Below are positions 1 through 64,000 of a stretch of 64,000 bases of DNA, piece after piece (the stretch's first letter is position 1; the number at the start of each line of letters is the position of its first letter). Both the position numbers and the translations under genes were made by a program. Below the pieces are notes generated by a model that had not been told where the DNA came from, did no database searches, and saw only the letters and a program-made list of their open reading frames with translations. The stretch comes from Microcoleus sp. (GTDB lineage Bacteria > Cyanobacteriota > Cyanobacteriia > Cyanobacteriales > Microcoleaceae). The stretch is taken from contig JAYFMW010000003.1 in assembly GCA_042408215.1 (NCBI GenBank), positions 256,001 through 320,000 on the forward strand. The letters are read 5' to 3'.

Positions 1-872
1 TGCACTATCTCCTCGATCGACAATCGGTTCTTAGTAAGGATTTCAATCCTTTCTCCATCCGTTAAATCCGCTACAAAATCCGCTGCCGAACCTTCTTCCT
101 TCCCTTGAACTATCAATTTACACAACTTTTGAGTCAGAAACGGCTGTCCTCCAGTCCACTCCAAAATCTCTTGTAAAACTGCTTGAGGATTATCAAATTT
201 CCCCTCAAACCCCTTGACTAAAGGCAAACATTCGTGTAATTGAAAACCCTGAAGTTCAATAGCTCGACCAATATTAAATGGCGTGCGAGTCGCATCGCTA
301 ATTAAATCCGATGGCGTAGCTACTCCCAGCAAAGCAAATGTTAACCGCTGATATTCTGATTTGTGAGCGCGTTTATTGTAGCAAGATCTAATCAGGGCAA
401 AAAAGTCATCTAGCGATTCTTTGAAACTGAGAACACTATCAATTTCATCAATAAAAATGACAATGTTTTGAGAAATCTTGACCAGCAATAATTCTTCAAT
501 TAACTCTCCTAAACGTTGGACTGGCGACATCAACTCTCTCTCCCGCCACCAAGTCATAAACTCCACTGGGTTAAACAGGTTGAAATTGCACAAAAGCTTG
601 TAAGCGACGCCGCCGTACCACTTATCCAGAGAGACTTGCTGATTGCCAATATCCGAAAGGTCGATCGTAGCACAAGCAATGCCATCAGCGGAGAGTTTTT
701 GTACAGTTCGCACCAGCAAACTAGATTTGCCCATTTGTCGGGAATTGAGCACGTAACAAAACTCTCCGGCTTTTAGGGCTTGATCAAGTTCAGAGTCAGC
801 TTTTCGCACTACATAAGTAGGTGAATCTTGCGGGAGACTGCCGCCGATTTGATATTGGTAATCGACTGTCAT
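1..872 (-). CDS. AAA-like (AAA_35/STAND-related) domain protein, N-terminal part; runs off the window start
   Basis: Not in the ORF track; read manually from ATG at 872: [26 protein letters not shown]...[13 protein letters not shown] (Walker A)...[10 protein letters not shown] (Walker B)...[14 protein letters not shown]...[13 protein letters not shown]. Confidence 0.9.
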
Positions 873-891
873 TATCTTGCCTATACTTAGA

Positions 892-1416
892 TTATTTTGT
901 CACTTGTGTTGTGCCTTTACCGCAAACCACTTCACCATTTTCATAGGTGGGTTCTGCTGGTTTAATCGGACCGGGTTTGTCAGCTTCGCACAATATGGAT
1001 ATTGTTGTTATTATTTCATTTTGAGCAGCATTAGGAACAACTTCTTTAGCAGGAACTCGAAAGACACCGCCGACATAACTCTTAAGTTGTGGTTGCTTGG
1101 ATACTCCATAATTAAAGGCAGTTTGCTTTGTGGCGCGCAATGAATATTTGTAATTTGTTGTCTCGGTTTTAAGGCCAAGTCCTAAAGCATCAACAGAAGT
1201 GCCAAAAACACTTTTTTCTACATAATAGAATTGCTGACCTTTGTTTATTGAGCTAACATACTGTTTCGCTTCCGTTTGCTTTGCCTTCCTGGCCGTATCC
1301 CGAGATGATAGCGGATCGCCAATCACGACTCCTCCAATAATCCAGATTATAAACAATAAGCATCCGCAACCGGCATCACTTGAATTGCTAATACTTGATT
1401 CTTGATTTTTAGTCAT
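892..1416 (-). CDS. Type IV pilin-like G/H family protein
   Basis: TM segment followed by [22 protein letters not shown]...LKSYVGGVF...ILCEA, typical of cyanobacterial Pilin_GH; no GFTLIE prepilin motif. Confidence 0.8.
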
Positions 1417-1494
1417 GGTTTTGTCTCCTTAAATGGTATATACAAGGCGATCGCATCTTTCCCATAACTCGATCGCCTCAACTTCAACTAATCC

Positions 1495-2055
1495 CTAAGT
1501 TCGCAGCTTTTGTCCCTCTTTACGGTCAATTGATGTTGGCTGAATCGCTTTACTGCCGATCGCAAAATCGCGCAATTCCACCCTCGTAAACTTCACACCC
1601 CAAGGATCGGTGATTGTATCCAACTCCTCCACTAAAGCATTATTGAGTAGATTGCGAGCCGTGTAAAGTTCCTCTACATTTAATTTAGCAATATGAGTCC
1701 GAATTGAAAGAATCAGCATATTGAACATCGCTTCTTTGAGATTCTGCACCTTGTAGGAAGCTTTTTCTAAGTCAATGATTCGCCAGTACACAATAAATTC
1801 AAGGGTGACGGAAACGCGATCGCCTGTTGTGCATTGTTGCGGTGCCAGGTTTAACATTTGCTCGCGCAGAGTTTGTTGATAGGCGACTGTTTCGACAAAG
1901 GGAATCAGAAATGTCAAACCAGGTTCGAGTTTTTTGCGATCGTACTTTCCGAAAATTTCAACTAAGGCTTCATCTCCTTGACGGACAATTTTAACACTGC
2001 TGACTAAGGATACACCGGTGATTGCAAACAACACCATCAAAAAATACTGATACAT
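1495..2055 (-). CDS. SPFH/stomatin-like (paraslipin) protein, short
   Basis: N-terminal TM, SVKIVRQGDEALVE.FGKY...LEPGL.FLIPFVE, DPWGVKFTRVELRD. Confidence 0.9.
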   Translation of the reverse strand: MYQYFLMVLFAITGVSLVSSVKIVRQGDEALVEIFGKYDRKKLEPGLTFLIPFVETVAYQQTLREQMLNLAPQQCTTGDRVSVTLEFIVYWRIIDLEKASYKVQNLKEAMFNMLILSIRTHIAKLNVEELYTARNLLNNALVEELDTITDPWGVKFTRVELRDFAIGSKAIQPTSIDRKEGQKLRT

Positions 2056-2112
2056 AGTGAATCTCCTGGTAATTTGAAGCTGTGAACTAAAGATGATAGG
2101 ATTTGCACATCG

Positions 2113-2286
2113 GGGCCTAGAAACCGGGTTTTTTACGAAAATATTTCGTTATAGCCCGCAGATTCGGTAAAAAACCCGGTTTCTCAACACACCGTGCGTG
2201 GGCCTAGAAACCGGGTTTTTTACGAAAATATTTCGTTATAGCCCGCAGATTCGGTAAAAAACCCGGTTTCTCAACACACCGTGCGT
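2113..2286. repeat. Two tandem identical 87-bp copies of an AGAAACCGGGTTTT...AAAACCCGGTTTCT hairpin/MITE-like element
   Basis: Units 2113-2199 and 2200-2286 read directly; related copies at ~25052-25116, 32540-32606, 41499-41565, 44215-44247, 53036-53100, 54559-54624. Confidence 0.9.
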
Positions 2287-2319
2287 AATTCCTGAATGAA
2301 TTGATTTTGTTACAAAGGT

Positions 2320-2865
2320 TTAGTTGTTGATGTGAATTAATTTGTCAGGTACAACAATCAGCGTGTTTCCTTCGCGGCGCAAAACGTAAACTTTTTGTCT
2401 GGGTGCGATCGCCTCTTGGCGATCTTCATTGCGGGCTTTCCACGAAGCACCTTCATAAATCACCATTCCGGTTTCTCCCGATAAAATTTCTGAGATAGTT
2501 GTCGCTTCGGTTGCTTCGGGAATCACAAACTTTTTGCGAACAATGAAAATCGGTCGAATCCAAATAATCAGGGCGAGAGATATTCCCATCCAGTAGAATA
2601 TCTGCCAGTCAAAATCTTCATACATTACCAGCGCCCAACTAAAATTAAATGCGATCGATCCTCTCCACAAAATAAAGGATTCAATTAGAGCAGAAGCTCC
2701 CATCATCAGCACGTAAAACCTGTATTTTTGGGGCTGGGTTTTTTGGATGAATAGATCGATCGCACTCAGCACAACTGCGATGAGCAACCACAACATCGGC
2801 GGCGTGAATGCGAAAGTTGGTTGATTAGTTGCTAATGCTAGTGGCCAACTTAGGATAGAGTACAT
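2320..2865 (-). CDS. NfeD family membrane protein
   Basis: Three TM segments plus OB-fold tail (GETGMVIYEGASWKAR...KVYVLRREGNTLIV); adjacent to the SPFH gene. Confidence 0.9.
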   Translation of the reverse strand: MYSILSWPLALATNQPTFAFTPPMLWLLIAVVLSAIDLFIQKTQPQKYRFYVLMMGASALIESFILWRGSIAFNFSWALVMYEDFDWQIFYWMGISLALIIWIRPIFIVRKKFVIPEATEATTISEILSGETGMVIYEGASWKARNEDRQEAIAPRQKVYVLRREGNTLIVVPDKLIHINN

Positions 2866-2955
2866 AATTCTTCACCCCCTTGTGACAGTGCTCAACCTGG
2901 TTATTTCTAATCTAATCAGGTGGCTATTTGAGTTGGCGACTGAGTTATTTGAGAA

Positions 2956-2988
2956 TTCATCGACTTTTCATCGACTTTTCATCGACTT
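2956..2988. promoter_or_regulatory. Three perfect 11-bp direct repeats (TTCATCGACTT), putative operator
   Basis: Seen directly in the divergent intergenic region upstream of an HTH-containing gene. Confidence 0.55.
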
Positions 2989-3038
2989 TGGGACGCTTGG
3001 CATTTATGATGGTTTCAGTGTCTTAATTGTGATAAGCA

Positions 3039-4412
3039 ATGCCGCGATCGCTCAGGCTGCGTCTAAAGTGCATTCCCGCAGTTAAATCGTCTCTCCTAAG
3101 AAATGGCTTCCCCAGTCAGAAAATCTTGGCTGAGGATTTAGGGATAGCCCAATCTACTGTCAGCCATTTCCTGAATGGCAAACCTGTAGATTATGTTAAT
3201 TTCATCGAAATTTGTCGCGGATTGAATCAGGAATGGCGCGATATAGCCGATTTTGAGCTGGAATCTCTGCCCGATGAGGTGTTGCCAAGATCTGCAAAAA
3301 TTGCGATCGCCCAATCCAGTGCAGACCATGAATTAGCTGTCAATTTGAGCGAAATTACTAACACAAAACAGTCAATAATTCAACCCTTGCCAGCCGCAGA
3401 ATTGCCAGGAGGACAAGTAGATTTAGCTTCTCGTTTTTATATCGAGCGTTATCCCATCGAATCTCGCTGTTATGAAACGATTAGCCAACCGGGATCTCTC
3501 ATCCGTATTAAAGCTCCGAGACAGATGGGCAAAACTTCTTTAATGGCGAGGATTTTGCATCATGCAGAACAGCAAGGTTCTCGCACGGTGGCGCTGAGTT
3601 TTCAACTAGCAAATAGGAGAGTTTTCGCTAATTCAGATACATTTTTGCAGTGGTTTTGTGCTAGCGTCGGTCAAGAATTAGGAATGCTGGAACAGTTGCC
3701 TAAGTGTTGGGAATTAGCAGATTTGATTGGCAGTAATCAGTGCTGTAAGGCTTACTTTGAACAGTATTTGCTGTCTGAATCCTCAAGACCTCTGACCTTG
3801 GGTTTGGATGAGAGCGATCGCCTATTTGAATCCCCGGAAATTGCCGATGACTTTTTTGGGTTATTACGAGCTTTGCACGAAGAAGCAAAACGGCGAGATA
3901 TTTGGAAAAAGTTTCGCTTAATTGTGGTGCATTCTACGGAAGTTTATATCCCGCTGGATGTGAATAAATCGCCGTTTAATGTGGGATTGCCGATTGAATT
4001 ACCGGAATTTAATGAGCAGCAGGTGCAAGAATTGGCAAGGCGGCACGGATTGAATTGGATTGCGAATGAAGTTGCAGAATTGATGGCGTTAGTGGGAGGA
4101 CATCCCTATTTAGTGCGGCTGGGAATATATCACATTTCGCGTCAAGATGTGACTTTAAATCAATTGGTGAAATCCCCGGCCACAGAAGCGGAAATTTACA
4201 GCGATCATTTGCGGCGGCATTTGTGGAATTTAGAGAAATATTCGGAATTAATGGATGCGATGAGAGAGGTTGTGAGTGGTTCCCAGCCTGTTAGATTGAG
4301 GTCAGAATTAGGGTTTAAGTTAAATAGTATGGGGTTGGTGAAATTTAACGGAAATAATTGCATTCCGAGATGCCGATTGTATGAGGAATATTTTCGCGAT
4401 CGCGTAGGTTAA
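3039..4412 (+). CDS. XRE-type HTH plus AAA_35 ATPase domain protein
   Basis: SQKILAEDLGIAQSTVSHFLNG (HTH); KAPRQMGKTSL (Walker A); LGLDESD (Walker B); SPFNVGLPIELPEF; VGGHPYL. Confidence 0.9.
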   Translation: MPRSLRLRLKCIPAVKSSLLRNGFPSQKILAEDLGIAQSTVSHFLNGKPVDYVNFIEICRGLNQEWRDIADFELESLPDEVLPRSAKIAIAQSSADHELAVNLSEITNTKQSIIQPLPAAELPGGQVDLASRFYIERYPIESRCYETISQPGSLIRIKAPRQMGKTSLMARILHHAEQQGSRTVALSFQLANRRVFANSDTFLQWFCASVGQELGMLEQLPKCWELADLIGSNQCCKAYFEQYLLSESSRPLTLGLDESDRLFESPEIADDFFGLLRALHEEAKRRDIWKKFRLIVVHSTEVYIPLDVNKSPFNVGLPIELPEFNEQQVQELARRHGLNWIANEVAELMALVGGHPYLVRLGIYHISRQDVTLNQLVKSPATEAEIYSDHLRRHLWNLEKYSELMDAMREVVSGSQPVRLRSELGFKLNSMGLVKFNGNNCIPRCRLYEEYFRDRVG

Positions 4413-4656
4413 TACCAATTTCTATAAACATCGCCCACGCAATTTAAGCAGCTTACAAATAGGAATCCGGCGATGAAGCCGCTGACCGCTTTTTGCAGCG
4501 CGTGCTTTACCGCATCAACAGGCTCAACTTATTTTGATCTGCTGTCGCGCATCTAAAAATTATCTAGGAAGCGCCCTGGCGGTTAAGAAACCCAGCGCAA
4601 AACTATTTCCCGTCTGTGCCCAAACCTCCAGGGCGGTTGGTATCACAAGAAATTAA

Positions 4657-5025
4657 TTAGTCCTCAGTGTCCACAAAAACTGTCACCGCAGCCACCGCAA
4701 TCAACATTTCATCATTTTTATCATTCAGAGATGCGATCGCCCTTCCTTCCACAACCATTCCCCCCTGCTCCACAATCAGAGTTTTGCTCCCGAAAGGGAG
4801 CACAGCCAATACCTCCTCCGATCGCACTTGTTCAGGATAAGGAACCGCCACCTTTACTTCCACAATCATTTGATTGGGATCGCTCAAACCCGCCACTTCC
4901 CAGACACCCAGCAAAGCATTATGGGCGATCGCATTCCGTACAGCCCTTGCCGCGGCTACAGTCGGTTCCTGTCCGTGCTGGTCTACACCCATGCCCATTT
5001 CAATGATTAAACGTTTCCGCACCAT
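4657..5025 (-). CDS. Lin0512 family protein
   Basis: MVRKRLIIEMGMGVDQHGQEPTVAAARAVRNAI; start moved to ATG 5025. Confidence 0.85.
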   Translation of the reverse strand: MVRKRLIIEMGMGVDQHGQEPTVAAARAVRNAIAHNALLGVWEVAGLSDPNQMIVEVKVAVPYPEQVRSEEVLAVLPFGSKTLIVEQGGMVVEGRAIASLNDKNDEMLIAVAAVTVFVDTED

Positions 5026-5207
5026 AGCTACCTCTTTGTTACTTTTTGTTTTTAGTCGATCGCGCTCTTCCCAAAACAATTATCAACCAAAACGACTGCA
5101 TTTTTTAGACTTTAACAATTTTCTCAAACAACAAAATAATAACTTATGGTAATATAACCAAATTCACCTTTCCTCGCGGACTGCAAAATACATCGCCAGC
5201 TTGAATC

Positions 5208-6122
5208 ATGGATAGTTTTCTGCCAATTGCCTACTTTCAAAACCAATTTCTCCCATTTACCGAAGCCAAAGTTTCCATAGCCACCCACGCACTGCACTAC
5301 GGAACCGGAGTCTTAGGCGGCTTGCGGGGAATACCCGACCCCGAAAACCCCGATCGAATCTTGCTATTTAGATTAGACCGCCACTGTCAAAGACTAAGCC
5401 AAAGTGCCAGCTTCCTCAAATGCGATTTGCTCGCCGACAAAATCCAAGAAATAATCGTTGATTTTGTCAAGAAAAATCAGCCCACCAAATCTTTTTATAT
5501 CCGCCCATTTATCTACACCTCAAGTTTGGGAATAGCCCCCCGACTGCACAACGTAGAAACAGACTTTTTTGTCTACGGATTAGAACTCTCAGACTATTTA
5601 CCCAAAGAAGGAGTCAACTGTAGAATTAGCTCTTGGTACCGCCAAGAAGACCGCAGTTTACCCTTGAGAGGAAAAATTAGCGGCGCTTACATTACCTCAG
5701 CCTTAGCCAAAACAGAAGCAGTAGAATCCGGCTTCGATGAAGCTATTATGATGAATACTCAGGGAAAAGTCAGCGAAGCTTCAGGGATGAACATATTTGT
5801 CGCCAGAAACGGTAAATTAGTTACTCCCGGTTTCGATCAAGATATTCTCGAAGGAATTACCAGAGACAGTGCGATAACTATCGCCAGAGACTTAGGAATT
5901 GAAGTCATAGAAAGACCAGTTGACAAATCAGAACTCTTGATTGCTGACGAGATTTTTCTGTGCGGCACCGCAGCTAAAATCACCCCAATTAACCGAATCG
6001 AAAACTATCATTTACCAAAAGAGCGACCCATCACCAAAAAACTCTTGGAAAAACTCACTGGAATCATCGAAAATCGCGACAGCAAGTACAAAGACTGGGT
6101 ATTTCCGATCAGTCTAAATTGA
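5208..6122 (+). CDS. ilvE: Branched-chain amino acid aminotransferase
   Basis: ATHALHYGTG, GKISGAY, GFDEAIM, ILEGITR, FLCGTAAKITP. Confidence 0.95.
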   Translation: MDSFLPIAYFQNQFLPFTEAKVSIATHALHYGTGVLGGLRGIPDPENPDRILLFRLDRHCQRLSQSASFLKCDLLADKIQEIIVDFVKKNQPTKSFYIRPFIYTSSLGIAPRLHNVETDFFVYGLELSDYLPKEGVNCRISSWYRQEDRSLPLRGKISGAYITSALAKTEAVESGFDEAIMMNTQGKVSEASGMNIFVARNGKLVTPGFDQDILEGITRDSAITIARDLGIEVIERPVDKSELLIADEIFLCGTAAKITPINRIENYHLPKERPITKKLLEKLTGIIENRDSKYKDWVFPISLN

Positions 6123-6139
6123 CCGTAAATACAGCGTAT

Positions 6140-6438
6140 CCCAGGTTTATGAAGTGCAGTAGGGACACTCAAGCGTGCTCTTCTTAGTGTCAACTTAACG
6201 TTAAACCCAGTCACAGATTGCTGTTTGACCATTAAGCCTAGATCCCCCCTAGCCCCCCTTAAGAAGGGGGGGACAGGAGTCTTTTCAAAGTCCCCCTTCT
6301 TAAGGGGGATTTAGGGGGTTCTAGACTTAGGTAAAAGCGAGAGATACCAAGGCTTTCAGGCGATTGTTGACACTCCTTGGGCGAAAGCCTTTGTCCCTAC
6401 GGGTATCTATCGATAAGCGGGTGTACTTCATAAACGCG
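6140..6438. mobile_element. Nested composite MITE/REP element
   Basis: Outer GTTTATGAAGT...ACTTCATAAAC IR; GTAGGGACAC...GTCCCTAC REP arms; inner GTGTCAAC...GTTGACAC IR; core CCCCCTAGCCCCCCTTAAGAAGGGGGG...GGGGGATTTAGGGGG. Homologous copy at 12481-12780. Confidence 0.75.
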
Positions 6439-6492
6439 GGTTCACCAATATCTGTGATTCACATCCAGGGTATTTATAAACCCGCCCCTACC

Positions 6493-7347
6493 TTAATCGC
6501 ACAAAACAGCCGCATGATGTTGAATATGATCTTCCATAAAACTCGCGACAAAATAATAACTATGATCGTAACCTTCCTGCATTCTTAAAGTTAGCGGCTG
6601 TCCCGCTTTTGCACAAGCCTCCGCGAACACTTCCGGCAACAACTGCCCATCAGCAAGATATGAATCTGCCCTGCCGCAATCAATCAGAATCGGACGGTTA
6701 TATGAGGCTTCAACTACCAAGTCGCTAGCATCCCAAGCCCGCCAATGCTCTCGATTGTCACCGAGGTAGTGACCGAAGATTTTTTGTCCCCAAGGGCAAC
6801 GCATGGGCGCGCAAATGGGCGCAAAAGCAGAAACAGAAAGATAGCGATCGCCATTTTTTAACGCACAAATTAAAGCCCCATGTCCCCCCATCGAATGACC
6901 GAAAATACCCTGTTTTTCCGGTATAACTGGAAAATTTTCTGCTATTAAATTAGGCAATTCATCAACAACATAACTGTACATTTGATAGTGAGAATTCCAA
7001 GGTGCAACTGCGGCATCAACATAAAAACCCGCACCACTTCCCAAATCCCAATCGTCATCTTCGCCAGCAATACCAGTATGGCGCGGGCTAGTATCGGGCG
7101 CAACCAGCATTAACCCATATTTTGATGCCAATTGCTGCGCTCCCGCTTTTGCCATAAAATTCTCTTCGGTGCTGGTTAATCCTGATAGGAAATACAGGAT
7201 TGGTACGGGTTGAGACTGGGCTTGTGGCGGCTGATATACAGCGAATTTCATCTCGCTATTGCAGGTGGAGGATTGATGGCTGTAAAAGCCGAGTTTACCG
7301 CCAAAAATTTTATGTTCTTTGTGCTGTTTTAGGGATGCGGATATCAT
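6493..7347 (-). CDS. fghA: S-formylglutathione hydrolase
   Basis: LSGLT, APDTSPR, GHSMGGHGAL nucleophile elbow, GYDHSYYF; downstream of the class III ADH. Confidence 0.95.
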   Translation of the reverse strand: MISASLKQHKEHKIFGGKLGFYSHQSSTCNSEMKFAVYQPPQAQSQPVPILYFLSGLTSTEENFMAKAGAQQLASKYGLMLVAPDTSPRHTGIAGEDDDWDLGSGAGFYVDAAVAPWNSHYQMYSYVVDELPNLIAENFPVIPEKQGIFGHSMGGHGALICALKNGDRYLSVSAFAPICAPMRCPWGQKIFGHYLGDNREHWRAWDASDLVVEASYNRPILIDCGRADSYLADGQLLPEVFAEACAKAGQPLTLRMQEGYDHSYYFVASFMEDHIQHHAAVLCD

Positions 7348-7382
7348 ATTAATTCTCTTTAATTTAGGAATGGGATTTTTTT

Positions 7383-7409
7383 ACCGCAGAGGGCGCAGAG
7401 GGCGCAGAG
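7383..7409. repeat. ACCGCAGAGGGCGCAGAG(GGCGCAGAG) dispersed 9-mer repeat family
   Basis: Also at 9354-9380 (reverse) and 22263-22289. Confidence 0.7.
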
Positions 7410-7436
7410 GAAGAGAGAAGAGAGCAGAGTTTTTAT

Positions 7437-9308
<1,872 letters not shown>

Positions 9309-9457
9309 TACAGCAACCCTTGCAGCATTTGCGAACATCTCTCTTTTATTCTCCTCTGCGCCCTCTGCGCTCTCTGCGGTTCATTAAAAAAAATATCTCA
9401 AAAATGACATAAAATTGCTATATTCCCAACTCAAAACTCTTTCCCCAAATTGCCACT

Positions 9458-10519
9458 GTGAACTCCCCTGCGAACTCGCCACTAACCCCCCCCTCCCCAA
9501 TCGAAACCCGCAAAGCAGACCACCTACGGCTCTGCATCGAAGAAGATGTACAATTCCGCGAAACTACCAGCGGACTTGAACGCTATCGTTTTGCTCACTG
9601 CTGTTTGCCAGAACTCGATCGCAACGACATTGATTTAACCTCAACTTTTCTTGGCAAAAAACTAGCCGCGCCGCTGCTAATTTCCTCGATGACTGGCGGT
9701 ACAGAATTAGCCAAAACTATCAATTACCTGCTCGCCGATGTTGCTCAAAAATACAAAATTGCAATGGGAGTCGGTTCCCAACGAATAGTAGTAGAAAATC
9801 CTGAATTAGCTGCTACCTTTGCAGTCCGTCGTCGCGCTCCAGACATTCTGCTATTTGCTAACATCGGAGCAGTTCAATTAAACTACAATTACGGTTTGGA
9901 ACAGTGCCAAAAAATTGTGGATATTCTGGAAGCAGATGCCCTGATTTTGCACCTTAATCCCCTGCAAGAGTGCATTCAAACTGAAGGCGATACTAACTTT
10001 AAAGGACTCCTCGATCAAATTGCCAAATTGTGCGAAAAATTACCAGTACCAGTCATTGCTAAAGAGGTTGGTAACGGTATTTCAGGAGCGATGGCCAAGA
10101 AATTGCTCGCAGCAGGGGTAAGCGCGATCGATGTTGCCGGAGCTGGAGGCACTTCTTGGGCGAAAATAGAAGGAGAGCGAGCAAAAAATGCTCTTGGGCG
10201 CAGGTTGGGCGCGACATTTGCCGACTGGGGAATCCCGACAGCCGAGTGCGTTGTCGGTGCGAGGAAAGCAGCGCCGGATGTTCCTCTGATTGCTTCTGGA
10301 GGCTTGCAGAATGGGTTGGATGCAGCGAAGGCCCTCGCCCTTGGCGCGGATCTGGCGGGGCTGGCGAGGCCGTTTTTGCAAGCAGCAGCGGAATCGGAAT
10401 CAGCCTTAGAGCTCCTAGTTGAGGTTTTAATTGCAGAGATTGCCACAGTGATGTTTTGTACCGGCTGCGCTAACTTGTATGAGTTACAACATTCTGGGGT
10501 TTTGGAAAGGTTAAGATAG
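9458..10519 (+). CDS. fni: Type 2 isopentenyl-diphosphate delta-isomerase
   Basis: RKADH, SSMTGG, HLNPLQE, KEVGNG, GAGGTSW, IASGG. Confidence 0.95.
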
Positions 10520-10525
10520 AAGTAG

Positions 10526-10640
10526 GTCATTAGTCAGCAGTCATCGGTCATTAGTTAGTGGTGACTTATTATTTGTGAGTTATGTAATTAGGACTACGGA
10601 CTGCTAACTAATGACTAATGACTAATGACTAATGACTAAT
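10526..10640. repeat. Heptamer short tandem repeats (GTCATTA / TAATGAC type), inverted arrangement
   Basis: (ACTAATG)n at about 10607-10640. Confidence 0.8.
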
Positions 10641-10653
10641 TACCAATTATCTA

Positions 10654-12471
10654 ATGAAAGATTTCCTAAAATATACGTTTGCAAGTTTGCTGGGAAGCCT
10701 CCTAGGATTGGTGTTGCTCGGTAGCCTAGGATTGGGGGGCATGGTACTGCTAATTGCTGTGGCTGCATCGTCTAAAGATTCGGGCCCGCAAGTTAAAGAT
10801 AAGTCTGTATTGGTGTTAGATCTTTCTCTGAATATCACTGACAGCAAACCTAGTCGCAACACCGGCGCGGCGATTGAAGAAGTGCTTTCTGATGAGGGTT
10901 CGGATACCGTGACGCTGCGTAGTGTTTTAGATGCGATCGCATCTGCTAAAAAAGATCCGAAAATAGTTGGTATTTATCTCGAAGGTAGCTCGGATTCTGG
11001 GAGCAGCGGGTGGGCTAACCTCAAAGAAGTTCGATCGGCATTGCAGGGTTTCCGAGATGCCAAAAAACCCATTTTTGCTTACCAGATGGGTTGGAATGAG
11101 CGAGATTATTACCTCGGTTCCGTTGCTAATACCATTGCAGTCAATCCTTTCGGCGCTTTGGAACTCAACGGTTTTAGTAGCCAATCCATGTTTTTTACTG
11201 GTGCTTTGGAGAAATACGGCGTGGGAGTGCAAGTCACTCGCGTTGGCAAATATAAGTCAGCCGTTGAACCGTTTTTGCTCACAAAAATGAGTCCCGAAAA
11301 TCGCCAGCAAACTCAAAAGTTGCTCGGAGATATGTGGGGAGAATACCTGCAAACTGTCGGGCCAAACCGCAAATTGACTGTTCCCCAACTGCAAGCGATC
11401 GCAGATAATGGCGGAACTTTGATGGCTGACGAAGCTCTCAAAAGCAAGTTAGTTGATCGAGTTGTGTACTTTGACGAAATTGCGACAGAACTTAAGAAAC
11501 TAACAGGAGCCGATGGAGAAAACAAATCTTTCAAACAAATTAGTTTGAAAAATTACGCGAGAATTGCTGAGAATAAAAACTCAAATCGCGGGGACAATAA
11601 AAAGCAGATTGCTGTGCTTTACGCCGAGGGAGAAATTGTAGACGGCGAAGGAGGTGCGAGTCAAGTAGGAGGCGATCGCATTGCTCAAGAATTGCGGAAA
11701 ATCCGAGAAGATAACGACGTAAAAGCCGTGGTTTTGCGCGTCAACAGTCCCGGAGGCAGCGTAACGGCATCTGAAGTAATTGGACGGGAAGTCGCGCTCA
11801 CTGCTAAGAAAAAACCAGTTATTGTTTCGATGGGCAATTTAGCGGCTTCCGGCGGCTATTGGATTTCGATGGGTTCTAGCAAAATTTTTGCTGAAGCGAA
11901 TACGATTACCGGTTCGATCGGCGTTTTTGGAATGCTCTTCAACGTCGAAAAGTTGGCGGCTAACAACGGGCTGAGTTGGGATATTGTGAAAACCGGCCTC
12001 TATGCCGATACTAACACGATTTCTCGCCCGAAAAATCCTCAAGAATTGGCTAATATTCAGAGGATAGTCGATCGCATTTACGATCGATTTATTACTAAAG
12101 TCGCAGACGGACGCAAACTGCCTAAAAACAAGGTACAAGAAATTGCTCAAGGCCGGGTTTGGTCTGGTACCGCCGCGAAACAGTTGGGTTTGGTCGATGA
12201 AATTGGCGGTTTTGAAGATGCTGTCAAAGAGGCGGCGAAGCAAGCTAAACTAGGCGATGATTGGCAATTAGAAGAATATCCGAAACGCCGCAGTTTGGAA
12301 GAGCGAATTTTGGAAAGAATTTCAGGTGTTCGCGTTTCTAAACCAGCCACCCAACTCGACCCGCTGACGGCAGAGGTTAAAAAAATACAGTCGGAATTGG
12401 CTGTTGTCAAGTCCATGAACGATCCCCAGGGAGTTTACGTTCGCTTACCTTTCAATTTACGGATTGATTAA
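10654..12471 (+). CDS. sppA: Signal peptide peptidase SppA, 67K type
   Basis: VGKYKSAVEP, LRVNSPGGS, AASGGYW, TITGSIGV, QGRVWSG. Confidence 0.95.
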   Translation: MKDFLKYTFASLLGSLLGLVLLGSLGLGGMVLLIAVAASSKDSGPQVKDKSVLVLDLSLNITDSKPSRNTGAAIEEVLSDEGSDTVTLRSVLDAIASAKKDPKIVGIYLEGSSDSGSSGWANLKEVRSALQGFRDAKKPIFAYQMGWNERDYYLGSVANTIAVNPFGALELNGFSSQSMFFTGALEKYGVGVQVTRVGKYKSAVEPFLLTKMSPENRQQTQKLLGDMWGEYLQTVGPNRKLTVPQLQAIADNGGTLMADEALKSKLVDRVVYFDEIATELKKLTGADGENKSFKQISLKNYARIAENKNSNRGDNKKQIAVLYAEGEIVDGEGGASQVGGDRIAQELRKIREDNDVKAVVLRVNSPGGSVTASEVIGREVALTAKKKPVIVSMGNLAASGGYWISMGSSKIFAEANTITGSIGVFGMLFNVEKLAANNGLSWDIVKTGLYADTNTISRPKNPQELANIQRIVDRIYDRFITKVADGRKLPKNKVQEIAQGRVWSGTAAKQLGLVDEIGGFEDAVKEAAKQAKLGDDWQLEEYPKRRSLEERILERISGVRVSKPATQLDPLTAEVKKIQSELAVVKSMNDPQGVYVRLPFNLRID

Positions 12472-12480
12472 TGTGGAGAT

Positions 12481-12780
12481 CCCCAGGTTTATGAAATGCA
12501 GCTTTAGACACTCAAGCGTGCCCATTGGTGTCAACTTAAGGTAAAACCCAGTCATAGACTGGTGTTTGACTATTAAGGCCTGATCCCCCCTAGCCCCCCT
12601 TAAGAAGGGGGGGACAGGAGTATTCTTAAAGTCCCCCTTCTTAAGGGGGATTTAGGGGGATCTGGACTCAGGTAAAAACGAGATTTATCAAGGCTTTTAG
12701 GCTTAAGTTGACACCAATAGGCACGCGCTTAGTGTCCCTACGGGGATTGATCGATAGGCGGGTGTACTTCATAAACCTGC
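12481..12780. mobile_element. Nested composite MITE/REP element (homolog of 6140-6438)
   Basis: Same layered IRs, including ATTGGTGTCAACTTAAG...CTTAAGTTGACACCAAT. Confidence 0.75.
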
Positions 12781-12799
12781 AATCTGCTGTATCGCTGTT

Positions 12800-12833
12800 A
12801 GCTCCCCGCAGCACTTAAAGCCTGCGGGGAGCT
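12800..12833. other. Perfect 12-bp stem hairpin (IS left-end hairpin or terminator)
   Basis: AGCTCCCCGCAG-10nt-CTGCGGGGAGCT upstream of tnpB. Confidence 0.5.
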
Positions 12834-13011
12834 GGGTATTCTATTTCTTTAGCCGTTGCTCACTTAGTGGTAAATTCTTCTTCAAACAACAATCCTCCAG
12901 TATTATAAAACTTTATTAAGTTTGTAAGCAGTAGTAAGCAATGGTAGTATCATATAGTCAGAAGGCTCAACAGAGATAATTATTGCGCTTGTTGAAAAAT
13001 GGAGAGTCAGA

Positions 13012-14290
13012 ATGCAACTAGCAGAAAGACATATCATTAAATCCACCGAGAATCGTTTTGTTGAAATTGACGGATTAGCCTTTAAATCCAAAAATCTCTA
13101 CAACGTCGCTAACTACGTTATTCGTCAGAGTTTTGTCTATGGATGGGGTTATATCAATTACAACGAAATGAACCGTTTGATGAAGTCTCATCAAGCATAC
13201 AAGGACTTACCAGCCAAGGTAAGTCAACAAATATTGATGATATTGGACAAGAATTGGCAAGCTTTTTTTGAAGCCGTTAAAGCTTACAATATTGAGCCAA
13301 CAAAATTTACTGGTAGCCCAAAGTTGCCCAAGTACAAAGATCAAGTTAAGGGTCGGAATATTCTCGTCTATACGATTCAGGCGATTAGTAGCAAGCAACT
13401 AAAGAAAGGAATTATCCATCTGTCCGGGACTAACATCTTGATTAAGACCCTGGTAAAACCAGAGCAAATTTGTCAAGTTAGACTGGTGCCAAAATGTGAT
13501 TCTTATGTAATCGAGGTAATTTATAATGAGCCGGAGTCCACCATTGATGAAAATCAGAAAGAATTAGTAGCTAGTATTGATTTAGGATTGAATAATTTAG
13601 TGGCGCTAACTTCAAATCAGCCGGGATTTGTCCCTTTATTGATTAACGGGCGACCACTGAAATCAATTAATCAATTTTACAATAAGCGTGCAGCTACAAT
13701 CTCGATTGAAAGAGAGTCGCAAAACATCGCGTAGAATTCAGCGATTGACTCGTTGTAGAAACCAAAAAATCGATAATTACTTACACCAGGCCAGTCGTTC
13801 TATCATCAATATTTTAAGATCGGGAAAGATTGGGACTCTGGTAATAGGGAAAAATGTGCAATGGAAAAACGAGATTAATTTGGGGAAACAAACTAATCAG
13901 AACTTCGTAACTATTCCTCATGCTCGATTTATTGAGATGTTGGAGTATAAGGCTGCATTGGTTGGAATAAAAGTGATTGTACAGGAAGAGTCATATACCT
14001 CTCAATCCAGTTTCCTAAATCTAGACCCGATCCCTGTTTATGGGAATAGTGATACCCAAAAAAAGGTATTCAGTGGCCAACGAATTAAGAGAGGATTGTA
14101 CAAAACATCCTGCGGTCAATTAATTAATGCCGATGTTAATGGGTCTTACAATATTATGCGAAAAGCAATCCCAAATGCCTTGTGCAATGGGATAGAGAGC
14201 TGCGTAGTTCAGCCGAGGCGGTTGAATCCGCTCGAAGTGAAAGCGAAAGGGGAGGGATTCAACGCCTCCCATGGCACTGTAATAGATGAC
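13012..14290 (+). pseudogene. tnpB: IS200/IS605-family TnpB, frameshifted near 13690
   Basis: MQLAERHII...SIDLGLNNL (RuvC-I) in one frame; ...VQEESYTS...NADVNGSYNI (RuvC-III) in the other; junction AATAAGCGT/GCAGCTACAATCTCG. 3' end approximate. Confidence 0.85.
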
Positions 14291-14357
14291 TATACTTTTA
14301 CCAGCTATTCTGCCTGGAGGATTGTTAAAATCATCGACTCAGAATTGGCAATATTTC

Positions 14358-14630
14358 TTATACGGCACGCTGAGTCAACAATCCCCAGACGAAAAGTACA
14401 ACGATCGCGCCGACAACAGCAAAAGCAATACTGGGTAGGGTAATTGCTCCGAAAGAAGCTCCCCCGCTAGTTCCCAGCAAGACTTGACCTAGATAACCTC
14501 CCACGAGCGCGCCCAAAATTCCTAAACCTGTGGTTGCGAGGAAACCGCCGCCTTGAGTTCCCGGATAAATGGCTTTGGCGATCGCACCTGCAATGAGTCC
14601 TAAAACAATCCAAGCAATAATACCGCCCAT
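14358..14630 (-). CDS. GlsB/YeaQ/YmgE family stress-response membrane protein
   Basis: IIAWIVLGLIAGAIAKAIYPG...GILGALVGG...AVVGAIVVL. Confidence 0.9.
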   Translation of the reverse strand: MGGIIAWIVLGLIAGAIAKAIYPGTQGGGFLATTGLGILGALVGGYLGQVLLGTSGGASFGAITLPSIAFAVVGAIVVLFVWGLLTQRAV

Positions 14631-14952
14631 GTCTCTTTCTCCTGACAACTTAACTTTTCTCGTTCCTTGTCTTATCTTTTAAGAATAACAACGGAGATCG
14701 ACCGATCGCCTCTATCATAGGGAGGAACCTAAAGTGGTAAAATCTTTAGGAAATCTTCAAAAGTATGAAGTTTTTTAATCTGTCAAAAGAGTTAATCAGA
14801 CCTTTGTACCGCAGAAAGGCACTGATGCTGAAAACACTGATGCAGAAGGTTCAAGGGAAAGCGGCAAAGGGAGAATTTTTTTCTGGGCTTTTTCTCTTTT
14901 ACTACTCAATCAAATTACAATAATTATTTGAAAATAGGAAAGTTTGCGCCCG

Positions 14953-16140
14953 ATGGATCTGACTTTGTGCATGATTGTGAAGAATGAAGCAGCAACACTA
15001 CCGCGGACTTTGGCTAGTGTTAAGGGTGTTGTTGATGAAATGGTGGTGCTGGATACCGGTTCGGGCGATCGCACTCGTGAAATTGCACAAGAATTTGGGG
15101 CGAGGGTTTATCGCTTTGAATGGTGCGATGACTTCGCAGCAGCGCGCAATGAGTGTCTGAAATACGCTACGGGTGACTGGATTTTGGTGTTGGATGCCGA
15201 TGAGGTGCTGGTACCGCAGATTGTACCTCAAATTAAGCAGGGAATTCAGAGCGATCGCCCGTTGCTAATCAATCTCATCCGTCAAGAAGTCGGCGCATCT
15301 CAATCTCCCTATTCCCTGGTGTCGCGCTTGTTTCGCAATCGCCCCGACATCCGCTTTTCGCGACCTTATCACGCAATGGTAGACGACAGCGTGGCTGAGA
15401 TTTTGCAGAGGGAACCTGAGTGGAAAATAGCTGCTATCCCAGATGTGGCGATTTGGCACTCTGGTTATCACAAAGATGCGATCGCCACTAAAAGTAAATT
15501 CCAAAAAGCTCAAGCTGCGATGGAACGATATATCGCTTACTACCCAAGCGATGCCTATGCTTGTAGCAAATTAGGCGCTTTATATGTAGAAAGCGGACAA
15601 GTTCAGCGGGGAATTAATTTATTAACTAAGGGCTTGACGGCTGTCCCCATTGATGATTCTATTGTTTACGAACTCAACTATCATTTGGGAATTGCTTACC
15701 GCCAACAGCAGCAATTTGTGAAAGCCAAGGAACACTATCAAGCGGCAATTAATACCAATGTTTTGCCAGCGCTCAAGTTGGGTGCTTACAATAATTTGGG
15801 AAATTTGCTCAAGGATGAAGGAGATTTGACAACTGCTGAAATGGCTTACAAAGCAGCTTTAAAAATTGACCCCAATTTTGCAATCGGTCACTACAATTTG
15901 GGACTGACGCTGAAAGCCGGGGGGAATTTGGCAGATGCGATCGCCTATTACCGACAAGCGATTAAAATCGCTCCCGAACACGCCGAAGCTCATCAAAATT
16001 TGGCAGTAGCACTGCTGAAAATTGGCAAAATGCCTGAGAGTTTAGCAGAATTCAAAAGGGCGATCGCCCTTCACGAACAGCGCCGTCCTTTTGAAGCAGA
16101 ACGCCTGCGCCGCGGCTTGCGAGAAATGGGCTTGATTTAA
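14953..16140 (+). CDS. Glycosyltransferase family 2 with TPR repeats
   Basis: LCMIVKNEA, LDTGSGD, DDFAAARN, LDADE; C-terminal TPRs (AYNNLG, HYNLG). Confidence 0.9.
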   Translation: MDLTLCMIVKNEAATLPRTLASVKGVVDEMVVLDTGSGDRTREIAQEFGARVYRFEWCDDFAAARNECLKYATGDWILVLDADEVLVPQIVPQIKQGIQSDRPLLINLIRQEVGASQSPYSLVSRLFRNRPDIRFSRPYHAMVDDSVAEILQREPEWKIAAIPDVAIWHSGYHKDAIATKSKFQKAQAAMERYIAYYPSDAYACSKLGALYVESGQVQRGINLLTKGLTAVPIDDSIVYELNYHLGIAYRQQQQFVKAKEHYQAAINTNVLPALKLGAYNNLGNLLKDEGDLTTAEMAYKAALKIDPNFAIGHYNLGLTLKAGGNLADAIAYYRQAIKIAPEHAEAHQNLAVALLKIGKMPESLAEFKRAIALHEQRRPFEAERLRRGLREMGLI

Positions 16141-16271
16141 CTAATGCGAACGGGAAGTCCCGCGCTCTATCCGTTTACAAGGATGAGCGACGGGATGAAA
16201 GTGAGCCAGAAACAAATTGAGCGATAGCGAATCAATATGGCATTCCTCTATGCTATAACGATCTATCTTAT

Positions 16272-16570
16272 AAAGAATACCCTGAAAACCCTGTGACTTT
16301 AGTCCAGGGATGAAAGAGCGTTGCAGGATTTATCCAGCCAGCCCTCTTTATGCAAGACACAAACCACATTCTGTTACCAGAAAAATGTGGGATGGATACA
16401 CAGACGCAGGTCTATACCAGCAAAGGCCTACCACAAGTAGCCATAGACTCAGCAATGGGCGAGTGGGTAGTGGGTTATTGACAAACCCTTTAAGAATCAA
16501 GATTTGGGTGGATTCATCCCCCAAAGTTTGTCCTTAAGAATCCCCGTGTCTTTTGACCGGGGAGTGTCAA
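16272..16570 (+). mobile_element. 299-bp non-autonomous IS200/IS605-type element inserted in the tnpB remnant
   Basis: Follows TTAT; left hairpin CCCTGTGACTTTAGTCCAGGG; right end AAGAATCCCCGTGTCTTTTGACCGGGGAGTGTCAA. Confidence 0.7.
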
Positions 16571-17506
16571 AAGAACTTCTTTGACAAAAGGGCGATGCTG
16601 CCACGATTTAAGTCAAAGCACAGTAGGCAATCCATTGGCTATCCTCAAAACGTCAAGTTTGATGGCGACTAGATCAATTTACCTAAAATTGGATTAGTAC
16701 ATTGTCGGCTTCACCGAAGCTTTGAGGGTGATATCAAAACTGTCACTGTGTCTCGAAATCCTGATGGAAAATATTTTGTTTCCGTTCTAGTTGACGATGG
16801 CAAAGCTAATCTGGGGTCAGTAGCAGTAAACAAAGCTGTTGGCATTGATGTTGGGCTGACCCACTTTGCTATTACCAGTGATGGCTCAAAGTTTGACAAT
16901 CCTCGCTATTTTGTGAAGCGTCAGCGTAATCTAAAAAGGAAACAGCACAAGCTATCTCGTAAAAAGAAAGGTAGTCAAAATCGCAAAAAAGCAAGATTGG
17001 CGGTGGCGAAAGTTCACTCCAAAACTGCTAGGTGTCGTGAAGATTTTCTGCACAAGCTATCCCGCAAGATAGTAAACGAAAACCAAGTTATTGCCGTAGA
17101 AAATCTTAATGTCAAGGGTATGGTCAAAAATCATAATCTAGCTAATTGCTTTAGCGATGTTGGTTGGGGTATGTTCTACACCATGCTCAAATATAAGGCT
17201 GAAAACGAAGGGAAAACTTATATCGAGATCGATCGGTTTTTCCCTAGCTCGAAGACCTGCCATGTATGCCTAAATCGAGTCGATCATCTCACTCTTGATG
17301 TAAGGGCATGGACTTGTAAGCATTGCGGTACTCACCATGACCGCGATGTAAATGCAGCGATCAATATTAGAAATGAAGCCTTGCGGATTCTGGCGTTAGG
17401 AACTAGCGCTTCTGCCTGGGTCGGGGATGTAAGTCGATCTGGCAAAACTTCGGTTTTGTTGGACGCTATCCCCAATGAATCAGGAAGCCACCGCTGTACC
17501 GCCTAA
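16571..17506 (+). pseudogene. tnpB: TnpB pseudogene (5' part missing, internal TAG near 16670)
   Basis: KNFFDKRAMLPRFKSK...DGD*INLPKIG...GIDVGL...AVENLNV...SSKTCHVC...CKHCGTHHDRDVNAAINI. Confidence 0.85.
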
Positions 17507-17538
17507 ACGGTCAGCGTCTGGTAGTTCACCAAATCAAA

Positions 17539-18249
17539 TCAAGCAATAACCTCGACTTCGCCGCTGTCTATATCGTAGCGCGCCCCAACAACTTTAAGTG
17601 TGCCCGCTTTGACTGCTTTAGCTAAAATAGGTGACAAAGCTTTTAACTTATTTACGCTCATTTTCACATGAGCTCTGACTGCGTTATCCCAGGCATCGCC
17701 CGGTTGACCTTTGGTGGCATAAACTGCCGGTTTAATCGCCGCCACCAAACTGCCAATGTGGCCCGGAACCGGTTTGCCATCCAAAGCTGCTTTGACAGCA
17801 CCGCAGCGTTCGTGACCCAGAACTACTAGCAGCGGAACGCCTAATTCTGCTGCGGCATATTCTATGCTGCCGAGCACCACATTGTCGAGGACGTTTCCAG
17901 CTACTCGGATCTCAAATAAATCCCCCAATCCTTGGTCGAAAAGAATTTCGGGAGCCACCCGGGAATCAGAACAGCCCAGGACGATCGCAAACGGATGTTG
18001 ACCCTTTGCTAATTCTAAAATGCGCGATCGGCTTTGGTCGGGAAATGTGCGTTTTTGCTGAATGTACCGCCGATTCCCGTCCATCAATTTCTTGAGTGCG
18101 GCATCGGGAGTGATGTTTGAGGTTTCTGAAGCATTTGCAGCTTCAACTTTTAAGAGTCCCGGTGCAATACTTGCCATCAGTGTCCCTGCACCTACCATCA
18201 AGATGGCATTCCGCCTAGACATCCAGCCTGTTTTTCTTTTGTCGGTCAT
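17539..18249 (-). CDS. Beta-class carbonic anhydrase with Tat-like signal
   Basis: SRRNAI leader; LGCSDSRV; RVAGN; LGHERCGAV. Confidence 0.92.
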   Translation of the reverse strand: MTDKRKTGWMSRRNAILMVGAGTLMASIAPGLLKVEAANASETSNITPDAALKKLMDGNRRYIQQKRTFPDQSRSRILELAKGQHPFAIVLGCSDSRVAPEILFDQGLGDLFEIRVAGNVLDNVVLGSIEYAAAELGVPLLVVLGHERCGAVKAALDGKPVPGHIGSLVAAIKPAVYATKGQPGDAWDNAVRAHVKMSVNKLKALSPILAKAVKAGTLKVVGARYDIDSGEVEVIA

Positions 18250-18447
18250 TGTTGAGAACTCTGTTTAAGCGTTAAATATTCTTAGCATAATATCTACAAT
18301 ATATTTTGACTGATTTTTTTATTTTTTCTTGACAAGCAGTCTCTCCCCAATTAAAAAGAATCATTAATAATTATAAAATATCGCCACCTAAAGATCAAAT
18401 AAAAGCTATAATTATTGTCTAACAATAATTTTTATTAATCTCTCAAA

Positions 18448-19281
18448 ATGCCTTACGTCGCCAGTATTCAGATCTATCCGGTCAAATCCCTTGACGGCAT
18501 AGCAGTCAGTCAAGCAGCTATTCTGAGCAGCGGTGCTTTAGAGGGCGATCGCTCCTTTGCTATCTGTGACGCGCAAGGTGAATTGGTTAACGGCAAGCGC
18601 CACAACGGAACCCATTTTCTGCGTTTCTCCTTTGATCTCACCAATCGCATCGTCGGTCTGAAAATTCAAGGTACAGAAGAAGAAATCTTTTTTCACATCG
18701 ATCGAGAACGCAGTAGAATAGAATCTTGGTTGAGCAGCTACTTCGGTTTTCCGGTCAAGTTAGTTGAGAACTTGCTAACTGGCTTTCCCGACGCTCCCGC
18801 AGCACCGGGGCCAACTATCATCAGTACCGAAACAATTGCAGAAGTTGCATCTTGGTTTCCGAGAGTTTGCGTTAACGAGATGCGGCAGCACCTGCGAGCT
18901 AATATTGAAATTGGAGATGTCCCGCCGTTTTGGGAAGACCAACTTTTTGCAGCAAGTGATGAGGTTGTTCGCTTTCAAATAGGGAAAGTAATATTTGAAG
19001 CTATTAATCCCAGCCAGCAGTGGATCGGATCGACGAGCAATTATTTTTCCAGAGAAGTTTATCCCAATTTTCAAAAGGTATGCACAGCCAAGCGGAATGA
19101 AAAAATGCCTGATTCCGCAAGACGATGGCCTTTAAATCACTTTTACCAACTCAACATTAACACGCGAGTTCCCGATCGATCATCAGGAAAAATAGTACAA
19201 ATAGGAGATGAAGTGAAAATCCTCAGCGTCAACAAAGCCGTATTCAATAGCATTTCTGATGAGTTGTATCCCACGAATTAG
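18448..19281 (+). CDS. MOSC domain-containing protein
   Basis: IYPVKSLDG, GDRSFA, RANIEI, WEDQL; the conserved P-C-x-R-C Cys appears replaced (PSQQW). Confidence 0.8.
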   Translation: MPYVASIQIYPVKSLDGIAVSQAAILSSGALEGDRSFAICDAQGELVNGKRHNGTHFLRFSFDLTNRIVGLKIQGTEEEIFFHIDRERSRIESWLSSYFGFPVKLVENLLTGFPDAPAAPGPTIISTETIAEVASWFPRVCVNEMRQHLRANIEIGDVPPFWEDQLFAASDEVVRFQIGKVIFEAINPSQQWIGSTSNYFSREVYPNFQKVCTAKRNEKMPDSARRWPLNHFYQLNINTRVPDRSSGKIVQIGDEVKILSVNKAVFNSISDELYPTN

Positions 19282-20138
19282 AAAAAAGTCGGTGGCAACT
19301 CCAGAGCAAGCTGACCCAACACACCAGTTCTAAAATCATTCAACATCTGCCGCGCCGTTCGTTCGACATCTCCTTGATACCTGTCTTTAGCTACCTCATG
19401 CAAATAATCCTCACCATTAGTAGATGCAGTATCTAATTTATACCTCGATTTGAATCCAGATACTGAGACCAAACTTTCATCATTAGCTTGCAGCCCTGTG
19501 AGCAAATCTACCATAGCCGCTGCTACTACCTGATTGTCGTAAGCTGCTTCGCCAATATCTTCACAAATAGCTAATTTTATGGCATTTTCGAGATTGCTAA
19601 TTCGGGTTGGGATCACTCCGGGGGCGTCTAACAACTCAATTTCTTCAGAAATACGAATCCATCTGAGCGATCGAGTCACTCCAGCTCTGCGGGCACTATC
19701 TACTACTCTGCGCCCTAACAACCGATTAATCAAAGCAGATTTTCCCACATTCGGAAAACCAATCACCACAGCCCTTACTGGACGAGGAAGCATACCTCGA
19801 TCGAACCTTCTTTGATTGAGTTGCACCCCAGCATTCTGCACAGCCGCCGCCACATCATCCACCCCTCGCCCGTGCTCGGCATTTGTAAAATAAGCAGTTT
19901 CCCCCTGTGACTCAAACGATTGTTCCCACAGAGCGCGCAATTGAGGCGGAATCATGTCCATGCGGTTAATCACTAATACTTTAGCCTTACTGCCCACCCA
20001 AATCGGCATTTGGGGATGGTAAGTAGCCAAAGGAATGCGAGCATCTCGGACTTCGAGCACCACATCTACCCGCTTTAGTTGTTCTTTTAAGGCCCGTTCA
20101 GCTTTGGCAATGTGACCGGGATACCATTGAATTTTCAT
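19278..20138 (-). CDS. ylqF: Ribosome biogenesis GTPase YlqF/RbgA
   Basis: IQWYPGH, DARIP, GFPNVGKSALIN, LLDAPG. Confidence 0.95.
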   Translation of the reverse strand: MKIQWYPGHIAKAERALKEQLKRVDVVLEVRDARIPLATYHPQMPIWVGSKAKVLVINRMDMIPPQLRALWEQSFESQGETAYFTNAEHGRGVDDVAAAVQNAGVQLNQRRFDRGMLPRPVRAVVIGFPNVGKSALINRLLGRRVVDSARRAGVTRSLRWIRISEEIELLDAPGVIPTRISNLENAIKLAICEDIGEAAYDNQVVAAAMVDLLTGLQANDESLVSVSGFKSRYKLDTASTNGEDYLHEVAKDRYQGDVERTARQMLNDFRTGVLGQLALELPPTFF

Positions 20139-20139
20139 G

Positions 20140-20325
20140 AGTTATTAGTTATTAGTTATTAGTCATTAGTCAGTAGTCATTAGTCAGTAGTCAGTAGTCA
20201 TTAGTCAGTAGTCAGTAGTCAGTAGTCAGTAGTCAGCGATCGTTCAATCAATAACTAATAACTCATAACCAATGACCAATGACCAATGACTACTGACCAA
20301 TGACCAATGACTAATGACTAATAAC
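20140..20325. repeat. Heptamer short tandem repeats in two inverted blocks
   Basis: (GTTATTA)/(GTCAGTA)/(GTCATTA)n, then (CAATGAC)n. Confidence 0.9.
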
Positions 20326-20738
20326 TAAGGCACTATCAAAACTGCACAAGGAGATAGGTTGATCACCCGACTGGTAACGCTGTCAGACGCCCCATCATCA
20401 GTTAAACCCATCCCCCGACAGCCCATCACAATCAAATCAGCCCCAATTTCGTCAGCCACATCACAAATCGTGAAAGCAGGCTTGCCTTCCCGTTCAATGA
20501 TTTCAGCTTCAATTCCCTGCTGGGAAAACATCGCATGAGCCTCAGACAGCAATTTGGCGACTGCTTCCGGGGAAGCCATCACTTCTCGCGGCGGGGATTC
20601 GCCCTCCTCGGCTGGGGGTTCGACTACCGACAGAATCACTAAACGAGAACCGTAGGTTTTCACAATATTGACAACCTTTTCGGCAGCTTCGCGGGCTTCT
20701 CGGCTTTGATCTACAGGAAATAAGACAGTCTTGAACAT
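20325..20738 (-). CDS. Universal stress protein
   Basis: MFKTVLFPVDQS...GKPAFTIC...ADLIVMGCRG...SVTSRVINLSPCAVLIVP. Confidence 0.92.
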   Translation of the reverse strand: MFKTVLFPVDQSREAREAAEKVVNIVKTYGSRLVILSVVEPPAEEGESPPREVMASPEAVAKLLSEAHAMFSQQGIEAEIIEREGKPAFTICDVADEIGADLIVMGCRGMGLTDDGASDSVTSRVINLSPCAVLIVP

Positions 20739-20920
20739 AGCGCACATCTCCCGGGCACGGACTCCGATAAAATGTTTACATTGAACCAATCAGTGCAGCT
20801 TGTTTCATCTTCCGTTTTTTGTACGGGCGCGGTTAAATGCGTCCGAGGCCGGGTGCAAGTGACCTGTGCCGCCATTTCCACGGAATTAGACAAAAACACA
20901 CATATTAGGAGGTTGATCCT

Positions 20921-22120
20921 GTGACCAAAAAAACTGTAGCAAATTTATCGGCATCGGACTTATCGGGAAAACGGGTACTGGTGCGGGCGGACTTTAACGT
21001 GCCGCTCGACAACGGCAATATCACCGATGATACTCGCATCCGGGCTGCTCTGCCGACAATTCAAGATTTAGCCTCCAAGGGTGCTAAGGTGATTTTGTGC
21101 AGCCACTTCGGGCGTCCCAATGGCGTGACAGAGAAGTTGCGCTTGACGCCTGTTGCTAAGCGGCTGTCGGAATTGTTGGGTAAAGAAGTCAAAAAAACTG
21201 ATGACTGCATCGGCGAGGAAGTTGCTGCTACAGTCGCGGCGATGCAAGATGGCGATGTGATTTTGCTGGAAAATGTCCGCTTTCACCCAGAAGAGGAAGC
21301 AAACGACCCGGAATTTGCTAAGCAGTTAGCTTCTGTGGCCGATTTGTATGTCAATGATGCTTTTGGTACTGCTCACCGGGCTCACGCTTCTACTGAGGGT
21401 GTGACTAAGTATCTGAGTCCTTCTGTGGCTGGGTTTTTGATGGAGAAGGAATTGCAGTATCTTGGTAGTGCGATCGACAATCCTCAGCGTCCTTTAGCTG
21501 CGATTATCGGCGGTTCTAAGGTTTCTAGCAAGATTGGAGTCATTGAAAAACTGCTGGAGAAGTGCGACAAATTGCTCTTGGGCGGTGGCATGGTTTTCAC
21601 ATTCTACAAGGCTCGCGGCTTGAACGTTGGCAAGTCTTTGGTCGAAGATGACAAGCTGGAATTGGCTAAGTCTTTGGAAGCTAAGGCGAAGGAACGGGGA
21701 GTTGCTTTTCTGTTACCTACTGATGTGATAGTTGCTGACAAGTTTGCTGCTGATGCTAATACTCAAACTGTCTCCGTTGAGAACATTCCCGACGGTTGGA
21801 TGGGTTTGGATATTGGCCCGGATTCAGTGAAAACTTTTCAAGCTGCTTTGGCTGATTGCAAAACAGTAATCTGGAACGGCCCGATGGGTGTGTTTGAGAT
21901 GGAGAAGTTTGCTGCGGGTACTGAAGGTATCGCTCATTCTTTGGCTGGACTTACTAAAACTGGTACTACCACAATTATCGGTGGTGGTGACTCGGTGGCG
22001 GCTGTGGAACAGTTGAATTTAGGCGCAGAAATGAGCCACATTTCTACTGGTGGCGGTGCTAGTTTGGAGCTGCTGGAAGGTAAGGAATTGCCTGGTGTTG
22101 CTGCTTTAGATGAGGCTTAA
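20921..22120 (+). CDS. pgk: Phosphoglycerate kinase
   Basis: [48 protein letters not shown]. Confidence 0.98.
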
Positions 22121-22127
22121 TTAAAAG

Positions 22128-22226
22128 TAGGGACACGGCATTGCCGTGTCCTTAATTAAGTAGGGACACGGCATTGCCGTGTCCCTACGGGGATTTATAG
22201 ATCGCGCGGTGTACTTCACAAACATG
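22128..22226. repeat. GTAG-type REP palindromes (GTAGGGACACGGCATTGCCGTGTCCCTAC), two copies
   Basis: Seen directly; related palindromes at ~23096-23157, 42573-42659, 45146-45204, 46304-46368, 49225-49290, 53461-53488. Confidence 0.8.
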
Positions 22227-22365
22227 GAATCTGCTGTAAGCGAATAGGTTTTTTGGGGATTTACCGCAGAGGGCGCAGAGAACGCAGAGCAAGAGAAAAG
22301 AGGGGAGGAAATGGGTTTAAAGTCTAGAGTTTGTTAGTATAATTTATTTGAAGTGGCTGTGAGGT

Positions 22366-23088
22366 TTGTTTGTGAAATTTAAAATCTTGGCAACTGTAAC
22401 GGCAAGTTTAGCTTTGTTTTGGTATTCGGCTCCTGTTCTCGCTCAAAATGCTGCTCATGTTAGGCAGTTGCTGGAAACTAAGGAGTGTGAGGGTTGTGAT
22501 TTGAGAAATGCTGATTTGTTTAAGGCTAGCTTGTATAGAGCTAAGTTGAAAGGGGCTGATTTAAGCGGAGCCAATCTTTATGAAGCTAATTTGATAGAAG
22601 CGGATTTAACTGATGCTAATTTGTCGAATGCTAATTTAGTCAATGCTGATTTGTATGGTGCTGATTTGGATAGTGCTAATCTGCGAAGTGCGAATTTGTC
22701 TAATGCTTTTTTGAGTAGAGCAAATATGACGATGGCTGACCTGCGTGGTGCTAAACTTTTTTCGGCTAATTTGGGTGAATCTTATTTGCTGAATGCTAAT
22801 TTGTCGAAGGCGGATTTGAGGCGATCGCTTTTGTTTAGAGTGAATTTAAGTCGAGCGAATTTAACTGGGGCGGATTTGTCTTTTGCGGATGTGCGCGATA
22901 CGAATTTGCAGAATGCTATTTTGTCTAATACTAGGCTACCAAAAGCTCAATTGAGTGGGACAAATATAGAGGCGGTGAGGGATTTCCGTCAGGCTGATTT
23001 GGAACGTGCCAATTTGCGGGGTACGAATTTGGGGCCGGTGGTTTGTGTGACGACTCATTATCCTTATTGTGTTTTGAATTTGGAGTGA
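22366..23088 (+). CDS. Pentapeptide repeat protein, secreted
   Basis: Signal peptide, QLLETKECEGCDL cap, A(D/N)Lxx repeats. Confidence 0.92.
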   Translation: MFVKFKILATVTASLALFWYSAPVLAQNAAHVRQLLETKECEGCDLRNADLFKASLYRAKLKGADLSGANLYEANLIEADLTDANLSNANLVNADLYGADLDSANLRSANLSNAFLSRANMTMADLRGAKLFSANLGESYLLNANLSKADLRRSLLFRVNLSRANLTGADLSFADVRDTNLQNAILSNTRLPKAQLSGTNIEAVRDFRQADLERANLRGTNLGPVVCVTTHYPYCVLNLE

Positions 23089-23352
23089 TCGCTTGTAGGG
23101 TGCGTCAGTCGCCATAATTTGGGCTGGTAAGGGAGATTTTGAGGGGCTGACGCACCTGACGTTTAGGTATGAAGTTCGATCGCACTGGCAATTCTGTAGG
23201 GGAAGTGCGATCGCTCTTTGATGCACTATTCGTGTGGTTGTGGTAAAATATAAGTACCCCAGCCAAATTAGTGCAAGTCAGATAAATTTTGATGGCGGTC
23301 TAATTTTTATAGATCTATTAACTAATAAAATATTGGATATTTAGGTAAAAAA

Positions 23353-24555
23353 ATGGTTCAAAAAATTGGCATTCAAGGATTGTATTATATTGTTCATTTT
23401 AACAATATCCTTTCTATTTTAGAAAAGGGTATTATGTGTCACGAGTCGATCGAAAGTGAGGGATTGAATAACACGCCTATATACAATAGTCAAATAGTTG
23501 ATAGTCGTTCTAGAAGAATAGTTTATGACAATAAATCTTTGTGGAGTTTTGCTAATCTTTACTTTCAACCACGCAATGCAATGCTTTACTCAGTTATCAA
23601 TAAAACAGCCGTTCATCAAGTGGCTATTATCTGCATCAAAAAGAAAATATTAGATAGAAAAAAGATTTTTATTACTACAGGTAATGCTGCCAGTTCCGAT
23701 TCCCAAATCATTCCCATTGAGGAAAGTGAAAAGTTTTTACCTCAAATCAGGAAGGAAATAGATAAAACATGGTGGAATAATGAAGATGGGTCAAAAAGAA
23801 AAATGATGGCTGAATGCTTGGTTCCAGAACGGATTGCGCCAAGTTATATTCAAATGATTTATGTTGCTTGCGATCGCGCCAGAGAAGATTTAGGAAAACT
23901 GCTGCTTGCTTGTGACAAGCCTAGTATTTCTGAGATCCCTATTACTGTTGAACCTGAAAGATTTTTTCAACCAGTCTGGAGTGCTAGGCTTACTTCCAAG
24001 GTTTCTCTGATTCGTGGAGATATGTTTTTTTCAAGAATGCAAACTCTTACTGTTAGCGTTAATTGTGTGGGTGTCATGGGCAAAGGATTGGCATCAACAG
24101 CAAAAGATCGTTTTCCTGATGTATATGTCAGGTATGAAAAAGTGTGCAAAGATAAGAGTTTGCAGATAGGAAAACCATACTTATACAAACGTGAGTCATC
24201 GGTCACAGAACAATTAGCAGATCATACATTATTGCCTTCAGACAATGTTAACGACAACTATCAAACATGGTTTTTCTTGTTTCCTACAAAGAATCACTGG
24301 AGAAATAATTCAACTATTCTTGATATTGAGAATGGCTTGCAGTGGCTTGCTGAAAACTACAAAAATGAAGGGATAAAGTCCTTAGCAATCCCGGCACTTG
24401 GATGCGGACTTGGTGGTTTAGATTGGCGAGACGTTGGTCCTCTGATGTGTAAGTATTTGACTTCTATGGATATTCCTGTAGCCATATATTTACCATCCGA
24501 AGGAAAAATTTCAGATGAGTTAGTGTCACGCGATTTTTTGCTGTCTCAAGTATAG
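23353..24555 (+). CDS. DarT-like ssDNA ADP-ribosyltransferase (DUF4433) fused to a DarG-like macrodomain
   Basis: N-half: LYYIVHFNNILSILEKGI, LYFQPRNAMLY, TTGNAAS, MMAECLVP. C-half: GDMF...SVNCVGVMGKGLA...FPTKNHWR...SLAIPALGCGLGGLDW. Confidence 0.88.
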   Translation: MVQKIGIQGLYYIVHFNNILSILEKGIMCHESIESEGLNNTPIYNSQIVDSRSRRIVYDNKSLWSFANLYFQPRNAMLYSVINKTAVHQVAIICIKKKILDRKKIFITTGNAASSDSQIIPIEESEKFLPQIRKEIDKTWWNNEDGSKRKMMAECLVPERIAPSYIQMIYVACDRAREDLGKLLLACDKPSISEIPITVEPERFFQPVWSARLTSKVSLIRGDMFFSRMQTLTVSVNCVGVMGKGLASTAKDRFPDVYVRYEKVCKDKSLQIGKPYLYKRESSVTEQLADHTLLPSDNVNDNYQTWFFLFPTKNHWRNNSTILDIENGLQWLAENYKNEGIKSLAIPALGCGLGGLDWRDVGPLMCKYLTSMDIPVAIYLPSEGKISDELVSRDFLLSQV

Positions 24556-24681
24556 TTTTGAATTTTCATTCTTCAGGCTTAGGAATATGAATATGTTCAT
24601 GCTTCCTTTCAGTGAATTTACATAAAAATTGCCGCCAACAACATCAGTCTATTGCTAGTGGCAAAAAACTGATTAACAGTC

Positions 24682-24951
24682 TTATTTCACAGGCTTAGTT
24701 GAATTAGCACAAAACTTTTCATCTACAATAGCTGAACTGATATTAACAGCCTGCATGGGCGATGAGGGAATAACTAAGTCTTGGGGAGCGACTACCATTT
24801 TTTTACACACAAGTTCGCTGCTGCCTACAGAGGCAAAGTTCCAAGCGTAAAATTGGGGATTGCTGACTGTCGCAGCGGCTGGGTGTATACCTAGTGCTGT
24901 CAGCAATACTAATTCTAATGTCACTAAAGCTACGATCGCGAATCTCAGCAT
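24682..24951 (-). CDS. Small hypothetical secreted protein
   Basis: Hydrophobic signal ending AAA; two Cys. Confidence 0.65.
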   Translation of the reverse strand: MLRFAIVALVTLELVLLTALGIHPAAATVSNPQFYAWNFASVGSSELVCKKMVVAPQDLVIPSSPMQAVNISSAIVDEKFCANSTKPVK

Positions 24952-25135
24952 ATTCTTTTTTGAACCTGAAAACTCACATGATTACTATTATCTATTATTA
25001 CCTGGGTTTTCCTCAACGTCAATAGCACAGTCTTGGACGCATGGGGGGCTAAAAACCCGGTTTCTGTGTCAATATTTATCGCAAAAGTGATGATTTTTGG
25101 AAGAAACCGGGTTTTTGGCGTCAGCCCTATAGCAG

Positions 25136-27052
25136 TTATTCCGCCACTAGATTCAACTCATAGGAAATAGGCTCAGATGCCTGAGAAACTACTACAAATT
25201 CATAATAACCGGAATCATCTAGCAATCCTGACCAACTAAGTCCTTCTGCATCTTGCAGCAAAGCTCGCGCGGCCTTTGTCCGCCCCGGAGTATAAATTGA
25301 GAGGAGAGTAGATTTACCGGGAGCTTGCAAATTTACCCGCAGAGTTTGATTTTGAGCGAGTCTGGCTATGTAAGCTTTCCCTTCTCCGGGTTTGAGATTG
25401 CCTTTGAGGGTTTTGCTAGAAGCTCGGTTTTCAAATTCAATGCTTTCGATAGTTGCTCCTGCTTGCAAGGCTTCTAGGGCGTCGGCTGTAATTGCTTGCC
25501 AAATTTGTCCGATCGCCAAACCAATGATATTACGATCGCGTGGCTGTGTTGGAAACAGATCAAAAAACTTAGCATCAGCCAAATCGTACAGCGCCCGACT
25601 GCTCAAATTTATCTTGTTAACCTCAGTTTTCCAGCGATTGATATCAGTGATGTCGTAACTTCCCAACTTCTTTCTAGCGTTACTGCTGATTTTTTCCAAT
25701 TTGTCAAGTAACTCGTCACCGATTTTTTGCCACCTTTCCCGCCATTCGCGATCGCTATCTCCTTCTTTTAACAGCCTTCCTCCCAATTCCGGGTATTTGG
25801 CATAGAAAGTCTCGTCTACAAGGCTGATGTAACCATTATAAAATCGATCGTCAATTCCTAGTCGTTGAAAGCGATCGCGCAAAGCATCTTCTTGCTGCTG
25901 TTTCGGGCCCGTAGACTGGGGAGTTTTCTGCACCTGAGACTGAAGATTTAACAAAAAATTACCCGCAAACCAGCCAACTCCCCCCATACTTGACAACACC
26001 GCCACCACCAGCAAAACCATTTTCCAAGCCGGCAACTTTTCCTGACTGCGAATATTAGCCATTGACACCGGAATTCCAGGCAGTTTCGGGGCGGGCACAG
26101 TCATCGGCTGCAACTCTGGCGGCGGCTGCGTGGCTGGAAATTCCGGTGTTGAAGCAGAAAAAGATGGCTGCGGGTGAGGCACTAAACGCGGATTGCCAGA
26201 GAGAGCGAGCAAAACCTCGCGGGCTGAGGAAAAGCGATCGCTCGGCCCGTGAGCGAGCATTTTATCCAACACCAGGGCCAAATTTGGAGACACTGAACAT
26301 TGCGATCGCCAATTCCAATTCAGGGTATGGCTGTCGATCAACTGATGGGGTTCCTTCCCCGTCAGCAGCACTAAAACCGTTGCCGCCAGAGCGTACAAAT
26401 CGCTGTGGGGATACACAATCCCCATCTGCATCTGTTCGGCGGGGGCGTAGCCGAGTTTACCGATGCGAGTCGCGGGGGCGGGAGTGCTGTTAGTCTCAAC
26501 GAAAAGAGACTCTACGGTGGCGGCAACTTGTTTTACCCCGCCGAAGTCGATTAGTACCGGCATCCCGTCTGACGATCGCAGAATCAGGTTATCTGGGGAG
26601 ATGTCGCGGTGAATCACTCCCAAAGAGTGTGTGTATTCCAGCACTGGTAAAAGCTGGATCAGCAGTTGATTGATTTCTGCTTCTATGAAGTGCAAACCCT
26701 GACGCTTGCGGGCGTCCAGCAGAAAGCGGTATGTTTGGCCCGGTATGTAGTCTTGGACGAGAAATAGGTAGCCTCGATCGTTAATATTCACCCGAAACAG
26801 TTCGCGGAAGTTCGGGATTTGGTTGTGTTTCAGCTTGTAGAGCACTCCCGCTTCTCGCTCGAACAAGTCCTCGGATTTTTGCAATGCGTAACTCCCCTGT
26901 ACTTGGGGCGCAAATTCTTTTAAAACGCAGGGTTCGTTAAATCGGTGAGCATCTTCAGCGAGGTAGGTGCGCCCGAAGCCGCCTTGTCCCAATTCGCGGA
27001 CAATACGGTAGTGGTTGCTGAGAGTAATGCCGGGGTAGATAGGATTGGTCAT
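25136..27052 (-). CDS. Transmembrane Ser/Thr protein kinase (Pkn2 type)
   Basis: LGQGGFGRTY, VLKE, HRDISPDN, IDFG, YAPAEQ; Pro-rich linker, TM, extracellular beta-sandwich-like tail. Confidence 0.93.
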   Translation of the reverse strand: MTNPIYPGITLSNHYRIVRELGQGGFGRTYLAEDAHRFNEPCVLKEFAPQVQGSYALQKSEDLFEREAGVLYKLKHNQIPNFRELFRVNINDRGYLFLVQDYIPGQTYRFLLDARKRQGLHFIEAEINQLLIQLLPVLEYTHSLGVIHRDISPDNLILRSSDGMPVLIDFGGVKQVAATVESLFVETNSTPAPATRIGKLGYAPAEQMQMGIVYPHSDLYALAATVLVLLTGKEPHQLIDSHTLNWNWRSQCSVSPNLALVLDKMLAHGPSDRFSSAREVLLALSGNPRLVPHPQPSFSASTPEFPATQPPPELQPMTVPAPKLPGIPVSMANIRSQEKLPAWKMVLLVVAVLSSMGGVGWFAGNFLLNLQSQVQKTPQSTGPKQQQEDALRDRFQRLGIDDRFYNGYISLVDETFYAKYPELGGRLLKEGDSDREWRERWQKIGDELLDKLEKISSNARKKLGSYDITDINRWKTEVNKINLSSRALYDLADAKFFDLFPTQPRDRNIIGLAIGQIWQAITADALEALQAGATIESIEFENRASSKTLKGNLKPGEGKAYIARLAQNQTLRVNLQAPGKSTLLSIYTPGRTKAARALLQDAEGLSWSGLLDDSGYYEFVVVSQASEPISYELNLVAE

Positions 27053-27181
27053 CTCGATCGGTAGATTTTTGGTAAACTGTCACGACTCCTGTTTGCTCGG
27101 ACTATATCAAAAATACTATCCTTAATTGGTATTGAAATGCGATCGATCCCGGTGCAAAAGGTGTATTTTCAGGAGCAAATT

Positions 27182-28720
27182 ATGCAGGAAGAACAGCGTC
27201 AGCGAGCATTTACAGCATTTCAAGAGTTTTTGAACACAGCCCTTGAGGAACGATTGCAACAGCAGCAGGAGCCATCTCCCGAAACAGTTGCGATAGCACT
27301 TTTTCAAAACGTCGCTGCAACGGTTCCCGCTTACCAGACTTTTCTATCTGAACATAACATTAATCCTGCTGGGATTCAAACCTTTGAAGACTTCCAAAAA
27401 TTGCCGCTAATTACCAAAGACAATTATTTGCGCTGTTACCGACTAGCTGAATTGTGTCGCGGTGGTAAATTAGCAACTTGCGATTTCATGGCCGCTTCCT
27501 CTGGTTCCACAGGAAAACCCACATTTTGGCCGCGTTTCCTCAGCGATGAGTTGCAAATTGCTACTCGCTTTGAACAAATATTTTACGACAGTTTTTACGC
27601 CGATACTCGCTCAACTTTAGCTGTGATTTGCTTTGCGTTGGGGACTTGGGTTGGGGGAATGTACACGGCTAATTGTTGTCGCCATTTAGCGAGTAAAGGT
27701 TATCCCGTGACGGTGGTGACACCGGGAAATAATAAAACAGAAATATTTCGAGTTGTGCAGGAACTTGGAGCAGATTTTGAGCAAGTGGTATTGTTAGGAT
27801 ATCCACCGTTTGTTAAGGATGTTATTGATAGCGGCATTGCTGCGGGTGTGGAGTGGGAAAAATATCGCATTAAGATGGTGTTTGCGGGGGAAGTGTTTAG
27901 CGAAGAATGGCGGAGTTTGGTTAGCGATCGCACTAATTCTGACAATCTATATTACAACTCTGCCAGCCTTTACGGTACGGCCGATGCAGGGGTTTTAGGC
28001 AACGAGACACCCCTGAGTATTTGCATCCGCCGCTTTTTAGCAAATAATCCTGAAGCTGCACGCAATTTATTCGGAGAATCGCGGTTGCCAAGCCTGATGC
28101 AGTACGATCCAAACAGTCGCTTTTTTGAAGTGAATGATGACGGCACATTGCTATTTTCTGGGGACAATGGCATCCCATTAATACGTTATCACATTTCCGA
28201 CAATGGTGGCTTAATTTCTTATGAAGCAATGCTCGATTTTTTAGCAGCATGGGGATTTAACCCTGGGGAAGATTTGCAACAAGCAGCAGCTTTAAATTTA
28301 TTGCCAAATTCAGATTTTCCTAGAGGAATTCGGCGACTACCATTTGTCTATGTATTCGGGCGATCGCACTTTACGGTTTCCTACTTCGGTGCTAACATTT
28401 ACCCAGAAAATGTCACCGTGGGTTTAGAGGTTCCCAAGATTCGGGAATGGGTGACGGGAAAGTTTGTCCTGCAAGTTAGGGAGGATTCGGATCGAAATCG
28501 GTTTTTATCTGTGGTTGTGGAATTAGCACCGGGGGTGGAGGGCGATGAGGAGAAGAAAAGGGCGATCGCATCTTCTATTCTCTCGCAATTGCGGCGGCTA
28601 AACAGCGAATTTGCCAACTATGTACCGCCAGAATATCAGTTACCTATTGTGACGCTAACTGCGACGGGGGATGCGGAGTATTTTCCTGTGGGTGTGAAGC
28701 ATCGATATACGCGGCAGTAA
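27182..28720 (+). CDS. Phenylacetate-CoA ligase family (ANL) protein
   Basis: SSGSTGKP, YGTADAG, PLIRYHISD, FGRS; start may be 27137. Confidence 0.85.
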   Translation: MQEEQRQRAFTAFQEFLNTALEERLQQQQEPSPETVAIALFQNVAATVPAYQTFLSEHNINPAGIQTFEDFQKLPLITKDNYLRCYRLAELCRGGKLATCDFMAASSGSTGKPTFWPRFLSDELQIATRFEQIFYDSFYADTRSTLAVICFALGTWVGGMYTANCCRHLASKGYPVTVVTPGNNKTEIFRVVQELGADFEQVVLLGYPPFVKDVIDSGIAAGVEWEKYRIKMVFAGEVFSEEWRSLVSDRTNSDNLYYNSASLYGTADAGVLGNETPLSICIRRFLANNPEAARNLFGESRLPSLMQYDPNSRFFEVNDDGTLLFSGDNGIPLIRYHISDNGGLISYEAMLDFLAAWGFNPGEDLQQAAALNLLPNSDFPRGIRRLPFVYVFGRSHFTVSYFGANIYPENVTVGLEVPKIREWVTGKFVLQVREDSDRNRFLSVVVELAPGVEGDEEKKRAIASSILSQLRRLNSEFANYVPPEYQLPIVTLTATGDAEYFPVGVKHRYTRQ

Positions 28721-28746
28721 ACCGTAGTTTTTGGAGGAGGCGATCG

Positions 28747-29553
28747 CTAAATTGTATCAGGATCGATGTTTAATTCTCGCAATTTAGCGGCCAGGCGATC
28801 GGCTCGTTGTTGAGCCAATTCTTTCTGCTGACGTTCTGAATCAGCTCGTTGTTGAGCCAATTCTTTCTGCTGACGTTCTGAATCAGCTCGTTGCATTTCC
28901 CTTTCCGTTCGTTGTTGAGCAAATTCTTTTTGCTGACGTTCTGAATCAGCCACCTCTTCAGGAGTAGGAACTAGCTCTCCATAATCGGTAAAAAATCGCA
29001 GTTTATTCTGATGAATTCCCAAATACAACTCCAGCTCGTCACTCCACAAATATCCTTGAGAATTCGGTGCTAGTGCTTGGTATTTACCATTCACCAAATG
29101 AAATCCCGCAAACTCTAACGTATAGGGATCGAACCAAAAATAGTCTGGGGTACGAAATGTGTCTTGATAGAGTTTTTTCTTAAATTCGCGATCGGTATTA
29201 GCTGTTGTCGGTGACAGCATTTCTACAATCACATTAGGGTATTTTCCATCTTCTTCCCAGACTACCCAGCTTTTCCGAGGTTTGCGTTCGGTTCCCAGTA
29301 CCACAAAAAAGTCTGGGCCTCGAAAGTCTTGCGATTTACGTTGATTCTGACTGTAATAAATCGTGAGATTGCCGGCAACATAAAAGTCGTTTCTATCTCG
29401 CCACAGCCAATCTAGACATTGGAGGAGTAAAATTATTTGTCGCAGATGCAGTTCAGTTTCCAAGGGAGGTTCGTCACTGTATAAATCGCCTTTCGGAAAG
29501 ATAACACGTTCTGGGATGTCTTGGGAAGTCGCTAATTCTGGGATGACGGACAT
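28747..29553 (-). CDS. Uma2 family endonuclease-fold protein, copy 1
   Basis: SDEPPLETELH, RGPDFFVV, YPNVIVEMLS, C-terminal 14-aa coiled repeats. Confidence 0.93.
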   Translation of the reverse strand: MSVIPELATSQDIPERVIFPKGDLYSDEPPLETELHLRQIILLLQCLDWLWRDRNDFYVAGNLTIYYSQNQRKSQDFRGPDFFVVLGTERKPRKSWVVWEEDGKYPNVIVEMLSPTTANTDREFKKKLYQDTFRTPDYFWFDPYTLEFAGFHLVNGKYQALAPNSQGYLWSDELELYLGIHQNKLRFFTDYGELVPTPEEVADSERQQKEFAQQRTEREMQRADSERQQKELAQQRADSERQQKELAQQRADRLAAKLRELNIDPDTI

Positions 29554-29649
29554 GGCGGCTTAGTTTGGTGTCAGAGGTTGTGCTTCTATTTTAGCTTTTA
29601 ATTTTGAAACCAGGTCAAATCAAGGTAGTTTGGAGCAAAAGGGCGATCG

Positions 29650-30456
29650 CTAAATTGTATCAGGATCGATGTTTAATTCTCGCAATTTAGCGGCCAGGCG
29701 ATCGGCTCGTTGTTGAGCCAATTCTTTCTGCTGACGTTCTGAATCAGCTCGTTGTTGAGCTAATTCTTTTTGCTGACGTTCTGAATCAGCTCGTTGCATT
29801 TCCCTTTCCGCTCGTTGTTGAGCAAATTCTTTTTGCTGACGTTCTGAATCAGCCACCTCTTCAGGAGTAGGAACTAGCTCTCCATAATCGGTAAAAAATC
29901 GCAGTTTATTCTGATGAATTCCCAAATACAACTCCAGCTCGTCACTCCACAAATATCCTTGAGAATTCGGTGCTAGTGCTTGGTATTTACCATTCACCAA
30001 ATGAAATCCCGCAAACTCTAACGTATAGGGATCGAACCAAAAATAGTCTGGGGTACGAAATGTGTCTTGATAGAGTTTTTTCTTAAATTCGCGATCGGTA
30101 TTAGCCGTTGTCGGTGACAGCATTTCTACAATCACATTAGGGTATTTTCCATCTTCTTCCCAGACTACCCAGCTTTTCCGAGGTTTGCGTTCGGTTCCCA
30201 GTACCACAAAAAAGTCTGGGCCTCGAAAGTCTTGCGATTTACGTTGATTCTGACTGTAATAAATCGTGAGATTGCCGGCAACATAAAAGTCGTTTCTATC
30301 TCGCCACAGCCAATCTAGACATTGGAGGAGTAAAATTATTTGTCGCAGATGCAGTTCAGTTTCCAAGGGAGGTTCGTCACTGTATAAATCGCCTTTCGGA
30401 AAGATAACACGTTCTGGGATGTCTTGGGAAGTCGCTAATTCTGGGATGACGGACAT
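29650..30456 (-). CDS. Uma2 family endonuclease-fold protein, copy 2
   Basis: Identical to copy 1 except one residue (T/A). Confidence 0.93.
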   Translation of the reverse strand: MSVIPELATSQDIPERVIFPKGDLYSDEPPLETELHLRQIILLLQCLDWLWRDRNDFYVAGNLTIYYSQNQRKSQDFRGPDFFVVLGTERKPRKSWVVWEEDGKYPNVIVEMLSPTTANTDREFKKKLYQDTFRTPDYFWFDPYTLEFAGFHLVNGKYQALAPNSQGYLWSDELELYLGIHQNKLRFFTDYGELVPTPEEVADSERQQKEFAQQRAEREMQRADSERQQKELAQQRADSERQQKELAQQRADRLAAKLRELNIDPDTI

Positions 30457-30568
30457 GGCGGCTTAGTTTGGTGTCAGAGGTTGTGCTTCTATTTTAGCAA
30501 TGTTTTAATATCGGTGTTAGATACCCGACTTCGCAGAAGTTGTCGGGTATCTGGGTATTTTGCTAACT

Positions 30569-31657
30569 TTATTTACCGTCAGTTGATTTGAGAGCAGCCA
30601 GAATTTCCGGTCGTTTCATCCGTGCGTAGCCGCGCAATTTCCGCTCTTTCCCGATCGCCTTCAAGCGTCTCAGCGACAGACTGTCGTAGTCTTCCAGCGG
30701 GGATTCAAACTGGAACTCCAACTGCAACTGCGGTAGCTGAGGTTTCGCCTGCGCCTTCGACTGCTTCTTAGGCTGGGTTTTTGACAGGGTTTTCGCCTTG
30801 ATCTCTGGCTGTATTCCTGAGTTATTGGCCACGGCTCCTAGTTGGCTGCGGACTGTTGCAATTTGATTTTTCAGGTCGAATTCTACGTCTTTGATTGTGT
30901 CCGCAACGAACTGATTAATTATTGCGACTGTGCGTTCTAATTTGATTGACAGCAATTTCTCCAATTCATCCAACTGTGTTAACGCACCTTCAAGATTCAT
31001 CTCATAAATAACCGCAGAGCTCGGAGGGATATCGCTGCCAGATTGCTCAATTTTTTTAGCCAATTTATCTACCTTTTCGTTAAATGTTTGTTCAACTTTT
31101 TCTATCGAACCCTTAATCTGTTCTATTTTGTCACCCTCGAACTTCTGCTCAGTTAGAGATTTTACTTGTTTTTTGAGCAGGTCTTCATTTTTTTTAACAG
31201 ATTGTTCTATTTGTTTTGTTAGACTCTCTATCTTTTTTTGAAATGAGCGCTCAAATTGTTGCAGTAGAGTCTCAATTTGTGCATTTTTTTGAGTCGGTTG
31301 CGGAGCTAAAAGTTCCATTTCTGCTTGAGCAGCAACTACTTCCTCGTCGCTCATTTCAAAAACCCAAGCCCACATTTGTTCAAGGCCGAGTTCTTTAGCA
31401 ACGATACACCAATCAGCGCCGCAGACAACTTCGTATTCTTCTTCGTTGCTGTAAGCTTCAGTCCGGCGTACAATTAAAGGAATCAAGTTGCTCCCTTGTT
31501 CGATTAGACTTCTCCTGAGAGCTTCGCGGCGATCGCGAGGAATTTCCCCCCGCTGAGGATATGGTATCGCAATTTGGGAAGTGTAAATTTGACTGTGACT
31601 AATTGGCTTAATCCGCAAATATTCAATTATTCGGTTTTGATCTTGCGATCGATCCAT
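30569..31657 (-). CDS. Divergent ParB/Srx-like N-terminal domain, coiled coil, and C-terminal Rho_N-like (HEH) domain
   Basis: LRRSLIEQGSNLIPLIVRR...YEVVCG...AKELGLEQMWAWV; C-terminus YDSLSLRRLKAIGKERKLRGYARMKRPEILAAL. Confidence 0.75.
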   Translation of the reverse strand: MDRSQDQNRIIEYLRIKPISHSQIYTSQIAIPYPQRGEIPRDRREALRRSLIEQGSNLIPLIVRRTEAYSNEEEYEVVCGADWCIVAKELGLEQMWAWVFEMSDEEVVAAQAEMELLAPQPTQKNAQIETLLQQFERSFQKKIESLTKQIEQSVKKNEDLLKKQVKSLTEQKFEGDKIEQIKGSIEKVEQTFNEKVDKLAKKIEQSGSDIPPSSAVIYEMNLEGALTQLDELEKLLSIKLERTVAIINQFVADTIKDVEFDLKNQIATVRSQLGAVANNSGIQPEIKAKTLSKTQPKKQSKAQAKPQLPQLQLEFQFESPLEDYDSLSLRRLKAIGKERKLRGYARMKRPEILAALKSTDGK

Positions 31658-31909
31658 CTTCTTACAAGTCCCCTTTTGTCATTGAAATCAGGTGTTTTAG
31701 GTATTTATGTATATCTACGCGGTTTTTGTGGGGCGACATCCCTGGCGATCGACAAAGTTACTGCAATTCCTAAAACAAGCGACTGCGATCAGTTTAACTG
31801 GCTGGGGGACACCAATGATACATCGCTTAACTCATCTTTACTTTTTTTAGCGTAGAGACTCACTCGGCTAACGTTCCCAGTGGGCACAGGGCCTGTTTTA
31901 TTGACCCGG

Positions 31910-31991
31910 AGATCCCCCCTAGCCCCCCTTAACAAGGGGGGGACAAGAGCATTCAAAGTCCCCCTTATTAAGGCGGGATTTAGGGGGATCT
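31910..31991. repeat. CCCCCTAGCCCCCCTT...GGGATTTAGGGGGATC palindromic repeat
   Basis: Same core as at 6240-6325, 12582-12663, 37678-37725 (partial), 53445-53560. Confidence 0.85.
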
Positions 31992-32038
31992 GAACCTGAT
32001 TGAAGAGAGCCAGAAAAAACACGCCACAGGACTTAATT

Positions 32039-32947
32039 TTATGAGTATTTGTGCCACTTGTCAATGATTTTAATCATGGTTTTGTCGGTTAACCCTTTAA
32101 CACGTTCCACCACATTTGCAAAGGACACAAATGGCCGCACATCTCGCTCTTTGAGGATTATTTGGATTACTGGAAGCTTCAATCCCGCATCTTTCAAAGT
32201 CGTCGATAATTGAATTTTATCGAGAGTATTGAGTGCTGACAACAGTGACATTGATTCCGAAGTTACTTTTTCAACCACCTGTTTTTCGGGTGGTTGCTCT
32301 GGTTTCAATTCATTAATTCTGTTGGCTAGCCCAGCTTCAATTAACTGATTTACTTCTTGTAAAATTCTGTTTTCAAATTCTTGTATACTCTGTGCTAACA
32401 CCTGTTTTTCACGGGCGTACTCAGCTTTCAATTCATTAATTTGACTCGCAAACTGGGCTTCAATATTTGTCAGCCGCTGTTCTAAATTGGATGATGGTTG
32501 GGGAGTTTCGTTGTCATAAGATTTAGGGACTTCGACCAAAGAAACCGGGTTTTTGATTGAATCTGCGGGCTGCGATAAAGTATTTTCGTAGAAAAACCCG
32601 GTTTCTGGGTTTTCAACTAAATTGTCATTTTTGGCAGGTTTTCTCAGGGCTTGAACTTGCTCTAGCAGAAGTTCTTCATTTTCCGGCTCAAGAATAAATG
32701 CTCCGATTGTCTCGCCTTTCTTAGGGTTGATTTCCCTGGCTTTCGCCGCCGCATAGTATTCAAAGTCTCCGTCTACTATCTCGTAGGCGTCCATCCCGTT
32801 GCGACGGAGAACTATGGGGTTGATCAATCCTCCTAATTCTAAAATTAGTTGTGCGACTTTCTCCAAATCGCGATCGGCAAAATTGTCACGGGGAACTTTA
32901 GATGTAATCTTTTTTACAGCTACCAACGACGGGGATAATTTTTGCAT
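32039..32947 (-). CDS. Divergent ParB-like N-terminal domain, coiled coil, and C-terminal HhH-like domain
   Basis: LILELGGLINPIVLRR...YEIVDGDFEYYAA; C-terminus RPFVSFANVVERVKGLTDKT; start overlaps the parA stop. Confidence 0.75.
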   Translation of the reverse strand: MQKLSPSLVAVKKITSKVPRDNFADRDLEKVAQLILELGGLINPIVLRRNGMDAYEIVDGDFEYYAAAKAREINPKKGETIGAFILEPENEELLLEQVQALRKPAKNDNLVENPETGFFYENTLSQPADSIKNPVSLVEVPKSYDNETPQPSSNLEQRLTNIEAQFASQINELKAEYAREKQVLAQSIQEFENRILQEVNQLIEAGLANRINELKPEQPPEKQVVEKVTSESMSLLSALNTLDKIQLSTTLKDAGLKLPVIQIILKERDVRPFVSFANVVERVKGLTDKTMIKIIDKWHKYS

Positions 32948-34458
32948 TATTTCTCACCTATCTTTTCCAAAACTTCCATTGCTAATACTTCAAACTCTTG
33001 GGATGCGATTGAATCTGGCTTAAAGTCTAACACCGAAATGGGGTCGGCAATTTCCATATCTCCGAATATTTGAGTTTGTTCTGCACACTTAGCCAAATCA
33101 TCTCTTTCATAAATTACGCTTTCCATAATTTCCATACCGTAACGTTTGGGAATTGCATCCCTCCGCCTAGGCAAACTGTACTGTATAAATTTACCGTTAG
33201 TTGAGATTTTACAAGGAAGTACACCTAAAACCTGTAGAGGATTTTTGCCGATTTGTTTCTTAAATCCATTAACTTTTTTGATAAAATCTTTGACATTAAT
33301 TAATCCTTGATTCGCAAAAGGCTTTAAGTCAGAAGGAATAATTAAATAATCGGCTGCAATCAGGGCAACTCTGGCATAAAAATTTAAAGACGGTGGCGTA
33401 TCAATCAATACAATATCATATTTATCTTGTACTTCTGCTAGTTTCTGTATCAGAATCATTCTACTGTAATCCAGTGAATTTAGTTCTGTTTCATATTGCA
33501 TTAAATCAATATGAGAAGGAATTACATCTATTGCTGGAGTGCAAAAATTAGACTTTCTAGCTACTTCTGATATTGAGTAAAAATCCTCTGACTGTAAGAT
33601 GTGCAGAATATTGTTTTGTTTTAAATCATCATCTTCTTCGTCATCAAATTTGACTAAACCTGTCGCAAAGGTTGTATTAGCTTGACTGTCTAAGTCTATC
33701 ACCAAGACTCTTTTACATTGCTTGCTGAGGGCGGCGGCTAAATTGACTACGGTTGTAGTTTTGCCGACACCGCCTTTATTGTGATATACTGCAATGATTT
33801 TCATGGTATTTTGACTGGTTTGAAAGACTAAATCTAAGGGAATTTCTGGTTTAATTTCAGTATTAATTGGCAAAATTTCCGGGACTTTTTCCGGTTCTGA
33901 GATTTGACTTGGCTCAGGTTCTGCGGTGGCGGGATTATTTAGCTGTACTGGTACTTCGCTCGTTAACTGAGGACTAACTAAATTATTTTTACTATGTTCT
34001 AGTTCGAGATTTTCGGGGGTTTTTATTGGTCTTAAACTATCTCTGCCAATGAAAGCAATAATTTCATCTATTCTGGTTTCAACTTCTTGGCCAGAGCAAT
34101 TAAATACTAGCTTAATCTCTGAGGCGACTCTTTCGTAAATTCTAATTTCTTTAGCATTGGTTATCAATCCGTAGCGAATGCTTAAACTTGTTAAGTAACG
34201 CTTCAGTCTCCTGATGTGGCGGTCTAATTTTTCCTTCGGATGTTTCGCCTCAATTACTACACTCATCGGCGAGTCTGCATCGATGACTATTGGGATAACT
34301 TGGGTGGCAAAGGATAGGAAGTCTAGACGAATATTCCCAAATGCTATTTCTTGGTGCCAATTGTCGGGTGTATAGCCTAACTTGGGTAATAAATAACTGA
34401 CAATGAGTTTGCTTTCAACTTCGCTTTCGTTGCGGCAGTTATTGGGATTAAAAGTCAA
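32947..34458 (-). CDS. HsdR_N-like PD-(D/E)xK nuclease domain fused to a ParA/Soj ATPase
   Basis: NESEVESKLI..YLLPKLGY...RLDF...VIEAKHP...YGLITNA; then KIIAVYHNKGGVGKTT, LVIDLDSQAN, LIDTPPS. Confidence 0.88.
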   Translation of the reverse strand: MTFNPNNCRNESEVESKLIVSYLLPKLGYTPDNWHQEIAFGNIRLDFLSFATQVIPIVIDADSPMSVVIEAKHPKEKLDRHIRRLKRYLTSLSIRYGLITNAKEIRIYERVASEIKLVFNCSGQEVETRIDEIIAFIGRDSLRPIKTPENLELEHSKNNLVSPQLTSEVPVQLNNPATAEPEPSQISEPEKVPEILPINTEIKPEIPLDLVFQTSQNTMKIIAVYHNKGGVGKTTTVVNLAAALSKQCKRVLVIDLDSQANTTFATGLVKFDDEEDDDLKQNNILHILQSEDFYSISEVARKSNFCTPAIDVIPSHIDLMQYETELNSLDYSRMILIQKLAEVQDKYDIVLIDTPPSLNFYARVALIAADYLIIPSDLKPFANQGLINVKDFIKKVNGFKKQIGKNPLQVLGVLPCKISTNGKFIQYSLPRRRDAIPKRYGMEIMESVIYERDDLAKCAEQTQIFGDMEIADPISVLDFKPDSIASQEFEVLAMEVLEKIGEK

Positions 34459-34514
34459 TGGATTTTTGATTTTTGATTTTTGATTGGGGAATTGCTGATT
34501 GGTTGGGTGTTATT

Positions 34515-34683
34515 AGTTATTTGTTATTGGTTATTAGTTATAACTCACATCTTGCATCATTCTCAAGAACAGGCATCTTGCCTGTTCCACAAAGAGTGGG
34601 TACCGCAAATAACCAATAACCAATAACCAATAACCAATAACCAGTAACCAGTAACTAATGACTGCTGACTAAGGACTGCTGAC
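34515..34683. repeat. Heptamer short tandem repeats
   Basis: (CAATAAC)n, with inverted (GTTATTG)-type units. Confidence 0.8.
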
Positions 34684-35735
34684 TATTTGGTTTGAGCTTC
34701 AAACTCTTCCAATGTCATATAACCGCCAGAGGGATCGTACAGGTGACAGTTGTCGGCAATTCGCTTCATTAAAGCCCAAGAAAACTCTGTTTCATAGAGA
34801 TGATCTTGCCAATTTTCCTTTAAGCTGCTGTGGGCTAGGCGCAAGTTGTACCAGGGAATAGCAGTTGAAAGGTGGTGGGGAATGTGGACGTTAATGTCGT
34901 GGCACAGGAACTCTACCCAGCGGGGATAATCGCAGTGAACTGTTCCCGATAGTTGGGCTTCAGCTTCGTTCCATTCTGAAGGTTCTTTAAAAGAAATGTC
35001 TGGTGCTGTGTGGTGAACAATGGTGAATGTGCTCATCCAGAAATGGTAAACCATCCAGGGCATTAACCAAAATTTGACAAATCCCCAGATACCGGTTGTG
35101 GCAATTAATGTGGGAAATCCGATCGCAGCACCGATTAAAACTACTAACACAGAAAACCGGACTTGTTCTTGTTTCTGTTGGCCTTTGAAGCGCCACCACA
35201 TGAAGTGCACTTTTGCCCAATGGGCGATCGATCCAACCCACCACAGCCGACCGAATATTAAACTATAAGCTATTTGTAAAACCTTCGGAGCAGCAGCGTA
35301 GTCTTCTGCTGTCATCGGCTGCCAAGCATTATCTTCGCCAATTTTATTGGTGTGCTTGTGGTGATAATTGTGTCCGTGTCGCCATGCGTGAAACGGGTAA
35401 ATTAATGGCAAAAATGCTAGATGTCCGACTAAATCGTTTACCCAGCGGCGGTTAGCAAATGACCGGTGCCCGCAGTCATGTCCGATCACAAAAAAACCGG
35501 TTAATCCGGTACCTGTGAAAATCCACATCAGGGGTAGTAGAAACCAAGGTGATACTGCTAGGCCCCAGTAACCGACAGCAACTAGCAAAACGTTGATGAT
35601 GACTTTTGTCCAAGCTTTGCGGGGGTTTTTGACGAATACTTCCCGCGGCAGGGTTTTGAGAATATCTTTGAGCCGCAGGTTGGAAATGTCACTTGCGGAT
35701 GTCAAATTTAGTGGTTTTTCGATCGATGCTGTCAT
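34683..35735 (-). CDS. desA: Delta-12 acyl-lipid desaturase
   Basis: His boxes [26 protein letters not shown]. Confidence 0.93.
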
Positions 35736-36014
35736 AAATTCTCTTGGAATATTTGGAAACCCCAACTTCCAATTGGGGATTGATCTAGATTCTCCGTTTA
35801 CCAGTAGAAGGCCGGTAACAAAATTAACTCAGTACCATGTAGCCGGCTGCAAGTCAGCAGCAGGCTAGTTTAGGTAGGCGATCGCGTTTTAACAAATGCT
35901 GGCTATCGCTAGCCGCTGATTAAATGGCTAGCGCTTTTGGTTAAAAAAACTGCGGTCAACAAAACTTTACTTTTTATACCACAGGGGCGGCACAATTAGC
36001 ACGAGTTGCTACTA

Positions 36015-36302
36015 CTAATTGTTGTTGCTGCCAGCAGAATTTTGACCGATCGCAACTTGAGAGCAAGCAACATAGCGTCGCTGTTTGAGGGTTTGCACTT
36101 GCAGCAGCAAGGATTCGATTTCTGCTTGCAGGTGCAAAAATTTAACTTGGTGGTCGGCTTGATACGGAGACTTAACAGACTCTACTTTGCGGGTAAAACC
36201 GGTCGGTAGGGTAGAAGAACTAGCCATTTCGGGATTGCTAGCCGTGATTTGAGGCCGAGAAAGAGTGGAGGAATTATTTGACATTAGTAATTGGGTAGAC
36301 AT
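36015..36302 (-). CDS. Small hypothetical protein
   Basis: YQADHQVKFLHLQAEIESLLLQVQTLKQ helical motif; clean ORF. Confidence 0.65.
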   Translation of the reverse strand: MSTQLLMSNNSSTLSRPQITASNPEMASSSTLPTGFTRKVESVKSPYQADHQVKFLHLQAEIESLLLQVQTLKQRRYVACSQVAIGQNSAGSNNN

Positions 36303-36423
36303 ATCTACACATTCACACCATTAAGTAACTTTAACCTGAACCGATCGTATTAAACATCAAATTAACCGATCGAGCTAAAATTGGTGTAAATTGCTCCGAC
36401 ATTGCCTAGAAACTGTTGACATC

Positions 36424-37548
36424 GTGACCCTGATTTTACCTGCTACTGACTCTGCTCTTAACTCTGCTGCCCGCGCAGCCTTGCCGAAACACTACGGCTG
36501 GCCGGGCTTGATCGAAGCTTATCGTCCCTATCTGCCGGTGACGGAAACCACGCCGGTAGTGACACTCCAAGAGGGAAACACTCCCTTAATTCCAGCACCG
36601 GCGATCGCCGCTCTCATCGGTAGAGACGTGCGCGTCCTGGTCAAATACGACGGCCTCAACCCCACTGGTAGTTTCAAAGACCGGGGGATGACAATGGCGA
36701 TTTCCAAGGCGAAGGAAGCTGGCGCCGAGGCGGTAATTTGCGCCAGTACGGGCAACACTTCGGCCTCTGCGGCAGCCTACGCCCGACGCGGGGGGATGCG
36801 AGCTTTCGTGTTGATTCCCGAAGGTTACGTGGCTTTGGGCAAATTGGCCCAAGCTTTGCTGTACGGTGCGGAAGTGATTTCGATTCAAGGAAATTTCGAT
36901 CGGGCTTTAGAAATTGTCCGGGAAATGGCCGTCAACTACCCCGTGACTTTGGTAAATTCGGTGAATCCTTACCGCTTGGAAGGCCAGAAAACCGGCGCTT
37001 TTGAAGTGGTGGACGCTTTGGGCGACGCCCCAGACTGGCTGTGCATTCCCGTAGGAAATGCGGGAAACATCACAGCATACTGGATGGGTTTTTGTCAATA
37101 CCACCAAGCTAGAAAATGTTCGCGCCTCCCGCGAATGATGGGATTTCAAGCAGCGGGGGCTGCGCCTTTGGTGACGGGAAAGCCGGTGTCGCACCCGGAA
37201 ACTCTGGCGACGGCGATTCGGATTGGGAACCCGGCTAGTTGGACACAGGCTGTTGCCGCTTCCGAAGCCAGTCGCGGCAGTTTTTCCGCTGTTACGGATG
37301 AGGAAATTCTGGACGCTTACCGTTTGCTAGCATCCCAGGAAGGGATTTTCTGCGAACCAGCGAGTGCAGCTTCTGTGGCGGGTTTGCTGAAGGTAAAAGA
37401 CCAAGTTCCGACTGGGGCGACGGTGGTTTGCGTGCTGACTGGTAATGGTTTAAAAGACCCGGATACGGCGATTAATCACAGCAAGAACAACTTTAAACAA
37501 GGGATTGCTCCGAGTTTGGATGCGGTAGCTGGGGCGATGGGATTTTAA
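36424..37548 (+). CDS. thrC: Threonine synthase
   Basis: [45 protein letters not shown]. Confidence 0.96.
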
Positions 37549-37569
37549 GAAGTTATATCAAGATCCTCG

Positions 37570-37616
37570 GCGGTTGAAACCGCGTCTACACAAACGAAGT
37601 CCGCCTTCGCGGACTA
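37570..37616. repeat. GTTGAAACCGCGTCTACACAAACGAAGTCCGCCTTCGCGGACT repeat family
   Basis: Related copy at about 46200-46239. Confidence 0.65.
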
Positions 37617-37801
37617 AGAAATAAGACAAGCAAGATGCCTGTTCCACTCTTAGCTAAAATCCCTTGTGGGTGGAGACAAGAGTCTTCTCAAAGTCCCCCT
37701 TCTTAAGGGGGATTTAGGGGGATCTAGACTCAACTACAAGCGACATTTCCTATGATTTTGAGTCTGAAGTTGACACCAATAGCCGAATTTCCCACCCCTT
37801 T

Positions 37802-40800
37802 CTACATTTCCCCCTGAGAAATCCATGCACCCCAAAAATAAGGATGTGATAACAATTGATAATCAGGGTTAGCCTTAATAAACTCCTGTGTGAGAACTTT
37901 TTTCTCGTTGATAAACTCATCGACAATATCGCGACCTAAAGGAAATTGTCGTAACTTCTGAATCGTAATTGTCCGAATATAAGATTGAGCCTTTAATAAA
38001 GCTTCTCGCTTACCTAAACCCCGCTCAACATCACTTAAAAACCGATCCATCAACAACATAGAAACGCGGGTAGGAACTGACCACAAACTCATAATTAAAG
38101 CTTTACATCCCGCCACCGCAAAGGCACGCCGCAGCCCAAAAACCCCCTCTCCTAATTGTACATCTCCCAAGCCAGTTTGACAAGCAATTAAAATCGTTAC
38201 TTCATTTTCCCATAAATCAATCCCGGCCACATCCTGAGCTAATAATAATCCTTTCCCCGCATGGGTGGGTAAGGTTTGCCCTTGTCGCGAATTGTTGGCC
38301 CCAGCAAAGGCTAAACCCGCACGAATCATAGCATTATTAGCCGGAGCAACGGCAAAGCGATCTAAGGGGTTTTCGGTGAGGTTGAGTGCAGGAGATATTT
38401 TATATTGTTCTGAGACTTTCTCGACAAAGTTTCTTAACCATTGGGCGAGATTTTCTTTTCCTTGTGTGGCAAAAGTTACCGCTTGATTTTCCATTGCCAT
38501 CAGCAATTGGGGATTGACTAAATCTCGATTTTTTGCTAAGAGATTTTCTGCCTCTTCTTCTGAAGGAAATTTGAGCAATTCTTGGGTTAAGCGAATATAG
38601 GGACTTTCTGGTTCAAAATAGCCATGCGTAGCAATTAATAAAATTCGCGGACAGGCTGTTTGAGAGAACAGGGTTTCTACGGCTTGATCGCCTAAATAGA
38701 GATTGGGAATGGCTAATTTTTCCGCGATGCTTTTGGCTAGGGTTTCTGTTTCGGGAAGGGGGTCAAATTCCTTTGAGGATAGGCTCTTGAAAACTGGTTT
38801 TGTACTGTGTGAGTTAGCACCAGATTGAGATAAACCTTCTGTTTTGGGTTTGATCGAAGGCGGTTGAGGATAGTCAAAATTAGGATTGGCAATAATCAAA
38901 GATTCTGAGGCTTTACGGTCTGTCTCCAGTTTCCATCTTAATACATCTTTGCCACTACTGAGATAACTGATTTGATAATTATCCCTTAATAACTGTTGGC
39001 CGGTTTCATCGACGGGCAAAACGCCAAAGGGAATCAGGCTTAATTGGGAATCTGGGGCGATAAAAATGTTTTGGTAAGGTTGCAGAATTGAAAGGAGAGG
39101 TGTAAAGATTTTTTCGCGTAGGGCGTTGGGATATTGAGGGTTATATTGATAAGCGTTTAATCGTACTTCTAGTGCTTCACCCTTTTTTTTCGCGCCTCCC
39201 TTTGCCATTGTTTCTGAATGTGGGGGATTGTTTTCTAAGGATAAAACTTGACGTACCTTTTCAATTAAATCATCAATGGGTTGGGCTTCTCCTAATGAAA
39301 TCATCTGCACTGCATCGGGAGTTTCTGCGGGTAAAATAAATGCCCAATATTCCGCAGATTTCCAGTTTTCACCTTTGGCGGCTGTAAAATCATAACGATC
39401 GAACCGCACATATTCCACTAATACCGCATTGGCGGGTAATTCCAAGGCAACTGCCCGACGATCTACGGTTTGATCTTGCAGTTGAATTTCAGGAACTTGG
39501 GTGGCGAGTTCCTTTTCTAATTGTTGACATTGTTGTTCTAATTCTGCAATATCTTTTTGATACTCTCCCAAACGAGTGCGATAAATTTCTATGGGTTTTT
39601 CTGGATCTGGAATGGGAGGTTTATTGATGCGGTGATAGAGTTGTTCTTGCAAAGAACGGAGGCGATTAAACTGGGGTTTGAGGTGGGAATAGCGTTGACT
39701 GTGGATGGCAAAGTTAAACGCCGCCAACGCCGCTGCCGTCATAGATTTGCGTTTGAGAACGACATCTAAGGCTTTTTGGACTTCTGCGGGAGAGTTGGAG
39801 AAATATTGAGAAACTAAGGAGAGGAAAATGTCAAAATTTTTTCTATTATTTTTAATTAATTGAAGTCGCTCTTGTTCTGAACTAAAGGCAAAATTACTTC
39901 GCATCAAGCGATCTTCCATTTCAATTGCTTGCTGCTTTTTCTCAAATGCTGCACCAGGACGGTTGGTAAAAGCTAAAAAATTCCCTAATTTATTCAGACT
40001 ATCTGCCACATTAGGATGGTCGCCTATAAATAGGCGTTTTGTCATCTCTAATGCCTGTTGAAAGAGAGATTCAACTTTCTCGTAGCGTCCTTGAATTCTG
40101 TAGAGTGATGCCAAGCCATTGATATTGCTTGCTAAGTTAGGATGGTCGCCATTAAATAGGCGTTGGTAAATCTCTAATGCCTGTTTGTAGAGAAGTTCAG
40201 CTTCATTATAGCGTCCTTGGGATCTGTAGAGTAATGCCAAGTTATTGAGACTGGTTGCCACATCAGGATGGTCGCCATTAAATAGGCGTTGGAACATCTC
40301 TAATGCCTGTTGCAATAGAGGTTCAGCTTCACTATAGCGTTCTTGAGACCTATAGACTGACGCTAAATTATTAATACTAAGTGCTACTTTGGGATGGTCG
40401 CCATTAAATAGGCGTTTTCTCATCTCTAATGCCTGTTGCAATAGAGGTTCAGCTTCGGAGTAGCGTCTTTGGGAGTAGTAGAGTAATCCTAAGTTATTGA
40501 GACTGGATGCCATATCAGGATGGTCGCCATTAAATAGGCGTTGGAACATCTTTTGTCCCTGTTTGCATAGAGGTTCAGCTTCAGAGTAGCGTCCTTGGGA
40601 TATGTAGAGTAATGCCAAGTTATTGAGACTTTGTGCCACATCATCATGGTCGCCATTAAATAGGCGTTTTCTCATCTCTAATGCCTGTTGCAATAGAGGT
40701 TCAGCTTCAGAGTAGCGTCCTTGGAAATCGTAGAGTAATCCTAAGTTATTGAGACTGATTGCTACATCATCATGGTCGCCATTAAATAGGCGTTGGGACA

Positions 40801-41401
40801 TCTCTAATGACTGTTTATAGAGAGGATCAGCATCCGCGTAGCGTCCTTGGGATTCGTAGAGTGATCCCAAGTTATTGAGACTTTGTGCCACATCATCATG
40901 GTCGCCTGTAAATAGGCGTTTTCTCATATCTAATGCCTGTTTATAGAGAGGTTCCGCATCCGCGTAGCGTCCTTGGAAATGGTAGAAATATCCCAAGCTA
41001 TTGAGACTTTGTGCCAGATCAGTATGATCACCTGTAAATAGGCGTTTTCTCATATCTAACGACTGTTTGTAGAGAGGTTCAGCTTCAGAGTAGCGTCCTT
41101 GGGAGTCGTAGAGTAATCCCAAGTTATTGAGAATTTGTGCCAGATCAGTATGGTCGCCTTCAAATAGGCGTTGGTACGTCTGTAATGCCTGTTTGTATAG
41201 AGGTTCAGCTTCAGAGTAACGCCCTTGGGATTTGTAGAGTAATCCCAAGTTATTCAGACTGGATGCTACATAGGTATGGTCGCCTGAGTGAAGGGATTGA
41301 GCTAAGATTAATGCTTGTTCAGCAACCAGTATCGCTTCATTAAATCTGCCTTCTGTATAAAGTTCAACCACTTGTTGATTCAGGTCTTGAAGCGTTTGCA
41401 T
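37802..41401 (-). CDS. TPR-CHAT (caspase-like) protease
   Basis: About 11 kinesin-light-chain-type 42-aa TPRs; IAPDSQLSLIPF; catalytic ATHG and IACQTG; GEGVFGLRRAF; SLWSV; HPYFWGAW. Confidence 0.93.
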   Translation of the reverse strand: MQTLQDLNQQVVELYTEGRFNEAILVAEQALILAQSLHSGDHTYVASSLNNLGLLYKSQGRYSEAEPLYKQALQTYQRLFEGDHTDLAQILNNLGLLYDSQGRYSEAEPLYKQSLDMRKRLFTGDHTDLAQSLNSLGYFYHFQGRYADAEPLYKQALDMRKRLFTGDHDDVAQSLNNLGSLYESQGRYADADPLYKQSLEMSQRLFNGDHDDVAISLNNLGLLYDFQGRYSEAEPLLQQALEMRKRLFNGDHDDVAQSLNNLALLYISQGRYSEAEPLCKQGQKMFQRLFNGDHPDMASSLNNLGLLYYSQRRYSEAEPLLQQALEMRKRLFNGDHPKVALSINNLASVYRSQERYSEAEPLLQQALEMFQRLFNGDHPDVATSLNNLALLYRSQGRYNEAELLYKQALEIYQRLFNGDHPNLASNINGLASLYRIQGRYEKVESLFQQALEMTKRLFIGDHPNVADSLNKLGNFLAFTNRPGAAFEKKQQAIEMEDRLMRSNFAFSSEQERLQLIKNNRKNFDIFLSLVSQYFSNSPAEVQKALDVVLKRKSMTAAALAAFNFAIHSQRYSHLKPQFNRLRSLQEQLYHRINKPPIPDPEKPIEIYRTRLGEYQKDIAELEQQCQQLEKELATQVPEIQLQDQTVDRRAVALELPANAVLVEYVRFDRYDFTAAKGENWKSAEYWAFILPAETPDAVQMISLGEAQPIDDLIEKVRQVLSLENNPPHSETMAKGGAKKKGEALEVRLNAYQYNPQYPNALREKIFTPLLSILQPYQNIFIAPDSQLSLIPFGVLPVDETGQQLLRDNYQISYLSSGKDVLRWKLETDRKASESLIIANPNFDYPQPPSIKPKTEGLSQSGANSHSTKPVFKSLSSKEFDPLPETETLAKSIAEKLAIPNLYLGDQAVETLFSQTACPRILLIATHGYFEPESPYIRLTQELLKFPSEEEAENLLAKNRDLVNPQLLMAMENQAVTFATQGKENLAQWLRNFVEKVSEQYKISPALNLTENPLDRFAVAPANNAMIRAGLAFAGANNSRQGQTLPTHAGKGLLLAQDVAGIDLWENEVTILIACQTGLGDVQLGEGVFGLRRAFAVAGCKALIMSLWSVPTRVSMLLMDRFLSDVERGLGKREALLKAQSYIRTITIQKLRQFPLGRDIVDEFINEKKVLTQEFIKANPDYQLLSHPYFWGAWISQGEM

Positions 41402-41650
41402 AACAAATATTCCTGTAGGTTAAAAGCAAAGTCTGTCGATAAAAACGGGGTTTATACTATTCTCCACAAACCCCAACAGGACTTACCCACGTCGAGGCGA
41501 GAAACTGGGTTTCTTCGTAGATATCTAGTTGAGAATCTTCGATTTTTCATAGAAACCCGGTTTCTTTGCGTAGTCTTGCCCAAAAAACCAGCTTTTTGCA
41601 GAATTATCGGCAGAGAAACCCAGTCTATTGTGCAAAAGCCGATATCTGTA

Positions 41651-42541
41651 TTACCCCTGAGAGGCAACAACCAAATATTGCGTATATAACACCTCAGCGT
41701 TCGTTTGACTATTCACATAGTCCAAAATTCCCGCTAAATGCTCTCGATCGACTTCTAACGCTTCCTGGCGACTATCTTTCAACCACTGAAAAGGCGGTAA
41801 TTCAGGAGTAATCACAGCAAGCAGTTGTTCCCATCCTAGCTCATCGGAGCCAAAAGATTCATACTCCGAGTCAGGAAGGGGTAACTTCGTCTCTTTCCCT
41901 GCATGGTAGGAGGAACGGGCAAATTCCGAAGGACACAAACAAATAATCGTGCCGTTAGGTTCCCGTTCAAATAACATTAAATGTCCGCTTTGGGGAGAAA
42001 TCACCCGATAAGTTAAATCGCTATTAGCCGGGAATTGTTGACGCTTAATATTCCGTCGTGCGCCCATATCTGCTAATTGCGGTTCCCATTTTTCCACAAT
42101 TAACTCAGATTGCTTTTCTTTATCTGTCGTGGGCTGGGAATTTTCAGCTTTTGTTTTTAATTCGTTCCAACATTCCTCGATAGTGCGCGGCTTAATTAAA
42201 CCCTGTTCTTTTGCCCATTGTGCAAACATTTCCTCCCGCAACCAGTAGCGGCAATTTTTCCACCGATCCGCGCCTTTACTGGGTGGACATCCCATTTCTT
42301 CCATTTTATCACAAATTGAGGCTAATGTTTGCCGATAAATTTGGCCGGCATCTTGGGATTCATCATCTATTAAATGTTTGGCGGATTGCTGGGCTAGTTT
42401 TTGATGAATACAGCCATCATTATCTTTGATAAAGCGGCTGCGAAAAACCAGGTCTTTTTTTCCAGAAAAGTTAAAGCGATTAACCATCGCATCAATAAAA
42501 TCGCCTTCATTTTCATCATACAATTGCGTTAAAGTTGCCAT
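41651..42541 (-). CDS. DUF4384 domain protein with an N-terminal helical (possibly DNA-binding) domain
   Basis: C-terminus SGHLMLFEREPNGTIICLCPS...GWEQLLAV. Confidence 0.7.
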   Translation of the reverse strand: MATLTQLYDENEGDFIDAMVNRFNFSGKKDLVFRSRFIKDNDGCIHQKLAQQSAKHLIDDESQDAGQIYRQTLASICDKMEEMGCPPSKGADRWKNCRYWLREEMFAQWAKEQGLIKPRTIEECWNELKTKAENSQPTTDKEKQSELIVEKWEPQLADMGARRNIKRQQFPANSDLTYRVISPQSGHLMLFEREPNGTIICLCPSEFARSSYHAGKETKLPLPDSEYESFGSDELGWEQLLAVITPELPPFQWLKDSRQEALEVDREHLAGILDYVNSQTNAEVLYTQYLVVASQG

Positions 42542-42870
42542 AGTCTTGAACTCCTTTTAATCATCTGGGTGAAGTAGGGGCGGGTTTTGTTAAATCTGAG
42601 TTGGGTGAGATTACTCTCGGTGATAGGGTAGCGTCGCCTTTGGCGATACCCGCCCCTACAGTGAATTATTGTGTTATTTAAGTTATAGCAATACCCATTT
42701 AAAATGTCTATACTTTATGACGAAAAACTACAAAATTCGACATCGACAATCACAGATAAAAATCGACATGACAATAAGAGAAAATCTCAAGTTTTACTGT
42801 TAGCCTGTTAAGTGTAGGGGCGGTTTCAACCAGTCCCCATCACAATTAACAAACAAAGGGGAAAAAAATT

Positions 42871-44151
42871 ATGGGGTTATTCTGGTGGATTGCGGGGGCT
42901 GATTCCGATTTATTAGAACAATCTCATGCCGGCGATCGCATGAAATATAGCGCGATCGGGTTTTCAATTCTGTTAACTTCCTTTGCAGGTGTCTTGTCGG
43001 GTGGCTACGCCTTTTATACCACTTTTAAAGATCCTTTAGTTTCCCTCGTGTTAGGGCTATTCTGGGGATTGTTCGTTTTCAATATGGATCGCTTAATTAT
43101 CATCACGACCCATAAAGAAGAAACAATCAGTCTTCAACAAATTGGGATGGGAGCAACTCGGATTATGGTTGCTCTTTTAATAGCAGTTGTTGTGGCTAAA
43201 CCCTTAGAATTGAAAATCTTTGAAAAGCCCATTTTAGCTTACCTCGCTCAAGAGAATGCTAAAATTGCGCTAGAAATCAAAAAAGACCTGAATGAAGGAA
43301 TGCCAGAGATTGTCGAAGTAGAAGCGAAAAATCAAGGCTTGGAAAAAAGTCTCTTAGAAAAAGAGAAAAAGCGAGATTCATTGTGCAATGAATCTATTAA
43401 AGAAGCCGAAGGAATTGGCGGCACAGGCAAAGAAGGAAAAGGCCCAGTTTATGCCGAAAAACGAGCCATTTGCCTCAAGCAAGAAGAAGAATTAAAAGCC
43501 TTACGAAGCAAAATAGAACCCCAATTAGCGCAAAATCGGCAGCGTATTAGCCAACTGCAAGCCCAAAAAGACCAGCAGTTTGAGACCGTAAAAACTGCCA
43601 GAGAAAGAGCCGATGACATGATAACTCAGCTAAACGTTTTGGAGAAAATAGCCAAAAATAATCCAGCTATAGCCCATGCAAGTCACGCCATCTCTTTGCT
43701 GTTTATTGTCATAGATACGGCCCCGATATTCGCCAAATTGCTCGCCAAACGAGGCCCCTACGATGCGATGCTAGAGGAACGGGAGGAAGAAGAAAATTTG
43801 AGGGTAGAAGGAGAGCGAAAATATTTCCCAAATAAACTCGATGAGGAACAAAAACTGGAGAGAGCTTTTTACAAGGATAGCATCGAAGCAGCCTATAAGA
43901 GTCCAGAAATGGAAACAGCCAAAAATGAACTGTCTCAAAAAATTGTAGAGGGCACCCGCAAAAAATACAAGTTGGGCAGAAAAAAGCGCAGTTTCATTGA
44001 TTTCTTGTCTTCTTCTTTGGGCAATATGTTTGATTTCTTTTCAAAAAAAAAGAGCAGCAGTTTTGGACAGAAGTCCACAACAAACTCGCCACAGTCAGTC
44101 AAGAAATTCAAAATATCAAGGCCCAAAGCCTCCGGTTCCAGAGTAAAGTAA
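42871..44151 (+). CDS. DUF4407 domain membrane/coiled-coil protein (C-terminus possibly extends to 44210 via a frameshift)
   Basis: WWIAGAD..LL, FNMDR.II, AKPLELKIFEKPI, EAEG.GGTG..GKGP, IDTAPIFAKL..GPYD. Confidence 0.85.
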   Translation: MGLFWWIAGADSDLLEQSHAGDRMKYSAIGFSILLTSFAGVLSGGYAFYTTFKDPLVSLVLGLFWGLFVFNMDRLIIITTHKEETISLQQIGMGATRIMVALLIAVVVAKPLELKIFEKPILAYLAQENAKIALEIKKDLNEGMPEIVEVEAKNQGLEKSLLEKEKKRDSLCNESIKEAEGIGGTGKEGKGPVYAEKRAICLKQEEELKALRSKIEPQLAQNRQRISQLQAQKDQQFETVKTARERADDMITQLNVLEKIAKNNPAIAHASHAISLLFIVIDTAPIFAKLLAKRGPYDAMLEEREEEENLRVEGERKYFPNKLDEEQKLERAFYKDSIEAAYKSPEMETAKNELSQKIVEGTRKKYKLGRKKRSFIDFLSSSLGNMFDFFSKKKSSSFGQKSTTNSPQSVKKFKISRPKASGSRVK

Positions 44152-44344
44152 ATTCCTTTATTGCTGAAGCCACAACCAAGCTCGAAGAGTACATGAATCG
44201 TCTGTTATGACTCCAAAACCCCCGGTTTTTAATAAACCGGGGTTTTCACTTCCAAGGCTTTGCACAAAAACCGATATTTACCGACGGACAAAACATCAAT
44301 GATTCGATAGGGTATAAATATCAACTTGATCTGAGGATAAATTT

Positions 44345-44899
44345 GTGTCTAGTATTGAAAAAAGAAAACCGATGGAGTTAGTTAAGCAACAACAAGAATT
44401 AGAAGTAGTTGCGTCCCCAATTGTGCGGATGACGGATCAAGCACAGGTAGCTATTGACTCCGTGATGGCCAAGCGCGAAGGATTCTTGCAGCGGTTTTTC
44501 CCAGATGCTGCCACTCGTGCGGTTATTCGTGGGGAATTAGCATTAATTAAAGATGAATTTGAGTTTCGCAAACGCGCCTTAGCAAAAGTGCGGGAAACCC
44601 AGATTCAATCGCTGACTGAACATTGCAACCAGTATTTAGTGCGCGAGAAAGCTGCTATTCGCAGTGAAACAGCCGCGTTTTTATTGGAAAAAAAAATGGA
44701 TCTAGAAAACAAAATTAATTCTCTCTTTGAGGAATTTATTGCCCGGATGGAAGTGCAAATGGCTCAAGCTGAATTGATTGCGAACCCCACCTTAAAACGG
44801 GTGCGTCAAAACCAATTGGAAAAGTCAGTGGAAGACTTTTTTGATCTACAATCCCGTTTAGTTGACCAATTCCAAAAGATTATTTCCGAGGGAGTGTAA
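44345..44899 (+). CDS. Hypothetical helical/coiled-coil protein
   Basis: Clean ORF; GAGG upstream of the GTG start. Confidence 0.75.
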   Translation: MSSIEKRKPMELVKQQQELEVVASPIVRMTDQAQVAIDSVMAKREGFLQRFFPDAATRAVIRGELALIKDEFEFRKRALAKVRETQIQSLTEHCNQYLVREKAAIRSETAAFLLEKKMDLENKINSLFEEFIARMEVQMAQAELIANPTLKRVRQNQLEKSVEDFFDLQSRLVDQFQKIISEGV

Positions 44900-44904
44900 A
44901 TTCA

Positions 44905-45123
44905 ATGGAAGAAAAAATACGGGAGTTAGAAAATCAGCTAAAGTTCCTCAAAGAGGAATTGATTGCACAGATGGAAATGAAAATGGCTGAAGCTGAAACT
45001 CTCAAAAACCCAACCTTAAAACGGATTCGTAAAGCTCATTTGGCTAAGTCATTTCAAGATTTGGCGGATTTGCACGCACGTTTAGTTGACCAATTCCAGC
45101 GGATTATTTCTGAGGGAGTATAG
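44905..45123 (+). CDS. Small paralog of the C-terminus of the preceding protein
   Basis: NPTLKR.R...RLVDQFQ.IISEGV shared with the 44345-44899 product. Confidence 0.75.
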   Translation: MEEKIRELENQLKFLKEELIAQMEMKMAEAETLKNPTLKRIRKAHLAKSFQDLADLHARLVDQFQRIISEGV

Positions 45124-45296
45124 ACAATATAGCCGCGATGGGTTTGGGGCGGGTTTTGTTCAATCTGGGTTGGGTGACAGAAACCAGGGTGAACCCGCCC
45201 CTACCGTCGTGTGGGTTTGGGGCGCGATCGCCAGATCGCGAATATCCTGATATAATCAAATGAAAATTAAAAACTTAAAAATTTTGTGATTATACC

Positions 45297-46151
45297 ATGA
45301 CTAAACCTACAGCAACTCTTTTAATCTCCTGTCCCGATCGCAAAGGACTTGTCGCCTTACTTGCCAATTTTATCGCCTCCCATAATGGCAATATCATCCA
45401 CGCCGATCACCACACAGATTTTACCGCCGGATTATTTCTGAGCAGGCTAGAATGGCAATTAGACGGTTTTGAATTGAAAACCGAAGAAATAACACCGGCT
45501 TTTAGTGAAATTGCCAAGGATTTACAAGCCAATTGGCAATTACATTTCTCCCATAAAATTCGACGAATCGCGCTCTGGGTAAGTCGTCAAGATCATTGTT
45601 TATTAGACTTGATTTGGCGACAACGAGCTAAAGAAATCATGGGTGAAATTCCCCTGATTATCAGTAACCATGAAAATCTCAAGCCCATAGCCGCACAATA
45701 CGGTATCGACTTTGAGTATATTCCCATTACCAAAGACACGAAAGCTATTCAAGAAGCACAACAGTTAGAACTTCTTAAGAAGTATAACATTGATTTAGTA
45801 GTTTTGGCGAAATATATGCAAATTTTGAGTCAAGACTTTATGATCAAATTTCCCCATGTGATTAATATTCACCATTCATTTTTACCCGCGTTTGTGGGTG
45901 CAAATCCCTACGAAAGGGCTTATGAAAGAGGGGTTAAAATTATTGGTGCAACAGCCCACTATGTTACACCAGATTTAGATGCTGGCCCGATTATCGAACA
46001 AGATGTTGTCCGTGTGAGTCACCGCGATGAAGTGTCGGATTTAGTTCGCAAAGGTAAAGATTTAGAAAGAGTTGTTTTAGCAAGAGCCGTGCGATATCAT
46101 TTACAAAATCGTGTTTTAGTTTATGGCAATCGCACTGTTGTTTTTGCTTGA
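45297..46151 (+). CDS. purU: Formyltetrahydrofolate deformylase
   Basis: ACT domain, LAKYMQIL, INIHHSFLP, GATAHYV, LDAGPIIEQ. Confidence 0.96.
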   Translation: MTKPTATLLISCPDRKGLVALLANFIASHNGNIIHADHHTDFTAGLFLSRLEWQLDGFELKTEEITPAFSEIAKDLQANWQLHFSHKIRRIALWVSRQDHCLLDLIWRQRAKEIMGEIPLIISNHENLKPIAAQYGIDFEYIPITKDTKAIQEAQQLELLKKYNIDLVVLAKYMQILSQDFMIKFPHVINIHHSFLPAFVGANPYERAYERGVKIIGATAHYVTPDLDAGPIIEQDVVRVSHRDEVSDLVRKGKDLERVVLARAVRYHLQNRVLVYGNRTVVFA

Positions 46152-46410
46152 CAATTAAGTCTCATACCAAATCCTGGTTTGTTACCCATTTTATCGCTCG
46201 GCGATTGAAATCGCTACACAAACGAAGTCCGCGCGGACTGAATAAAAGACGGATGATCAAAGCGGATTTGGTATAGCAACCCTAAATCATTTGCGTAATT
46301 ATTGTAGGGGCAATCCCCCCGTGGTTGCCCCGATAGATAGGGGGTAGGCACTCTTGGCACTACCCCTACAAATTTATCTGAATGATTTAGGATTGCTATA
46401 TGACTAATTA

Positions 46411-47046
46411 CTAATTGCTAAAAGGTGGTAGCTGAAGTAACTGGTTTTTAGCAGGTGGAAGTTGGGCGGGATTTCTGCCAGTTTGAGCGGGAGTTTGGCG
46501 GATTTCGATCGCACTTTCGCCTGGATTTTCCGTGGTAGTAGGTACTATCTCTAAAGAATATACTGTCTCGGTTCTTACAGAGGCAGGATTTTGTGCTTTT
46601 GTGAGCAAGTCAATGGCATCTCCGAGAGCGGTAGTTAAATTTTTGCTAGTTTCGGCGTGGCGGGCTTGTTCTTGCTGGAGGGCTTGAGTGAGTTGTTTGA
46701 TTTGTTCGATCGCCCGATCGCGCTCTGAGAGTACCATAACTAATTTAGCTTTAAGTTCGCCAACTGTTCGCTGTTTTTCAACTTCCTGCTGGCGAGCAAT
46801 TCCAGCTTCGTCGCCTTCAGAGACAATGGGGGAGAAAGTTTGGAGTTGCTGTATTTGTGCTTCCAAATTGGCGATCGTTTGCTGACTTAATTTAACATCA
46901 TTCCGCCGCTGTTCTGATTCGGTATTATAGAGTTGTCGCCACTGAGCCGCACTTTCACTAGCCTCATCTCGATCGCGCGATGCTTCTGTTAACTGCTGTT
47001 GCAGTCGCTTAATTTCATCTAACCACTGTCTGACATCCTGAGTCAT
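46411..47046 (-). CDS. Hypothetical coiled-coil protein
   Basis: QDVRQWLDEI...WRQLYNTE...LTTALGDAIDLL. Confidence 0.75.
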   Translation of the reverse strand: MTQDVRQWLDEIKRLQQQLTEASRDRDEASESAAQWRQLYNTESEQRRNDVKLSQQTIANLEAQIQQLQTFSPIVSEGDEAGIARQQEVEKQRTVGELKAKLVMVLSERDRAIEQIKQLTQALQQEQARHAETSKNLTTALGDAIDLLTKAQNPASVRTETVYSLEIVPTTTENPGESAIEIRQTPAQTGRNPAQLPPAKNQLLQLPPFSN

Positions 47047-47148
47047 AATATTGATTTTAGATTTTAGATTTTAGATTGGTCATTAGTCATTAGTCATTAG
47101 TCATTGGTTATTAGTCATTGGAAATTGGGAATTAGGAATTTGTGCGTT

Positions 47149-48165
47149 ATGAACATTTTTTACTGGCTGCGCTACCTGATTTTAGCTTTGTTTAGGGTGG
47201 TTGTGAGGCTGCTGAGAGCGATCGAAAAGAAATTTGGTCACTTTTGGCTTTTTTGTCGGTGTTTGACTTGGCGCACGCTTAAGGAAGTATGCGTGAAGGC
47301 AGGAGAGCAGCGGTTGCCGGGACTGTCGGCGGAAATGGCCTACAATTCTATGCTGGCGCTGTTTCCGGGGCTGTTGGCTGTGTTATCGGCGATCGGGCTA
47401 TTTGAATCTTTGCAATCAACACTTTATCAAATCGCCGGTCTTTTAGGCGAAGTCATACCCGATGAAGTCCGAAAATTGATTCGCAGTTCCCTCGAAGAAA
47501 TCCTTTTATATCGCAACCAAGAACTATTTTCTCTGAGTTTTGTAGCATCCTTGTGGGCATTTTCTGGAGTAATGAGCGCGGCAATGGCTGCACTCGATCG
47601 CATCCATGAAATCTCCCCCGATCGAACTCGGTCTTTTTTGAAAGCAAAACTTATTGCTTTGGCGCTAAGTATCGGCACAATCATACTATTAATTATAGCA
47701 TCTGGAGCAGTATTTGTCAGCGACTTAATTGTACAAGCTATTGCCCGCCAGAGTTGTCTGCTGGAGTCCGTTGCTAATTGCAATTTAAAAGAGTTTAAAA
47801 GTTGCCTGCTCCCCGCCGCAAGTTGCCCTTTAGAGTCTGAACTTTTAGCTATTTGGGGGCTGTGGCGCTGGCCGAGTTCTTTGGGAATTGTATCAGTTGC
47901 CTTTGCCTTTGTTTACCGCTACGGGCCCAGCCGACACCAACGAGACATTCCGATTTTTTCCGGCGCTGTTTTTGCAGCTATTTTGTGGGCGTTGATTTCA
48001 GCTTTGTTTCGGTTTTATGTTTTGCATTTGGGCAATTACAGTTGGACTTACGGGACGATAGGCACTTTTATTGTTTTGCTGTTGTGGCTCTATCTTTGTT
48101 CTTTGGTGATGCTGATTGGCGCTCAGTTGAATGTGACAGTTGGGAAAGCAATGAAACTCAAATAA
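47149..48165 (+). CDS. YihY/virulence factor BrkB family membrane protein
   Basis: GLSAEMAY..MLALFP, VYRYGP, YGTIG...LLLWLYL...IGAQLN. Confidence 0.9.
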   Translation: MNIFYWLRYLILALFRVVVRLLRAIEKKFGHFWLFCRCLTWRTLKEVCVKAGEQRLPGLSAEMAYNSMLALFPGLLAVLSAIGLFESLQSTLYQIAGLLGEVIPDEVRKLIRSSLEEILLYRNQELFSLSFVASLWAFSGVMSAAMAALDRIHEISPDRTRSFLKAKLIALALSIGTIILLIIASGAVFVSDLIVQAIARQSCLLESVANCNLKEFKSCLLPAASCPLESELLAIWGLWRWPSSLGIVSVAFAFVYRYGPSRHQRDIPIFSGAVFAAILWALISALFRFYVLHLGNYSWTYGTIGTFIVLLLWLYLCSLVMLIGAQLNVTVGKAMKLK

Positions 48166-48311
48166 TGGGCATTAGGAATTGGGAATTGGGAATTGGGCAT
48201 TGGGCATTGGGCATTGGGCATTGGTTATTATTTGTTATTTGCTCCCTCTTTCCTCTTCCTTCTTCCTGACATCTGTTACATCTATTACATCCGTTACATC
48301 CGTTACATAAT
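48165..48311. repeat. Heptamer (TTGGGCA/TTGGGAA) and 9-mer (ATCCGTTAC) tandem repeats
   Basis: Seen directly. Confidence 0.8.
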
Positions 48312-48354
48312 CCGTTGCCGAACTTCCTTCTTTTATTAATTTCCCGATAGCCGC

Positions 48355-48519
48355 TCACCTACGCAGTAAAGTGCTGAGGATACCCGCAACAAAAGAAAGC
48401 AAAATCAGTATCCAAATAACAGCACCGGGAAGGAATGTCAAGAGGCCAACACCTCTCAGAATCCAAACTAGCAAGGTTATACCTAGGATAGTGAAAAAGA
48501 TGCCGGTTGATAGTCGCAT
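48355..48519 (-). CDS. Small two-TM membrane protein
   Basis: ILGITLLVWILRGVGLLTFLPGAVIWILILLS; start uncertain (48519 or 48543). Confidence 0.7.
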   Translation of the reverse strand: MRLSTGIFFTILGITLLVWILRGVGLLTFLPGAVIWILILLSFVAGILSTLLRR

Positions 48520-48541
48520 TTGAAATTTAGGAGAATTAGTC

Positions 48542-49204
48542 ATGTTGAATGTCAAAATTTTGTCTGGATCAATGATAGCTGTTTTGTTGGCGATCGGCTC
48601 TTATCTGGGAGCAATTTCGACTCCCGGTGTCGCTGTCGCCCGTGGGGGTACGAATCCGCTACCAGAAGCGGCAAATGCAGCTCAAAAAACACCCTCTGCA
48701 AGTTTAACAATTTCCGATCGCACAATTGGAGCAGCTCAGGCGGGGATGACTTTCGGACAACTGAAAAAGGCTCTGGGTTCCACGGCGCAGTTTAAGGTCG
48801 AATCTCCTTTTATGGTAGACTTTGATGCTGTGGCTGTCAGCCAGTCGGGAAAAGTGCAATATCGGATTATTTATGCTGCGGGTACAAAGCTTAAAGATGG
48901 CGATGTCATTGAACTTTTAAGGACTGACAATGCCAATTATAAAACAGTTGAGGGTGTCGGGCCGGGAATGACTCTGAAACAAGCAGAGGCAATTTACGGC
49001 AAAGCTACTTTATCTTATAATGTGGATAATGAAATGAGAGAAAATGTAGTTTTTGCCAAGCAACCCACTAAAAAGATTATGTTTGTTCCCAAGGCTGAAG
49101 GGAAGCAATTTGCGGGAGTTTATGGCGCTGGTAAAGGGGGTTTTTATCAGACTAATAAGTATCAGCCGAATGCTGTGATTAAGTCTGTGATGGTGCGGAA
49201 GTGA
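48542..49204 (+). CDS. Hypothetical exported protein
   Basis: AGGAG RBS, signal peptide, internal duplicated GMT..Q...(L/Y)G motif. Confidence 0.75.
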   Translation: MLNVKILSGSMIAVLLAIGSYLGAISTPGVAVARGGTNPLPEAANAAQKTPSASLTISDRTIGAAQAGMTFGQLKKALGSTAQFKVESPFMVDFDAVAVSQSGKVQYRIIYAAGTKLKDGDVIELLRTDNANYKTVEGVGPGMTLKQAEAIYGKATLSYNVDNEMRENVVFAKQPTKKIMFVPKAEGKQFAGVYGAGKGGFYQTNKYQPNAVIKSVMVRK

Positions 49205-49305
49205 ATTAGCAGCCGGAATGATATAGAGGACACGGCAGTGCCGTTTCCCTACCTTCATTAATCGTAGGGACACGGCACTGCCGTTTCCTGATTTCTTATC
49301 TCAAA

Positions 49306-51921
49306 CTATTTAACAGTCACCAACTGGGCAGGCAGCCTTTTAAACGCCAACCTTTCATTCTCGATATCCACAAAAATCGTATCCCCATCCACAAAATCTC
49401 CCCGCAAAATACCCTTCGCCATTTGCGTTTCCAACTCCCGTTGAATTCCCCGCTTCAAAGGCCGCGCACCATACACCGGATCGTACCCTATTTCTGCTAA
49501 GAAATCAAGCGCAGATTCCGACAATTTCAGAGACATTTTGCGTTCCGCCAAACGTTTTTCCAGACGCTTAACTTGCAACAGCACAATCTGCCGCAATTCG
49601 CTCTTAGTCAAACTTTTGAAAATAATCATCTCATCAATCCGGTTCAAGAATTCCGGGCGGAAAGTAGCCCGCATCGCCTCCATCACCCGACTCCGCATTT
49701 GTTCCTCATCTCCCGCCACATCTAAAATGTATTGAGAGCCGACATTCGATGTCATAATAATCACAGAATTCTTAAAGTCTACTGTGTGACCTTGGGCGTC
49801 GGTAACGCGGCCATCGTCGAGAATTTGCAGCATAATATTGAAGACATCCGGGTGCGCTTTCTCGATTTCATCGAATAGAATCACCGAGTAAGGACGGCGA
49901 CGCACAGCCTCAGTTAACTGTCCACCTTCATCGTAGCCGACGTATCCAGGAGGCGCACCAATTAACCGCGAAACTGCGTGTTTTTCCATGTATTCCGACA
50001 TATCAATTCGCACGATCGCCTCTTCGGTATCAAACAGATAAGACGCTAATGCTTTGGCTAATTCGGTTTTGCCCACACCCGTCGGGCCGAGGAATATAAA
50101 ACTAGCAACCGGACGGTTTGGATCGGCTAAACCTGCGCGCGATCGCACAATTGCATCTGCAACCGCCGTCACCGCTTCATCCTGTCCAATTACCCGCTTG
50201 TGCAGTTCATCTTCCAAGTGCAAAAGTTTCTGCATTTCCGATGCAACTAACTTGCTAATCGGAATTCCCGTCCACTTAGAAATAATCTCGGCAATGTCAG
50301 CTTCGGTGACTTCTTCCCGCAGCAAACTTTTACCGGTAATTTGACTTTCCGACAGTTGAGATTCAGCTTCGTGCAGTTGTTTTTGCAACTGGGTTAACGT
50401 GCCGTATTTCAACTCAGCAGCGCGGTTTAGGTCGTATTTCAACTCAGCTTGTTGAATTTCAATGTTAACCTTGTCAATCTGTTCTTTAATCTTTTGAATG
50501 CTGTCAATGACACCTTTTTCCGATTGCCACTGAGCGTTCAAACCGCTTTGAGTTTCCTTGAGGTTGGCTAAGTCTTTTTCCAATTTTTCCAAACGGTCGA
50601 TCGATGCAGCATTGCTTTCTTTTTGCAGCGACAGTCTTTCCATTTCTAGCTGCAAAATTTTGCGATCGATTTCGTCTAATTCTTCCGGCTTGGAGGTAAT
50701 CTCCATTTTGAGTTTAGCCGCCGCTTCGTCCATTAAATCAATGGCTTTGTCCGGCAAAAAGCGATCGCTAATATATCGAGTAGACAAAGTAGCCGCCGCC
50801 ACTAGGGCGCTGTCGGAGATTTTTACGCCGTGATGCACTTCGTACCGTTCTTTCAAACCCCGCAGAATTGAGATAGTATCTTCAACAGTTGGTTGGTCAA
50901 CATAAACTTGTTGAAAACGGCGTTCTAGTGCTGCATCTTTTTCCAGATACTTGCGGTATTCATCGAGAGTTGTAGCACCAATACAGCGCAATTCTCCCCT
51001 CGCTAACATCGGTTTTAGCAAGTTGCCGGCATCCATCGAGCCTTGAGTTGCACCCGCACCGACAACGGTGTGAATTTCATCAATAAATAAGATGACTTTC
51101 CCGTTACTATCCATAACTTCTTTGAGCACCGCTTTCAAGCGTTCTTCAAATTCTCCCCGGAATTTTGCACCGGCAATTAATGCACCCATATCTAAGCTAA
51201 TTAATTGTCGGTCTTTGAGAGATTGCGGCACATCTCCGGTGATAATTCGTTGGGCTAGTCCTTCGGCGATCGCAGTTTTACCTACTCCCGGTTCCCCAAT
51301 CAATACGGGGTTATTTTTGGTGCGACGGCTCAAAATTTGAATCGTGCGGCGGATTTCGTCATCCCGTCCGATTACCGGATCGAGTTTACCTTGACGCGCT
51401 GCTTCTGTCAAATCTCTGCCGTATTTTTCCAGCGCTTCGTATTTACCTTCTGGATTTTGATCGGTCACTTTGTTCTTCCCCCGGACTTGGGTAATTAGAT
51501 CTTTGAGCTTGGCTTCATCTAGTTTAAATTCTTGCAACAGATTTTTGCCAAAGCGATCGTCCTTAATGTATCCTAATATCAGATGTTCGATCGAAATAAA
51601 TTCATCGCCATAGTCTTTCCGATAAATTTCGGCGCGATCGAGCAAAGTGTCAAGAGAACGACCGAGATAAACATTGTTCCCGCTTCCAGAGATTTTCGGC
51701 TGGCGGCTGATGAATTCGTCTGTGCGATCGCGCAATTTAGCTAATGGTACGCCTGCTTTGTTAAATAAGCTGCTAGCAAGTCCCGATTCTTGTTCCAGCA
51801 AAGCTTTCATCAAGTGTTCGCTTTCTAGCTGCTGCTGCTGGGCTGCTTTGACGAGTTCGGGGGTGCGGGCTAGGGCTTCCCAGGCTTTTTCGGTAAATTG
51901 GTTGGGATTATTCGGTTGCAT
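49306..51921 (-). CDS. clpB: ATP-dependent chaperone ClpB
   Basis: Two AAA+ modules ([16 protein letters not shown]) and middle coiled coil; start MQPNNP. Confidence 0.97.
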
Positions 51922-52295
51922 AAATTTTAATCTCCTGAATTGAAAGCGATCGATATTGTAGAGGCAAATGATTGATTGCCGGTACAATTATCATTGTAGA
52001 GAATTAATGGCGGGCGATCGGATCGGTGTTCCCCTATCTTTAGATAGATATTTCCGTCCTTTGTCGCAGTCTCTCGCAGCCAAAAGCGCCTAAAAGTGCG
52101 ATCGACCCTCAAGCTGCTAATTACTGCTAATTACTAAGAAAATTGGTAGAATGGCAAAAGTAATGTTAGGAAAAAAACTGTAAATAGAGTGTGGTAATGT
52201 GCCTTGTAATTAATTATAATAGTCCGCAGCGCGTCATCGGAGCGCTGAACAGCCAAAATTTGATATGATATTATTCAAATATTTATTATAGATCC

Positions 52296-52970
52296 ATGTC
52301 CGAATCCCGAACACTTGAGTCAGCCGTAGAATTTGCCGAAAATTCAGAGCCGCGCTGTCCATGTATCCTGTTGCTAGACGTTTCCTACTCTATGTCCGGC
52401 GCACCCATTAATGCCTTAAATGAGGGATTACGCATCTTCAGAGACGGGCTGAATCAAGATGGATTAACCAAGAAGCGCGTTGAAATAGCTATTGTTACCT
52501 TTGGTAGTAAAGTAAAGGTGGTTCAGGAATTTGTGACTGTCGATCGGTTTTGGCCACAGACAATAAAAGTGGGAGGAGCAACCTACATGGGAGCTGGAAT
52601 TGACAAAGCTTTAGACATTCTTCAAGCCCGAAAAGCCCTATATAACGCGAATGCAATCAGTTATTATCGCCCTTGGGTATTTATGATTACAGATGGTGAA
52701 CCCACTGACAATGATCTTGTTGTCGATCGCGCAGCCCAACGGATTCGGGATGAGGAAGCTAGAAAAAAAGTTGCTTTCTTTGCTGTGGGTGTAGAAGGGG
52801 TTAACATGACCCGCCTCAGTCAAATTGTCGTCCGCACACCTGTGAAGTTAAAAGGGCTGAAATTTCGGGAGATGTTCCTATGGCTGTCAGCTAGTATGGA
52901 TAGAGTATCTCATTCTAAATTAGATGAACAAGTCCCCCTGAAATCGCCCGCCGGATGGGGTTCTGTTTGA
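52296..52970 (+). CDS. TerY-like vWA domain protein, copy 1
   Basis: EPRCPCILLLDVSYSM (MIDAS), YYRPWVFMITDGEP, F.WLSASM. Confidence 0.92.
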   Translation: MSESRTLESAVEFAENSEPRCPCILLLDVSYSMSGAPINALNEGLRIFRDGLNQDGLTKKRVEIAIVTFGSKVKVVQEFVTVDRFWPQTIKVGGATYMGAGIDKALDILQARKALYNANAISYYRPWVFMITDGEPTDNDLVVDRAAQRIRDEEARKKVAFFAVGVEGVNMTRLSQIVVRTPVKLKGLKFREMFLWLSASMDRVSHSKLDEQVPLKSPAGWGSV

Positions 52971-53025
52971 TGAATTACCAAGTTGAGTTTAAGCCGAAAG
53001 GGAGCAAAGATTTAGAATCTTTGCA
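52970..53025 (+). pseudogene. RelE/ParE-like toxin N-terminal remnant, truncated at a MITE
   Basis: MNYQVEFKPKGSKDLESL, ATG overlapping the TerY stop. Confidence 0.55.
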
Positions 53026-53137
53026 TGGGAGCTCAGCCACCGGTTTTTTTACGAAAATACTTCCTTAGAGCATCGCAGACTCGGTAAAAACCCGGTTTCT
53101 AGGAGTCGGAGTGCGTCCAAGACTGGAGGAAATATCA

Positions 53138-53335
53138 ATGATTCCGTTACATCCTGAGTTTATTACCAAAAACGGCAAAAAAGAATTTGTAGTGATACCT
53201 TAAAAAGAATTTGCAGCACTGCAATAATTAATTGCCGATCGGGAAGATTTAATGGATTTGAGGGCGGCAAAAAAGGAAGATGCAAATCTGTATTCAGTGC
53301 CGTTAGTAGAGGTGAAAAGAATCTTAGGATTATAG
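53138..53335 (+). pseudogene. Antitoxin-like gene copy with two in-frame TAA stops
   Basis: Homologous to 54661-54858; CCT TAA and CAA TAA. Confidence 0.8.
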
Positions 53336-53410
53336 AGGGTTGTGGTGGGGATTAGTATGCAATTTAACCGTCAATCTAACAGAATCCGTTGCCGAACTTC
53401 CTGACCTCCG

Positions 53411-53593
53411 TTATACCAATTTTTTATGAGGCTGCATAGAATCTGATCCCCCCCTAACCAAGGGCGGGCACGGGGGCACCGCCCCTACATTCGGGGGGGG
53501 ACAGGAGTCTTATCAAAGTCACCCCCTACTCCCCTTCTTAAGGGGGATTTAGGGGGATCGAGATATGTGCAACGACCCATTAAATTGGTATAA
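53411..53593. mobile_element. MITE with TTATACCAATTT/AAATTGGTATAA terminal IRs containing the CCCCCT palindrome and a REP
   Basis: IRs seen directly; lies at the junction of the terY duplication. Confidence 0.65.
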
Positions 53594-53737
53594 GGGCAAA
53601 AGTAATGTTAGGAAAAAAACTGTAAATAGAGTGTGGTAATGTGCCTTGTAATTAATTATAATAGTCCGCAGCGCGTCATCGGAGCGCTGAACAGCCAAAA
53701 TATGGTATGATATTATTCAAATATTTATCCTACAACC

Positions 53738-54406
53738 ATGTCTGAATCCCGAAGACTTGAGGAAGCCGTAGACTTTGCCGACAATCCAGAGCCGCGCTGT
53801 CCCTGTATCCTGTTGCTAGACGTTTCCGGCTCTATGGGCGGCGCACCCATTAATGCCTTAAATGAGGGATTACGCATCTTCAGAGACGAGCTGAATCAAG
53901 ATGGCTTAACCAAGAAGCGCGTTGAAGTAGCTATTGTTACCTTTGAGAGTACAGTAAAGGTGGTTCAGGATTTTGTAACTGTCGATCGGTTTCAGCCACC
54001 AACCCTAGAAGTAGGAGGAGCAACATATATGGGAGCTGGAATTGACAAAGCTTTAGACATTCTTCACGCCCGCAAAGCCTTATATAAGGCGAATGCAATC
54101 GATTATTATCGCCCTTGGGTATTTATGATTACAGATGGTGAACCCAGTGACAATGATGTTGTCAATCGGGCGGCCCAACGGATTCGGGATGAGGAAGCTA
54201 GAAAAAAAGTTGCTTTCTTTGCTGTGGGTGTAGAAGGGGTGAATATGACGCGCCTCAGTCAAATTGTCGTCCGCCCACCTATGAAGTTAACAGGGCTGAA
54301 TTTTCAGGAGATGTTCCAATGGCTGTCAGCTAGTATGAGTGGAGTATCTCATTCTCAATTAGATGAACAAGTTCCCCTGCAAAAGCCCGGATGGGGTTCT
54401 GTTTGA
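53738..54406 (+). CDS. TerY-like vWA domain protein, copy 2
   Basis: DVSGSM MIDAS; same motifs as copy 1. Confidence 0.92.
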   Translation: MSESRRLEEAVDFADNPEPRCPCILLLDVSGSMGGAPINALNEGLRIFRDELNQDGLTKKRVEVAIVTFESTVKVVQDFVTVDRFQPPTLEVGGATYMGAGIDKALDILHARKALYKANAIDYYRPWVFMITDGEPSDNDVVNRAAQRIRDEEARKKVAFFAVGVEGVNMTRLSQIVVRPPMKLTGLNFQEMFQWLSASMSGVSHSQLDEQVPLQKPGWGSV

Positions 54407-54537
54407 TGAAGTACGAAGTTTAGTTTAAGCCGATCGCATCCCATATTTAAAATCTTTTTCAGCGGAGGTACCAAGCCGAATTTTATTTTAAATTAAGGAA
54501 GATGTTTTGGTAATCCACCGCGTCAAACATCGAAAAC
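54406..54537 (+). pseudogene. RelE/ParE-like toxin remnant (stops, internal deletion)
   Basis: MKYEV*FKP...SRILFKIK/EDVLVIHRVKHRK. Confidence 0.6.
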
Positions 54538-54660
54538 TGGACTTAAGCATGGGATTCCAGAAACCGGGTTTTTTACGAAAAAACTTTGTTATAGCATCGT
54601 AGATTCAGTAAAAACCCGGTTTCTTCGGTCGGGGTGCGTCCAAAACCGGAGGAAATATCG

Positions 54661-54858
54661 ATGATTCCGTTACATCCTCAGTTTATTACCAAAAACGGTA
54701 AAAAAGAATTTGCAGTGATACCTTACCAAGAATTTGCAGCACTGCAAGCATTAATTGCTGATATGGAAGATTTGATGGATTTGAGAGCGGCAAAAGAGGA
54801 AGATGCAGATCGACCTTCTGTGCCGTTAGCAGAGGTGAAAAAAATGTTAGGATTGTAG
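54661..54858 (+). CDS. Type II antitoxin-like small protein (Phd/YefM-like)
   Basis: FITKNGKKEFAVIPYQEF...EDLMDLRAAK...VPLAEVKKMLGL; GGAGG RBS. Confidence 0.75.
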   Translation: MIPLHPQFITKNGKKEFAVIPYQEFAALQALIADMEDLMDLRAAKEEDADRPSVPLAEVKKMLGL

Positions 54859-54880
54859 AGGGTTGTGGTGGGGAATTAGT

Positions 54881-57199
54881 ATGCAAGTCAAGCGTCAGTC
54901 TGATGGACAAGTGATTAATCTGGGGTCTGAGATAGCTCGTGGTGGTGAAGGGGCAATTCACCCATACCCTCCAGATGCGTCACTGGTGGCAAAAGTCTAT
55001 CACGCCAACAAGCTAAAAGATATTGATAGTGACAAACTTCGAGTAATGTTGACTAACCCCCCTGATGACTCAGTAAAAAAAGATCACGGGTGTGTCTCGA
55101 TTGCTTGGCCGGTTGATTTACTACTTTCTATTAATAGTAGTCAGTCAATCATTGGCTTCCTCATGCCGCGAGTGTCGATGCAGCAAGTGCGACCCATCCA
55201 CGATTACTACAGCCGTAAAACTCGCCGTGAGAAAAATCTCGGTTTTAATTACCTCTCCTTGCACCGCACGGCGCGAAACTTTGCAGCCGCGATGAGTGCT
55301 TTACACGCGAAACAGTATGTCATTGGCGATGTGAATGAGTCGAATATCTTGGTTTATGACACAGCGATGGTAACGCTGGTAGATACGGACTCTTTTCAAG
55401 TTCGCGATTCCCAACGGGGTAAAGTTTATCGCTGTCGGGTGGGGAAACCAGAGTACACGCCGCCGGAACTTCAGGGTCAAAAGTTTGCAGATTATGACCG
55501 CACGCCGGAACATGATTTGTTTGGGTTAGGGGTGTTGATTTTTCAGTTATTGATGGAAGGGACACACCCTTTTGTGGGAGTGTATCAAGGAAGTGGAGAA
55601 CCACCACCAACGGAGAAGCGGATTTTAGCAGGGCATTTTCCCCACGGAACCAAGAAAGTGCCTTATAACCATAAGCCAATGGCACTACCGTTTGAGGTGT
55701 TGCATCCAACGCTGCGGCAGTTGTTTGTATGCTGTTTTGAGGATGGGCACAGTAAGCCCCAAGCGCGACCTGATGCTCGGACTTGGATGAAGGCATTAGA
55801 TGAAGCAGAAAAAGCTTTGGTGAGTTGTGGGGTAAATTCTGAGCATCGGTATGGAGGACATTTGAGCGATTGTCCTTGGTGTGAGAGGAAAAAACAACTC
55901 AAAGGAATCGATCCATTTCCGGCAATGTCAGGGGGACAATCTCATATTCCTGTCCAAATCCCTTTGCCCCCTGCAAGCAAATCCAAACCTGTCACTTCGC
56001 CGACACCTACTCTGACTCCTGCTCCTACCGCGATTCCTTATCAGCCGATTCCTACCGCAACACCTACACCTCCATCTGGGAATATCCCTTCACCTAACAC
56101 CACAAGGCGCACTTTTTTAGAATTGGCGGGTTTTGCCGGAGGCGGGTTTATTGTTGCTGTGCTGAGTCAAACTCTTTGGAATAAATCTACTCCTTCTGCT
56201 AATAACCCATCTCCATCGCGATCGTCTAACCAGTCAGCATCTCCTTCATTATCCCCAGACGAGCGGCTACCGGAAAACCCATCGTCAACACCCTCAAATT
56301 CCTTAAAAACATTTCAATTTCAAACAGTAACGGTTAATTCCACCGGGCAAATCGCCAACACCCGCCAAGAAGAAGCCAAGTTTTTTACAGAAAATCTCCC
56401 CGGTGGTATCACTATAGACATGATCGCGATTGCTGGGGGCAGTTTCGTGATGGGTTCCCCCAGTACAGAAAAAGAGCGAGAAGACAATGAAGGGCCACAG
56501 CATAATGTCACTGTAGCCCCTTTTTTTATGGGAAAATATGAAGTGACTCAGGCTCAGTGGCGTGCAGTAGCAGGTTTACCGAAAGTAAATATTGACCTCA
56601 ATCCTAGTCCATCCAATTTCAAAGGCGATGATTTGCCCGTTGAGCAGGTTTCTTGGTACGAGACAGTAGAAGCTTGCGCGAGGTTATCTCGATTAACAGG
56701 GCGTGATTATCGCTTACCGAGTGAAGCGGAATGGGAGTATGCCTGTAGAGCAGGTACGACAACGCCTTTTTACTTTGGAGAAACAATTACCTCCGACTTA
56801 GTTAATTGTGATGGCAATGATTCTTACGGTGCTGCACCCAAGGGAATCTATCGTGAGAAGACAACAGATGTAGGCACTTTTCCCCCTAATGCCTTTGGTT
56901 TATACGATATGCACGGCAACGTCTGGGAATGGTGCGCTGATCCTTGGCACGGTAATTATAATGGCGCACCTACCGATGGAAGTGTCTGGGATAAAAAAGA
57001 TAATGATAATCGTTATCAAAAAAGCATTGATTTATTAATCATGTCAAGAAATGATGACAGAAGACGGCTGCTGCGCGGCGGCTCGTGTTTCAAGTATCCG
57101 CAGATTTGCCGCTCGGCCATTCGCGGCCTTCATGAGCCGGACAACCGCTACAACACCTTCGGCTTTCGTTTTGTCTGTGTGTGGCTGCGTGGACTATAG
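54881..57199 (+). CDS. TerY-P-type (YegI-like) protein kinase, Pro-rich linker, TM, and FGE-sulfatase/C-type lectin domain
   Basis: RGGEGAI, AKVYH, IAWPVD, GFLMP, IGDVNESN, LVDTDSFQ, C.VG.PEYTPPEL, THPF, CPWC; then F.MGS, KYEVTQAQW, RLPSEAEWEYACRAG, NAFGLYDMHGNVWEWC, RGGS, GFR. Confidence 0.9.
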   Translation: MQVKRQSDGQVINLGSEIARGGEGAIHPYPPDASLVAKVYHANKLKDIDSDKLRVMLTNPPDDSVKKDHGCVSIAWPVDLLLSINSSQSIIGFLMPRVSMQQVRPIHDYYSRKTRREKNLGFNYLSLHRTARNFAAAMSALHAKQYVIGDVNESNILVYDTAMVTLVDTDSFQVRDSQRGKVYRCRVGKPEYTPPELQGQKFADYDRTPEHDLFGLGVLIFQLLMEGTHPFVGVYQGSGEPPPTEKRILAGHFPHGTKKVPYNHKPMALPFEVLHPTLRQLFVCCFEDGHSKPQARPDARTWMKALDEAEKALVSCGVNSEHRYGGHLSDCPWCERKKQLKGIDPFPAMSGGQSHIPVQIPLPPASKSKPVTSPTPTLTPAPTAIPYQPIPTATPTPPSGNIPSPNTTRRTFLELAGFAGGGFIVAVLSQTLWNKSTPSANNPSPSRSSNQSASPSLSPDERLPENPSSTPSNSLKTFQFQTVTVNSTGQIANTRQEEAKFFTENLPGGITIDMIAIAGGSFVMGSPSTEKEREDNEGPQHNVTVAPFFMGKYEVTQAQWRAVAGLPKVNIDLNPSPSNFKGDDLPVEQVSWYETVEACARLSRLTGRDYRLPSEAEWEYACRAGTTTPFYFGETITSDLVNCDGNDSYGAAPKGIYREKTTDVGTFPPNAFGLYDMHGNVWEWCADPWHGNYNGAPTDGSVWDKKDNDNRYQKSIDLLIMSRNDDRRRLLRGGSCFKYPQICRSAIRGLHEPDNRYNTFGFRFVCVWLRGL

Positions 57200-57423
57200 C
57201 ACTTGACACTTTTGCCCTTTTGTGCTATGCACTTCTTTCTTTTACAGTTGGGTTGTCGGCAGAGGCGACTCGATTTATTTTCGCTCAAATCACTGTTGAG
57301 ACTGCTAAGTAGTAGGGTTCGTCGCCCGAAACAATCTGTAAATCAAATCAACAATCTCACAGCGACGTACCGCGAGAGTAAGTCATATCAAATCCGTCAG
57401 CATCCGCCCTTCACCTGCAATCG

Positions 57424-57627
57424 CTATATCTTTCTCACCGCCGTGTCCAACTCAACCATAAAAGGTTTACTGGTAACAGGTGAAGCTAACACAACTGCTG
57501 GATAATGCCCCACAGGAGGGTGCATAATTTCTCGATCGCCCAACACAGGAACTTCTACCGTATCAACTCCCGTAATAGTTTTTCTGAGCTTTACTACCCT
57601 GATTTTTTCGTGTCGAGAACCTAGCAT
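57424..57627 (-). pseudogene. Hypothetical protein, probably a frameshifted remnant
   Basis: GGAGG RBS before the ATG; coding-like sequence continues in another frame past the stop. Confidence 0.35.
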
Positions 57628-57669
57628 AAAATAACCTCCTCTGTCAAGTATGAGATTAATACTTTTACT

Positions 57670-58461
57670 TTAAGCTTCCGGTTCAATTCCGAGCGATCGC
57701 AATTGTGCAGCTAATCGATCGCCTCGCTGGCGTTCTCTCTCCGATTGTGCTGCTAATCGATCGCCTCGCTGGCGTTCTCTCTCAGCGCGTTCTTCACCTA
57801 TTAACAACAGATTTCCTTGCAAATCCCACCAGCGCAGCCACGGCAATTCTACATTGAGATATTCGCCTTGCCAAATTCCCAACTCAACTCCCATTTGACT
57901 AATTGGGTAGTGTCCCCGTTCATTGGCAGCTAATAATTCAAAGCCATTTTCAACTAAATGATACAATTCAATGCTAGCTTTTTGAACTTCATAAATGCCG
58001 TAAAATGCCGGACGAATCACCTGTTCGTAAATCCAAAACTTGCCCGCTTTGCGATCGCCTTCATTGTCAGAAGAAGACAAAGGAGTATTGTCTCGTTCTT
58101 CTGAACCGTCCCCCGAAACAAATTCTAATATAATTAACGGCGCAACATATTCTTGCCACAACACGTAAGAACGCCGCATTTGACCATTCAATGCAGGCGG
58201 TACGTTAGGCACATAAAACCAGTCTGGCGCTTCTGCACCTCGCTCAAGCGGCTCAGTCAGTCGCCAGTAAATACCCGAATCTTGACCAATGCAGTATTGT
58301 CCATCGGGATGCAATTGCTGCAATACAGGTTTAATTGAATCAGTTAACAGTATGCTTTGAGGATGTTCTTGGAGATTTTTCACAAAAGTGCCGTCAGAGT
58401 CAGGTAATTGAGTGTGGTCTGGCAGAGTTAGACTTAATTTTGGGGCGGCAGTAAAAGTCAT
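57670..58461 (-). CDS. Uma2 family endonuclease-fold protein
   Basis: LPDHTQLPDSDG..VKN.QEHPQ, APDWFYVP, ILEFVS, WLRWWD. Confidence 0.92.
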   Translation of the reverse strand: MTFTAAPKLSLTLPDHTQLPDSDGTFVKNLQEHPQSILLTDSIKPVLQQLHPDGQYCIGQDSGIYWRLTEPLERGAEAPDWFYVPNVPPALNGQMRRSYVLWQEYVAPLIILEFVSGDGSEERDNTPLSSSDNEGDRKAGKFWIYEQVIRPAFYGIYEVQKASIELYHLVENGFELLAANERGHYPISQMGVELGIWQGEYLNVELPWLRWWDLQGNLLLIGEERAERERQRGDRLAAQSERERQRGDRLAAQLRSLGIEPEA

Positions 58462-58550
58462 ATTATGTCCGGTTGATTTGTTCGTTGAGAATCCGCTGCT
58501 CAGTAATTAATCCGTTAAATCAGTTACAAAATCTCTGAGAGTGCCTGACT

Positions 58551-60269
58551 TCATACTTGCATAGTCACCCGTTCCGGGAGGCTGACAATAAAAGTTGAAC
58601 CTTTACCATCCTGACTTTCCACACTAATTTCGCCGCCGAGAATTTGACACAAACGTTGGCTAATTGTCAAGCCCAAACCAGTACCTCCGTACTTGCGGGT
58701 AGTCGAGACATCAGCTTGAGTAAAAGGTTTGAATATCTGCTGCAATTGCTCGTCCGTCATCCCAATGCCGGTGTCGCTGACTCGAAAGATTAAAACTTGA
58801 GAATTGTAATTTAAGCTCGATAAAAGTTCATCATTATTTTTACTATGTTTAGTTGGTTTTGTTTTTTGATTTTTAATTCTTTCTACCCCAATAGTAATGA
58901 CACCTGCTTCGGTGAATTTGGCAGCGTTGCTGAGCAAGTTGAGGAGAATTTGCCGCACTTTTGGCTGGTCGGCGTACATCATACCGAGTTCGCCTTGGGT
59001 TTTTAATGCTAAAGCATTGCCTTTTTTTTCTACTAGCGGTTGAGCCGTGGTCATCACTTCTTCAATCATTTTTGCTACGTCGAAGTTTTCTAAATAAAGG
59101 GTGACGTGACCGGCTTCAATTTTAGAAATATCCAGGATGTCGCTAATCATATCCAGCAGGTGTTTTCCTGCGGTTTGAATTCTTTCTAAGTCGGGGAGAA
59201 AGTCTTCTGAACCGGAATCTTGAGCATCTTCTTGCAGCATTTCACTGTAATTAATGATCGCATTTAGAGGGGTGCGAAGTTCGTGGCTCATGTTAGCTAA
59301 AAATGCACTTTTGGAGCGGTTGGCTGCTTCGGCTGCTATTTTTGCTTCCTGCAAGTCTTCTGTATATTCTGCTACCCGCTGAATGAGTTCGTTGAGCGAA
59401 ATTGTGAGCATTCCTACTTCGTCGGAAGTAGTGACGGGTGCTTGTAGGTCAAAGTTGGATTCTTCGGTAACTCGCTGGGCGATGAGGGTGGTGGCTTCTA
59501 GGGGGCGGGCGATCGCACGGCTGGTGTATACCGCTAGAATTGCTGCGATCGCCGCTGATATGAAGAGAGAACCGATCAGAATTAGAGTTCCGAGTTGTTC
59601 TGCTTTCTCGTAGGTTCTAAATGCCTCGTCTGCTTTGTCCCGAAAACTGGTGGCTAGTTGGGCACAATCCTGGGAAAACTTTTCGAGTTTAAAAGCGTTG
59701 TTGCTAGTGACAAAATTGTTTAAGTTCCGCTGAAAATCTTGTCGCTGTTTCGGGTTCAAACCAGATAATTTCGCATTCCCCAACAGTTTCTGGACTTGTT
59801 GAAAATAAGCTTCTACTATTTTATTGTTGGCTTTAGCGAACACTTGAATCTGTTGGTAGTCTCTAGCAACTGCGGGATTTGAAGTCGGCGGGAGGCTTTG
59901 TAGTTGTTCGAGTTGTCCGCTCATCTGAGCCACGCGAGTCAGAAAGTCCGATCGTTCGCGATCGAAAATTTGCGGTTTTGTCGTCAGACTCACCAGCAAA
60001 AACTGGTGAATTCTGACTTCCTGGGCGGTATTATTGAGGTTGGTCAGGATTTCGGCTTTGTCCCGGTCGATCGCCAGTTTTTCTCTAACTTGCTGTTTGT
60101 AATAGGATTCTACTCCCCGTCCCGCCACAGCGCCCAAAATGGCAACACTAATGACCAAGGCGTATCCGCAGCCGATTTTCTGCCTGATACCCAAGCGACT
60201 GAACAGACCTCTCAACCCTATTCTATGAGGGTTCTGGAGTTTATTTTTCAAGATTAAGGTTAAAGACAT
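58551..60269 (-). CDS. Two-TM HAMP sensor histidine kinase
   Basis: [37 protein letters not shown]. Confidence 0.95.
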
Positions 60270-60433
60270 GGGCAATGTACTCGTTACCCAGAAAGGCACT
60301 ATATATATTGTAAGTGATGCCTGCCTGACGGTAAATAGAGTTGTTAATCCCACACCTGATTTCGTCAGTTATGGGTCTTTGCATAAGTCCGCCACCTTCT
60401 CTACTTGACAGTTTGCATAAGTTATGAATGCAG

Positions 60434-60530
60434 TTAACTGTTAACTGTTAACTGTTAATCGTTGACTGTTGACTGTTAACCGTTGACTGTTAACTGTTAA
60501 CTGTTGACTGTTGACTGTTAACCGTTGACG
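60434..60530. repeat. Heptamer repeats (TGTTAAC/TGTTGAC)n
   Basis: Seen directly. Confidence 0.85.
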
Positions 60531-60586
60531 GTGAAATCCCCCGCACTTTAGTCCAGCGTATGAGCTTAAAAGTTGTAACTTTTCCT

Positions 60587-61108
60587 CTACTGGCAAAGTC
60601 GAAATTGTGCTAACTCAGCAGGAATTTTTGAAGCGTTAGGCACATTAGCAGAGGTAGGAACGAAGATTCCCATACCGAAACTGCAACCCTCTGCATTCGT
60701 GCATTCACCCGGTTTAGCAGTGATTTGATATTCGCCTTGGGACGGGGGAGTAAAAGAGATTGTCGCGAGTTCGCCAGCCTTTTGACTCGCAGCGATTTCC
60801 TGGCCACTCGCATCCTTGAGAGTTAGGTTTAAGTCCTTGCAATTTCCGTCGCAAGTACCTACAAAAACATACTCCACATCAGGATGCAGTGTCGCTCTAA
60901 AAGGAGATGAAACTTGCTTACGAACAGTACCGAATAATGGCACAAATACTAATTTTTGACCGTTGCTTTTCCGCTGTTGAACCTCTGTTTTCAAGCGACA
61001 AATAACCGTTTTTTGCTCGTTGGTCAGTTCTTGAGCGATCGCATTTCCTACGATTACAGTACCGAGCAGCAGTGCAAGGCCGGAGATAGTCAGATGTTTG
61101 ATGTTCAT
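60587..61108 (-). CDS. Hypothetical secreted protein (PPC-like beta-sandwich)
   Basis: Signal peptide; [18 protein letters not shown] motif. Confidence 0.7.
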
Positions 61109-61194
61109 CGATTGTCCCTCAAACTAATTTACGGGTGATTGCAATAGACTGCTTTTGCCAGCACTCTATTGTTATCTGGAGCCTACCACATTTA

Positions 61195-61452
61195 TTGGGA
61201 ATTGGGCATTGGGAATTGGGAATTGGGCATTGGGAATTGGGCATTGGGAATTGGGCATTGGGAATTGGGCATTGGGAATTGGGCATTGGGAATTGGGCAT
61301 TGGGGATTGGGAATTGGGCACTTGTGCTGAGCGTAGTCGAAGTACGAAGTCGAAGTATCGGAAATTGGGCATTGGTAAAGTCTCACAAATAACAAATAAC
61401 AAATCACAAATAACCAGTGACTAATGACTGCTGACTGATGACTAATGACTAA
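61195..61452. repeat. Long heptamer arrays (TTGGGAA/TTGGGCA)n and (ACTAATG)n
   Basis: About 18 units at 61195-61320. Confidence 0.92.
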
Positions 61453-61453
61453 A

Positions 61454-61988
61454 TCATTTCTTGCGAAAATCCCAAGCTGGAACAAACTTTGAATCTCCCC
61501 AAACGCCTCGGCGATTTTTCTTAGCTTCGGCTTCGGCTTGTTCCAGAATACTTGCACTCGGACATTTTTTCAAGTAAGGACGGTAGACCATTGCTAGTCC
61601 TTCGCGGGTCAAAAGTTCTTGTACAAATGTGCCGTTTTGCAAGCGAACTTCGCTGACTTGGCGGCCATAGCGATCGGTATCTGTGACGGTCAAAACTACC
61701 CGATCGCCTCCTTTTTTTACTAGCTGCTGTGTTCTTTGCAGCGCTAGCATTCCCCACTTAAATTGATTTTTTTGTGCAGATTCTTTGCTATTTTTTTCAG
61801 CATTTGTGTGGGGAATTTCCGGTGCATCTATGCAGGCAAAACGCACTTTGATATCTTTACCAGCAGCATCGCTGGCGACAAGAGTGTCGCCGTCGCTGAC
61901 TCGTTTTACAGCATAGTTATTCGCTGCGTACTTTTTGTGGACACCCGAATAGTAGCAATAGCATACTTACTGTAATCAAGCTTTTCAT
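61454..61988 (-). pseudogene. Thermonuclease (SNase) family lipoprotein, frameshifted after the signal peptide
   Basis: MKSLITVSMLLLLFGC lipobox is out of frame with VKRVSDGDTL...RFACIDAPE...DRYGRQV...EAKKNRRGVW. Confidence 0.8.
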
Positions 61989-62033
61989 TGTTTGGGAAAT
62001 TGTGATTTTTCTTTGACTCATCTTGCTCGGTTT

Positions 62034-64000
62034 TTATTTGGTTTCCATCCAATTTTTGCCCGCGTGGATGTCAACTATCAACGGTACACTGAGAGGCAGA
62101 GCATTTTCCATTGCATCTTTGATTTTCGGCTGCAATTCTTCCCATTCGTCGGGAGGTACTTCAAAGATTAATTCATCGTGAACTTGCAGCAGCAACCGCG
62201 CCTGATAGTTTTGCAAAACTTTGTTTACTTCAATCATGGCAAGTTTAATGATATCAGCACTGGAGCCTTGGATGGGAGCGTTTGCTGCTGCGCGCAAAGA
62301 TTGGGCATCATTTTTAGTCAGGGACTTAAGTCGATCGGGGTGGATTGCTTCGGGGTTAGTGCCTTTTAAGTCGCTGAGACGCTCGAAGTTTAAGTAACGG
62401 CGGCGGCCGAGTATTGTGGAAACATAGCCAAGGGCGATCGCCTCTTTTTTTACCTGCTCCAAATATTCAAAGACTTTACTGTAACGCTCGTTAAATCGTT
62501 GAATAAACTTTTTACCATCTGCTGCACTTTTCCCCATCGATTTGCCAAACTTAATCGCCCCCATACCATAAATTACCCCAAAATTAATCGTTTTGCCAAA
62601 CCGTCTTTCATCGGTTGTGATTTCCTGTTTTTCAAACAATAGCTGAGCTGTCACGGTATGCACATCTCGATTGTTTTGGTAAGCTTCTATTAACACAGGT
62701 TCTTGACTCAAATGAGCTAAAATCCGCAACTCGATTTGAGAATAGTCAGCCGACACCATCAACCAACCTGATTCTGGTAAAAAAGCCTTGCGAATTTGTC
62801 GCGAAAATTCCGTGCGGATGGGAATATTCTGCATATTGGGATTGGAAGAAGAAAGCCTTCCCGTACCTGTAGCAGCTTGGTTGAAATCTGTATGCACTCG
62901 CCCGGTATCTGCACGCACTAACTGCGGCAAAGCATCGACATAGGTTGATTTCAATTTGGATAATGTTCGGTGTTCTAATAAATCGTCTACAATCGGGTGA
63001 TCTCCTTGCAGTTTATCCAAAACAGCAGCGTCGGTAGAATATCCTGTTTTGGTTTTGCGAGACTTTTTCTGAAACTCATCGGGGATTTTTTCTAACAAGA
63101 TTTCGCTGAGTTGTTTTGGGGAACCTAAATTAAACTTTCTCCCCGCTGCTTGATAGGTGTTTTCTTCTAGTTGTGCTAATCTCTTTTCTAGCTGTTGTGA
63201 CAGTTCTTGCAGATAAGCTGAATTAATGCGAATGCCGCAATATTCCATTTCTGCTAAAATTGGTTCTAAAGGCTGTTCTACTTCTAGCAGCAACCGATGC
63301 AAAGACTTTGATGGGGGAGTGCGTAAGTCCTGTTTATCTAATTCTGCTCTAAGTTTATCTACTAATTGAAATGTGGTGTAAACATCCATGCCGCAGTATT
63401 CGGCTACTTCTCGAATGCTGATGTCAGCAATTGTTTGGTTTTTCGGCACTAATTCTTTGTAACTTTTGGCGACAATGCCTAAGTATTTCTTTGACAATTC
63501 GCTGAGACTGTGGCTGGTTTCTGGATTGAGTACATAACTGGCTAGCATGGTGTCGAAGACGACTCCTGTTAGTTTAATTCCTTGACAGCGCAGGATCGAT
63601 CGATCGAATTTAGCATTTTGCAGGGCTTTCGGATAATTCTCGCTTTCTAAAATCGGACGCAAAGCATTTAAAACTGTGGCTTTGTCTAAGTTTTTGCCCG
63701 TTTTATGTCCGGTGGGGATATAGGCTAAATCTTGTTCGCCTGTTCCCCAACAACAGCCAATTCCGACTAATTCGGCGTCTCGCGGTTCGAGGGCGGTGGT
63801 TTCGGTATCCCAGGCCACGGGTGTAGTTTTGTCGGTGCAGGTTTGCAGCAGTTGGACTAATTCGTTTAACTGTTCTATTGTTTGAATTATCCGGGGTTTG
63901 ATGGGTAATTGTTGCTGTTGCTGGGCGGCTTGGGTTTCTGCGAGAGTGTAAAACGATAATTCTTCTTCTGAATTTTCTAAAGTAACAGGCAAGATGCCTG
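62034..64000 (-). CDS. polA: DNA polymerase I, C-terminal part (starts beyond the window)
   Basis: WDTETT exonuclease motif, TGRLSSSNPN, ADYSQIELR, KTINFGVIYG, QGSSAD, QVHDEL. Confidence 0.97.
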   Translation of the reverse strand, partial: GILPVTLENSEEELSFYTLAETQAAQQQQQLPIKPRIIQTIEQLNELVQLLQTCTDKTTPVAWDTETTALEPRDAELVGIGCCWGTGEQDLAYIPTGHKTGKNLDKATVLNALRPILESENYPKALQNAKFDRSILRCQGIKLTGVVFDTMLASYVLNPETSHSLSELSKKYLGIVAKSYKELVPKNQTIADISIREVAEYCGMDVYTTFQLVDKLRAELDKQDLRTPPSKSLHRLLLEVEQPLEPILAEMEYCGIRINSAYLQELSQQLEKRLAQLEENTYQAAGRKFNLGSPKQLSEILLEKIPDEFQKKSRKTKTGYSTDAAVLDKLQGDHPIVDDLLEHRTLSKLKSTYVDALPQLVRADTGRVHTDFNQAATGTGRLSSSNPNMQNIPIRTEFSRQIRKAFLPESGWLMVSADYSQIELRILAHLSQEPVLIEAYQNNRDVHTVTAQLLFEKQEITTDERRFGKTINFGVIYGMGAIKFGKSMGKSAADGKKFIQRFNERYSKVFEYLEQVKKEAIALGYVSTILGRRRYLNFERLSDLKGTNPEAIHPDRLKSLTKNDAQSLRAAANAPIQGSSADIIKLAMIEVNKVLQNYQARLLLQVHDELIFEVPPDEWEELQPKIKDAMENALPLSVPLIVDIHAGKNWMETK

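Follow-up and report, generated by a model that had tools for sequence, protein, structure and literature searches.

A restriction endonuclease–ParA fusion with a cognate ParB-like partner and an accessory ParB-like gene in Microcoleus: a predicted effector-ParAB cassette

We analyzed a cluster of 3 genes in a 64,000-nucleotide stretch of the Microcoleus sp. genome (contig JAYFMW010000003.1, positions 256,001 to 320,000; hereafter, the window). By their sequences, genes 1 and 2 are a predicted cyanobacterial copy of the effector-ParAB system, which was proposed computationally, and predicted to be immune, by Li, Burroughs, and Aravind (bioRxiv 10.64898/2026.10.19.760177); the main text of that preprint defines the system by a restriction endonuclease (REase)-ParA fusion and an inactive ParB whose tail is HhH or Rho-N, and the architecture of the pair fits this definition point by point. 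Gene 3 is an accessory gene for a predicted ParB-like DNA-binding protein from a sister subtype, and the trio is a mosaic rather than one new machine. The cassette probably serves in defense against mobile DNA. The features of the locus, in window coordinates, are as follows.

32947..34458, minus strand: gene 1, REase-ParA fusion of subtype A, 503 aa, with a TTG start (orthologues begin at ATG)
34039..34455, minus strand: HsdR-N-type PD-(D/E)xK head of gene 1, from the PF13588 match (27.7 bits) and motif counts
33805..34038, minus strand: Pro/Glu-rich variable linker of gene 1 (dN/dS 0.55)
32950..33804, minus strand: ParA ATPase domain of gene 1, with Walker A, DxD..Q, and Walker B intact and R452 conserved
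32039..32947, minus strand: gene 2, cognate ParB-like protein of subtype A, 302 aa
32540..32606, no strand given: dispersed genomic repeat, one copy of which lies in frame within gene 2 (~280 blastn matches in the source genome)
31658..32038, no strand given: 381-bp gap between genes 2 and 3, containing a second dispersed repeat
~31888–31997, no strand given: the second dispersed repeat, palindromic (up to ~480 blastn matches in the source genome)
30569..31657, minus strand: gene 3, 362 aa, ParB-like orphan grouping with the subtype B clade

Architecture of the three genes

The ORF calls place all 3 genes on the minus strand, and the TAA of gene 1 overlaps the ATG of gene 2 by 1 base at 32947, bearing out the co-orientation and the coupling of the first 2 genes described in an earlier, sequence-only reading of the locus. 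The dispersed repeats in the gene 2–gene 3 gap and inside gene 2 were absent from that description. Promoter-like sites numbered 7 versus 9.2 expected by chance; because they are no commoner than chance, the 11/12 site at 32064–32036 was given no weight. The four RNA runs contain only 5% to 16% of the sampled words. The cluster includes neither a methyltransferase nor any other self-marking gene, and no HsdR helicase, HsdM, or HsdS was found in gene 1 or the neighboring genes.

Gene 1 combines a nuclease head matching HSDR_N_2 (aa 17–112; 27.7 bits, cut-off 25) with an ATPase domain matching AAA_31 (aa 219–398; E = 5.6e-56), whose best solved-structure match is Soj (E = 1.8e-20). The motifs agree with both assignments: E11/E13, D46 (RLDF), and E70-x-K72 in the nuclease, and Walker A N227-KGGVGKTT, D255-x-D257-x-Q259, and Walker B D348/D353 in the ATPase, as anticipated when the protein was first read as a PD-(D/E)xK domain joined through a low-complexity linker to an intact Walker A ATPase. 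The N and V of Walker A and the Q after DxD are ConB1-like signs in the sense of the preprint. The QxxxY positions are occupied by R84 and Y88. This Q is replaced by K or R in 31 of 34 subtype A heads and kept by subtype B and by 2 other paralogues in the source genome; the exchange, which goes unmentioned in the main text of the preprint, may tune the nuclease, and in EcoR124I the Q179K mutation abolished cleavage. Degenerate catalytic residues in homologues had been named by the sequence-only reading as grounds for refutation; the core PD-(D/E)xK catalytic residues are retained, the Q is mostly replaced in subtype A, and 7 of 114 HsdR-type heads (longer homologues, judged by eye) look degenerate.

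The effector end varies within the clade of the gene 1 ParA (99% SH-aLRT), where the HSDR_N_2 head alternates with RloB+REase (P0112) and REase+SF1 helicase heads (6 of 120 among the matches listed; also G128 and G200), and some ParA genes are headless (G202, G017, and G310). Gene 1 had no match among plasmid records at E 1e-30, and the 36 phage matches were all below 60% identity, none spanning 80% of the protein. PADLOC holds no model for the pair, and the 3 proteins gave only short Walker A, weak, and coiled-coil noise matches.

Both smaller proteins begin with a ParB-like fold that has lost GxRR, which reads GDFE in gene 2 and GADW in gene 3, in line with the first description. ParB_N matched gene 2 with 30.2 bits (cut-off 26.3) and gene 3 with 24.7 bits over the whole protein, slightly below the cut-off, and 26.5 bits in another search; TIGR00180 did not match gene 2 and scored 28.2 bits with gene 3, far under its cut-off of 58.45. 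The predicted models of gene 2 resemble KorB (Z 10.5, rmsd 3.4, 91 aligned) and PadC (Z 10.5, rmsd 3.1, 94 aligned), as do those of gene 3 (KorB: Z 12.0, rmsd 2.4, 94 aligned; PadC: Z 12.1, rmsd 2.7, 97 aligned). GxxR occurs in 0 of the 72 ParB-like sequences in which the motif was located, and from sequence the ParB is accordingly predicted to be inactive; 5 further sequences fall outside the main pattern (3 are GD-type by a second pattern, and 2 were unread).

In gene 2, the ParB fold (aa 1–105) is followed by a long helix in the model (aa 153–214) and a ComEA/DUF655-like HhH tail (aa 232–302) in place of the HTH; the modeled aa 232–298 matched ComEA at a middling Z of 6.7 (rmsd 2.4, 61 aligned), and DUF655 was also matched. 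Orthologues shortened to 235–239 aa occur in the genus. Gene 3 consists of the ParB fold (aa 8–119), 2 long helical segments (aa 123–278 of the model), a disordered basic linker, and a tail (aa 326–357) that is weakly Rho-N/HeH, judging from a Rho_N match of 20.7 bits (cut-off 24.9) and source names. Of the helix-plus-nucleic-acid-tail plan without HTH once proposed for both proteins, the long helices and the HhH tail of gene 2 hold up, and the Rho-N tail of gene 3 is weak. Gene 3 is not a duplicate of gene 2: only the ParB fold is common to the 2 proteins (25% identity over 77 columns), and they fall into separate clades.

Cognate pairs and the orphan gene

The cyanobacterial pair comes in 2 subtypes, A and B, and genes 1 and 2 belong to subtype A. 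The ParA gene directly precedes an A-type ParB gene in 51 of 52 subtype A loci, the sole exception being G022, in which the genome search found a match to gene 2; all 21 subtype B ParA genes precede a B-type ParB gene, and there are no mixed pairs among the 73 ParA genes. The pairs swap as whole units between identical flanks in 5 genera, and the ParB tails differ within each subtype. Across the order, subtype A is present in 133 and subtype B in 33 of 301 genomes. Outside the family, 113–114 of 115 genomes carrying the A pair lack a B-type ParB, and A and B are found together in 1 of 14 genomes (2 with a weak fragment) versus 5.8 expected, a count in which kin are not independent. ParB-like genes survive without ParA in G212, G329, G337, and G327; in G059, ParA is intact and ParB is frameshifted, possibly by an assembly error. 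The source genome (G000) carries 2 further REase-ParA/ParB-like operons. The ParB tree omits 7 loci from the same genus and 8 sequences in which no motif was located, and the ParA tree was built with 27 loci thinned and 3 rows dropped; because long branches meet, the deep branching among subtypes is unreliable.

Within the genus, the pair is close to fixation (ParA in 55 of 55 genomes), at a fixed chromosomal site with fixed synteny beside housekeeping genes. The mean dS of ParA (0.52) and of the gene 2 N-domain (0.53) is about twofold that of the flanks (0.24–0.31), and the core-domain dN/dS (0.09–0.15) resembles that of flanking genes. The locus of the genus lies in no defense island. Two subtype A loci were retrieved from Gammaproteobacteria, and each is surrounded by defense genes (AbiL, NsnA/PD-T4-2-like, HEPN, PDC-M07, and HEC-01).

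Gene 3 groups with the subtype B ParB clade and is not coupled to a ParA of its own: a 381-bp gap separates it from gene 2, and the source genome (99.98% complete) contains no subtype B ParA, the best tblastn match being gene 1 with 28% to 30% identity. Nevertheless, purifying selection acts on gene 3, and 54 of the 55 other genomes in the genus have it intact. Within the family, its neighbor can be an A pair, a B pair, or neither, and gene 3 is therefore regarded as accessory. It decayed beside A pairs in relatives, including genus g5, and is absent from G404, which has the A pair; in 3 genomes of the genus, 2 opposite-strand genes separate it from gene 2. A simple origin of gene 3, as the ParB that stayed behind when a subtype B ParA was lost, had to be modified, since in G320, G301, and G317 gene 3 accompanies a B pair that is complete.

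An obligate three-protein system, with genes 2 and 3 as a heteromeric ParB-like partner of gene 1, is highly improbable: the trio is co-oriented and adjacent in 48 of the 55 other genomes of the genus, gene 3 is maintained despite the missing subtype B ParA, and the models show long helices in both ParB-like proteins, but gene 3 is indifferent to the type of the upstream pair, its synonymous divergence tracks the flanks and not genes 1 and 2, G404 has the pair without it, and outside the family the A pair nearly always lacks a B-type ParB. The predicted complex of genes 2 and 3 scored 0.01, with controls not folded, and was given no weight in either direction. The single three-gene unit initially envisaged thus gives way to a conserved unit of ParA and 1 cognate ParB. 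Nor does the claim of an undescribed system stand: a match to an already described system had been named as grounds for abandoning it, and the main text of the preprint describes this architecture computationally as effector-ParAB.

Candidate functions

ParA proteins bound to ATP dimerize and bind DNA without sequence specificity. In the reading we favor, ATP-driven dimerization of gene 1 would unite 2 nuclease heads on coated DNA, and gene 2, devoid of the phosphate-binding arginines, would be a nucleotide-independent coiled-coil dimer holding DNA via its HhH tail. By governing where its own ParA loads and unloads, gene 2 could cause incoming phage or plasmid DNA to be coated and possibly nicked; coating may be the main action, with the nuclease as a weak or conditional back-up. 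Gene 3 would function in the absence of any subtype B ParA, either as an additional sensor or as a nucleic-acid-binding protein that has been domesticated. ATP-switched coating or cutting of DNA, directed against mobile elements, is the role we think likeliest. In its favor are the fit to the preprint's definition, the varying ParA heads and ParB tails, the strict pairing, the whole-pair swaps, the defense genes around the gammaproteobacterial loci, the raised dS of ParA and the gene 2 N-domain, the patchy spread across the order, and the 2 further operons in the source genome. If the pair does defend against mobile DNA, a machine for chromosome partition would be serving immunity independently of CTP, and genetic work in these cyanobacteria could be hampered by it.

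Several observations count against defense, namely, the near fixation in the genus, the housekeeping neighbors, the low core dN/dS, the Q-to-K/R change, the degenerate-looking heads, the headless ParA genes, the lack of a self-marking gene in the cluster, and the lack of a PADLOC model. Of the 2 roles initially entertained, a surveillance or anti-mobile-element nuclease and nucleoid positioning, the former is our best guess and the latter an unlikely rival, in which the pair and gene 3 would have been domesticated in this genus to organize or position its multicopy chromosomes or nucleoid in place of a missing ParABS, with the nuclease head silenced. Since the source genome has no canonical ParB, its only 3 ParB_N matches being arginine-less, a housekeeping role is conceivable; 3 chromosomal parS consensus patterns had 0 matches there and a loose fourth had 2, patterns that other centromere sequences would escape. 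Near fixation, fixed synteny, purifying selection, and the Q-to-K/R change also fit domestication. The whole-pair swaps, the losses and decay in relatives, the presence of the pair in less than half of the order's genomes, the swapped effector heads, the defense neighbors in Gammaproteobacteria, and the retained core nuclease residues all argue against it.

Two further readings start from the strict pairing. We think it quite unlikely that the A and B cassettes are incompatible alleles that displace each other at fixed slots, the nuclease-ParA being restrained only by its cognate, nucleotide-blind ParB, with gene 3 an orphan B ParB retained over tens of species either to provide cross-immunity or to act as a second sensor that widens A-pair recognition; if true, a partition machine would have become a polymorphic toxin-immunity locus. 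Very doubtful is an addiction cassette, in which REase-ParA would be toxic unless restrained by the cognate ParB-like protein and gene 3 would be an orphan antidote to incoming subtype B. Toxicity held by the cognate ParB would explain why pairs swap whole, and the lack of mixed pairs, the translational coupling, the rarity of A and B together outside the family, and the persistence of ParB-like genes without ParA are in its favor; the intact ParA beside a frameshifted ParB in G059 (the possible assembly error), the redundancy of gene 3 beside complete B pairs, and its decay beside A pairs in genus g5 are not.

Comparison with known systems

With ParABS (Soj/Spo0J), Noc, KorB, and PadC, the locus shares the ParA ATPase, the ParB N-terminal fold, and the coupled parA-parB order. 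Unlike ParABS, genes 2 and 3 lack GxxR, the HTH, and the LG-R/K-GL ParA-binding motif, for which a motif search found no match (in the models, the ParB fold leads into long helices), and gene 1 carries a nuclease head; the initial judgment that this is not ordinary partitioning is therefore upheld. In tested ParB folds, R-to-A substitution in Box II abolishes binding. With the nuclease domain of EcoR124I HsdR, gene 1 has in common PD-(D/E)xK motifs I–III and the Tyr of QxxxY; unlike type I restriction enzymes, it has no helicase motor, HsdM, or HsdS, and has R84 instead of Q.

ParA-HeH systems, one of which, from a Salmonella prophage, is a tested anti-phage system (cited in bioRxiv 10.64898/2026.10.19.760177), couple a ConB1 ParA to a nuclease effector and a partner with a HeH, and so resemble the locus with its ConB1-like ParA; as the preprint presents them, however, their partners have no ParB fold, and a gene of its own, HEPN or NucS-like, encodes the effector.

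The closest likeness is to effector-ParAB (ConB1 clade) itself, a 2026 prediction for which we found no experiments on any member in the literature. The preprint's main text and genes 1 and 2 agree in the operonic ParA-ParB order with the REase N-terminal to ParA, the alternative RloB head, the ParB predicted to be inactive, the HhH or Rho-N HeH tail replacing the HTH, the enrichment in multicellular cyanobacteria, and the N before and V within Walker A. The preprint allows that nucleotide binding by ParB may persist, whereas genes 2 and 3 have acidic residues at the arginine positions. Its main text describes 1 ParB and is silent on subtypes, allele swaps, a second ParB, and a helicase head; beyond it, the locus adds 2 subtypes in which ParA pairs strictly with its cognate ParB, natural exchanges of whole pairs between the same flanks, the Q-to-K/R change, and an orphan ParB that has become fixed in a genus of widespread filamentous cyanobacteria.

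The three genes and their nuclease head

The feature consists of three genes, and it is real: a check on the sequence bore out the sequence-only reading for the open reading frames and strands and for genes 1 and 2 overlapping by 1 base.

32947..34458, minus strand: gene 1, restriction endonuclease (REase)-ParA fusion
32039..32947, minus strand: gene 2, ParB-like protein
30569..31657, minus strand: gene 3, ParB-like protein

The contig that carries the genes is 539 kb long and belongs to a 7.4-Mb genome (G000), and close homologues carry Microcoleus source names. The head of gene 1 is an HsdR-N-type nuclease scoring above the Pfam cut-off, and the ParA domain, whose closest solved relatives are Soj/ParA proteins, has every catalytic motif. 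Genes 2 and 3 share an N-terminal ParB fold, with models matching KorB and PadC (Z 10.5–12.1) and, in Foldseek, also Noc/ParB; the C-terminal domain of gene 2 is an HhH domain resembling ComEA and DUF655 (model comparison, Z 6.7–7.0), and gene 3 has a putative Rho-N tail with a weak Pfam match. Box II reads GDFE in gene 2 and GADW in gene 3; its arginine is reported to be needed for nucleotide binding in tested ParB folds (bioRxiv 10.1101/2025.10.10.680097).

The PD-(D/E)xK motifs I, II, and III are present in 33, 33, and 32 of 34 heads of subtype A, the version of the ParA-ParB pair to which genes 1 and 2 belong, and in 12, 13, and 12 of 14 heads of the second cyanobacterial version, subtype B, some of the misses being failures of the search pattern and one a helicase-type head. 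Of 120 longer homologues listed, 6 have a head of the helicase type; among the remaining 114, degenerate-looking heads number 7. The nuclease residues are therefore not generally degenerate in homologues, the outcome that the sequence-only reading had named as speaking against it. Two more operons of G000 (C3:189054-191215 and C17:233753-235655) encode an REase-ParA and an arginine-less ParB-like protein and represent further subtypes. The glutamine of the RecB-type QxxxY motif is kept in both, as it is in 12/14 subtype B heads, and is replaced by lysine or arginine in 31/34 subtype A heads (R84 in gene 1). In EcoR124I, the Q179K variant did not cleave and Q179A cleaved at half rate (PMC2475608). 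By analogy across distant enzymes, the subtype A nuclease may be weak, conditional, or differently wired.

Elsewhere in the window, two Uma2-family genes of 268 aa (28747-29553 and 29650-30456) form a near-perfect 903-bp tandem duplication, and one 400-aa open reading frame (23353-24555) is a fusion of DarT and Macro (DarG-like) domains. Two short dispersed repeat families (32540-32606 and 31888-31997) have hundreds of matches each in G000; one repeat lies in frame inside gene 2 and also occurs inside other proteins.

Cognate pairs and the accessory gene 3

The three genes had been read as one unit; the conserved unit proved to be two genes, a ParA and its cognate ParB, in two subtypes. Loci of gene 2 relatives carry a ParA closely related to gene 1 (subtype A), and those of gene 3 relatives outside the Microcoleus genus mostly carry another REase-ParA, with ~30% identity to gene 1 (subtype B). 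Both the ParB tree (supports 98/95 and 95/89) and the ParA tree (SH-aLRT 99 and 100) split the subtypes. Among the ParA loci fetched, many of them from kin, A-type ParB directly follows subtype A ParA in 51/52 and B-type ParB directly follows subtype B ParA in 21/21, with no mixed A/B pair found. Identical flanks hold an A pair or a B pair in five genera (compared genomes G414 vs G442/G454, G467 vs G480, G107 vs G160, G246 vs G322/G351/G354, and G317 vs G307/G346/G350). In an order-wide sample, for which the counts may miss genes because few candidates were scored per genome, A-type ParB occurs in 133 and B-type in 33 of 301 genomes; outside the host family, 14 genomes have B, and A was found as well in only one of them, or in two if a weak fragment is counted, against 5.8 expected, kin not being independent.

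Across 11 genomes, mean dS reaches 0.52 in the ParA domain and 0.53 in the gene 2 N-domain, about twice that of the flanks, and rank correlations with the flanks (0.36–0.73) are below that of gene 3, which tracks them (mean 0.24; correlation 0.76–0.89), as does the nuclease head (0.29). Repeated exchange of the ParA-ParB core would account for this pattern. L077:12636-13517 and 9 other loci encode a separate ParA of 294 aa, often in divergent orientation upstream of an A or B pair, near what we take to be an isoleucyl-tRNA synthetase gene; it was not found in G000.

Gene 3 is accessory. No subtype B ParA was found in G000. In the host family the site lies downstream of two genes whose motifs suggest a desaturase and a threonine synthase, and its first slot is either empty or filled by a pair of one subtype. 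Further along, whatever the slot contains, comes the long, Rho-N-tailed type of gene 3: it follows a B pair in G320, G301, and G317 and an A pair in the Microcoleus genus of the window, G307, G346, G349, and G350; in G212, G329, and G337 there is no pair in the vicinity. In the ParB tree, gene 3 of G317 clusters with that of its A-bearing congeners, so the pair was exchanged and gene 3 stayed. Gene 3 is stop-broken in six genomes of a related genus with A-type ParA and intact in 54 of the 55 other genomes of the window's genus, all 55 of which have the ParA of gene 1; it is adjacent to the pair in 48, set apart from it in 3 (two opposite-strand transporter genes inserted before gene 3), on a different contig in 3, and missing from 1. 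Outside the linker, dN/dS of 0.09–0.34 (window vs 10 genomes) indicates purifying selection on all three genes.

In several genera gene 3 adjoins a divergently transcribed module, absent from G000, that comprises an RcaD-like protein, one or two AAA ATPases, and an exonuclease-PDDEXK-FtsK protein whose FtsK part matches PADLOC SspH (E 1e-68); it lies beside the slot of the ParA-ParB pair (effector-ParAB, see below) at L071:3590-9257 and also at L074, L108-L112, L121, L124, L126-L130, and L145. RcaD/RcaG are known phycobiliprotein regulators (PMC2799420); the context of the module hints at a DNA-defence role.

Defence or housekeeping

We consider an immune role of genes 1 and 2 moderately probable. 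Counting for it are the exchangeable alleles, the patchy distribution, the exchangeable ParA heads (RloB+REase in homologue P0112, REase+SF1 helicase, or no head), the three REase-ParA/ParB-like operons within G000, and the setting of subtype A loci in Gammaproteobacteria, the two retrieved both lying among AbiL, NsnA/PD-T4-2-like, HEPN, PDC-M07, and HEC-01 genes. Counting against it are the ordinary purifying selection, the lack of a PADLOC model for the pair, its fixation at a housekeeping site in the genus (10/10 fetched loci and the window), and the failure to find a canonical ParB in G000, which would be compatible with a nucleoid role. Domestication to a housekeeping role we judge unlikely. 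Addiction with orphan immunity is less likely still, and an obligate trio is the least likely, the conserved unit being two genes and gene 3 being found with either subtype of pair or with none.

As to mechanism, our direct observations on effector-ParAB are the domains, pairing, and swaps. ATP-dependent ParA dimers bind DNA non-specifically, and R452 of gene 1, which at least 90% of the 51 subtype A sequences compared share, presumably corresponds in position to a DNA-binding arginine in Soj. Dimerisation of gene 1 would bring two nuclease heads together, and gene 2, as a nucleotide-independent dimer bound to DNA via HhH, would gate its cognate ParA; invader DNA would be coated and perhaps nicked. 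Gene 3 may bind nucleic acid by itself.

Relation to effector-ParAB

The architecture, initially thought uncharacterised, turned up in a full-text search: it was described by Li, Burroughs, and Aravind (bioRxiv 10.64898/2026.10.19.760177). Our literature search found the term effector-ParAB in that preprint only, and no experiment on any member. In the sections available to us, the preprint, a computational work, presents ParA-ParB pairs that are encoded in operons and enriched among multicellular bacteria, e.g., cyanobacteria, with a likely inactive ParB, an HhH or Rho-N HeH tail instead of the ParB HTH, and a variable N-terminal effector on ParA, most often an REase, others being RloB-like TOPRIM, caspase, HEPN, and phosphoesterases; it proposes that the pair coats invader DNA and that the effector serves as back-up.

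At L091:6513-9707 and L073:7777-10974, a DUF559/MTES_1575-like nuclease and an SF1 helicase form the fused head of a subtype A ParA (~1065 aa in all), a head that is split in G200 and goes unnamed in the main text of the preprint as available to us. In Candidatus Halobeggiatoa (L146:3674-10641), an AbiLii/RloB domain precedes the subtype A ParA in one fused protein, and its AbiLi ATPase gene lies directly upstream, so that two defence systems are merged. In G000, a RiboL-PSP-HEPN gene follows one further ParA gene (C30:442481-444137), and a gene for a 151-aa protein without a Pfam match follows another (C20:202847-204162); both resemble other ParA immune pairs in the sections of the preprint available to us.

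Genes 1 and 2 are a member of the described, computationally predicted effector-ParAB class, and the locus, because gene 3 is present, is a lineage-specific variant of it.

Follow-up and report, generated by a model that had tools for sequence, protein, structure and literature searches.

A YegI-type membrane Ser/Thr kinase encoded near the end of the window (the whole 64,000-nucleotide stretch of DNA analysed here, from the filamentous cyanobacterium Microcoleus sp.) carries a DGR-type variable region (VR) on its FGE/C-lectin (CLec) domain, and this VR is most likely a fossil whose diversification has ended, a reading to which a probability of roughly 80% is assigned. The source genome (G000) contains neither a DGR RT nor a bAvd match over cut-off nor a template repeat (TR), so that the predicted binding site is likely frozen; together with four base changes that are private to the window copy and do not fall on template adenines, one of them exchanging Trp for Cys, this lack of machinery is what points to a fossil. 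The earlier note had proposed diversification in trans, which finds no support in G000: the lack of an RT and a template that the note itself had named as a refutation applies to this genome, although relatives do possess the machinery.

Architecture of the gene and its surroundings

The receptor-kinase gene (54881..57199; like all features given below, on the (+) strand) codes for 772 aa when read from its ATG (54881), an in-frame TTG at 54863 giving a window ORF of 54863/54881-57199, and its translation ends ...RLLRGGSCFKYPQICRSAIRGLHEPDNRYNTFGFRFVCVWLRGL*, as had been quoted correctly. From N- to C-terminus, the protein consists of a YegI-type kinase with a Cys motif, a Pro-rich linker, a hydrophobic segment, a Ser/Pro linker, and the FGE/CLec domain with the VR. 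The Ser/Thr kinase domain and its C-terminal Cys motif (C..H..DCPWC) occupy 54899..55897, as delimited by BLASTP against E. coli YegI and by Pfam (Pkinase, E 9e-9). The sole strongly hydrophobic segment found in a hydropathy scan (56111..56179, aa 411-433, following TTRRTFLEL) is the predicted membrane anchor. The FGE-sulfatase/C-type-lectin-fold domain (56417..57175) matches Pfam PF03781 with E 1e-53 over profile positions 4-254 of 255, and a profile of this domain built from 16 homologs retrieves PvdO (5hha, 6e-50), FGE (1y1e), and the DGR variable protein TvpA (2y3c, E 4e-26) from the PDB. Both the Pfam and the PDB profile matches, TvpA included, place the VR at the 3′ end of the C-lectin/FGE-fold domain. 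An AlphaFold model of the CLec domain based on 16 sequences was set aside, its mean pLDDT being 51.3, with values <50 over residues 132-268, VR included.

Two vWA genes lie upstream, a YegL/TerY-like copy 1 at 52296..52970 (Pfam VWA, E 5e-10) and a YegL-like copy 2 at 53738..54406 (Pfam VWA, E 8e-12). They are part of a tandem duplication in which 52258-53377 corresponds to 53700-54901 at 86-89% identity; of the two, it is copy 2 that shows synteny with the orthologous loci of G056, G066, and G040. Between the vWA and kinase genes, a small ORF (54634..54858) shows a weak likeness to Phd/YefM antitoxins, with a match to Pfam PF02604 below cut-off (E 6e-6) and one to the NCBIfam model phd_fam at 21.2 bits versus a cut-off of 20.8.

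A variable region of the DGR type

Judged from nucleotide comparison, window positions 57065..57191 are a true DGR-type VR. These 127 bases align over their full length with the TRs of G104 and G105, both of the same genus, and of the metagenome contig L128, the G104 and G105 matches running exactly from query position 66 to 192, which corresponds to window 57065-57191. The cassette at the G104 locus has the order target(FGE)-bAvd-RT-TR, and L128 displays the same order. The 3′ constant end of the VR, ...TGTGTGGCTGCGTG, is common to the TRs of G104, G105, and L128; beyond it, VRs and TRs diverge. As a positive control, the VR of L128 differs from its own TR at 13 A sites and at 0 other sites. 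Among eight close VR copies, at least three different bases occur at 19 of the 33 TR-A columns versus 5 of the 105 non-A columns (Fisher 1.9e-10); upstream of the VR, only 3 of 122 columns in the same copies are as variable. The variation affects codon positions 1 and 2, which take 3-4 different bases, while third positions are fixed. The window VR mismatches its nearest TR, that of L128, at 13/25 A sites versus 12/86 other sites (p 2e-4), and this concentration at template adenines upholds the previous assignment of a DGR-type VR to an FGE/C-lectin domain located beyond a single hydrophobic segment.

Base composition is in line with the GC-rich 3′ end that had been described: GC amounts to 0.60 (57050-57149) and 0.57 (57100-57199) versus 0.33 (56950-57049) and, within the limits of the VR, to 0.606 versus 0.330 in 56950-57064 and 0.442 in the whole window. 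Adenine is scarce in the VR, accounting for 15 of its 127 bases. The view that NNY codons in this region are mutated AAY codons stands as regards the type of VR and fails for one of the two ATT codons listed (57119-57121), which cannot be counted as a mutated AAY since ATT is also present in related templates. That the stretch is unrelated to DGRs, representing an ordinary fast-evolving C-lectin loop shaped by selection, would agree with the lack of a template in the genome and with the conservation of FGE-domain C-termini in many non-DGR proteins. It is nevertheless very improbable in view of the sharp-ended nucleotide homology to the TRs of three real DGRs, the fixation of third codon positions next to such variable first and second ones, and the depletion of adenine.

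An exactly cognate template was found nowhere in the data searched, and the nearest one, on L128, still exhibits 12 non-A mismatches; the adenine rule is therefore demonstrated only statistically and across paralogs, via the templates of relatives. Other candidates were discarded: a 19-nt template-like pattern in genome_contigs yielded 59 loci from many phyla, none of them cognate, the best having at least 21 non-A mismatches in 111 bases, and in metagenomes a first template-like pattern gave 0 matches and a second 11 loci, among which L128 is the nearest, yet not cognate. The best of 21 sequencing runs, searched as Logan contigs, contains 0.55 of the sampled words, and a contig of run X3, which may derive from the source sample, spans 56911-57195 with 5 differences in 285 bases.

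Two exceptions to A-only mutagenesis that had been pointed out, a TGT codon in place of TGG and an AAG codon, are real and private to the window copy (57088 and 57094). In total, four changes at sites other than template adenines are private to this VR, namely 57088 (TGG>TGT, Trp>Cys), 57094, 57102, and 57135. The Trp codon lost in the window VR is that of the GGSW motif, which is kept in the other seven close copies.

Search for the diversifying machinery

The G000 assembly comprises 7.36 Mb in 30 contigs and is 99.98% complete, a figure that counts marker genes only. No RT or template lies within the window, as the earlier note had stated. In the genome, four RVT_1 matches exist, all of which carry RVT_N and two of which also contain GIIM and HNH, making them group-II-intron type enzymes; RVT_N, GIIM, and HNH are all missing from the DGR RTs of G104 and L128. 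Used as a query against G000, the G104 RT retrieved only these four group-II-type RTs, at 28-33% identity. The best bAvd (PF22296) match in G000 reaches 21.2 bits versus a cut-off of 40. Four genes of the Avd-like 23S_rRNA_IVP family are present, none beside a DGR RT and one located 8 kb from a truncated RT on contig C30. A hidden DGR at the latter locus was considered and rejected: its 369-aa RT ORF features RVT_N as in the group-II copies, shares just 33% identity with the G104 RT across 95 aa, and is accompanied by no template. Neither blastn nor an adenine-tolerant ungapped scan of both strands detected a template for the window VR in G000, the best non-self match having 30 non-A mismatches in 136 bases. 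The FGE paralogs with VR-like ends in G000 number seven, and searches for templates of six other VR-like ends were likewise negative. Two patterns that detect both VR and TR in G104 found VRs but no TR in G000, G020, G021, and G040. A DGR cassette relic of 235 bp (G000:C28:148824-149058) is 84% identical to the VR 3′ end, the spacer, and the avd start of G104. Across the family, the RT clade occurs in 26 of 144 genomes and VR-like matches in 61 of 144; of the 60 relatives among the latter, 47 lack the RT at E<=1e-40.

These results bear on the alternative of ongoing diversification in trans, driven by a DGR that the organism possesses but the assembly has missed, for example one on a plasmid, in a prophage or in a collapsed repeat. 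Remote targets are common among cyanobacterial DGRs, making up 76 of 121 in the accessible text of one survey (PMC7517822); the 5′ and 3′ constant blocks of the VR and the block downstream are intact and conserved; and the assembly is in 30 contigs. This alternative is nonetheless improbable. No RT, bAvd or TR was encountered in 7.36 Mb at such completeness, the machinery is also missing in G020 (99% complete), which harbors at least five related VR-like copies, and the C28 relic shows decay. Moreover, the private non-A substitutions, including the one in the GGSW Trp codon kept by the other seven copies, fit drift after homing had stopped. What counts against the fossil reading is an ORF free of disruption and the good preservation of the VR flanks on which homing depends, owing to which the site could still take up cDNA if a matching DGR arrived.

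The VR is followed by a conserved block (57192..57246) consisting of the stop codon, a 7-bp inverted repeat, and a T-rich tract, with 54 of 57 bases identical to G020a; in alignments, this block is common to the VRs of relatives and absent from their templates. The inverted repeat had been recognized before (ATAGCAC, 57196-57202, and GTGCTAT, 57222-57228) and is indeed present, with 0 matches in 100 shuffles. It folds weakly (-4.2 kcal/mol, z -1.56), 17 of 200 shuffles folding equally well, and the idea of a conserved cruciform characteristic of the family was rejected, the repeat being broken in G040 and showing no fold at the active G104 VR. The pyrimidine-rich tract that had been claimed corresponds to a T-rich tract after the stop codon, the AT skew being -0.50 at 57150-57249.

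Mosaic origin of the gene

Sequence relationships identify the gene as a recombination mosaic, its kinase, linker, and CLec parts each having a different nearest relative. The kinase part shares 321 of 340 aa with a TPR-type gene of G040, the linkers are identical at 57/58 and 95/102 positions to P0003, and the FGE core is identical at 205/228 positions to G020a, which belongs to another genus. At the left mosaic junction (56076..56081), DNA likeness to the TPR-type orthologs of G040, G056, and G066 stops and likeness to the kinase-FGE gene of G020:C117 starts. Downstream of the conserved block, DNA comparison with the G040 locus reveals a spacer of third origin (57247..57422) that includes a dispersed repeat of ~60 nt (57308-57371), and likeness to the orthologous G040 locus starts again at 57423. 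The full kinase-FGE architecture is found in at least 25 other protein clusters; given these clusters and the multi-part mosaic, the notion that the CLec module took the place of a TPR sensor in a single recent event was softened.

A mosaic gene with a sharp DNA junction at 56076-56081, in a genome holding seven FGE paralogs with VR-like ends, raises the question of whether VR diversity is now made without an RT, the conserved flanking blocks allowing CLec-VR paralogs, also those of different genomes, to recombine or to undergo gene conversion. This is unlikely, since VR copies differ by isolated single-base changes, dispersed over the first and second positions of former AAY codons, and not by blocks shared with another paralog, and G000 contains no second full or partial copy of the window VR.

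A wider proposal, put forward tentatively, is drawn from the 47 of 60 VR-bearing relatives without RT and from the seven such ends in G000. Binding cassettes written by a DGR might persist after the retroelement is gone and spread independently of it. Recombination would shuffle CLec-VR modules, delimited by the conserved linker and the post-VR block, between receptor kinases of the YegI and Hanks types, also from genus to genus; genomes without a DGR would thus stock pre-diversified, heritable sensors.

The kinase, the vWA proteins, and the TerY-P triad

In E. coli, YegI/PphC/YegL are counted as a TerY-P triad. The window kinase is 33% identical to YegI over 336 aa (BLASTP, E 4e-51), the alignment running through the C-terminal DCPWC Cys motif, and the vWA protein encoded at 53738..54406 is 55% identical to YegL (E 2e-71). 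The likeness to the E. coli set thus extends to the kinase, including its Cys motif, and to the vWA protein; the window differs in having no phosphatase gene, and its kinase is extended by a membrane segment followed by a CLec domain. With the identities to YegI and YegL and a paralogous vWA/PP2C/kinase set on contig C12, the earlier designation of the kinase as TerY-type is reasonable. The triad itself, which has been described as vWA, PP2C, and a kinase with a zinc ribbon in the accessible part of PMC11090510, is incomplete here: a tblastn search of the window with the C12 PP2C returned nothing below E 1.4, and C12 holds the sole genomic copy. PADLOC left both the vWA proteins and the PP2C unmatched even with the threshold relaxed to E<=1, with a library that may or may not include TerY-P models, and matched the kinase to generic kinase models only (PD-T4-6, MkoA, mad6). 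A printed link between TerY-P and DGRs was not found in the literature searched.

Relation to known DGR targets

The TvpA protein of Treponema denticola, a lipoprotein, is the target of a DGR located next to it and has no kinase. This DGR variable protein, whose solved structure shows a C-lectin fold of the FGE type, is matched by the profile of the window domain family. The active cassettes of G104:C41, G105:C242, and L128 share with the window gene the VR scaffold (RLLRGGSW...CRSA.R...GFR.VCV), the VR limits, and a similar post-VR block. They possess a template, whereas the window copy has none, and their targets, unlike the window gene, sit in trypsin-EAD9/iSTAND/AAA/vWA-CoxE neighbourhoods, which are referred to as 'ternary conflict systems' in the accessible portions of PMC7159879 and PMC10907252.

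Genes of this class are already known from cyanobacteria, and the window VR gene is an ordinary representative. Kinase-CLec DGR targets and paralogs with remnant VRs have been published, e.g., all3226 of Nostoc PCC 7120 (Vallota-Eastman et al. 2020, PMC7517822). According to the accessible text of this survey, kinases are the commonest CLec partner, and paralogs retain remnant VR homology without a nearby RT, the diversifier being proposed to have been removed once a variant was selected. The variable proteins described there resemble the window protein in that an N-terminal Ser/Thr kinase has been joined to a C-terminal CLec/FGE module whose 3′ end carries the VR. As far as that text goes, the surveyed genomes contain DGRs, whereas the window genome is wholly devoid of them, and the kinases are Hanks-type with motifs I-IX, whereas that of the window belongs to the YegI type, bears a Cys motif, and has YegL-like vWA genes as partners. 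For 'orphan' VRs, nothing relevant was found in the literature searched.

Proposed history and implications

According to the fossil reading, a CLec-VR ancestor would have been rewritten by a DGR, either in its own lineage or in a donor, and the retroelement would then have been lost or would never have been transferred along. Since then, the VR would have been drifting by ordinary point mutation, yielding the Trp>Cys exchange and the three further changes. In the predicted topology, the membrane-anchored protein would expose its CLec domain to the exterior and keep the kinase and the Cys motif on the cytoplasmic side. Binding of a ligand to the surface encoded by the VR would switch the kinase, which may cooperate with the YegL-like vWA proteins of the upstream genes and probably has its counterpart in the YegK/PphC-like PP2C phosphatase of C12.

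A DGR-like C-terminus alone is thus not proof of active hypermutation. As most VR-bearing genomes in this family lack the retroelement, 'hypervariable sensors' will be called too often, by annotation pipelines as well as by readers at first pass. The window gene provides a clean example of a receptor kinase in which retro-mutagenesis most likely shaped the predicted ligand-binding surface in the past, the outcome having since become fixed. It also exemplifies module exchange among receptor kinases, involving TPR and CLec modules here and GUN4 and WD40 modules in the wider family, and could be used for asking which ligands frozen sensors bind.

Domain architecture and genomic context of the receptor kinase

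The receptor-kinase open reading frame (54863/54881-57199, plus strand) encodes a product of 772-778 aa, with a protein-kinase match at residues 125-238 (Pfam, E 9e-9) and a full-length FGE-sulfatase domain of C-lectin fold (CLec) at residues 519-771 (Pfam, E 1e-53). The two are separated by a single strongly hydrophobic segment (aa 411-433, numbering from the ATG), with TTRRTFLEL ahead of it. Residues 13-345 are 33% identical to the E. coli kinase YegI (E 4e-51), the alignment reaching through the motif C..H..DCPWC, and the vWA protein encoded at 53738-54406 shares 55% identity with YegL (E 2e-71). A tandem duplication (52258-53377 and 53700-54901, 86-89% identity) takes in the vWA gene, the region of a Phd-like ORF and 39 bases from the start of the kinase gene; the orthologous loci of two family members, G056 and G066, carry the vWA/Phd-like unit in single copy. 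PMC11090510 defines the TerY-P triad by three parts, namely a TerY-like vWA protein, a PP2C phosphatase and a kinase whose C-terminus bears a zinc ribbon; variants in which an OB-fold replaces the ribbon are described there, with reference to Gao et al. 2020, as anti-phage. The TerY-P likeness proposed in an earlier note extends to two of these three parts, the YegL-like vWA protein and the YegI-like kinase; PP2C is absent from the window. The only PphC-like PP2C_2 gene of the genome resides on contig C12, where a paralogous set (vWA, PP2C_2, RNase III, Uma2 and a 704-aa kinase) occupies one 8-kb stretch. PADLOC returned no defence-system match for the window vWA proteins. A Uma2-family gene (putative restriction endonuclease) adjoins the kinase gene at both paralogous loci (window 57670-58461, minus strand; C12 locus L065, 5792-6439).

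A variable region with an adenine signature

The gene end is distinctly GC-rich (0.60 and 0.57 within 57050-57199 versus 0.33 immediately upstream), and the variable region (VR) at 57065-57191 has a GC content of 0.606 with A at just 15 of 127 bases. The GC-rich end, the peptide, the 7-bp inverted repeat and the T-rich tract described earlier were all found in the sequence. When 57000-57260 served as query, matches were obtained in 61 of 144 same-family genomes, the window's own included. Two genomes of the same genus, G104 and G105, gave two matches 2 kb apart, one comprising a gene end with its flanks and the other exactly query positions 66-192 (window 57065-57191). The second copy reads ...TGG AAC AAC AAT CCG AGG AAT... 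in the alignment, and the first departs from it at adenines. The G104 locus has the order of a textbook cassette of a diversity-generating retroelement (DGR): FGE target, bAvd (PF22296), RT (RVT_1), template repeat (TR). This DGR (L030, G104:C41:5000-19000, 194-8138) looks active and sits among trypsin-EAD9, iSTAND-EAD9, AAA, vWA-CoxE and FGE-target genes, a neighbourhood of the kind known from the vWA-MoxR 'ternary' conflict systems, in which PMC10907252 and PMC7159879 place the cyanobacterial DGRs. The same order, target-bAvd-RT-TR, recurs on a metagenome contig (L128), whose VR differs from its own TR at 13 adenine sites and no other site; this pair served as the positive control for the adenine method.

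At least eight copies, 82-86% identical over VR and flanks, make up the subfamily of the window VR: the window's own, one in G040 and three each in G021 and G020. In the eight-copy alignment, at least three different bases occur in 19 of the 33 columns where the G104/G105 templates have an A, versus 5 of the 105 other columns (Fisher 1.9e-10), counts that include a few template pad columns misplaced by the aligner; upstream of the VR, only 3 of 122 columns are equally variable. Variation falls on codon positions 1 and 2, the third base being constant. Compared with the L128 template, the nearest found anywhere, the window VR mismatches at 13 of 25 adenine sites and 12 of 86 others (p 2e-4); the corresponding values for the G105 template are 16 of 29 and 14 of 82. 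The adenine bias of the window VR is real, and neither template is its cognate. The template alignment in relatives and the adenine-biased variation confirm the DGR-like variable region that had been postulated for the C-lectin end.

Absence of the diversifying machinery

The genome assembly (7.36 Mb, 30 contigs, completeness 99.98%) contains RVT_1 in four places, all with RVT_N and two also with group-II maturase and HNH domains, none of which occur in the DGR RTs of G104 and L128. The G104 RT as query recovered the same four places only, at 28-33% identity. The best bAvd score in the genome was 21.2 bits against a cut-off of 40; four genes of the bAvd-related 23S_rRNA_IVP family are present, none beside a DGR-type RT. 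Short-word blastn of the genome found no template repeat for the VR, and neither did an ungapped both-strand scan forgiving mismatches at genomic A, the best hit being A-rich junk with 30 non-A mismatches in 136 bases. The template repeat for which the earlier note recommended a whole-genome BLASTN search was not found in the assembly, and its proposal of diversification in trans is not supported, as no DGR-type RT and no bAvd above cut-off were found either. Two patterns that catch both VR and TR in G104 catch VRs only in this genome and in G020, G021 and G040.

Mosaic origin of the gene

Orthologs of the first 400 aa, the kinase part, occur in G040, G056 and G066 at 84-92% identity; their C-termini consist of TPR repeats rather than CLec (TPR families precomputed for the corresponding clusters). 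A ~61% kinase paralog occurs in nearly all genomes of the genus (match in 74 of 79). At the DNA level, resemblance to the loci of the three orthologs starts with the vWA gene, ends at 56075 and is regained at 57423. The intervening 56081-57246 matches, at 89-95% identity, a gene that has a different, Hanks-type kinase in front and comes from G020, a genome of another genus. Of the bases shared with this gene, 696 of 765 agree upstream of the VR, 100 of 127 inside it and 54 of 57 downstream. The left junction is sharp, and since contigs from two other runs of two studies (X1 record 1, X2 record 8) bridge it, it is not an assembly chimera. The nearest relative changes segment by segment: the TPR-type gene of G040 for the kinase (321/340), the full-length protein P0003 for the linker segments (57/58 and 95/102) and the G020a copy for the CLec core (205/228; 199/228 for the protein P0002), while the VR segment is never more than 23/37 identical to any relative compared. 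This pattern argues for a family of receptor kinases exchanging sensor modules. The linker also shows indel polymorphism, an 87-base Ser/Pro stretch (56212-56298) being missing from G020a, and contigs of runs X1, X2 and X3 having GCC in its place. The kinase-FGE architecture is not unique: among the best 120 clusters of 5.8 billion proteins, 25 further ones combine at least 90% query coverage with PF03781, including source-named Microcoleus proteins and one named planctomycete.

A retained variable region and a cassette relic

An intergenic gap flanked by genes for an alpha/beta-hydrolase and a glycosyltransferase holds a 235-bp relic of a G104-type DGR cassette (C28:148824-149058; L009 8825-9059), 84% identical to the G104 sequence and made up of the 3′ end of the VR, the spacer and some 50 bases from the start of avd. 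A further Uma2-family gene is found nearby (L009 12093-12710). Without a DGR, the genome keeps seven VR-type ends overall, the others belonging to FGE-domain genes at C26:25784-26536, C30:334620-335336, C30:699299-699976, C17:616565-617227, C17:658325-659002 and C30:689322-689962, the last interrupted by stop codons; the adenine-forgiving scan yielded no template for these six either. Four VR changes private to the window among the eight close copies (57088 G>T, which converts the Trp of GGSW to Cys, 57094 T>G, 57102 G>A and 57135 C>A) cannot stem from adenine mutagenesis. A TG insertion (57176-57177) at the VR 3′ end creates a frame-shifted tail, ...VCVWLRGL instead of ...VCVAAWT(K), common to G040, G021a and G021c; the window also lacks two bases before the stop (57195/57196) that are present in relatives and in X1, X2 and X4 contigs, shortening ...WLRGLNSP to ...WLRGL. 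Over 56911-57195, one contig of run X3 shows 5 differences across 285 bases, a hint, at the level of assembled contigs, of a stable VR, although this run may be the source sample. Most likely, the VR is no longer diversified in this genome. A dispersed repeat of ~60 nt follows at 57308-57371, with copies (75-80% identity) on C6, C30, C28, C14 and C13, and is also located 3′ of the VR in G067, G092 and G064.

Of the 144 family genomes, 26 contain the DGR RT clade; the genus accounts for 10 of its 78 genomes, and neither of the two genomes in the genus of G020 and G021 has it. In several relatives (e.g., G054, G023, G019, G132, G133 and G135) its genes are fragments or contain in-frame stops, which suggests frequent retroelement decay. 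Of the 60 relatives in which a VR-like match was found, the RT is present in 13 and missing from 47 at E<=1e-40, a tally covering one RT clade and including some weak VR-like matches and incomplete assemblies. Given these distributions, survival of targets after retroelement loss looks like the rule in this group.

Relation to known systems and proposed mechanism

PMC7517822 reports that a C-terminal CLec joined to an N-terminal Ser kinase is the most common form among cyanobacterial DGR targets and paralogs of these, that remote targets occur often, and that a Nostoc paralog with 'remnant TR-VR homology' has no RT nearby; once a variant is selected, the diversification components may be removed. 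For kinase-CLec proteins it offers hypotheses akin to the mechanism proposed below, with the CLec either sensing a ligand in an auto-inhibitory role or selecting substrates. The carriers described in that paper are Hanks-type kinases, in contrast to the YegI/YegL-type module of the window, and our literature search found no paper connecting TerY-P with DGRs.

Established are the domain order, the homologies, an adenine-type history for the VR and the lack of the machinery; the mechanism that follows is a proposal. The kinase and Cys motif would be cytoplasmic, with the CLec domain on the far side of the membrane segment. Ligand binding to the surface encoded by 57089-57158 would switch the kinase, which would then signal jointly with the YegL-like vWA proteins; the likely counterpart would be the phosphatase encoded on C12. 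Binding specificity would have been set once by a DGR and would now be passed on like ordinary sequence. The addition to the known picture is modest: a YegI/YegL-type carrier, mapped mosaic junctions and a whole genome that is free of DGRs, yet has kept seven VR-type ends and a cassette relic.
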